64,000 bases of DNA from Narcine bancroftii (taxonomy: Eukaryota), in assembly GCF_036971445.1 (NCBI RefSeq), contig NC_091476.1, forward strand, positions 10,354,001 to 10,418,000, in the 5' to 3' direction. Of this stretch, positions 1 through 64,000 are shown one piece after another (position 1 is the first letter of the stretch; each line of letters begins with the position of its first letter). A program made the translations under genes and the position numbers. A model generated the notes under the pieces. The model saw only the letters and a list, made by a program, of their open reading frames with translations. It searched no databases and was not told the origin of the DNA.

Positions 1-1079
1 TTATCTTTGTGTGTGTCTGATTCTGGCCAACAGTGGACCACACTTCAATGGTGGATTTCAGGGATGAGAGTAATAGTAATTTAAATTGACTGTTTTTGGA
101 GGGGTACATTCAATATTCTCATACACAATGTACATATGATGCAGCAAAGATTTAAAACAATCACCCCAACATAGAGAATGGCCAGTATTTTCATTCTGAA
201 TAAGCATTTAGAGGTTGCAAATAGAAGGATAATTAATAGAGTATGAAATTCTCTGAGAAGTCAAGTAATTCTATGCAAGGAAATTGATAACTCAATTGAA
301 GGAGTGAATCTCCAGTTCAATTGATAAATTACAGAATTATAAATTTGGAATCATTTTGATAGATTAACCATGGCAATTAAACTGAAATAAACATAGCTAC
401 AGACAGAAATTAGATCAGCATAAATGAGAAACAATTTTGCTAAGTTCTCATTAAGCAAAAATTATTAATTGAGAAATTACCTCACTTTACTAAGATTTAA
501 GACCTACCAAACTGAGGTCACAATTGGCTATAGTGAGATGAGATATAAATAGATCTACACAATGACATTTCCAATGCCATGCAAGGCCTCAATGGCAGGC
601 TGTTACAATGGGAATGATACAAGCAGCAAAATACCAATGATTTTTGATTTGGCCACAAGACCCATATGGTGAAATTCTCAAGGTCAATTAATTAAATGTT
701 CCTCTCTACCCAATTGGCTCAGTACCAATAGCTATGAGATGACACAATGGTGAACCAGAAAATAGAGATGATTCTCTGCAACAAACATGGATGAAATCAT
801 ATTTGAGAGTGGACAACTGATTTGGACACTGTCTTGGAAGACCTGATAAAGGAACTCTAAGTTTGAAATTCCACAAAAGAAACCTACAAATCTGACAATG
901 AAGAGATTTATCATCTTGGGTCTTGGCAGGCCATTTACTATGCAAGTTGTGAGTGTCGGTGTTTTATCTTTGCATAGTCTGAATAAAGGCAGGGATATAA
1001 TCCACCATTTGTCTGTGGTGTTTAGCACAATACACATATTGGTATGTATCTTTGATCAATGATCAATAGGAATGGGAAC

Positions 1080-1890
1080 CATTTCCTGCATATTTCTCCC
1101 AATTAAACTCAATTTGCCACTTCTCTGTATCAATAACTAATCTGTATCCTCTGATAGCACTCCATACTGTCCATGACTCCAGTAATCCTATCACCTACAA
1201 ACCCATCCACTTTTCCTTTAAATCATTTATAGAGATCAAAAACAGGGGCTCCAACACTGATCTCTGCTCGGTCATAGACTTACAACCAGAGAAAGACCCT
1301 TCCACCAATACCCTGCCTTTTATGTACTAACCAGTTCTGAATACAAACTATAAATACACAATGTATCTCGTGCATCTTTTTCTGAATCAGCCCACCATGA
1401 AGAACTATGGAATGTGTCCCAGTTAAGTCCATACATTTCCATTCCCCTACCCTCATCAATCACCCTCACCTCCTCAAAAATCTAAATTTGGAATGTGAAA
1501 TAGGTTGAAACACCTCCTCAGTAATCATGACACAGCCAAAAGGTTACACTATAGCTCCATCTCCTGAGTAAATGTGTAACTGCAACCCTCCAGGTCACCC
1601 ATCCATTTTTCCTATTCAATTTATTAAAACACACAATTGAGCTCAAATTCACCACATCAGATGGCAGCTCATTCCACACTCCCACCACTCTGAGAACTTC
1701 CACTTAAATATTCCCCCTAAACCTATATCTCCCTTAAAACTATGACCTCTTGTATTTATTTCCCCCAATCTAAATGCCTATTCACCTCCACTGTCTATAC
1801 CTCATTATCTTGTAAACCTCCATCAAATCTCCCCTCATTCTTCTTCACTCCAAGGAATAAAGTCCTAACATATTTAATTTTTCCCTGTAA
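1080..1890 (-). mobile_element. Degenerate CR1 LINE fragments
   Basis: CR1-like 3' sequence; remnant translation VVGVWNELP. Boundaries approximate. Confidence 0.55.
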
Positions 1891-2960
1891 TGAATACATT
1901 GGCTGAAGAGTGAATGTAAGCAGTTTCAATAAAGAATTTACAGTAAACCCCAGAATATAGAATTCAAGGGACCAGCTGAAAAACAGGAAAATAAATTTTA
2001 AAAATAAAATCTATAGGCAAGAATCTGTATATTTAAAATTGTAAAAATGCTCTCTGAAGTAATACATAAACTTTTGGTGATGAGAGCAAATATTCAGCCA
2101 GCGGAGTGCCTTGGTTGTGCTTTGCTCGCAGCAGCTGTTTGAATAAAGTTGTGTGAAATTCAATGGCATCACCCAGGATGAAGAGCTGCCATAAAGGTGA
2201 TTCTCTTAGTGTCTCATTGTCCCTGCTTAGTAACAAAAGCTTTATCTGTAAACTTTGGTGGGCGGGGAGAATTATTTATGTTATTGTCTGTCTTTCAGGC
2301 TGTCCATGGAGGGGGAGAAACCTGCAGATGCAGCAGTTTTCAAAGAATGTGACTGAAAATAAAGTGATCAATATAGTTTGTACCCCATAGTATTTTTATC
2401 TTTAAAACTGTTTATTCTTAATGCAGGTGCATTAGTTAGGCATTGCAAGAGCAATTCCCAAGAAACCAGAAAATACCCACAATCCTGCATCTACTAATTC
2501 CGATAGATTAGAATAATATTGTAATAAACCTCCATTTTTTTAAATTGAATGCTCCTGTTCAACTCATCTGAAATATTGCAGCCCACTTTCTCACATATTA
2601 GACTCAGGCAAACTGGTTTCAAAATGCTTGGGTAATATACCTCCAGTTCTCACTACCTTTGGTACAAAATTCTTTGTTCTGTTTCAAGTTTTAACAACAT
2701 GACTTTTTTGTCTTTCGTTCTCAACTACAATCATCTGTCCTTTCCAAGTTCTGACTTAGGCCTGTATTTTTGCTTCTGGAATCACCCCACTTTCTCCTTA
2801 GACAGATGTCTAAAAATGCTTTCCAACACAAAGAGCACTTTTGATCATTTCCACTAATGATTAAGCCCCCACAATTATCTGCCCTTTGCTTCCTGCATAA
2901 CATTGCCCAAAAGCAGAAACAGAACTTTTTAAATAAATGCAACTTGTATATTTTGTATAA

Positions 2961-2974
2961 TTTATTGATTTATT
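2961..2974 (-). terminator. Tandem AATAAA polyadenylation signals of COX7B
   Basis: TTTATT at 2961-2966 and 2969-2974, about 100 nt downstream of the stop codon. Confidence 0.7.
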
Positions 2975-3076
2975 GTGTAACCCAATATACAGAGGTAAAT
3001 AGTACAGTACAAGCCATGAGGCTGGAGGCAGATGCAGCCGATCTGTACTCTTCATTGTGAATGCTCAATCCATTTT

Positions 3077-3154
3077 TTAATCTGTTCTCCATTCTTGAGG
3101 AGTGATCTTGCCAATTGGCGAAAGATTCCAAGTGATCCCAGTCTGTGTACAAAC
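3077..3154 (-). CDS. COX7B: COX7B coding exon 3 (C-terminus and TAA)
   Basis: Encodes VCTQTGITWNLSPIGKITPQEWRTD*, matching the COX7B C-terminal WNLSP.G..TP.EW motif. Acceptor AG at 3156-3155. The spliced product is 79 aa. Confidence 0.95.
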   Translation of the reverse strand, partial: VCTQTGITWNLSPIGKITPQEWRTD

Positions 3155-3869
3155 CTACATGCAAACAGAGGGGAAGAAAGCATGTAATAGACATCTTCTA
3201 ACAACAATGAAACTTTGAAGAGAAATCTCATTTACTTTGAAACAATTTCAGTATTCCATCTTCTTAACTTCTTAAATAATTTCTGCACACTGAAAACCAC
3301 AGCCAAACTCCCTTGAATTTTTTTTTAAATCACTAACCTTACATTAGGTAAAGCATGCAGTGCCATAGAGACAACTTTCTTCCAACTACATCACCAATGG
3401 AATTAGAATAAAGCACCAAAACCAGGAATATAACCTTTTCCAACATTATGCTTTTTTAAAAATTCTTGCTTCTGTTTTGATAACTTTGAAACTTTATCCA
3501 AATAAAAATTATACAAAAAAATTTCCTTTGTAAACATTAAAGGCCTATAGAAAGACATTCTACATTAATTCTCACAACATTTAGCAATATCCTTTAATAG
3601 CTCCAAAATTTTCGAGGTACTTCATAAATTCCTTCAAGAGGATAAACAATATGTAGAGAAGGCAAGTTCCTAACATTATCCTTCAGCAGATCATGGCAGA
3701 CAATTCAGAAGCTCAAGACCCAATTTTTTTCCTTGGGGATGGAAAGAGGAATGCAGGAACAAGTGAAGGGCGAACACATATCCTGACATCCTATAGTGAG
3801 TGGTACCTTGCTGCAAAATTGCATGACATTCACCACTAGATTACTGGGATAAGAGTCAGGGCCTCAATG

Positions 3870-5170
3870 TAAGCCAATTTAAGACATGAGAAGATTATAT
3901 CACCCGTGGAAGGCTTATTCAAAAAGTCATGAAGCATGTGATTCATAAAACCTTGAATGCATGAATTCAAAATTGGCTCAAGTTAGTTGTGGATGACTGG
4001 AGGCAAGTGACATGGCATTCCACATTCTGGGACTCCTGCTCTTCGTGAATTAAAAAAAACAATTTGGATAAAGAGGTACAAGATTAGGTCACATGTTTGC
4101 AGATTGAAGTTGTTGTAGGTCACCATAGGATATACAAAGGATGCAGAGTTGGGTGGAGAAATGGCAGATGGAGTTCAATATGGATAAGTGTGAAGTAATG
4201 CACATCATGTGATCATGCTTCAGAGCAGAGTATGTGCTCAATGGCAGGATTCCTAACAGTATGCAGAAGCCATTCTAAATCTTTGTTCTGGCTATGACTC
4301 CCCTCCCACCCCCCCCTTCAGGCTCTTCAAAGTTTATGGGGCCCCCTTCTGTATAAAGCAGTCATTTAGTTGGTTTCTTCTGTACTTCTCTCCTACCGAA
4401 TACATAAAATCATAATATTTTACGATTTCAGTAAGTGCTTCCCCTTAAATATGCTGTGACTCCTGGGGCAGGCAGAGTGAGAATGGCTGGTGTAGAGGAA
4501 CAAAGGAATCTTGGACCTCAAGGTGGCAGTAGAAGTTGATGTGGTAGTTACAGCACCATTTGATGTAGTCTTCATTAGTAGAGGGATTGAGTTCAAGACC
4601 CACAAAGTAATGTCACTACAAAAATCTAGTTGGACCACACTTGGAGTACTGTATGCAGTTCAGGTCACCTCACAACATGAAGGATTTGGAAGCTTCAGAG
4701 AAGATGCACAAGTGACTGATCAGGATGCCGCCTGGAATGGAGAACATGACTTATAAAGCAAGGTTAAGTGAGCTGGGGCTTTTCTCTTTGGAGCAACAAA
4801 GAACGAGAGGAGTCATAGTAAGTCTAAAAGATTGAGAGGCATTGATAGGGTGGAGAGCAAGTACCTTTTTCCCAGGGTAATAACAGCAATTAGCAAGAAC
4901 ATCTGTTTAAGGAGAGAGTGGAGGAAGATTTGGGGAAATGTTAAAAGTTTTTTTTATTTTACAGAGTAGAATGTGTCTGGAATACATTGCCAGGTGTGGT
5001 GGAGGAGGCTGGTACAACAGAGACATTCAAAAGACTCATGGATACAAGTAAAATAGAGAGTTATGGATTGTAGGAAATGGTTAAGATTGTTATGGAGCAG
5101 GTGTCCATAGATCAGCACAACCTCATGGACTGCAGGGCCTGTTCTGTGCTGTAATGTTTTATGTTCTAAA
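3870..5170 (+). mobile_element. Degenerate CR1 LINE 3' portion in COX7B intron 2
   Basis: Remnant peptides WQMEFNMDKCEVMH and LGLFSLEQQR; tail ...GCTGTAATGTTTTATGTTCTA. Confidence 0.7.
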
Positions 5171-5469
5171 CATACAGTAAAATTTATTTTTTACCATTTA
5201 ACAGCTTATGGCATGGAAACAGGCATGATCAAAATTGAGAAATGCTGTAATAATACAATAATACTCTTCAAAGTTCAAACTCTTCATTTTAAATTGAAAA
5301 TATCTATGCTTGCTTCAACACTTGGGGTCTCAGCATTAGTGGGCACAGATTCAATCCAATGCCACCAGTTGCTTATAATTTAAAGCAAATCATTAATTCA
5401 CAAGTTACAAAGACTACAATGCCTATTCTCCAATTAGGTGTGAAATGTCTAAAATGGTTCAACTTTCTT

Positions 5470-5800
5470 GCTGCTGCTATCAGGAAAGAGGTCTAGGTGC
5501 CACAAGACTCACACCACCAGGTTCAGGAATAGCTGCTACCCCTCCACCATCAGACATCAATCAGGGACGAATTTAAGGACTCTTACTTGTGCACTTTATT
5601 GATTTTCTTTGCTCTCCCTGTATTGAACAGTTTGATTGCATTATCTGTTTACAGTTTTTTTTTGACGGTTTACATGTTCATGCTTTGTGCAGTTAAATTT
5701 TGCACAACCAATTAATGGTAATTCTGCCGCATCCACGGGAAAAGGGAATCTCAGACTTGTATGCAATGACATGCATGTTCTGACAATAAATCTGAAAATG
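5470..5800 (+). mobile_element. Rex/Babar-like LINE 3' end fragment
   Basis: C-terminal coding remnant plus a 3' tail GACAATAAATCTGA resembling other copies in the window. Confidence 0.55.
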
Positions 5801-5825
5801 TAGATCGTGTATGCAAAAAACTTAC

Positions 5826-5950
5826 ATAGGTCCAAATTGAAGCACAGAATACTAATCCTCCTGCCAAGATAATATTTCCATATTTGTCATGGAAGTCAGG
5901 TTCAACTTTGTGATGAGCTTGTCTTGCAGCAATTTGGCGAATGCTCCGAC
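5826..5950 (-). CDS. COX7B: COX7B coding exon 2
   Basis: Encodes GRSIRQIAARQAHHKVEPDFHDKYGNIILAGGLVFCASIWTY, with the COX7B signature PDFHDKYGN and the TM helix. Acceptor AG at 5952-5951, donor GTAAGT at 5825-5820. Confidence 0.95.
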
Positions 5951-6442
5951 CTTGCAAGAGCACAAGTTAACATTTTAAAATTAATTCCACTTTAACACAG
6001 TCGGGAAAAGTCATAAAATAACAGAAGTGGCTTTCTACAACCTTTCTCGATAACGTTTTACGCAACAGCCAATTTTCAATGCATTGTGTTTTATGGAGTG
6101 GTTGAGAAACATGAACACTTTTTGAAAGTTATTTAACCGTATCAACTAATTGATACAATCCTTCAGTCGTTATTGTCCCATTAAAAACTCATTGGAACTT
6201 ATTGACAATGGGAGGGGACGTTTGAAACCTGCTGATGATTTCAATGCCACGTCGCCACTCTCCTTTCAAATTCGTTCATCTCCATAAACCTGTCAAATGT
6301 AATCTCATCCCAAACCTTCTCTAGAACCCCGTTATGGCAACGGTCCTCCAGGCTCCCACAGAATTTAACTTTTAAATAGAATTTACTTGGGTTCATCTAA
6401 ACAAGCCATCCAGCGAATCACGCCATCCCAAACACCAGGGAA

Positions 6443-7070
6443 ATGGGGAGAGGGGAGAGGGGAGGAGTGGGGGAGAGGGGGAGGGGGGGGAGGGGGGAGG
6501 GGGGGAAGGGGGGGAGGGGGGAAGGGGGGAGTGGGGGAAGGGGGGGAGTGGGGGAAGGGGGGGAGTGGGGGAAGGGGGGGAGTGGGGGAAGGGGGGGAGT
6601 GGGGGAGGGGGGAGGGGGGAGGGGGGAGGGGGGAGGGGGGAGGGGGGAGGGGGGGAGGGGGGGAGGGGGGAAGGGGGGGAGGGGGGAAGGGGGGGAGGGG
6701 GGGAAGGGGGGGAAGGGGGGAGGGGGGGAAGGGGGGGAAGGGGGGAGGGGGGAGGGGGAGGGGGGAGGGGGGGAAGGGGGGGGGAAGGGGGGGGGGAAGG
6801 GGGGAGGGGGGGAAGGGGGAAGGGGGGGAGTGGGGGAAGGGGGGGAGTGGGGGAAGGGGGGAGTGGGGGAAGGGGGGAGTGGGGGAAGGGGGAGTGGGGG
6901 AAGGGGGAGTGGGGGAAGGGGGGAGTGGGGGAAGGGGGGGAGGGGGGAAGGGGGGGGAGTGGGGGAAGGGGGGGAGGGGGGAAGGGGGGGAGTGGGGGAA
7001 GGGGGGGAGTGGGGGAAGGGGGGGAGGGGGGGAGGGGGGAAGGGGGGGAGTGGGGGTAGGGCGGGCAGGG
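6443..7070. repeat. Near-pure G/A low-complexity tract (units like GGGGGGAGTGGGGGAA) in COX7B intron 1
   Basis: About 620 bp of G-runs separated by A, AA or AGT. Confidence 0.95.
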
Positions 7071-7560
7071 GGCTCGCATCTGAGGCGCCAACCCCGCCTG
7101 AATTCGGGCCGTTTTCTCCCGCACCGCCGGCTTCAACTGCCTGATCCGTGCGAAAACACATGAAATGGAGGAGAACTGAGCAGGTGAAACAGTGCCTTTC
7201 AGACGCTGTAAAGGGGGGAGGGGGAGGTGAAGGACACATCACCGACGTTTTCGGGCCTGAGCCCTTCAGTTTCCCCTCGAGTCCACCAGGAACACAGTCG
7301 GCGGGATTCCCGCTCAAGGTTTTGCATCACTTAATAAAACAACGTGAAAAGGCGCCCATTCAGTCCATTTTAGGGCCGTGTCCGGAAGAGAAATGGCTCC
7401 GTTTCCTCCCCATTGGGAAGCAGCCGCCAGGCAAGGTCAGATTCAGGCCGTCACTTCTCCCCTCCTTCCGCCTCTGGAACAGCGGACGGTGGGGGGGGGG
7501 GGACACAAGCCTCGGACAGCACAAATATTAAAAATAGAAGAGGGCTCAGCCTCGACTTAC

Positions 7561-7597
7561 CCGACAGGGACAAAATCTTCCTGGTCAGGGGCACCAT
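7561..7597 (-). CDS. COX7B: COX7B coding exon 1 (mitochondrial presequence MVPLTRKILSLS)
   Basis: ATG at 7597-7595 in GAGATGG context. Donor GTAAGT at 7560-7555. 37 nt, phase 1, joins in frame to exon 2. Confidence 0.9.
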
Positions 7598-7599
7598 CT

Positions 7600-7900
7600 C
7601 CGCGGCCCTCGGTCGCCCTCCCTCAGACAAGATGGCGCCGGCCTCGGCCCCGCGGACACTGCGCATGCGCGAGCCACTGGCCCGGCCTCTCTACTTCACT
7701 CGAAACGAATTGTTCCCCCCCCCCCCCGGTGTCACTTCATGAAAATGAGGTGAATGATGTAATCGGCGGTGACTGAATTTCTCAATGCTCTGCTCGCGGA
7801 TGGCGGCTCGGCTCCCTGTCGGAGATGGGCAGCGGCCGGAATCCGGAAAGCCGACCGAAAAACACTGGAGGTTGAAAGCTCAGGCGGGGTTATGAACACT
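7600..7900. promoter_or_regulatory. CpG-rich COX7B promoter with NRF-1 and YY1 motifs
   Basis: TGCGCATGCGCG (NRF-1 consensus) at 7660-7671 and AAGATGGCG (YY1) at 7629-7637. Both motifs are typical of nuclear-encoded respiratory-chain promoters. Confidence 0.75.
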
Positions 7901-7923
7901 GGCAGCAGGTCGCTTCGGCAGAT

Positions 7924-8037
7924 GTCAGGATGGCCGAGTGGTCTAAGGCGCCAGACTCAAGGAATGAAGTCCTTCCGTGTTGGAGCGGGTGTTCTGGTCT
8001 CCGACTGGAGGCGTGGGTTCGAATCCCACTTCTGACA
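7924..8037 (+). tRNA. tRNA-Leu-CAA: tRNA-Leu(CAA) with a 30-nt intron (7962-7991)
   Basis: GTCAGGATGGCCGAGTGGTCTAAGGCGCCAGACTCAAG / intron / TTCTGGTCTCC...GTGGGTTCGAATCCCACTTCTGACA. Anticodon at 7958-7960, intact A and B boxes, T6 Pol III terminator at 8044-8049. Confidence 0.97.
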
Positions 8038-8356
8038 TTCATGTTTTTTCATCGTCTTAACTGCAATCCGACCTGGAACGTCATTATTTTCACGGCTTGT
8101 TATATTAGCCCACGGACAACAACGTTCCTTAACTTTCCAGTTCATGAAATGCAAGGAAATGCATCACCCCTCATTCATGGAGGACATGCATGGGAGGTGA
8201 TGCCCTAAGAAAGCAGCCAACAGCCTTAAGGACCCAGGTCACAACCTTCAGGCCTGAGGATCAACAGTTTCTTTGAAACAGGCTCTTGAACCTCCCCTTG
8301 CTCCACCCCCACATAAAAGACCCATATCACCTTTTCCACAAACCCTTATCACTGGG

Positions 8357-8684
8357 GGGGAAACACACACACACACAAATGCTGAAGAAACAGTGCCTTT
8401 ATGCAGCAAAGGGGAAGAGACATCACCAATCTCGGTCAACCTGACCTCTGCTGCCATTGTTCATAACCCAATCAGCGATGCCGTGTACTATACTAAAGTT
8501 TCTACGTTATAGTTGGTTTATGCCCATCTCCGACAGGGAGTCGCCAGGTTCCTGGCTTCAATTCGCAAATATAGTATTCAGAAATTCAATCACATCTCAC
8601 TGTCGAAACGTTGGTGATGCATCTTCACCTTTGCTACATAAAGGCATTGTTTGACCTGCTGAGTTTCTCCAGAGTCAACAGAAT
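8357..8684. mobile_element. Small insertion with inverted Penelope-like terminal segments
   Basis: Imperfect inverted arms at 8388-8429 and 8611-8652, flanked by the 13-bp direct repeat CCTTATCACTGGG (8344-8356, 8685-8697). Confidence 0.55.
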
Positions 8685-9081
8685 CCTTATCACTGGGAAT
8701 GTCATTAAATATTTGGGTGCAATTAGCATATTTAATCAATTAAGGAACTCCATAAGTTTTGGACCAGAAACACAAGATTTAAATTAGGATATTTATACAA
8801 ATGGAGTCCATTCATAGAGGCATGTTCTCTTGGTCCTTCTCTGAACTCCAAAGATAAATTACAATGAGAAATTAGTCAAATGAGGTTTGCATTTCATGGA
8901 ATTTAAGATAGTGTCTGTTATCCTACAACATAACTGTAGAGAGAAACAGTTACACTGATCTTACATTCATCGCATTTGTTCTTCCCTAAGGATTCAACCA
9001 TTAGGTGTCTTTATGGTGGTGAAATCAAACTCAGGTGGCACCCATGGTGGGCGTAAGGCTGCACAAATATGGTGGCTAAAA

Positions 9082-9181
9082 CTTGAACCCACGCCTCCAG
9101 TTGGAGACCAGAACACCCACATTACAGCAGAAGGACTTCTTTCCTTGAGTCTAGTGCCTTAGACCACTCGGCCATCCTGAC
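9082..9181 (-). pseudogene. tRNA-Leu(CAA) pseudogene with intron, 3' end lost
   Basis: Reverse complement reads GTCAGGATGGCCGAGTGGTCTAAGGCACTAGACTCAAG + related intron + TTCTGGTCTCCAACTGGAGGCGTGGGTTCAAG, then diverges. There is no 3' T-stem or acceptor strand. Confidence 0.88.
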
Positions 9182-10509
9182 TCACTCTCTTAAAATAGTC
9201 AGCCTTCTTGACTTGCAGTCTGAAAATAACTGGGTTGAAAGTAGAGACTAAAATTCCAAGAGATTTGGGATCCTTATAACTGGATAGCTCATGATAATTA
9301 CATTGTACAACATATAAATGCATTCTTGTACAAATATATGAAATTCTTACTTGCTGTGGGTGAACAGGTAGAAAATATAATTTAAAAATCTGAAATGCTG
9401 ATCTAGAAATGGATTTTCAGAGTCACGTCTGAACTCCTAGAATTGGAAATAAATTTACAAGTGATATCCACAAATGACAATTACAGGCATTAATATTGAA
9501 CTTGAGATCCATTAACTTTTGTTATCCAAAGTTATCTGTGGAGAAATGCCACAGAGTCCAGGGTTAAATGGTCTTTTTCTGCTTTCATGTTCCTATTTGA
9601 CTCCTGAAAGTCACTAACAAACAATTTTTGAAATGAACAAATCAGTCCTGGGAAAGAGGTTCTGCGTAATTAATTATTCATTCAATTCATGGTACATTGG
9701 GAGGGTTTTTCAGGCTGGATTGCTGGCCTTTGTTAAGACACCTAAAGGAGGGGGACATTAAAATTGTGGAAATGTTCCAGAGTTGGAAGAAAAAGAAAAT
9801 CAGTAATTTGTAATTAAATGCTTACTTTGTTAATTTAGAATGTGGGCATGATCTTGGTTTATCATCTTCTCAGGCTGAATAATTTCCATGTTAATGATTT
9901 CACATGATTAAGTACCATAAAGATGTTGTCATGAAATTACAACTCAGACAGAGAATTAAAAATAATTATCAAAAATGGGAATTCTGGACTCTTTAATTAC
10001 CTTTGAGAATTCAGGATTTTACATTTAAAATTACACTGAAGTACACATGATAAATCATCAGACCTTCCAAACAGATAATAAAGAATAAACATGTACAATA
10101 CTATTCAATTCATATTAACAAATCACGTAAGATTATTGATTTAGAAACAGCTGCAGAAATCCAAAAAAATATAAAATTGATATTTTTCTGGTGCAGAGGA
10201 AAGATGATAGAAAAAAAGTCAATTGTTTTACATATAGATTTTGAAGTTTGCAGATGATGTTAAAAAATCAAGCATGCTTGGAAATGAGGTGAATGGATAG
10301 CAGATGAGTTTTAATGCAGAAAAATATAAAATTGAAGGTGAAAAAGTAATACAAAAATTAAATTACTACTAAAATACTACAGAAGATCATTGATATAAAA
10401 GTAGCAAAATAATGTTACTTTCCATAATGACAGAGAAAGTTAAGAGTATTTTTGGTAGAAGCTTCAAAACTATAAAAAATATTTGGAGATAAATAATGAA
10501 AGATGAGGA

Positions 10510-11022
10510 TCCAAGTCTCTGAATTTCTGTCCTGGGGCCTCCATGTCAATGCAATCATAAAGCGGGCTCATCACCATTTATACGTGAACAGTTTGAGGAG
10601 ACTCTTCCAAATTTCTACATGGAGAGCATTTCGACTATTTGCGTCACCATCTTGGATGGAGACCAGCGCCATCATGGGCATCAGCCTTCACCCCGTTAAG
10701 GACATCTACAAGAGCTGGTGTCTTAAGAAAGCAACCTCTATCCTCAAGGACCCTCACCATCCAGGCCATGCCCTCTTCACCTTGCTGCCACCGGGAAGGA
10801 GGTAGAGGAGCCTGAAGATGAACGCCTAACAGTACAAAAACAGCTTCTTCCCCTCAGACATCAGATTTCTGGATGGAAAATGAACCACAGACATTTTCTC
10901 ACTTTCTCTTCTTATGCTCTAATTTATTATTTTTTTTAAAGTAATTTTTAGCAACACTTGCACTCTGACGCTGCTGCGGAACATCAAATTTCTTGACATG
11001 TTCATGGCTATAAATTCTCATT
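10510..11022 (+). mobile_element. Rex/Babar-like LINE 3' fragment
   Basis: Remnant CLKKATSILKDPHHPGHALFTLLPPGRR; similar to 17100-17645. Confidence 0.7.
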
Positions 11023-12212
11023 GAGGTGGTTTCAAATTGACTGGGAATCTGAAAAAGAGGGAAAAAAGAGAATGGAGAAATTAATAGATTGTTTTACACT
11101 TAAAAAGATATTTTAAAACAAATGGCAAATGAGGTGAAGGCAATAATATTTTTAAAAATCAAAAGAAAAATACAAAATATACCATTGGCAGATAGGAGTA
11201 TTAAATCAGAGGGCATTACTCCAGTTCGAGAGTGCACTTGCACAAGAAAGATTTGTAAGTACACAGAAGAATGACGTATAAAACCATGTAACCTTATAAC
11301 AAAAAAAGAAAAACATTATTTTATAAAACATTATGTGCAAATGAGGAAGAAGCATTATCTAAAATAGATTGCTTTAGTGCAGATTTAGATATCGGGTGTG
11401 TTATTTACAAATCTGAACAATATTTTCTAATGCAGAACTGAAGTGGAACAGTAGGTGCCAGCAGACCTTTGGGAGAGCCCATCGTCCCTCTGACAATGAC
11501 GTTCTTAAAATACTAATTTTATCCTTACAAGAAGAGGTTGTGTCAACTGAACCTGCATTACCTAAAAAAAAGGGATAATATTGAAGGCAGTAGAAAGGAG
11601 GAAAATTCCTCGGATGGGAGGATGCCCAGAATAGAGGCTGAACATTTCAGTCTATATTCTCTGGGGTTTAGAAAAATTAGAGATGTCCTTATTGAGACAA
11701 GCAAGTCTTGAAGGTGAATGGCAAGGTAAATATAAAGATGTTTTCAATCGTGGGAACATCTCAAATGAAGGAATGGAATTTCAAAATAAAGTGGAAGTTA
11801 TTTGAAATGGATGTGCAGAGAAATTCCCTTCCCTTCTTCTGGAATTCTCGAGCTCAGAGCATTGTGGAGGCAAGATCATTTGAAGTTTTTAAGGTGGAGG
11901 TACATACATCTTTGAAAGACTGGGAATTTGCAGATTATGGGGTTCTCAGGGGTAAATCAGGCATAATCATTTTGAATGGTGGAGGAGGGTTGTGGGTCAG
12001 GTAGCCTTCTCATATGTTCCAATGACCAGAAAGAGAATGTGCAAAATGCACAAATTGCATCAGAGGGCAAAGTTAAACCAGATTAAAGGAGCTGGTAGAC
12101 AACAGGCCCACTAACTGCCACTTCAAAAAGTTATTTGCTTTCCTAATTACCTACATTTAAGCTTTCAGTGATTGGCATACAAGCGTTTGAACATCAATAC
12201 TCCCCAATCTGT

Positions 12213-14651
12213 GGAGGAGTCACGCGATGGAGTAGTGGCCGGACGGTGAACTCCAGCCCTCTCCAGAAAAGTCGGGAAAAACAAGAGAAAACACAAAGGC
12301 ACAGAAATAAAAGTTACAGAAAAGTGAGTATAAAGGTGGAAAGAAGATGGCGACAAAAAAAGAAAAGTCGAAAGCAACGGTAAGAAGAGAGGAAGAGAAG
12401 ACAAAGGAGGGAAAAGGTGAAGGCCTTACCTGTCCGAAGAGGCCCGCTGCGGAGAGAGAAACCCGCTCCCTCAGGTCGGTAAATAATGGACTACAAAAAT
12501 GGCTCGCAGAGCCGAACAAAAGTGCGCAACCGCGCATGCGCGAAGTTTCGCGCATGCGCGATGCGAATGAAAAAAAACACACCGACGGGAGGGGGGACCA
12601 GCTGGGGAGTCGATCTCCACAGCCGGCAACGACAGCTGCAGAACACCTGCAGCAAGAAGAGACCACAGAAGACAATAGAAACAAGATAGAAGAGGAGGAA
12701 AGGGCACCAAAGAAACAACAGATGGTCAACCCAGAGGAAGAAGAAGAGGAAGAGTATGGTGAAATAGAAGAAGAAAAGAGAGGCAAGGTAAAGGATATAC
12801 TTGCTCTTATTAGAGGATACATGGAATCATTTAAAGAATGGCAAACACAGGAATTTAAGGATTTAAGAAAAAGAATAAACAACACAGAGGAGAAAATAAT
12901 TAAAATGGAGATGACCTTAACAGAAATGGGAAAAAAAATGGACAAGATGGAAGAGCGGGCAGTAGCAGCAGAAATGGAGGTAGAAGACTTAAAAAAGAAA
13001 TTGGAGAAATCTAATAAAAAAACTAAAGAGACACAAGAACTACTAGCTCAAAAAATAGATACAATGGAAAACCATAACAGAAGAAATAACATAAAGATAG
13101 TGGGCCTTAAGGAAGATGAAGAAGGCAAGAATATGAGGGAGTTTATAAAAGAGTGGATCCCTAAGACCCTAGGATGTCCAGAACTACAGCATGAAATGGA
13201 AATAGAAAGGGCACATAGAGTATTGGCCTCTAAACCACAACCACAACAAAAACCAAGATCTATTGTAGTAAAATTCCTAAGATATACTACAAGAGAAAAG
13301 GTACTGGAGAAGACAATGGAAAAAGTAAGAGAGGGCAACAAACCACTGGAGTATAAAGGGCAAAAAATCTTCATTTATCCAGATATAAGTTTTGAACTCC
13401 TAAAGAAGAGAAAAGAGTTCAATACAGCAAAGGCGATTTTATGGAAGAAAGGGTATAAATTTATACTAAAGCATCCAGCGGTATTGAAAATATTTATTCC
13501 AGGACAACAAAACAGACTATTCGCGGATCCAGAAGAAGCACGAAAATTTGCAGAACAATTACAAAAATAGACTGAGGGAGGAAGACGGGTAATGAGAGTT
13601 AAAATGATCACGACTGATATGTATGTGGGTAAAGACAAAAATAAACTGAGGGATGAAGACGGGTAATGAGAGTAAAAATGATCACGATTGATATGTATGC
13701 AGGTAAAGAGGTATAAGAGTGAATAGAGACAATGAGCATACATGAATGTATCTGTACTTAGAGGAAAATATGGATAGTATAGACAAGAATTAATAAGGGA
13801 AGGTAATGGAATAGAGAGAATAAGGAGGGAATTAAAAGAGGGACCTTTGTGACATATGAAAAGTGAAATCTTTTCTGGGGGAGGCGGGGTGGGGGGAAAT
13901 AGCGGTCACTGCAAAATCAGTTGACGCTTGCGAGTGGATTCGCAAATCCAAATGGAGAGGGGAGATGTGGTTGTCCGACAAGGGATAAAGGACAACTCAG
14001 GAGGTGAAGGGGAGATTGGGGATAAATAAGATAGAAATAGGAGAATAAGGAAAATGTTAGATGTTGTAGGAATGTTGTCTTATAAAGAGTTGAAAATAAG
14101 AAAACAGAAATGGAAAAGGAGGAAAGGTAATGATGGAAAAACGGAAAGAGAAGATAAACAAAATATAAAAGGGCTACGCTGAACTATATGTCTTTAAATA
14201 TTAATGGAATACATAACCAAATTAAAAGGAAGAAACTACCAAATTTAAATGAATAAATGTATTCCATTAGAAAAAATAACATATTGGTTAAGAAATAACA
14301 TTGAAATATTCGAACAAGTATAGGAGCCTTACATTAAATACAATAGCGAAAACCTACCGGGGACAAACATTACCTAAGTTGATGGAAGGAGAAGGAAAGA
14401 AAAGAATGGACTCAGTAGAATTTCTGGTGTAATTTGGTTGAATGACAACATTGTCTGACTGGCTTAATGCAACCTAGATTGTATACCTAAAATGGATGAG
14501 AGGGGGGGGTGGGGGGGTGGTTTGGGAGGAAAGGGGGGGGGGGGGGAGAAAAAGTCACTGTATATGTGTGAAAAGAAATAGTGTATATCATGGCTAATGT
14601 GATTTATGGTGTGAAAAATAAAAAAATTTAAAAAAAAAAACAAAAAAAAAA
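12213..14651 (+). mobile_element. L1-clade element with intact ORF1 and almost all of ORF2 deleted (HAL1-like)
   Basis: 14-bp TSD ACTCCCCAATCTGT (12199-12212, 14652-14665), G-rich 3' UTR, AATAAA and poly(A) tail. Only the extreme N- and C-terminal ORF2 codons remain. Confidence 0.9.
12347..13570 (+). CDS. L1 ORF1p (coiled coil, RRM, CTD; Transposase_22-like), 407 aa, uninterrupted
   Basis: Motifs ENHNRRNNIKIVGLKE, IERAHR, PRSIVVKF and IFIYPDIS; coiled-coil heptads; ATG in AAGATGG context. Confidence 0.92.
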   Translation: MATKKEKSKATVRREEEKTKEGKGEGLTCPKRPAAERETRSLRSVNNGLQKWLAEPNKSAQPRMREVSRMRDANEKKHTDGRGDQLGSRSPQPATTAAEHLQQEETTEDNRNKIEEEERAPKKQQMVNPEEEEEEEYGEIEEEKRGKVKDILALIRGYMESFKEWQTQEFKDLRKRINNTEEKIIKMEMTLTEMGKKMDKMEERAVAAEMEVEDLKKKLEKSNKKTKETQELLAQKIDTMENHNRRNNIKIVGLKEDEEGKNMREFIKEWIPKTLGCPELQHEMEIERAHRVLASKPQPQQKPRSIVVKFLRYTTREKVLEKTMEKVREGNKPLEYKGQKIFIYPDISFELLKKRKEFNTAKAILWKKGYKFILKHPAVLKIFIPGQQNRLFADPEEARKFAEQLQK

Positions 14652-15169
14652 ACTCCCCAATCTGTCATTATTTGTGGTTTTTAGACTCCAGGAAAGTAAT
14701 AGCACAATCAAAGAATTTTGCTGCTACACGGGCAAGTCTATAAAGGAATGTGCAGGAATTTTGAGTCAATTCCTGCTCAGTGATTTATCCTGCAGGACCC
14801 CTACAACTTTTTGGAGGAAGCCTACAATGTAAATTGTACTGGAAAAATTCATTGTCGGTCATCCCTCTACTACACATCCAAACCACCAGGACTGATGCAC
14901 TCAGGTACTTGCAGTCTAAACAGGTGCTCAGTGTGTACGACCACATGAGCAGTATTTTTTTTCAGCGATTTTCCCGACATTACAGTCTAAAAACATTATT
15001 TAAAAATTATTCTGCTTTTCTGGAATTCATCACATTTTCCTCAAATGAGTAATTAAGAGAAAGGATGTGAAGAGGATTCAAGGGAAAAAGGCAACTTAAG
15101 TTAGTGGATGAGAACCTGGCAAATGCAATAAAACTGAAATAAATAGTGCCACTAGAATCCATGAAAAGG

Positions 15170-17645
15170 CTGAGGACCCTGTAATATCTGTCTATGAGGG
15201 CAGCATCAGAACATCATTCAAGAGCAGGAGTCCCCAAACTTTTTAGACCATCGACCAATTCATGGAATATTAGATCCCTCATTGACCCCTAGGCATGGAA
15301 TCCCGACGCTAGACTGTGGGGAGTGGTAGTGGCGCTGCACAGGGGATGGTGGCACTAGATGGGGGAGTTCACAGCGCTGGACAGAGGGTGGTTATGGTGC
15401 TTGATGGAGAGCTGTGGGTGGGGTGGCAGAGCTGGATGGGGTCACTAACATAGGTACAATATATACTTGAGTAATAGTCGATCATGTGTTAAAATTAACC
15501 CTCCCTATTATTTGCCTCAGCCGTATGGCCATCCGCTCTCCTGCACTTCAACTGTGAATCCTCACCCCCAACACCTGCCCATCCTAACTCCCGACTGCAG
15601 ATCCTTGCCCTAACGCTCACCTATCCAAACTCCCGACTGCAGATCCTTGCCCCAATGCCCACCCATATGAACTCCTGAGCGCAGATCCTCACCCCTGCTG
15701 CCCACCAATCCGAACTCCTGAACACAGTTCCTTGCCCTGATGCCATTTGAGCTACAATGCCCCAAACATGAACATACCACTCAGTCCTGACCATCCAATC
15801 TCCCAATGCCTTGAACAGCACAGGTACTTGTGAGGTCAGAAATTTGACACGCATAAAAGTCTTCCCCCTCCCTTCTTTTCCCATAAAAGTAGTCCAAAAT
15901 ATTTTACGATTATGTGTATAAAACATAGAACACATACTTTTTCTGTACTCCTGTTCACTCTAAATTAATTCAAAGGCCAAAATCAAATACAACATGGCGG
16001 CCACCAAAGCCCATTCTCACAAGTGGTTGGCCAACACTTGCATTGATGCTATTTTCAATTGACCCCTCACCCCCAGCATTATTGGCATTGAGTCATATTG
16101 ACATTATCAACCCCCATTCAACCTCTGGCATTTATCAATCCTTTGGATGGACCATCGACCCCCCAGGTGTCAATATAGAACACTTTAGAGACCCCTATTC
16201 AAGAGGATGAGCCTTCACAAGGCGTCTGGACCTAGCAGTATACCTGGCATGGTACTGAAAATCTACACCAACCAACTAGCCGGAGTGTTCATGGACATTT
16301 TCAACCTCTCATTGCTGCTGTCAGAGGTTCCCACCTGCTTCAAAAGGGCATCAATAATCCCAGTAACCAAGAAGCGTAGTGTGAGCTGCCTCAACGACTA
16401 CCACCGAGTCGCACTAACTTCTACTATGATGAAATGTTTTGAGATGCTGGTCAGAGCCACAATTAAAACGTACCTAAGTAAAGATATGGACTCAATGCAA
16501 TTCACCTACCATCACAATCGCTTCACAGCAGGTGCAGTATCACTGGCCCTCCACTCAGCTCTGGATCACCTCGTAAACAGTAATTCATATATACGACTGC
16601 TCTTCATCAAGTACAGCTCAGCCTTCAATACCATTATTCCCTCAGTGCTGGTCAAGAAGCTATAAACACTAGGCTTCTGTAGCCCACTCTGCAACCAGAT
16701 CCTTGATTTTCTCATCAGAAGATCACAGTCAGTACAAATTAGAAACAACATCTCCTTGTCACTGATTATCAGTACAGGTGCACCCCAAGGATGCTGCTTG
16801 TCCCACTGCTCTATTCATTATACACCCATGACTGTGTGGCCAGGCACAATTCCAACGCTATCTACAAATTTTCTGATGACACCACAGTTGTTGGCAGAAT
16901 CACAAACTGCAATGAGGAAGTGTACAGAAGGGATGAAGATCAGCTCGTTGAATGGTGTAATGACAAAAACCTTGAACTCAACGTCAGCAAAACCCAAGAG
17001 ATGATTATGGACTTCTGGGGAACATGATTCACTAGTGGAGGGGGGGGGGGGTCAAGAACTTCAAATTCCTGGATGACAACATCTCCGAGGATCAGTCTTG
17101 GAGCATCCATGTTAATGCAATCACAAAGAAGGCTCGCCAGTGTCTATACTTTGTGAGGTGTCTAAGGAGATTCAGTATGTCACTGAAGGTTCTCGTAAAC
17201 TTCTACAGGTGTACCGTGGAGAGCATTTTGGCTGTTGCCTGGCATGGAGGCACCAACTCTCAGGACAGGAATAAACTCCAGAGGGTTGTTAATTCGGCCT
17301 GCATCATCACAGGCACCAGACTTCACTCCGAGGGCATCTACATGAAGCAGTATCTTAAAAAAAGCAACCTCCACCCTCAAAGAACCCCACCACTCTGTTA
17401 CCATCGGGGGAAAAGGTGCAGGAGCCTAAAGACAAGCACTCAATGGCTCAAGGACAGCTTCTTCCCTGCAGCCATCAGATTCCTGAATAATCAATGACCC
17501 AAAGACACTGCCTTACTTTTCATGCACTAGTATTTTTATTTTTTATATAGTTATGTGATAAGATGGTTATAATATGTTTGCACTATCATGCTGCTGGAAA
17601 AACACCGAATTTCATGACTTGCTCATGACAATAAGTTCTGATTTT
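15170..17645 (+). mobile_element. Rex/Babar-like LINE (degenerate RT), interrupted by a hAT element
   Basis: RT remnants KASGP...LAGVFMDIFNLSL...CLNDYHRVALTS, GAPQG and KFSDD, with frameshifts and stops. The reading frame continues across the 15225-16197 insertion. Confidence 0.85.
15225..16197. mobile_element. Non-autonomous hAT DNA transposon
   Basis: 8-bp TSD TTCAAGAG (15217-15224, 16198-16205). Imperfect TIRs CAGGAGTCCCCAAA / TTTAGAGACCCCTA. Confidence 0.85.
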
Positions 17646-17999
17646 GTGTCATCAGCAAACTTAGAAATGTTACATTTAGTTGCCTTAGCCAAATCATTGA
17701 TATCAGTTGTGAATTGCCGGGTCCCGTGTACCAATGGTACTCCATAAGTTATAACCTGCTGTTATGAGAAAGATGTGTTTATTTCTACTCTTTGTTTTCT
17801 CTCTGTTAACCAGCCCTCAATCAATCCCAGTACATTGCCCCCAATCAGGTTAAATGAGGTATTGAGATGTCCAGCTGAAAGCATGTTTGTATTCTGATTC
17901 TGCCATGTGATTTTTTTCCCCACTGAGTAATTAGAAGTCTCATTGATTTTGTGAGTGAAAAATAATGTGTGAATATTGAGTTCTTTCCTGACAGCTGAA

Positions 18000-18570
18000 C
18001 TAAGCTTCTTCTTCTCAGGCAGTCACTCAGAATGAAGTATAATTTTGCTTGCATCATAGTTTTGTGGGTTCTCAGAAGACTGATTAGTCTTACCTCGGGT
18101 TCACAGCTTCGGTTACAAGCTAGCCAGGTTGGGCTTGATGAAGAAGGCAGGTGACTTGTCTGGATTCTTGTGCGTATTTTTCTTCTTCTACACACGTGCT
18201 CCCTGTGGAGAGCCTGCATGTGCTTGTTCTTGTCCTTGTTATTTCTAACTTATTAGGTGGCCTTTTCTACTTCTTGTCCAGTTGGGTTAGTGCCAGGATT
18301 GTAGTAAGTAGTCTGCTGTGGATTGCAGTCAAGGACAGATAATCCAAAGATAAACTCTGGACTGAGGAGATCTTCAAAATGCTTTTTCCAACAAGTACTG
18401 AGATCCTTGCTGCCCTTAATTGGTTTGGTGAAACTTGTTACACATTTGAAAGCAACAGTGTCATTATCAATCAAAGCACAAATGAGGGTTGGTAGCTTGC
18501 AGAATTTTGAAGTGGAAAATTTGCCGATGTATTGCCTGAATTCATAGTGCTGTCAAGGGAACTAAAGAAT
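18000..18570 (-). mobile_element. Old RTE-like LINE fragments
   Basis: Remnant C-terminal cysteine/histidine motif ACNRSC...LISLLRTH and a short (AGA)n tail. Confidence 0.5.
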
Positions 18571-18899
18571 CAAGAGCGCTGGTTTAAGTTGTTTTTAATT
18601 AAAATATATGGTTGTTGTTGCTGAAGCTGGTTTGTTGGGGAATTTGAAAATAGATGGCAGTGGGAATTATAGATGGAACCGATAGGAGGCAAGGAGGTGG
18701 TACTCATGATGGGTTGAACCACGCTCACAATCTTCTGCCGTTTCTTGCAGTCTTAAATGGAGTAGTTCCAGTACCCCACAGGATACAGTACTTTCAATGG
18801 TGCATCTGCATATTATTCGAACTCATGTGTTCTAATTCTGCTTAATAACCTCTTGCTGAAAGTCCAAATATACAGCATCCTCTGGTTCTCTCATCTTTC

Positions 18900-22270
<3,371 letters not shown>

Positions 22271-23719
22271 CTCTCATCTTTCAGGGAACCACAATCTCAA
22301 TTTCTCTGTCATTTCTTGTTTTCCCCAATACAAGTTCTCCTGTCTCAGTCTCTAAGGAAACATACATATCCTATGTACATACCAAAAGAAGCTTTTACAC
22401 TCTATACAATGCCATCATTTTGAAGTCCTGACTGGTGCATATTGAAGAGTCTCTATATCTCTACATTGCAATAAAGACATCAGAACACATTTTCAATATT
22501 CTAATAAGCAGGAAATATCACATTGGTTATAATGCTCCTGTGCCTTCTTATTTAAACTTTTTCCTGGGATTAATAGCCACACTTTCAATGGATATATTTT
22601 GCTCCAAGCATCCCACCCTTGTGTGAATGGAGGTTGAAATATATAACAAACTTTTGAGTGGCACAAGAACATGGTAGCATGGTAGCAGTCAAGGTACCAG
22701 ATAGGCACCACATGAAAGACCTTCATGTGGTTGCAGACCACCTGAGCTTTGATGATGGTCCATCAATTTAATGAGAACTCCAAACTGGATGGTCACATCT
22801 GTACAGTCTAGTAAACAGTGCAACAAATGCAGCAAGCTGCCAATCTAAACAGCTGTTCATTTTTCTAGTGTCTCTGGTGATGAAATTGCAGTAAACTCCA
22901 GCACTTCAGCCAATGGTTCTATATTCGTGTGTTGTATTATGAGCAGTTGATAGCAGGATTCCATGCACATTAATGGCAGAAATATCATGAAGCATAAAGC
23001 TTAAAGACAGTGCTCGCTTTCATTCGGCAGTACAGAATTACTGTCAAGCATAGCAGACAGCATCTTCTGTCAGGAGTTGCTACAAGTTGTGAGAACCAAG
23101 ACCATGCTGTTCTTGAAACTCATGCAAGATGTGTTGCTGAAGTCTGTAGATTACAGGTCATGTGAATAGTCACAAGCAGGCTGTAAAATGGGATGCTAAA
23201 CCATATAAAAAGGCTCATGCCCATCTGCATATGGGCTTTCTTGCAGAAAGACCCTGTTGTAAGTCACAACAGGTCTTCTTGTGCAACAGAGCACCCACTT
23301 TGCAATGCGAATAAAGTTGTGTTGCACTCACACTTCTTTATATTTGATCAAAGTTATTAATTCAGTCCCCATTCTGCTCTTCCCTGACTTCCATCTCACA
23401 ATGATCAAATGTTGCTGTTTATCCCTCTTTTCCTCTGTGGACATGACCACTACCCACTACAAAATGCATTCATTCACAGGAAATAAAATTCTCCTAAAGT
23501 TATCTCACAGGAGTCTTTTATATAGCTGACAAAAAAAAAAGTCAAAAGGAATAAATTAAAAGCATCAATTTGAACTGAAAATTGTATTTGGAATTTATAT
23601 TTGACCTTTTTATACTTACATATTTCAAGCATGTCAATTATTTTTCAATTGTAAACATATTTTAAAAGTAATGGTTTACATATGAATCATTTTGTAGGAC
23701 CTAGAGATGTTTGATTTCT

Positions 23720-24880
23720 GACAGTTCTCAGGCAGGATATACTTGGCAGTCTTAGGTAAATTAACAACACTGATCTCCCAGAGAAGCTAAAGGTGTTGGT
23801 CTCCAGTTTGGTCTGCTACCACAACTCATGTGACCATTAACACGAGATGAGGCATCTCTATCAAAATGCTGGGGAAATGGAGAGACTGATTAGCTCACAA
23901 ACAAGGAAGTGGTTCAAACTATCCAGATGTCTTAGTAGGGTGGAGTTTTATGGGGATGGAATCCTGTTTGTTGCCATTATCTTGCCTTATGGAGGCATAT
24001 AAATGCACCAAAGTGAGGCTGGAGATGATGCTCAGAGAATAACAGGTCCTGAGCAGAAGAGGTGCTGCCCAAGCCTTATCAACAGGCAGAAAATGGAAGC
24101 CAGCTGCAGCAGAATGGAATGGAAAATCAACACTCTGACTTGGGTAATGTGCAACAAGAAAGAGGGGGCTTTGACAGAAACAAAGAAATCCACATGGCAA
24201 AAGGGCAGTGCAGTTGGCAAGCAGTTAGTTTTATAGCGCCAGGGATCAGGACCGGACTGGGGTTCAAGTTCCACACTGTCTGTGAGGAGTTTGTACATTC
24301 TCCCCATGTCTGCATAGGTTTTCTCTGAGGCTCCGGTTTCCTCCCACCATTCAAAACTGAGATGTCTAGCAGTCGAACTCAAAGGAAAAAATAACTTTGA
24401 ATGTCCTGCCGTCAAACACCCAGAACCCACGCACCCTTCCATGCCTAAAACCTTTTATTCAGGAGGGAATATGTCAAAGGACCCATTCCTCCTCATTGTG
24501 AGACATAGGCCAATTGAACACAACCAGAGACTGGAAATTTCTTGTGGACCTCAGCCAGCGACACATCTCTTGACCGGAAATTGCCAGCACCAACCTAAGA
24601 CCAGATCTGATACTTTCGTCCAGCTCTCAGCAGATTGTCTTCATTTTTGAGCTGACAGTTCCTTGGGAGGGTACAATGGATGAGGCACAAGAACAAAAAG
24701 CATGACATTATACTAACCTTGCCGCAGAAACAGAAGAGCGAGGCTGGAAAGTGAGGGTGCGCCCCATTGAAGTAGGTTGTAGAGAATTTGTTGCCAAATC
24801 CATGACCAAGCTTCTGAGGGAAGTAGGAATCATAGGGTAGATCCTCACAAAGGCAATTAAATCCCTATCCAACTCAGCTG
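23720..24880 (+). mobile_element. Degenerate RLE-type non-LTR retrotransposon (Hero-like) 3' part
   Basis: Remnants YKCTKVRLEM, STGRKWK and GNVQQERGG, plus the restriction-like endonuclease RPDLIL...FELTVPWE...Y.NLA...GW...PIEVGCR (about 24598-24840). Start approximate. Confidence 0.7.
24200..24358 (+). mobile_element. tRNA-derived V-SINE (HE1-like) inserted in the RLE element
   Basis: B-box-like GGTTCAAGT followed by a V-domain-like GTTTGTACATTCTCCCC...CTCCGGTTTCCTCCCAC. Confidence 0.7.
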
Positions 24881-25086
24881 AAATGTGCATCCATTTGCAA
24901 AATGTGTCCCAAGGAATCAGAAAAGCCTAAGAGAGCTCAGAATATTAGGTAAGTTATTTTTTGGGTCTGGGAACACTCAAAAATTTCTCAAATATAAATT
25001 CATGGTAATTGCTTCTTCGTTTTACACTATTTGGCTTATGAAAGGTTTCATAGGGACACTACTTTTGGATAGTGGGGGAATACCTA

Positions 25087-25268
25087 TACTTGGACTGACA
25101 CTGAATATAGAACAAAAGCGAGAATTAAAAAGTCTATGTTTAACCCTGTTCTTGGACTGACACTGAATACAGAACAAAAGTGGGAATTAAAAAGTCTACG
25201 TTTAACCCTGTACTTGGACTGACACTGAATACAGAACAAAAATGGGAATTAAAAAGTCTACGTTTAAC
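25087..25268. repeat. 62-bp tandem repeat, about 2.9 copies
   Basis: CTTGGACTGACACTGAATA recurs at 25089, 25151 and 25213. Confidence 0.9.
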
Positions 25269-26173
25269 ACAGAAAGATTTGCGTCTGAAGAGCAACTATC
25301 TGACACAAAATCAAAAAGTGGAAGTAAGACTAGAATGCAGCATTACTGGATGTGGCAATAAAAAATGACACATCAGGACCAGAACTTCAAATCACAAACA
25401 TCAAGAGGCAAGATTGAATAAAACTGGGCAGCTGCTTAAAATAAGACAAAATTAATACAAGCATCGATGTTAAGTCAGAGAGAAGATACCACCAAAAGCA
25501 AATGAAAAACAACAGGAATTGGACATGGATAGAGGTGAATCAAGCAAAGCCCTAGATAGTGACTTCACACTCATTGTGTGCTGGATTGTAGTTACAGGAG
25601 AGATTGCATTCATAATTGCTGCACACTTCTTTCATTATAATGCACAGGAAATCACAAACTGGCTTGCAAAGAAATAGGAAATCCCCATACTTGAGAATTT
25701 TACATTTTTATCTCCAAAGAAAACTAAAGAGCTCTACCTTGATGCACAGAACTTAAAATGCACAGAGAAAATTCCATGACAAATCATACATACAATTTTT
25801 ACAACACTCAATATAGTCTGTATTCTATTTCGGCAAACATCTGATATCCAAAAATGATACCTTAGGTATTCTACAATATCCAAAATTCATAGCTGTCCAC
25901 AAATGTACATGTATATAGTGCTCCATGTAACTTTCAACTCCTAATATATACACAGTCTATGAATATGTGTACAGAGCATTTCAGAACTCTGACTATACAT
26001 ACAATGCTACATTAAAAAAATCCAAATAAAGATTATCAAAAGAGAACAGACAAATTGAGACAAAATAGGTATTAGTTTTCAAACTAAAAACACTGCTGGA
26101 TCAACTCATCAGGTCAAGCAGCATGAATGAGAGAAAATAAAAATTCAACATTTTGAGCTGAAGCCCCTTAGAG

Positions 26174-27842
26174 ATGGTGCAGCATTTCCGCTATTTCTTG
26201 GAGGGGAGGACTTTTACCACTTTCACTGACCATAAACCCCTCACTCAGTTGCTCACAGTGGCAAAGGATCCATGGTCGGCCTGCCAGCAGCATCACCTCC
26301 CCTTCATGTCGGAGTTTACCACCGACATTTGGCACAAAGCGGGGATGGACAACGTGGTGACCGATGCACTCTCACGACTGGCCATCTGTGTGCTGACACC
26401 CGGCCTCGACTTTGACCAGCTTGCCCGGGACCAGAAGTCCGACGAGGAGACGCGAGCCTTCAGGACTGTGGTACCATCCTATGTGATGTCTCCATGGGTA
26501 CCCCGTGGCCAGTCGTTCCCCAGCTGTGGTGCAGGCAAGTCTTCCATCACTTCAACAACTTTTCACACCCGTCCATCAGGTCCACGGTCCGTATGGTGGC
26601 AGAGCGGTTCGTCTGGCATGGGCTGCGGAAGCAGATCGTGGGCTGGGCCAGAACATGCACCCATTGCCAGATGCCCAAGGTGCAGAGGCACACCAGGGCG
26701 CCCGTGCAAGTGTTCAAGTATGTCCGGGAACGGTTCAGCCACATTCACGTGGTCATACTCTGGCCCTTACCAGTTTCCCAGGGCAACCGTCACCTGTTCA
26801 CGGTGGTAGGCCGCACCGCTCGTTGGCCTGAGGCGATCCCAATGGCGGATGCCTCCACTGACTCCTGCTCCTGAGCGCTGTTGCACGGTTGGATCGCCCG
26901 GTTTGGTGTTCCGAATCACCACACCAGCAATCGGGGTGCCCAGTTCACCTCTGCGCTCTGGGCACAGCTTGCCAACAGGTTGCCAACAGGTTGGCGATAG
27001 AGCTACACCGCTCCACGGCCTATCACCCACAGGCCAATGGGCTGGTCAAGCATCTGCACCGCCACCTTAAGTCGGCACTTATGGCCCAACTCACCGGTCC
27101 CGACTGGGTGGACGAACTGCCTTGGGTGCTCCTGGGCATCCACTCTACGCCCAAGGAGGACCTGCAGGCGTCATCAGTTGAGCTGGTCTCCGGCACACTG
27201 CTGGCACTGCCCGGGGAGTTCATCAACGCACCTCACAACCCCCAGCAGTCGCCGCACAAGGTACTTCCCCACCTCCGGGCCCACTTGGACTCCTCCGCAC
27301 CTCCACCGCCATCCAGACACTGCAATATTACATCCCCAGCGAGCTGCACTCTGCAGAGTACGTTTTTATTTGGTGGGGCCCGCCCGCGGCACCTCTGCAG
27401 AGACCTTACGAGGGGCCGCACAGGGTTGTCCAGCGTTCAGCGTCTACGTTCACGCTGCACATCAGCAGCAGGTGGGAGCTGTTCACTGTGGACAGGCTGA
27501 AGCCAGCTCCCCTCGACCCCACCGAACGAGTGATTGTGGCCCATCCCAAGAAGCGAGGCCGCCCAGCTAAGAAGGACATTGGCCCCGCTTGTAATCCACG
27601 TGGCGGGGCAGCCGGCCAAAATGGCACTGTCGGGAGGGGCAGGGGGGGTGGTTTCCCCTTCTTCTCGGCCCTGGGCTCAGAAGCCCGCGACGGGGACCAC
27701 ATGACACCCAAGTGGCGTCGGCACCCCCAGTGCGGTTCTCAGCCGGGTCCGGGCTGGGAGTACAAGTGCAGCCCGGCAGCCCCCAATGAACCAGTTTTTC
27801 TGCTCACTGAGCTCAACCCGTCTGGTTGTGTGTGTTCTTTCA
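26174..27842 (+). mobile_element. Gypsy/Ty3 LTR retrotransposon remnant (RNase H, integrase, probable 3' LTR)
   Basis: FTDHKPLT and NVVTDALSR (RNase H), HHCC-like zinc module, and YHPQANGLV (integrase core). Frameshifts include an 11-bp duplication at 26969-26990. Putative LTR from about 27590 (TGT) to 27842 (CA). Confidence 0.85.
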
Positions 27843-27989
27843 GGAAAAGTGGAGCTGCCATTAAAGTCGTGGACTTTCCACCAAAAATACTCATCTTGAT
27901 GAATGGAGAGATAGATTTACCACACAATAAATTCACGTTCACCTCCTTCCTCATGGAATATTGAGGCACATTCAACCAATCTCTTCTAC

Positions 27990-39299: not shown

Positions 39300-42200
39300 G
39301 GTTCGACAGTTCCATGCATTCTTTAAGGCTCTGTCATTAATAGACCTCTCCTGGTTTGATTTACTCAAATGAATTTCTGCCTTTGCTATTCCTCTGCCCA
39401 GTTTCCCATTTGGTTTTGATCTCGCCACAAACCCAGGTAACCTTCTTCACTGCCACCATAGCATATATTTCTGTCATCAGCAAATTTTCTCACCGTGCCA
39501 CAAACCTTGTCAAAATTATGTATACGACAAAAAAAAAAACGAGGGTCTTGGCAACAAACACTGACATTCCTCTGGTTACTGTCCTTCAGTTTGAAAAACT
39601 GCTCTCTACAACCACTCTCGATTCACTGAGCCCACATCTTGCACAGATGGCCAGCTGGCCTCCCATCTCATTTGCCCTCCCCTTCCATACGATCTTCTAT
39701 GTGCGATTCTTGTCAAGTGCTTTAATAAAATCCATATAAATAATTGCCTAGTGTTTGTCTATCTTTGTTGCCTCTTCAAAAAATTCTATCAACTATAGAA
39801 AGTTACGGCACAGAAACAGGCCCTTAGTATTTGCTAATCTATACCAAGCTATTGTTCTGCATAGTTCCACTAACTTATCCCTCCCATCCATGTGCCTGCT
39901 CAGATTTTTCTTGCATGTTAAAATTGTACCTGCATTTGTAACTATGTCCTGTGGTTTGTATCTCATCTAACCCCAGAGGACAAAGCCACAATCTATACAT
40001 CTCATAATTTTATCTCTCTATACCTTTCTTAATTGTGTACACCTCTATCAAATCACCCCTCTTCTATGCTCCAGGGAATAAAAGTCCTAACCTATTTAAC
40101 TTTCCCTGTAATTCAGTTCCTCCATGCCCAGCAACATCCAAGTACATCTCTGCACTCTTTCAAACTTTCTTGTATCTTTCATGTAGTTGGGTAACCAAAA
40201 ATGCACAAAATTCTCCAAATTTGGCCTCACCATGTCTTGTACAATTTTACCATAACATCCCAACTCCTAAACTCAATGCTTTCATTTATAAAGGCTCATA
40301 AGCCAACATCTCTTTATAACCTGATCTACTTGTGACACCATTATCAGAGAATTGTATGTCTCTATTCCTAGATCCCTCTGTTCTACCACACTCTTCAGTC
40401 TCCTACCATTTTGTATTAAGAAATTGAAACACCTCGCACTTCTCTGCATTAAATTCCATCTGCCATTTTCAGACCATTTTTCCAGCTGGTCCGGATCTCT
40501 CTCTCCAAGCTTTGAAAGTGTTCCTGGCTATCTGCTGCACCTCTGAATCAATTTACCACATTATCCAGATCATTGACACAGATGGCAAACCACAATGGAC
40601 CCAGCACCTGTCACAGGCCTCCAGTCTATGAGGCGATCATCCACTCCCACTCTGGATTTTCCCGTAAAGCCAATGTCAAATCCAGTTTACCAACTTCCCA
40701 TGAATACTGAGTGAGAACCTTGACTCATTGCCCATGTGTAACCTTGTCAAAGGCCTTACTAACATCCACAGCCTTTCTTTCATCAATTTTCCTGGTAAAC
40801 TCTCAAAACTGTAACATTGGTCGAAAATGACCTACCATGCTGACTATCCAAATACTTGTATCTCTTAGAACATCTTCCATTAAACACCTTCTCACTTGCC
40901 TATAATTTTCTGGGTTATTTTTGCAGCATACTTCATGAAACATTATTGTCCACTCACAAATCCATGGTGGCTAACCTATGTTCCTAATTTTCCCATGGCT
41001 ATCCAAATGTTGACAGGTTCTATCTCCAAATCTTCTCTAGGAGTTTCCCTACCACTGATGTCAGATTAACAAGTTTTCATTTACCTGTATTATCTTTTCA
41101 GCCCTGTTTAAAGAATGGTGCCACATTTGCAATCGTTCAGAACTTCTCCTGTCTCCAGCAATGAGTTAAAAGTGTCTATCAAGGCCCCAAAAATTTATTT
41201 TCTCACTTCCCATAATATTATGGGATATACTTGGTCTGTCTCCAAAGGTTAATCCTTCATGAGTTGATGTAAGACTGCTAACATCTCTTTGTTACTGATG
41301 CAGTCATGCCGTAGGCTATCTTTCGTTACTAATCCCCGTTTGCTCCTGCATGTCCTGTTCAACAGCAAACACATTCACAAAATATTCAGTTAAGATCTTC
41401 CCCTTTTTTTTCCCCTGGATCTATGTATGGACACAACCCCTGATTTCTATGGGGACCCTTTCTTTCCCTCATGTTTGTTATTAATATGTTTAGAAAATCT
41501 TTCTGGATTCGCCCTTGCACTGGCCGCTAGAGACATACCATTACCTCTTTTAGTGCTACTCATTTCTCTCTTTACTATGCTCCAACATTCCTTATGCTTA
41601 TCAAGTGATTTCCTTGTACCTGATGCATCCATTTTCTTCCTGATTTGTGCCTCCTTATTATCAAGGGTTCTTCATCTTGCTATTTGTACCCTTTACTGAG
41701 AACATTTGTCCAGAATCAATCTGGTCGCTCTGTTAAATGTCTCCCATTTGGCAGTTGTGCTTTTACCATTTCACATTTGAGTCCAGTCCACTATTGCTAG
41801 CTCCTACCTAATCGTTTTGAAATTGGCCTTGTCTAATTTGGATTTTAAATTAATGACTTGTGTATCCTTTTCCATGAATACCTTAAAGCTAATAGAATTG
41901 TGGTTACAGGTCCCAGAAGTGTTCCTCCACCAGTGTCTCTCTTCCCTAAGCAGTTTTATTCCCCAGTATGAGATTCATTATTGCACCTTCTCTTGTAGGC
42001 ATATCTGCATATTGCAAGTAAAGGTTTTTTTGGACACACCAAAAAAAGTTTATCCTGTCCAATCCCTTAACACTTTCGCATTCCAAGTCATTGTTGAGGA
42101 GAAATCACCTATAATGGTTTAATTTTTTTATATACTGTACAGACCTCAGCAATGCTACATATTTGATCCTCTCATCTGGTGTCTGTTTTGTGTCCAACAA

Positions 42201-42300
42201 AATACACACATCAGGATGAGTACATGCTTCATTTTCTGATTTCTACCCAGATTGCCTCACATGATCATTCCCTGGCAATGTACTCTCCAAAGACTACCTT
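39300..42300 (-). mobile_element. Cluster of degenerate CR1 LINE fragments
   Basis: Reverse-strand CR1-like RT and endonuclease remnants (e.g. WQMEFNAEKCEV near 40430-40470). Boundaries approximate. Confidence 0.55.
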
Positions 42301-43857
42301 CTTTGGCTAACATTGCAACTGCTAGTCCTAGACCTCCAAGCACATTTCTGTTGTGGCTACAACATCCCATTGTTCTGTACCTATCCATGTCCTAATTTTG
42401 TCCATTTACCTCGTCGGGGATTTGTTTTCAAAATAAACAAAGTTTACCTGTTGTGAGCAAATTTAAATTCCTGCGAGTTACAGTTTCAGAAGACATTTTG
42501 AGATATGGCCAGAACAGAACATAGATGTAAGTTGAAGAGTACGTGTATTTCTCTCTTGAATAGTCAACCACTTTTGAATATCTCTTAAGATCTTGTATTT
42601 TTCAATCAAGTCCCTTTTTGCTATTCTAAACTGCAGATACAAACTTAGCCTGTTTTACCCTTAAGACAACCTGCCTATTTCAGTAAACCTTTGAACTTTG
42701 ATATCCATTCTTAAATAAAATCAAAACTTCTCGCTCTTGCCCCTGAAACAGAACCCCCTCTACATTTCGGTATTAATTTTCCCTTAATTTGTTAGCTTTC
42801 CTAAATTACTTCCAATATACTAGTCTTTTGTGAATTATTCAACAGGAAACTCAGAACCCTGTGCATCTCAGAGGTGCAGTCGCTTACAATTTTAGAGAAT
42901 GTTTTAATTTTTTGTTGCTCCCTGCAATGTTCTCCCTGCAGTGTTCTCCCTTTTCAAGCTATTGGTCCCCTCACTGTGGCTGAAATTCAAATTGCATATT
43001 CAAGAAATCTAAAGTAAAAACAGAGCCATAGAAATGTCCAGGAAATCATGCAGTTTCTGAGAAGAGAAAAAACTGCATTACTATTGCAGATGGATGAGCT
43101 TGGCAATTCTGAGGGGAAAATGTGAATTATCTGCAGCTACTGAATTCAGCATTCACTTATGAAGATATAATGTGCCCAGATTAAAGGTGCTGTTTCTCAA
43201 GCCAATGTTGATGCCACATAAGAACAGATTTTTACTTGAGGGGGATGGGCTGAGTAGTAAAAGAAGTTTTGTGTTAGTTGGAGTCTGAATTCAAATCATT
43301 TTGGCATGAGTAATTTCTATTAGGAAACTGCAGATTCAATTCGATATAAATTTGTTGAGAAGTGTTTTGTACTTCAGCCAGCCGATAATTGTGTATTTAG
43401 TCATTTAGTTCACCACTTGGGATGGTACTGAAATGCACGAGCTGGATAAAGGTGGCCTGATTTGATTAATTTCAGTCTAAGTGATAAAATTGAAGGTCTA
43501 GATTGACCTTGGATTCAACCCAGAGATCCTTGCAAGAAAGTAGATGAACAGTATCCAGTTTGACGATGATGCCTTTTCACTCTTGAACAGTGAAGGTCAA
43601 GTGTTATCACTTGCATGGAGAATTGAGGTGATATTGTAGTTCCATGGCCTTAAGCCAGTGTTGTTATTTTTGGGGGAAAAATGGCTGTTTCACTGATATG
43701 ACAAATTTGCTAACTCTTTTCAAGACTCCCTCTCATGAAGGATTATCATACATTTCCTGTGATTTCATTGACTGTTTGCAACCATTCTTTGCAAAGAATG
43801 TTGTTTAATCAAATATTTCTTTGTATTTTCCCCAGAGTATATGTGAACTATCTAAAC

Positions 43858-44722
43858 ATGGATGCTGGCAATATTGCAGAATCTACCAACTGTCTTCCCA
43901 AAGAAAGTGCCCAAAATAACACCAGTAATCCGTCTACTTCTGTGGATATGGATGTTTCATTCGATTCTTCAGAGCCTTGTTTAGAAAGGGTTCAAAATTC
44001 CACTGCTGATGAAGGGAGTTCCCTTAAGACACCACCTGTTAATGAACAAGTCACAGTAAAGCTGAATACAGATGGAGGTAATGAAGTATGGATTAAACCA
44101 AAAAACTTCAGTGAAGGAAATGGGGAAAGAAGAGAACTGGAAGCATTTTATAATGATTCCCCTTCAGGTGATGGACATACTGGTCCTTCGTTATACAGAT
44201 TGAATGATCCTTGTAGACCAGATGAAGAGGGAAGCACAATAGATTATTTGTTGCAGTCTGTGGACTCAACATCCAACAAAGGGGCAGCTGACGTCAAAGA
44301 GGTTTCTGAGAATGACGATGCTTTGTATTCTTTTGAAAATCAACCAGAGCACATGGATACATTAATAAACAAAGATATCCCAGAAACAACCCAGCAAACA
44401 GACGTGCCTGAGGAAGGTACAACCCTTAAAAGCAATGCAGGAATAGAATCAGATGTGGAAGAGATTGCTGAAATGGTTGATAATGGTCAACAGTCACCAT
44501 CTAATGATAAAGACAGCAGGTCACTGTTACCTCAGAGTGAAGATGTGGATGACGCATGTTACGTGAACGCTGAGCAGGAACCCAAGGCCACAGAAATAAT
44601 AACCGAAGAAGGCAATGGACAAAATGAATCAGAGGAGAAACAGCTGGGTGAAAAAAAAAGTGACACTTGTAAGTCTCGATCTAAACGATCTTCTAGTGCA
44701 GGGTCTTCATCAATGATTGAAG
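43858..44722 (+). CDS. ZMYM3: ZMYM3-like first coding exon (acidic, disordered N-terminus)
   Basis: Acceptor TTTTCCCCAG ends at 43835, AACATGG start at 43858, 865-nt open frame, donor G/GTAAGC at 44722/44723. Assigned by position and phase, not by sequence similarity. Confidence 0.75.
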
Positions 44723-47412
44723 GTAAGCATCTATCGTTTTCTAAGCTGGTCCTCCAACTTTATCTTATGGATCAGTGGATTTAAAAAAAAAAGCTGAGCT
44801 TGTCTCTCCATTGCAATGCTGCTCCTTCCTAGATTGTCTGAGTTCAGAAGGCAGATTACACCTTGCCTTCTCAAACACTTGTATCAGACTCCCGTTCTAC
44901 TTCCTCATTAATTCACTGTAAAGTTTAAAAAAGTTACCCACAGAAGTTGTTTGTCAGTCTCTCAAGGTTAGTTCAATTGCAGCCAATTTACTGATTTCAA
45001 TTTTTTATATTAGACAGGTTTAATAATCAATTGTTATAATGTCCTGGGAGTCGAGCCTTTCTTAGAAAACTTAAATTGCATTGCAATTCTGTTTGTATAA
45101 GACCACTGATGTTAATAGTTGCATGTTTGATCCTCTACTCTGGCCGTATGCAGTAATTGTTCTGGCCTAACTTTTTCTCTGAATAATATATCGTAAAAAT
45201 TTTGCATCAATTGTTATTTACTGTTTTGGAATAGAAGAGCCCAAACAAAAAGTAAGAATAAAGGAAGAGGGGGACCTTGGACATGGCAGGAAATGGAAGA
45301 TGTGTGGGTGGGGGTAAGTGGTTGAGATTTGGGTGTGTGAGTTTTGATTAAGTGGATATCTTATTTAACTATAAAATTTCTCATTCAGCTGCATGAGTTA
45401 ACAATTTTCTACTTCAGATGACTATTTTTGGGTACTTTTGAACATTGAGTTTGAGAGGCTGATAAATGTTTAGTTTTCCGTCTTTCTGGAATGGGAGAAG
45501 GTTGGGTCAGAATCTTTTTCCTAAACTGGTCCTGAAGGATGTTCCTCATTTAAAAAAAATGTATTTCAATGTCCAATTTGCTGCTTTGTTTGCACTTATT
45601 TCGTCATTAACTTCAATCTTAACAGATTTATCTACTATCTTGAGATCTTTTCAGAATGTGATTTCTTCTGTTTTTAATTTACTTTTTCCCTCTTGTATAC
45701 TTCCAACTCTTAATCGTTTTGGGAATTTGATCTTGCCTTGTGCAGATTGTCTTCGTATCTAGTTCTCCTATCTTCAGATTTAGAAATATTGAGGATTGCA
45801 ATAAAAAAGACAAATTCTGACTTGGATAAACCACTATTGGCTTATTTCTTCAAATGTTGAAGGGTATTTTGTTTTAACTAAGGTAAATTTGAGTATTCAT
45901 CCTTTTTTTGGAAATAGTTTGTGGAGTTGCTGAGTGCAAAGGTCTAATGTTGCACGGATATCAGTCAATTGATTGTTGGATTGCAGAATTTGCAGCACCG
46001 GGGAAGGTTAAATTCATATTAACCCTGCATTTTCTTCTCTCACCACTGCCCCCCCAACCAACAACCTAGTTCCAGGTTAATATCCAGTGATTGGAGGTGG
46101 AAGGCTTTGGAAGTAGAGCTGGAATTAAAGGAATTCTTAATTTTTCCCCTGGTTCTTAGTTATTTTCATAACTGACCGTTATGCTACTGATGGGGGAGGG
46201 GGGTGTTAAAAAACAAAAACATTGGAGGGAATGTAATCAGAAAATACTGTTTTAGTTCTTGAAATAATACCCTCTATTTATACTGCTTCTCGTGATATTT
46301 CTCACAAAGTGCTTCACATCAATTTCAATGATACGCATCTACCATAAGAATATTGATTTCATTACTTTATATACTCCTGATATCTGCTGCTGTCGTGTGG
46401 TATATTTACTGCATTGACAAGCATTGTGTCATTTACAGATTTCAAAATTGTACTTTCAATGGTCAAGTCTATCCATGCTTGTTTGGACAAGAATCAAATT
46501 CGATTCTGATGCCATCGCCTCGAGGCTCCAATTGTACATTTTCTCCAGTCAAAAAAAATTTGTTCACTAATCGATAATCTTGGCATTCCATCCCATTGAC
46601 AGTTGTGTACACAAATTATCTTTGTTTTCTGGTATACATCTTCCATTTCTTCCGCAGCTACTCTTTTTGTTATTTCATCTTAGAACTTGCATGCATTAGG
46701 CTTTTGTTCCTTTTAGTTTAAAGTGAAAATTATCTTCCTGGCACTGATATCTGACTGATTCTTGTCATTGTCAAGTTTATATCTCTGCACATTTTTTTTG
46801 GAACAGTAGCAGTGGCAATTCTCAGTCCTTTACATTCATATCCAAGAAACAGTTATTTTCTTCTTGGCTCTGTTCCTTACCTTGGATGCATCCCATCTAG
46901 AATTGATAAATTGGTAGCTTTGAATTATGCACTCTGTCTTTTTAAAATCTTAATCCTTTTGCAACATTAACTATCCTCTTCAGGTGGAAAGGACTCACTT
47001 TATTGTTGCTAATTTCTCTACAGTTTTTGAGCTGTAAAGTTCTTGAAGATTTTGTTTTTTTTTGTTTTCTACTTTTTTCATCATCTATACATTATTTAAA
47101 AAAAAAATTTCTCCCCCACCCCCACAAACTTGATAGAAGCCAGAGCTGCCTTTAACCTTTGCGTTTATCTGCCAGGGATGTCTAGTTTTGAATGTTTCAC
47201 CTTTCCACTTAGTGGAAAAATGCTATTTTTTTTTTTTACTGATCATCTGGTTTCTTGGGCAATCCCAATTTCCAGTTCGCAGATCTAAATGGTTTTAGTG
47301 ATCACTGAAATAGACTTGTGTGAATTTTTTTGATAGTTTCTAGAACTAATTTATGATTCATTAGCTTCAGCATAATTCATGTATTATGGTTAATTCCTGC
47401 AGAGTAATTGTT

Positions 47413-50400
47413 TTTTTAAAATAATTTTTTATTTTTCACACTGAACCATATCAACCAAAATATATAAAAATGTTTCTCATTAAATATACACAGTGGCATT
47501 TTTTCCCTTTTTTCCCCCCACCCTCTCCAAAACCAATAAATATTCAACATATATAATACAATAAAACCATTAAACAATGTCATCACACAATGAAAAATAA
47601 ACAAGAAAAATGTGTTATCTACTTTTACACACTGGATCAAGTCGTTTTGTCTTCTTATCATTTTAGGGGGTGGAGGTCCGAGGCAAGCCCTCTCTGTTAT
47701 GTTCCATGTACGGTTCTCAAATTTGTTCAAATAATGTGACTATTTTTAAAATTGTTATTTTTTTTTCCCAATGGAATACATTTATTCATTTCCATGTACC
47801 ATTGCTGTAGTCTCAGGCTCTCTTCCATTTTCCAAGTTGACATTATACATTTTTTTGCTACTGCTAAGGCTATCATAATAAATCTTTTTGCGCTTTATCC
47901 AATTTGAGGCCTAATTCCTTACTTATATTACTTAGAAGAAAGATTTCTGGATTTTTTGTGATTTTTTTTTTTAATATCTGATTTAGATCTTCTCAAAACA
48001 TTTTCACTTTCTTACATGCCCAAATTGCATGTACTGTTCCCATTTCCATCTTGCAGCGAAAAAATCTATCTGATAATGTTGGATCCTATTCTTTTATCTT
48101 TTGGGACATGATATGCAACCTGTGTAACCAATTATACTGTATCATGCGTAACCTTGTGTTTATTATATTCTTCATAGTTCCAGAACATAACTTTTCCCAT
48201 GCTTCATTTTTTATCTTTATGTTTAAATCCTTTTCCCACTTTTGTTTAGGTTTATAGCTTATTTCATCATTTTCCTTATCTTGCAGCTTAATGTACATGT
48301 TCGTTATAAATCTTTTAATTATCATTGTGTCTGTAATCGCATATTCAAAGCTGTTTCCTTCTGGTAATCTGTGTTTCCCAATTTATCCTTTAAATAAGCT
48401 TTCAGTTGATGATATGCAAACATTGTACCATGAGTTATTCCATATTTGCACTTCAGCTGTTCAAATGTTAATAAATTATTTCCCAAAAAATAATTTTCTA
48501 TTCTTTTGATTCCTTTTCTCTCCCATTCTCTAAAGGAAAGGTTATTTATTGTAAAAGGGATTAGTGGGTTTTGTGTCAATAACAATTTTGGTGTTTGGTC
48601 ATTTGTTTTTTTCCTTTCTAAGTGGATCTTCTATATACTAAGTAAATGATGCAATGCTGGTGAGCTTTTATATTGCACCAGCTTTTCATCCCACAATTAA
48701 AATAAGTATTGTATCCTTGGGAAGACATTCATTTTAATGCAATTTACCCTCCCTATCAACTTTAGCGGTATTTCTTTTCAATGTTCTCAGTCTTCCTGCA
48801 ATTTCTTTATTAGTGACTGATAATTTAGTTTGTACAGGTGGCTTAAGTTATTATCTAACCTGATACCTAGGTATCAGATTGCTTGTGTTTGCTATTTAAA
48901 TGGTGATTCTGTTTTAAATTCTGTTTAATCCACGTTACTCATTGGCATCACTTCACTTTTATTTGCGTTGAACTTTCTCCATACTCCTTCAATTTCTCAT
49001 GTAATTCTTTAATTGATATTTCTGGTTCTGTTAAGTATACTATGGTGTCATCTGCAAATAAGCCGATTTTATACTCCTTTATTTTTATCCCTTTTATTTT
49101 ATTTTCTGTTCTAATCAGTTCTGCCAATGGTTCTATTGCTAAAGCGACCAATGAGGGGGATAATGGACACCCCTGTCTAGTTGACCTACTTCATTTAAAT
49201 TGGTTCGATACATATCCATTTACTGTTACCTTTGCCAATGGTCCATTATATAATGCTTTAATTCAATTAATATTTTTCTGATAGATTGAACCTCTAATTC
49301 TTTAAATCTTTGGCTTGGCTTCGCGGACGAAGATTTATGGAGGGGGTAAAAAGTCCACGTCAGCTGCAGGCTCGTTTGTGGCTGACAAGTCCGATGCGGG
49401 ACAGGCAGACACGGTTGCAGCGGTTGCAGGGGAAAATTGGTTGGTTGGGTGTTGGGTTTTTCCTCCTTTGCCTTTTGTCAGTGAGGTGGGCTCTGCGGTC
49501 TTCTTCAAAGGAGGTTGCTGCCCGCCAAACTGTGAGGCGCCAAGATGCACGGTTTGAGGCGTTATCAGCCCACTGGCGGTGGTCAATGTGGCAGGCACCA
49601 AGAGATTTCTTTAGGCAGTCCTTGTACCTTTTCTTTGGTGCACCTCTGTCACGGTGGCCAGTGGAGAGCTCGCAATATAACACGATCTTGGGAAGGCGAT
49701 GGTCCTCCATTCTGGAGACGTGACCCATCCAGCGCAGCTGGATCTTCAGCAGCGTGGACTCGATGCTGTCGACCTCTGCCATCTCGAGTACTTCGACGTT
49801 AGGGATGAAAGCGCTCCAATGGATGTTGAGGATGGAGCGGAGACAACGCTGGTGGAAGCGTTCTAGGAGCCGTAGGTGATGCCGGTAGAGGACCCATGAT
49901 TCGGAGCCGAACAGGAGTGTGGGTATGACAACGGCTCTGTATACGCTTATCTTTGTGAGGTTTTTCAGTTGGTTGTTTTTCCAGACTCTTTTGTGTAGTC
50001 TTCCAAAGGCGCTATTTGCCTTGGCGAGTCTGTTGTCTATCTCATTGTCGATCCTTGCATCTGATGAAATGGTGCAGCCGAGATAGGTAAACTGGTTGAC
50101 CGTTTTGAGTTTTGTGTGCCCGATGGAGATGTGGGGGGGGCTGGTAGTCATGGTGGGGAGCTGGCTGATGGAGGACCTCAGTTTTCTTCAGGCTGAATAG
50201 TTCCATTCTACTGTGTCAAAGGCTTTTTCTGCATCTAAAGCAGCAGCCACTGTTGGCTTCTTATTTCCTTGAAATCTATGAATTAGATTAATACATTTAC
50301 AGAGATTATCTGCTGTTCATCTTTTAATAAATCCAGTTTGATTTTTTTTTAGTATTTTTGGTACACAATCGGCCAATCTGTATGCTAATAATTTCGCTAT

Positions 50401-51498
50401 TTTAAAATCTGAGTTAAGTAGAGATATTGGTCTATATGATGCTGGTGTTGATGGATCCTTCCCCGTCTTTGGTATTACTGTAATTATTGCTGTCTTATAT
50501 GAATCTGGCAAGTTTTGTGTTTCTTCTATCTGGTTCATTACTTCCAGGAGAGGAAGAATTAATAACTCTTTAAATGTTTTATAGAATTCTATTGGGAATC
50601 CATCTTCTCCAAGCGTTTTATTGTTCGGCAGCTTTTTTAATATATCCTGTACTTTATTTCAAATGGTTTTATCAGTTTGTTTTGTTCCTCTTGCAATTTC
50701 AGCATTTCAATTTTAGCTAAAACCTCTTCTATTTTATCATCTTTCCCCTTGTTCTCAGTTTGGTATAAATTGTTCATAAACTTCCTTAAAGTTCTCATTA
50801 ATCTCTATTGGGTTATATGTAATTTGTTTGTCCTTTTTTCCTTGATGCCAATACAGTTCTTTTAGCTTGTTCTGTTTTAAGTTGCCAAGCTAATATTTTA
50901 TGGGTTTTTTTCTCCCAGTTCGTAATATTTTTGCTTTATTTTCATTATGTACTTCTCTATCTTGTAAGTTTGTAATGTTTCGTATTTTAATTTTTTGTCT
51001 GCCAATTCTCTCCTTTTCGTTATATCATCCCTTTTTACTAGTTCCTTTTCTGTACTTACTATCTCCCTTTCCAACTGCTCTATTTCCCGATTGTAGTCCT
51101 TTTTCATCTTAGTTACATAACTTATTATCTGCCCTCTATTGAAGGCTTTCATTGCGTCCCATAATATAAATTTATCTTTCATTGATTCCTTATTTATTTC
51201 AATGTTTTAATTTGGCGTTCAATAAACTCTCTAAATTTCTGCCTTTTAAGTAGCATGGAGTTTAACCTCCATCTATATGTTCTTGATGGGATGTCCTCCA
51301 GTTCTATTGCTAATAACAGGGGTGAATGATCAGATAGTAATCTCACTTTATATTCAGTTTTCCTAACTTTCCATTGAATATGGGCCGACAACAAAAACTT
51401 ATCAATCCTTGAGTATGTTTTATGCCTACTTGAACTTTTTTCTTTTCTGGCGAGTGGTTATTTTACCCTACTGCCACTACTCCATCACGTGACACTTC
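47413..51498 (-). mobile_element. L1 element with 5' terminus joined to mid-ORF2 (ORF1 deleted); degenerate ORF2
   Basis: 17-bp TSD CCTGCAGAGTAATTGTT (47396-47412, 51499-51515) at a TT/AA-type site. ORF2 remnants TYSRID, SDHSPL, SYRPISLLN, DAEKAFD and LFADD, with many stops and frameshifts. Confidence 0.88.
49307..50196 (-). mobile_element. 5'-truncated RTE copy nested in the L1 RT domain
   Basis: Near-identical to about 18905-19798. It splits the L1 peptide VEWNY/FK. No clear TSD. Confidence 0.92.
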
Positions 51499-53968
51499 CC
51501 TGCAGAGTAATTGTTAAGTCCAGTCATTTTCTTTTGATAGGATAACATCCTTGTAATTTTTTAAACCTATTCCACCTGTTCTAGTTTAATTGCATCCTTT
51601 CTATTATTAGTAAGGCATGCTGTATTCCAAACATGACCATGCCAATATCTTGCACAGCTGTAATTTGATGTCCAAACACCTGCACTGAATGCCCTGACTG
51701 ATAAAGGCAAGTGTCACAAACACTTTCACCACCCAATCTGTGTTGCCTCTTTCAGGGATCCATGCACTTGTATAACACTCAACTGAGTATTTACTGTGTT
51801 AGTTCTATCCTGGTTTGACACCTTGAACTTGTCTGAATTAAACCCTATCTGCCATTCCTCTTCCCACTGACTCAATTAACCAAGATTCTGTTAGAATAAT
51901 TAACAAAGGAGAAGGTTATGTAACACTATCGCAGACATTTAAAAACCTTACATTCTCATCCAGTTTGTTAATATCAATGATGGGGAATCATGAACCCAGC
52001 ACCAACCCCTGTGGCATACCATTTGCCACAGGCCTCCTGAAAAATAACTTGTCACTATCGTCCTCTATTTCTTACAGCCAAGCCAATTTTGTATTTACTT
52101 TCTAGCTCACCTTGGATTCCATGCAATCTCATCTTCTGGACCAGTCAACCATGCATTGCCTTGTTGCAACCTTTGCTAAAGTTCATGTAGCCAATAACTA
52201 CAACTCATTTTGCAGTAGACCAAGAAGATTGCTCAATAATCTCCTTGGTCACCTCTTCAGCTCAACTGCCATGTTGTTGGCATATATTTATATATTTCTC
52301 AATTCCACATTATGTATTGGAACATGGAGTTGCACATGTCATAAGTGATAAAAGATATGAACGTAGTTCAGAATGTATTATTGTAGTGGCTTATTCAACT
52401 TGCCAGAAAGTTTAAAACTAGATGCTTATTTATTTATCTTTTGTGTTACTATTTCTGAAAATGCAGCCAGTCAATGATAGATAATCAGTGGGCTCCATGG
52501 AAAAATAAATTTCTACTTGTACAACATCCTGAACGTGGATATTCAAAGTGGAAGGGATGGGTACATTTACATTTTTTCAGAGGTCCATTTCCCCCAGTAG
52601 AGGTGGTTCAAAAAGTTTCATCAATGGTGCTCAAAATGTAAAGAGCTTTTGCAACAATAAAAATGCACAGAAGTGAGGCAGATTCAAAATAATTTTGAAA
52701 GACATCCATTATTAAGCTAAAATCCCCAATATCTACTGTGTACATGTATATTGCTGTATTGTGAGAGGTTAATTTCTCAATTGAACTTGAGTACAGGGTT
52801 GAAGATCATCTCCAGTGATGGTAAACTCCTGAGACTCATTGAGTTTGAATTAATGAAGTTTGAAGCTGTGTGGACAAAGTACTTTATTTTAATTCCCATT
52901 TACCAGTTTAATTTCCCTCTTACTGGGGAGATGGGTACTCTGGTTGCCAAGTGCCTCCACTGTCATCCAGCTGAAGAATAAGAACAACAAATATGTGGGA
53001 ATATCATTAACCTCTGGATCTTTGTCAAGTCAAATCATTTCCATTGGTTGTATTAAAATCTTGGTATATTATATTGAAAAACCATTAGGACTGAGCAAAT
53101 TCAAGAAATAGCTTAACCATCATCTGTCTCAGGACAACTGATAAACGAATAACACTACCTTTGCCAGGGATGTCTTTATTCCAAAAGAAATGAGACAATT
53201 TTGTTTACTATTTGGTAATGTATTAGTTTTATTCATGTAATTTTGCAGACTCCTTTACAACAGAGCACAAAATAGTGTCTGGTTTTATTGTAACAACCTA
53301 AAGCAGGAGGTTTTAATGAGTTAAGGAGCGTCTCCTGTATTTGCTGCTGTTAGCACATTCATGGACCATGTTGGTTGAATCTTTTAGGATATTACTTGAA
53401 CAAGTGGTGTTCAAGAAATCACATGGGTTAAAACCATGTTGGCTTCATGTATCTGTTCATGATTGCATTGACAAGAGTAGCATGTCCTTATGTTCACTCT
53501 TCCTACCTTAAACAGTCGAATGTCTAATGACTGTCACATTCTGCTAAATGGGCAAGATCTCCAAAGCCAAGCAAGTTGACACTGCCACTCTGTTTGATGC
53601 TGTGGACATCAGCACAGCTGAATACTGTTACAGCACAACCTGCATTTTTGAAATGATGGAATCATTACTGTCAGTATACTGAAGAATTAAATATGGCTCA
53701 CTCAGTGAGGAGGGTAAAAGAATATTCCAGGAACTTCACCAAGCACTCCAAAACTGAGATGCCAATGCCAGCATGAGAGTCTACAAACGCATCAACTTTG
53801 CTTTCAATGGACTTTGCAGTGAAAACGTGAAATGGTTGACTCACTTCCTGAGCATTAACACCACTGAAGGTTATTTCAGCCAATTTGGTTTGCTTCTAGT
53901 TAATAAGAAAATCTGAAGGTTCTAAATATGACAACAGACTATAACAATACCATATTTTTGCTGGTATA

Positions 53969-54765
53969 CAGGTGCCTAATCCTTTCTCCGGGATTCCAAA
54001 CACTGGCAACCTCCAAAAAATGGGTACTTTTTTTCAGTAGATGACATTACACATAAGTAACATTAATTTCCCATAATAAATTCTCCTTGGGTGTCCTCTC
54101 AGCTTCGGTAGAAAGGTGGCTCTTTGCTCCAGTACCTGGTGAGAGAAAAGCAGGTGCCATTTGGCTCAGTGCAGAAGCAATGGCCGTCCTTGCCCATAAT
54201 TCCCTATGCAACTGGAACCACACTGGCGCTGGCAGAGGGGTTCCAGCTAAGTGGGGAATTATGGGTATTGAAGACAGCAATTGCTCTCACATTGAGTCAG
54301 CATGGCGCTCCGTAAAGTCTGGGCTCAGCAGCATTGCACCCCTGCTGCTGTATCGGGAGTTAAATGGCGGGGAGGGGGTGCCTGAGGGCCAGCCCGCCAG
54401 CACTCAGCTCCACTACACCAATGGCCCTCTCCTCCTGCAGCTGTGCACCTCATGTCCGGCCTTCTGCCCCACTTGGCAGCCAACGATGGCTACATTTTTG
54501 GCTGAGCTCCTGGGCCACCCTGTCACCTCTGAATCCACCTGACCAACACACTGGTTGAGAGTCTCCTATATGGTGCTTCCCCACACCCCCCCCCCCCCCC
54601 ACCACCTCTGCTATCCTAGGGCGCAAAATAGACTGGGAGGGTGCAATGGAGGCGGGGGAGCAAGACATTTGCTTAAATGGATCAAAATGATTCCAAACTC
54701 CAGAAGATTCTGAACAATGACAGGTGTCCAGTCCCAACGATCCCAGATAAAAGGTTAGGCACCTG
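53969..54765. mobile_element. Tc1/mariner (Tigger/pogo-like) MITE
   Basis: TA flanks; TIRs CAGGTGCCTAA(T)CCTTT ... AAAGGTTAGGCACCTG. Confidence 0.8.
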
Positions 54766-55797
54766 TACTGGTAATGCTACAATGGAAGTATTTACCTGCC
54801 ATTGAGTGTAATTGTCCGAGTATATCCCAAATATAAAAACCTGGAGAAGTTCAATTTGGCCACAATGATTAATCCATGAGCCTACAAAGTAATGGTAGTT
54901 TTTGTTGGCAATTTCATCTTAGTTTGGCTTGATCAACAATTACCTGCTCACGAGTTTCAGTTTAGGTCTTGCTGTGACCGCTGGTTTGGGTCTGAGCTTT
55001 GATGAGGAATTTCAATTCTATAAGTGTAGTGAGAATGAATGTTTTTGTTATGAAGAGTTGTTGGGGCATATAGTCACCAATGAGGAGAAGCTTAATTAAA
55101 AGAACCATCCTACAAGAGGAAGTGAGAGGTTGGGATATCCTGTGGCATTTGATTTTCTCTGGTATAATCAAAGGCTTTCCACTATATAACCTAGGAATGT
55201 GATGTGAAAATATTTCCTTTTTAACTGCACAGCAATATTCATAGCAATATCCTTTGCATATGTAGAAAAATAATGCTGGCAAGAGGAGATGGTTCAATTC
55301 AAACATTGCCAAGGTTACATTATACCTGGAATTTTTTTGAAAGGGAGCGCATAGTTCCTGCTTGCTTGGTGAAAACCTTCCAGATCATGTTGCAGAAACT
55401 ATAGTGCAGCTTGAGCACCAAAGAAAATGTTTCACATTTAAAACAGAAAAATAAACTTAAATGAAAGGCCAAATTGGTGGATCTGGTGATCAAGACTAAA
55501 ACAGCAAAAACTTGAGAGGGCAGTGGTTCAAGAAAGAGATCACTAGGCCCACATCTTTCATCATTCCAAAGATAAACACCCCAGCTCTGCCAAGCTTGCT
55601 TCAAATGACACGTTCTCCAGTCCGGACAACGTCCTGGTAAATCTTCTCTGAAATGGTTGTTGCTTTTGGCTCTTCTGCTACATTACAGTAGCATTGAACT
55701 AAATACTCTTTTGGTTCTGTACTATGTTAAGCTGTTACCAGTTTGTCCTCTGTTTTAAGCTCAAAGGTACATAATATATTTGTTTCTGCTTCAATAG

Positions 55798-55871
55798 TTA
55801 AAGTGGGGAAGTCATCTTTATGCAAAACTGATACTGCAAGTGAAGATATTGAAAAAGCAGAGAAAGATACG
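55798..55871 (+). CDS. ZMYM3: Candidate small ZMYM3 exon (phase 1 to 0)
   Basis: Acceptor TTCTGCTTCAATAG; encodes VKVGKSSLCKTDTASEDIEKAEKDT; donor ACG/GTATTT; keeps the frame. Confidence 0.5.
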
Positions 55872-55971
55872 GTATTTACTTCTGTACTTAAACTTATTGG
55901 GAAGTTAAAAACCATTCTTATTAACATCATGAATGGTAATAATTCAGAAGAGATTCTGATGTATTTTTTAG

Positions 55972-56038
55972 GAAAATCAGGAAAAACTCCAAAAGTCCTT
56001 GAAAATGGAAAATTATTCATCCAATAAGAAAGCAAATG
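55972..56038 (+). CDS. ZMYM3: Candidate small ZMYM3 exon (phase 0 to 1)
   Basis: Acceptor TTTTTTAG; encodes ENQEKLQKSLKMENYSSNKKAN; strong donor G/GTAAGT; frame-compatible with 58702. Confidence 0.6.
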
Positions 56039-56319
56039 GTAAGTTTTTAATGCATATGTAAAAGGTACTAGCCATATTATAAAAAGAAAGATATTTAGAG
56101 ACTAACAAGCTGCAACTTAAAGAAATTTGAAGAGGCTCTTCAATTAGAGGATAATGGCAATGATCAGGACGTAAGAATGAATCTCAGAACTTGGTCAAAA
56201 TGATTCCTGGAGTAGCATATTTGATAAGCTGGTTGTGCAAGTTTGCAAAATGATGTATTGTTCATAAAATTTGTTCACAAGATGATAATTAACTCAAAAA
56301 TTTAATTTCTGAAGTTAAA

Positions 56320-56530
56320 TTTTAGACATACAGCACAGTAACAGGAGAGCCTGTGCCACCCAAATACACCCAGTTAACCTACAACCCTCAGGAAGCTTTG
56401 AACGGAGACTTCCCCACCCCAGAAAACCCATGCAAACACAGGGAGAAAATACAAACTCCTTACAACGCAGGATTCAAACCCTAGTCCCGATCACTGAAGC
56501 TGTAACAGTGTTGCGCCAACCGTGCTGCCC
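56320..56530 (-). mobile_element. V-SINE-like tRNA-derived SINE
   Basis: Reverse complement resembles the SINE at 24200-24358. Confidence 0.6.
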
Positions 56531-56799
56531 TGAAGCTAATAAATTAAGTTCCAAGAGTTGGCTTGGAAAGACTTGAAGAAATTTGCATTGGAGAGAAGTC
56601 ATTCTGTAGATTAGTTAACTTGTGAGACAAAAGAAACCTGTGGCAAAAACATTTCATAATTTTATTCTTGAAAAGATGACAGTATGATAATAAAATGGAA
56701 GGGCAGCCATTGATTTTTGGGCCAATAACCCAAATGACAAAATCAGGTTCTGCTTTGGCTAGCTATTCTGCAATAGGTTGCAGAAGGTTTATTTGAGTC

Positions 56800-57330
56800 A
56801 CCAAAATGCTGAAGGAACTCAGCTGGTCTTTTCAGCATCTAGAGCAGACAAATATGTATTGCTGACACGTTTCGGGCCTGAGCCCTTCTTCGAGGAACAA
56901 TTAGAAAAGACAGAAGCAGGAGATCTCAGAAAGTCTCAAAATTCAAACAATGGAGAAGGTTTCCAGACCAACAAAAGGTGTTAATTGGATGCTACAAGAG
57001 ACAAGGTAGAATTTATCATGTCTGTACAAAAGGGAATGGCGAGATGACAGATAAAGAAGGGGCTGGGGAGGGTATTAATGAAAGTCGGAGAAGTCGATAT
57101 TAATGCCATCCAATTGGATGGTGCCCATTCTGAAGATGAGGTGCTCTTCCTTCAATTTACAAGTGTTCTCACTCTGGCTGTACAGGAGACCATAGACATA
57201 TAAGCAAGGGAATGGGATGGAGAATTGAGATGGATGGCCACTTGGAGATCCATGCTATTGTGGACAGTGTTGAGAGGTGCTTAACAAGATGTGTCCAGTG
57301 TCTCTGATGTAAAGGAGATGATGTAAGGGA
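56800..57330 (-). mobile_element. Penelope-like element 3' remnant (GIY-YIG C-terminus and terminal repeat)
   Basis: Reverse-strand remnant resembling KLKEEHLIFRMGTIQLDGINIDFSDF, plus a terminal motif AAGGGCTCAGGCCCGAAACG. Confidence 0.65.
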
Positions 57331-58701
57331 CAACCAGGAGGATTGAGTGAACAGTACTGTATGGTAGAAGTTTTTTTAGGGTCTTATTTGAAGATGACTG
57401 GTGTATGAGAAAACAAACCAGATGCAAGATTATAAATCTAAAATAATGAGAGTAATTTTTGTTTTTTTTGATTCAAAAATAGAAAATATAATTTTTAAAG
57501 TATTTTCTGTGCTTTTCCTAAGTAAATTTTCAATTTGAAAATCTGTTGTGATTTTAATGTTTTTGAGAGTATCTTCTGTAAATATAGTTGTTTTGAGATA
57601 AACAGTTAAATTATATAAATTTGCAGGTCTTTCTCACTCAACCAACTAGTCCTGAAAGCAGACCCCACAATTCATAAAGGATGTAATGAAATAATAGTTA
57701 AGAATATATTTGAAATCCTCTATGATGTATTGATAGGATAAAGTGAGCAGTTGCCTGGCCTGACATCAGTTCAGAATTTCACAGAACAATACTTGGATTT
57801 CTGCTGTTCTTGTTGGGCCCATTATTTAACTGTACCAATTGTAGTGAGAGGAGTGCAGGTGTGATTTCTTCTTCTCTCCCACCGCCACCCCAAAAATGTT
57901 TTTTTTAAATTGATCTGTATATTTTTTAAATTTACATTAGTGCTCTAGTTTAAAACTGGTTGAATTCAGTACTTTCAAGTCAAGCAGCGCATTTTAGATC
58001 GTAGATTTGCAATAAGGCTTTTCAAGCCACAAATTCCTGGTGCTCTTCTTGCCACTTAAATTTCCAGTTAACTTGCAAAGTCTCTGTGGGAATAATGGAA
58101 AAAGAGAGGATGTCTTGTATTTATCTTCTCAATTAGTTTTGAAGGGCACTATTAGTGTGATTTAGAAAATGGTATAGATACATTGAAAGGACTCTAGATT
58201 CTAATCACATGAGAGAGAAGGGTATGGTGACCTTGAATAAAGTGAAATGTACTGGGCAAGGTTTGCTGAATGCAAAGGTTTTAGCATCCAGTAATTGGAC
58301 TGAGAATATTGTTGCAGGCTCAATATTCTTGCATATTTCCCCATGTTTGACCTTAATCAATTAGGGAAGGAGTCATTTGTATCTCCTCTAGGCAGTGTTC
58401 ATTAACTTTTTTTATCAACATAAAATTACTTTCTGCATTAATTTATTCTGGGGTCTCAAATGTATTTTAGGTGTTTTGTGCTGTGGTTGATCTGTTTGAA
58501 AATTAAATTGTTCAGAGGCTAATTGGAGAGATGCTTACAAGCAGTAGACTGAAGAAGCTCAGATGTTCAGAATGGACTTGAATCTGGATTGTTTGAAGAA
58601 ATGGTAGTGTTTTAAAATGATGTGTTGCTTGAAAAAGCATTAAAAAAGTGTTTACGCTGTAGTATTCTATTTGTGTTGCTTTCTTTTGTTTTTCTTTCCA
58701 G

Positions 58702-59020
58702 CCAAGGATAATTCCACCATGACAAACAACATTAAGCAGGAGGATGATTATGTTTCACGGCGGCCAAGACGCACCACAAGATTATCTCTACAAGCAGCTC
58801 AGGCCCAAGCCCAAGCCGAAGTTCAAGCTCCAACTCCTCGGCCTCAAAGGTCTTCACGGTCCCTGGTGAAAGTAACGTGTGCTAACTGCAAAAAGCCACT
58901 GCAAAAGGGGCAAACTGCATACCAGAGAAAAGGAGCACCTCAACTCTTTTGCTCTTCTTCCTGTCTCACAACCTATTCTCAGAAACCATCATCGCTCAAG
59001 ATTTGCACTTTCTGCAACAA
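58702..59020 (+). CDS. ZMYM3: ZMYM exon encoding the first MYM/TRASH zinc finger
   Basis: Encodes CANCKKPLQKGQTAYQRKGAPQLFCSSSCLTTYSQKPSSLKICTFCN. PQLFCSSSCLTT, CTFC and the RPRR..R.SL motif resemble ZMYM3. Acceptor TTCTTTCCAG, donor AA/GTGAGT. The gene continues beyond the window. Confidence 0.88.
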
Positions 59021-60906
59021 GTGAGTAATAAATTAGTTTGTGCGCAGTTTTGATTCAAGCTAAAGTCGCCATCGTGACACTTACACAAGAGATCTATTTG
59101 CAATACAGTCTGTGTGTGCCTTCACTTATTGAAATAAAGATATGGAGAGAGAAATCCTAATTGCTTGCAGCTTGTTTAGGTCTTTCAACTGAAAGTTGCC
59201 AACATCCCATAGCCTGTGTGAGCTATGAGCCTCTCACTGGTCCACTGCCATGGTCACCATCGTGTAGGGTCATCTCCAATGCCTATACTTCTCAAGGTGG
59301 GGGGGGGGGGGGTGTGGGGTGTTTCTGGTGCTTGTGCTGGTCCACTGCTCCCTTGGAGTTGCAACTCCTTGAGGCCACTGCCAGCACTGGCACTGTGCTC
59401 ATAGGATTTTAAATAAATACACCTGTCAAGTCCTTTAACAAGCCACTTAAAGCCTATATGGAGCCGTTGGCCTCAGGACTGGGAGGTTGCACCCTGCAGA
59501 GGAGTGCTCTGTCTTCTCCCCAGGTTCATGACAGCACTGACATTTCAGCATCTCTGGCAGCGTCACAGTTTTTGTTTTTTTTTTTGCATAATTTCGCTTC
59601 TCATAATCCAGGGATTCTAGAGTTTAGTGATTTAGCACATGGAATTTGATTTTTAAATGAATTTCTTGTGATTAATACTACCCCTCCACTATCAGACTCC
59701 TCAGCCACAAACTCAGGGATGTATTACTTTTTTTTTAACTCTCTCTATAGTGCAATCAGTTTGTATACATTTCTTTATTGAGTACAGGTTTTTTTTGCAC
59801 TACCAATAAGTGGCAATTCTGTCTGGGCCACAGGAAAAAAGAATCTTAAGGTTATATGTGATGTCATGTATGTACTCTTGACAATAAATAAATGTGACAA
59901 AGAATACTAAAATTCTAACAGACACATCTGAAAGTGAAAAGACTTGATTGGAATTGCTTTGTAAATATTTTGCACACAAGTTTTGGGGGGGGGGTAAAAA
60001 ATTGGGGAAAAAGTAGTTTGTGTAAAGGAGAATGCCATCATGTGGTTTCTTCAATAAAAAGAGAACTACATGTAAAGGTTTTCTTATTCTAATGAAGCAT
60101 GGCAGAAGTGGTCAGATTTTTTGTGACAAAATAATTGTAATTTTTGGAAAGTCCTAATGAATGCTGGGGATTTGTATTTAACTTTTAAGTGTTCTGCATG
60201 TTTAAATTTCAAGTTGGGAATAAAGAATTGCCTGAATTAGGCCAATAGATATTGGTTTGGGAAATAATAAGATAGACATGTTTACATGATGGATAAAATG
60301 AATGACCTGAATGCAGAAACCCAGTGAATGCTGCATAGTTCATAGATGATAAACTACGACTGGGTGGCCACAGCAGAATTGGCTGCTACTGGTCCACTAC
60401 ATGACATTTCAGAATATAATAATCTTAAATTGTATTAACTAGGTGTAGACTAAAAAAGATTTTTTAAGTATTATTATTTCTACCCTGACTGTATCCTTCA
60501 TTGGATAGCAAATACTGTGGCCATGTTGATAGGAATCAATTTGGAAACTCTACTATGATAAATTTTTTAAGTGCTTTAAATAGGATGAAGCTTTCAGTTT
60601 AAGTGGGAGCAACTCCAATTCTGCGGTCACTACTGAAATGAGTATTGAGATTGATCCCATGTATTGGAATTCAGAATTATCAGGACTTTGCAGCTGTATA
60701 TTTCCAATGTTAACTTTATCCACCTTTCACGACTGTTCATATCGGGGAGGCCAAACCTTTCTGGTTGAAAAAGAAAAATACAAAGAGTCACGGGCCAAAC
60801 AAGATTAAGCCCAGCAGTTTTCAATTCATAACACTGCAAGAAAAATGGTGTATTTAGACCATAAACTCCTGTACTATTGAAAATTCATTTTCTATCAAAT
60901 TAACTA

Positions 60907-61278
60907 CAGCACAACTCTGATTATCCGATATCGGATTCTCAGAAATCCTCATTTATCCGAAAAAAATTTCAGAGCAGAAGTGACTGGGGACCTTGGGCCC
61001 CCGGCGCCGGCAGCAGTAGACCTCGGGCTCCCAGCACAAGCAGGGCTGTGGTGGGGAAGTGTCGGTGATCGACAGTGGCCAACATTTTTTTTGGTGAGAA
61101 TTAAACTTTATTTTAATGCTTAAAAAGCCATACCTTGTTGTAATAATGTTTATACAACTATAAACAAGTGATTTGTTGTTGTTACTGGGCTGTTTTTAAA
61201 AAATGACCAGTTCTCCAAAAAAAAGTTTATCCGAAATGGGCCCAGTCCTGACCATTTCCAATAATCGGAGTTGGACTG
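60907..61278. mobile_element. Tc1/mariner (Tigger/pogo-like) MITE
   Basis: TA flanks; TIRs CAGCACAACTCTGATTAT ... ATAATCGGAGTTGGACTG. Confidence 0.78.
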
Positions 61279-62233
61279 TATATGACAGTAATGAACTGTT
61301 GACATTACAGTAGTTTATTGATCTACTCACATATTATAGTAGGCTACTCTGCTCTTTCATTTAAATGAATACAATAAAACTTTAAAATTTATTCAAAAAG
61401 CAGAGGAAAAATAAGAACAGGAGAAAAGATCAAGAAAGGGACAAGGTCATCTCAACATTCCTCCACAACTCTCAGTGAATACAGTTCATGGTCCAAGTGT
61501 CCACCTTAATGATTATGATACAATGTGTAAATCTGTAGATAGATTATTAAAGTTAACAGATACAATTCAAATCAGGCAAGCACACTTCCCCTTGACTTGG
61601 ATCAGAGTATTCATTTATCCATCAAGTCTGAAATTTTTGGTATCCCTTGCTATTTGCTGTCTTTTTGGTTCCACCATGTTTAATAAACTGAACTAAACTT
61701 TTTTCAACTGAGATTGACATTTTCATCAATGAATAACTTTGCAACTATCGGTCTCGTGTTCAAAATGACTGCGACATCTATGACGTACAATGTACATAGT
61801 GCAATTTATTGTTAGAGACTATGTGGGCCATGTTCCACTTTATTTTTACCCTGGACCATTTTAAAAATGGATAATGGGCCATAGTTGTCCCAGGGACTGC
61901 AGTCTGGCCACCCTTGCTTTATATCTTAGTTTGAAATTAACCCATTTATATTAGTGGAGTAATTTTATTCTTGTACCTTTTGATGTCAAAAAATATTTTA
62001 CATTTTATTAACTGTTGTGAAGGTTTTACAAGCCTTTCTGTTCATTTAACTAGACAATAAACTTCACCATAAAGCTGCAACCTCTTTTTTTGTTTTCCTC
62101 TGTTGTGAAAATATCAGGAATGTTGGTGTCTTTCCAAAGTATATGAAGGCTTTGTGATTGTTTCTAGTTTTGAGTCTGCAATTTTATTCTGAATACTGTG
62201 AATATTCTTGTCCCTCCACTCCATCATGTTCCA

Positions 62234-63910
62234 CCTGGAGAACAACACTGGCTATGCCAGGCTGCTGTTCATTGACTTCAGCTCGATGTTTAATACAGTC
62301 ATACCCCAGAGGCTCGTGGAGAAGTTGTCCTTACTGGGACTCAACAACCCTCTCTAACTGAATTCTCAACTTCCTAATGGAAAGACCACAGATTATCTGG
62401 GTTGGCAGTAGAATGTTGAGTATTGGTGCACCTCAGAGCTGTGTGCTCAGCCCATTCCTGCTCACACACTGCAACGCCAGATCCAACTCCAACAGAGTCA
62501 TCAAGTTTGCAGACGACATGACAGTAGTTGGCTCAATCAGCAACAACAACAAGTTGCACTACAGAGAAGAGTTGGAAAATCTCATGAAATAGTGTGAGAA
62601 TAACAACCAAGTTTCAACGTGGACAAAGTGGAGATGATTGGACTTCAGGAGCACCAGGGTCGACTACCCTCACTACACATTAATAGCTCAGTCGTGGAGA
62701 GCATAGAGAACACCAAGTTTTTTTTTGGAAGTTATGAACCATGGACTATCATTACAAAGGATGGATTTCTGCAAAGAATTCTGTGCTTATGGTATAGCTG
62801 AGTGCTGACCCATCAGTTGCTTGGAACTTTCGAGAACAAAGGGAGAATCCAGCTATGAAGCAGAGAGCTGCAGTTGGAGTGGCAGAGGGCAGCTGGAGAG
62901 CTATGTGAAATGCACATCCCTCATAAGTGAGGATTTGTAAGTTTACTGCAACGCAATATCAGTTATTTCTCTCTCCAACGTTCAATACAACATCCTTTAT
63001 TATCTGTTAAAGAACTGAACTGGGACATTGAACTTTGAATTTGAATTCTGTGGACTGTTTTTATTGGACTGACTTACTTAACTGACTGACCTGGGGTTTT
63101 TTCTTTTTTTGAATATTGGATGCAGAATAATGGTCTGGGTTTTTCACATACGCACGGTTTCAAAGTGTATGATGTCTGTATATTTGCCATAGATACTTAT
63201 AGTGGGGTTAATTGTGTTAAGACATATTGTTAATAGTCATTAATAAATATAGAATTAAAATGTAATCCTTTTGAATTGTATCTTCTGTTGTTGCTGGTTT
63301 GAGATGTAACAGTCCACTCAAGAAGTGACCTATCCTAACATTTTTCTTGTCAATAAGACACAACAATGACTGCACTTCTTGAGAAGACTAAGATGAGCGA
63401 GGCTACCAGCCACCATCCTGGCAAATTTTCTATGGGAGCTCTATCAAGAGTGTCCTGACCAGCTGTATCACAGTTGCCCAAGATCATCAGATCAGAAAAC
63501 AATCCATAGGACTACAAGAGCAGCAGAGAGTATCGCTGGTGTCTCCCTCACCCTTACCGATGGGATTTTACAGGATTGTTGTCTGAAGAGGGCTCACAAA
63601 ATCAGTGACGACCCCTCCCACCCTTGCACAGCATCTGTCAGCTACTCTTGTTGTGAAAGAGATCCAGGAGTATCAGAGCCGGAACTACCAAGCTAAGAAG
63701 CAGCTGCTTCCCAAGGGCGGTGAGACTGCTGAATGACTTAGAAACTGCTCATATAAATCTTCCATAACTCAACTAACAAAAATGTTTGTTTATTTCAATA
63801 TAGTATAAAAGTACTGTGCATGTGTCATTTGACTCTGTGTGTTTCACAGAGGACCAGAGAATGCTATTTTGTCATATTGTATATGTACAATTGGATGATA
63901 AATAAACTTG
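62234..63910 (+). mobile_element. Rex/Babar-like LINE fragment with a nested LTR-like insert (about 62731-63311)
   Basis: RT remnants GAPQSCVLSP and KFADD. LINE sequence resumes after a roughly 580-bp block bounded by GTTATG...GTAACA that contains AATAAA. Confidence 0.7.
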
Positions 63911-64000
63911 ACAATTATCTGTGGTGTTCATCTTTATATTTTCTGCTGTTTTCTAACTCTTGCTGGGGTTTTTTTTGTAGCTTTCTTTCCCTTTGTAATA

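What the first reader, a model, noticed from the sequence alone, without database searches (positions are those of the whole stretch)
12199..14665. ORF1-only L1 derivative with full retrotransposition hallmarks
Seen: an intact 407-aa ORF1, a 5' end that matches the other L1 in the window, poly(A) and a perfect 14-bp TSD. ORF2 is reduced to about 26 N-terminal codons (AGG at 14170 where the ATG is expected, then ATLNYMSLNINGIHNQIKRKKL), fused near 14246 to the ORF2 C-terminus MNKCIPLEKITY, which is also seen at the 3' end of the L1 at about 47780. Known: HAL1 elements are ORF1-only non-autonomous L1 relatives. Inference: this may be a young lineage-specific family that supplies its own ORF1p and borrows ORF2p in trans.
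Basis: partly seen in the sequence, partly recalled or inferred. Interest (0 to 1): 0.7.

Follow-up and report, generated by a model that had tools for sequence, protein, structure and literature searches.

The report
Ray half-L1 family trading with parent
This 2.4-kb insert is one of over 3,000 copies of a young LINE-1 jumping-gene family that lost its copying enzyme in one deletion but kept its RNA-packaging gene; it likely borrows the enzyme from the intact parent in the same genome (probably an electric ray) and appears to have passed part of that gene back to the parent.

Summary
Observation confirmed; family claim confirmed, with one correction. The element (12213-14651, 14-bp TSD) is a 6.03-kb L1 minus 3,590 nt of ORF2. 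Its junction occurs 3,291 times in the genome; the window's other L1 has its own deletion, which occurs once. Of 100 copies, 86 are full length and 76 have TSDs, all different; the 86 copies placed in a tree form one clade beside an intact parent lineage with the same target preference. The proposed dN/dS<1 test fails (about 1.0), but no stop or frameshift was fixed in ORF1 while the ORF2 stub lost its ATG and gained a stop. The two lineages share 11 derived alleles (1.2-1.6 expected), and 34 parent-type L1s carry a short ORF1 tract of the deleted family. It is a HAL1-type element, closest to rat RNHAL1; my searches found HAL1 only in mammals, but Repbase/Dfam were not available. This scan found the same family, and the back-transfer, before on other DNA.

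The parts
12199..12212 (+). Left target-site duplication (14 bp)
12213..12346 (+). 5' UTR (134 nt), starts GGAGGAGTCAC; presumed internal promoter, shared with the parent L1
   Evidence: the 5' 30-mer has 5,560 exact matches in the genome; promoter function inferred
12347..13570 (+). ORF1, 407 aa: disordered 1-144, helix/coiled coil 145-244, RRM and CTD 246-407
12531..12561 (+). GC-rich palindromic repeat in ORF1; hot spot of recurrent 18- and 31-nt deletions in other copies (intact here)
   Evidence: joints here also
12686..12781 (+). ORF1 codons 114-145: the tract whose deleted-family alleles are found in a subfamily of undeleted L1s
13561..13708 (+). Two 74-bp tandem repeats (92% alike) at the start of the inter-ORF spacer; 1 to 3 units in other copies
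13571..14169 (+). Inter-ORF spacer (599 nt), as in the parent
14170..14247 (+). First 26 codons of ORF2 with ATG changed to AGG
14247..14247 (+). Deletion junction: one shared A; 3,590 nt of the parent's ORF2 missing, out of frame
14249..14377 (+). Last 42 codons of ORF2 with a family-derived stop at 14321-14323
14378..14629 (+). 3' UTR with G-rich tract and AATAAA (14617-14622)
   Evidence: sequence; 92% to the parent's 3' part
14630..14651 (+). Poly(A) tail
14652..14665 (+). Right target-site duplication

Best explanation
This is a very young copy of a multi-thousand-copy ORF1-only (half-L1) family that arose by one 3,590-nt deletion from an L1 still intact in the same genome, and it likely spreads by making its own ORF1 protein and borrowing the parent's ORF2 enzyme. 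Shown: one junction in thousands of loci, new TSDs, one clade, a ladder of subfamilies running beside the parent's ladder, the same target preference, an open ORF1 in the inherited line while the ORF2 stub decayed, and mosaic copies in both directions. Inferred: transcription from the retained 5' UTR, coating of the RNA by its own ORF1p trimer, capture of parent ORF2p through the poly(A) tail, target-primed reverse transcription, and sequence exchange by template switching or gene conversion.
For: 3,291 junction matches vs 0 control and vs 1 for the window's other deletion. 86 of 100 copies full length, 76 of 100 with TSD, all different, median 16 bp as in the parent. 86 of 86 in one clade (support 0.72) inside the parent's diversity; same split in the 3' part. 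Target site 5'-(C)(A)T(C/T)/AA in both: T at -2 in 79% vs 78%, A at +1 in 84% vs 91% (73 and 32 sites). Parent competent: 8 of 40 with both ORFs open. Both lines recent: nearest-neighbour divergence under 0.5% for 36 of 86 and 8 of 35; this copy differs 0.05% from L044. ORF1: 0 stops among 100 substitutions on branches with 3 or more descendants, against 10 stops and 32 private frameshifts per 353 terminal substitutions (Fisher P=7e-5; trunk only P=0.003); the only fixed indel is in frame. ORF2 stub: AGG in 95 of 100, new stop in 75 of 100. A ribosomal-protein retrocopy with poly(A) and 16-bp TSD at 21062-20636 shows trans-mobilisation of poly(A) RNA in this genome.
Against: ORF1 dN/dS on inherited branches is about 1, also in RRM+CTD (5 N, 2 S; few changes), so protein-level constraint is not shown by that ratio. 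Stops alone are not significant (P=0.13). One sister pair (L249, L250) shares a frameshift, and 48 frameshift events in all include recurrent ones that I judged scattered by eye on the tree. Parsimony counts are inflated by mosaicism, and some private homopolymer indels may be assembly errors. Clade support is moderate (0.72). All 100 copies come from the first 112 Mb of one contig and were picked by an exact match, which favours young copies. No assay of expression or mobility.
Confidence: 0.85

Rival explanations
1. The family is real and trans-mobilised, but the open ORF1 is kept for the RNA's sake (translation protects the transcript from decay or brings it to ribosomes where ORF2p is made); the ORF1 protein itself comes from the shared pool.
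For: dN/dS about 1.0 on inherited branches, no clear protein-level constraint; absence of stops and frameshifts fits this equally well.
Against: Amino-acid changes on inherited branches avoid RRM+CTD (5 of 73 vs 66.5 of 234.5 on terminal branches, P=6e-5), though this is not significant against the spacer as yardstick (P=0.38); 9 of 11 alleles shared with the parent change amino acids. HAL1 passages in PMC3627910 and PMC2241872 argue for cis ORF1p.
Confidence: 0.2
2. Each short copy is made afresh from full-length L1 by splicing or a recurrent reverse-transcription jump; there is no self-propagating family.
For: The lost segment ends in AG; the parent is abundant (2,916 ORF2 starts).
Against: The lost segment begins AC/CT, not GT; short copies form their own clade with 49 alleles diagnostic against the parent and carry AGG and a stop that parents lack (0 of 30 and 1 of 36 otherwise broken); youngest short and youngest full copies differ by 5.8%.
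Confidence: 0.02
3. A one-off deletion in a single L1 copy, or copies spread by segmental duplication.
For: Such one-off deletions occur: the window's other L1 junction is unique; 8 of the 55 matches of the second deletion family lie in one ~17-kb tandem array.
Against: 3,291 loci; 76 different TSDs in 76; the three neighbouring pairs checked have unrelated or uninformative flanks.
Confidence: 0.01
4. The alleles shared by the short family and its parent are convergent substitutions at hypervariable sites under a common pressure, not sequence exchange.
For: 9 of 11 are non-synonymous and are interleaved with lineage-specific alleles; sites such as 121, 138 and 145 change repeatedly; the null does not model site-specific mutability.
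Against: Block mosaics exist in both directions (L269: codons 181-282 of short type in a full L1; L101, L031: parent-type spacer tracts in short copies); the 34-locus subfamily carries the silent Y137 change and reverts two parent-derived sites inside one tract.
Confidence: 0.2

Closest known systems
Rat RNHAL1 (passage in PMC2241872; PMC8535693)
   Same: Derived from L1 by deletion of ORF2, ORF1 only, 5' part near-identical to the currently active L1, thousands of copies (about 7,500 HAL1 in rat), still propagating, keeps its promoter.
   Different: Host is a cartilaginous fish by nearest named proteins; independent origin; 26+42 ORF2 codons still mark the scar; exchange with the parent is seen here and is not mentioned in the passages read.
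HAL1 of mammals in general (Smit 1999; Bao and Jurka 2010, not held; seen only through passages of PMC5753468, PMC3627910, PMC13756887)
   Same: Non-autonomous L1 derivative encoding ORF1p only; repeated independent origins (a second deletion family of the same parent exists here).
   Different: Described in those passages for mammals only; guinea-pig HAL1 kept ORF1 for 29-44 Myr, whereas this family spans only about 3% divergence.
ORF1-present bipartite non-autonomous LINEs: HeT-A (Jockey clade), Ag-Sponge (CR1 clade) (passage in PMC5786205)
   Same: 5' and 3' parts of an autonomous LINE joined by internal deletion, one ORF1-type protein, proposed to multimerise with the partner's proteins.
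   Different: Different LINE clades and hosts; no telomere role here.
Inter-family recombination in mouse L1 ORF1 (passages of PMC3600994)
   Same: Segments of the ORF1 coiled-coil region move between co-existing L1 families and found new families.
   Different: There donors are L1 families; here the likely donor is a non-autonomous ORF1-only derivative, and the tract is about 50-100 nt at the linker just before the coiled coil.

Membership tests
HAL1-type (half-L1) element | Derived from an L1-clade element | tested here: met
   94.7% over 2,036 nt and 92% over the last 400 nt to a 6.03-kb two-ORF element; ORF1p matches human L1 ORF1p
HAL1-type (half-L1) element | Encodes ORF1p | tested here: met
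   407-aa open frame; 43 of 86 full-length copies keep 395 or more codons
HAL1-type (half-L1) element | No functional ORF2 (no endonuclease, no reverse transcriptase) | tested here: met
   3,590 of 3,798 nt lost, start codon AGG, frameshift, stop
HAL1-type (half-L1) element | Amplifies as its own family with poly(A) and TSDs | tested here: met
HAL1-type (half-L1) element | ORF1 coding capacity maintained by selection | tested here: inconclusive
   No fixed stop or frameshift (P=7e-5 to 0.003) but dN/dS about 1
HAL1-type (half-L1) element | Mobilised by ORF2p of an autonomous L1 in trans | not testable with these tools
   Indirect only: intact parent, same target site and TSD length
Named mammalian HAL1 families (HAL1, HAL1B, RNHAL1) | Descent from a mammalian L1 | tested here: not met
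   Nested in a local L1 lineage; ORF1p about 24% identical to human ORF1p: same kind, separate origin
Autonomous L1 | Intact ORF2 with endonuclease and reverse transcriptase | tested here: not met
Spliced L1 product | GT...AG ends of the lost segment | tested here: not met
   ends AC..AG

The most novel reading that the evidence does not exclude
The ORF1-only parasite and its host L1 form one gene pool for ORF1: the parasite, with as many full-length copies as the parent, tries out ORF1 variants and hands them back, having founded at least one active parent subfamily (34 loci), and both lines are driven to the same residues at the linker and coiled-coil start, including a paired M184I/I187M swap at consecutive a/d core positions, because their proteins must work in mixed particles.
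Probability: 0.35. Interest if true: 0.72.

Novelty: new member of a known kind. Interest (0 to 1): 0.5.

Why it matters
Half-L1s are known from mammals, mostly as old families. Here a non-mammalian one is caught with its scar, its living parent and its whole subfamily ladder, all within a few percent divergence. That makes two open questions directly testable: how an ORF1-only RNA gets around the L1 enzyme's preference for its own transcript (roughly 2,800 full-length short copies vs roughly 2,600 parent ones, estimated), and whether non-autonomous derivatives feed variation back into the fast-evolving front half of ORF1p. It also warns that L1 counts and ORF1-based gene models in this clade are inflated by such elements (database proteins named FAM122B or GrpE-like are ORF1 pieces).

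Tried and rejected
DNA search with a 100-nt junction query returned nothing because common words are skipped; exact patterns were used instead. Ratio 2,916/10,871 as the parent's truncation rate: rejected, because many of 30 examined 3' ends were only 85-93% like the reference, i.e. older subfamilies. The 66 matches are mostly those older relatives. dN/dS<1: tested on 51+18 and on 86+35+12 copies, not found. Idea that the window's second L1 is a complementary ORF2-only family: rejected, junction unique at up to 2 mismatches. Expression: no RNA holder listed; runs only guessed to be RNA hold the junction in contigs, which is no evidence on expression. Empty-site allele of this insertion: no joint seen in 4 runs, but flanks were barely covered, so polymorphism is undecided. 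Runs labelled organisms C and D show low depth and no listed junction joint: no conclusion. The 'broken 100' count was a script offset error, corrected. No complex prediction was run: the two ORF1ps differ too little for it to discriminate. Literature searches for HAL1 outside mammals gave no such report; one search returned only general shark papers. Bao and Jurka 2010, Repbase and Dfam could not be seen and may list non-mammalian HAL1-like families; no supplements were read.

Full report
OBSERVATION. The anatomy is as described: 14-bp TSD at 12199-12212 and 14652-14665, 134-nt 5' UTR, 407-aa ORF1 (12347-13570), 599-nt spacer with two 74-bp repeats, 26 codons of ORF2 starting AGG (14170), the last 42 ORF2 codons (14249-14377), 3' UTR and A-tail. 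ORF1 matches human L1 ORF1p by sequence (E=3.5e-13) and by predicted fold (disordered 1-144, helix 145-244, then RRM and CTD; Foldseek E=1.3e-10 to the ORF1p trimer). The nearest named proteins are from Narcine bancroftii (89, 87 and 67% identity), so the host is probably an electric ray.

THE PARENT. A pattern for the undeleted ORF2 start has 2,916 exact matches. I fetched 40 of the first 45 listed (5 left out of the second batch: 2 of the second deletion family, 1 truncated, 1 with an insertion, 1 close neighbour, so the full-length share is slightly favoured). 35 of 40 reach the 5' end, 15 of 40 have the 1,265-aa ORF2 open and 8 of 40 both ORFs. Against copy L146 (6,030 nt) the window element aligns at 1-2036 (94.7%) and 5626-6025 (92.3%): 3,590 nt lost, one shared A, out of frame, ends AC..AG, so not a splice. 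The other L1 in the window (about 51499-47408, minus) is only 76-80% like this parent, lacks ORF1, and its own junction is unique in the genome.

THE FAMILY. The 25-nt junction has 3,291 exact matches, the reversed control 0; a lower bound. I fetched all 100 listed places (first 112 Mb of contig C1; L235 was scored on its neighbour L234's junction, so 99 distinct). 86 of 100 reach the 5' end, 76 of 100 gave a TSD of 9 or more bases, all different, median 16 (a few are A/T runs and doubtful); 43 of 86 keep ORF1 open. A tree of the 2-kb 5' part (85 fetched copies plus the window copy, 35 parents, 12 of a second family; L124 and L280 dropped for lack of an end match) puts all 86 in one clade (support 0.72) within the parent's older diversity, with a ladder of subfamilies beside the parent's own ladder (same split for the 3' part on 57+18 copies). 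The window copy is at the youngest tip, 0.05% from L044; youngest short and youngest parent differ by 5.8%. Target sites agree: T at -2 in 79 vs 78%, A at +1 in 84 vs 91%, A at +2 in 82 vs 84% (73 and 32 sites). Contigs of 3 of 4 public runs, with two organism labels, hold the same 3,590-nt joint; one may be the assembly's own sample.

SELECTION ON ORF1. But no stop lies on those branches (0 of 100 substitutions) against 10 stops and 32 private frameshifts per 353 terminal substitutions (P=7e-5; trunk P=0.003; stops alone P=0.13). The only fixed ORF1 indel is 6 nt; shared frameshifts are a recurrent 31-nt deletion at a palindrome (7 short, 5 parent copies, scattered on the tree by eye), A-run slips (4 and 3 copies) and a 5-nt deletion (2); one sister pair, L249/L250, shares a slip. 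In contrast the 200-nt ORF2 stub fixed two inactivating changes: AGG in 95 of 100 (ATG in 1, an oldest copy) and a stop in 75 of 100. An open ORF1 is thus needed in the source copies; whether for the protein or for the RNA is open.

EXCHANGE WITH THE PARENT. Of 61 alleles derived in the short family and 78 in the parent, 11 are the same (1.2-1.6 expected; 0 of 20,000 draws; the null ignores site-specific mutability); 9 lie in codons 101-200, 9 change amino acids, none lie in the spacer. Two are M184I and I187M, consecutive a/d positions by my heptad count. Block mosaics run both ways (L269; L101, L031; L129 by eye). A 49-nt pattern joining short-family alleles (codons 137, 138, 145) to parent alleles (150, 151) has 34 matches, the ordinary young parent type 546. 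Of 30 examined, all are parent type at nearly all of about 90 other diagnostic sites, 29 run on into undeleted ORF2 (1 is interrupted), all show short-family state also at codon 129 and in the Glu run (not selected by the pattern; the run is labile), 14 also K114I; 26 of 29 keep ORF1 open; L134 and L146 have both ORFs open. Short-family carriers of the tract have more private changes (1.1 vs 0.5 per kb, P=0.0004), which points to the short family as donor, though the exact-match sampling makes the recombinants look young.

MECHANISM. Shown: single origin, independent amplification, open ORF1, dead ORF2, intact contemporaneous parent, same target site, mosaics. Inferred from established L1 biology (own knowledge): Pol II transcription from the 5' UTR, ORF1p trimers coating their own RNA, ORF2p taken in trans via poly(A), target-primed reverse transcription; short length favours complete, promoter-bearing copies. 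A ribosomal-protein retrocopy (RPL38 by recall) with a poly(A) tail and 16-bp TSD at 21062-20636 shows that poly(A) RNAs are moved in trans here. Mosaics may come from template switching in shared particles or from gene conversion; I cannot tell these apart.

KNOWN SYSTEMS. It works like, and meets the testable defining features of, HAL1: ORF1-only non-autonomous L1 derivatives that arose several times in mammals (passages of PMC5753468, PMC3627910, PMC13756887), most closely rat RNHAL1 (passages of PMC2241872, PMC8535693); PMC5786205 groups HAL1 with HeT-A and Ag-Sponge (passage). ORF1 segment transfer between mouse L1 families is known (passages of PMC3600994); passages of PMC5872511 added nothing. 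Bao and Jurka 2010 was not held. Searches (listings only, apart from the papers named) found no half-L1 outside mammals and no transfer from a half-L1 to its parent; Repbase and Dfam were not available, so absence from print is not established. Earlier notes of this scan describe the same family and the back-transfer on other DNA of this genome; I reached the transfer result before seeing those, and they are not independent evidence.

VERDICT. A real, young, high-copy half-L1 family: new member of a known kind in a new host group, with well-supported exchange with its parent. Interest 0.5.

Noticed in passing
window 51499-47408 (minus): Older L1 (76-80% to the parent) whose 5' 60 nt join directly to mid-endonuclease, so ORF1 is missing; TSD-like CAATTACTCTGCAG; interrupted by an RTE-like insertion (about 50196-49307). 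Junction unique in the genome.
   Followed up: yes
L271-L290; first seen in L074, L075, L082: Second, older deletion family of the same parent (parent 2255 joined to 5475), 55 exact matches, own clade (12 of 12). The join is in frame and leaves a 192-aa mini-ORF2, open in 8 of 19 scored, while ORF1 is open in only 2 of 13 full-length copies. Eight matches form a ~17-kb tandem array on C1 near 384.1 Mb.
   Followed up: partly
window 21062-20636 (minus): Complete processed ribosomal-protein retrocopy (RPL38 by recall) with UTRs, about 50-nt poly(A) and 16-bp TSD, inserted into a young RTE-like element.
   Followed up: partly
window 12531-12561 and same site in other copies: Palindromic repeat in ORF1 is a hot spot: 18-nt in-frame deletion in 8 short and 3 parent copies, 31-nt frameshifting deletion in 7 and 5, mostly in older copies, which suggests loss after insertion.
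   Followed up: partly
L249/L250, L232/L233, L117/L118 (contig C1): Copies 10-30 kb apart share rare indels; the flanks checked (first two pairs) differ. Local hopping, gene conversion between neighbours or polishing artefact.
   Followed up: partly
L099, L234/L235, L049, L144, L087: New copies often sit in the A-tail or body of earlier L1 copies, giving tandem or nested elements.
   Followed up: no
P0002, P0003, P0004: Database proteins named FAM122B, GrpE-like and tRNA adenosine deaminase isoforms consist largely of L1 ORF1 sequence: probable gene-model contamination or exonisation.
   Followed up: no
window 31428-33000 and 6370-7050: 19-bp minisatellite with about 66 registers and a G-rich 8-9-bp repeat array.
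   Followed up: no
window 37181-38373: 245-nt inverted repeat (99%) 508 nt apart plus a 125-nt direct repeat; possible young inversion or small DNA transposon.
   Followed up: no
window 26174-27570: Degenerate LTR-retrotransposon-like RNase H/integrase fragments (by recall of motifs).
   Followed up: no
window 43735-44784 and 58719-59024: Host exons; the second resembles an MYM-type zinc finger (recall), probably of a gene starting at the GC-rich region near 28-29 kb.
   Followed up: no
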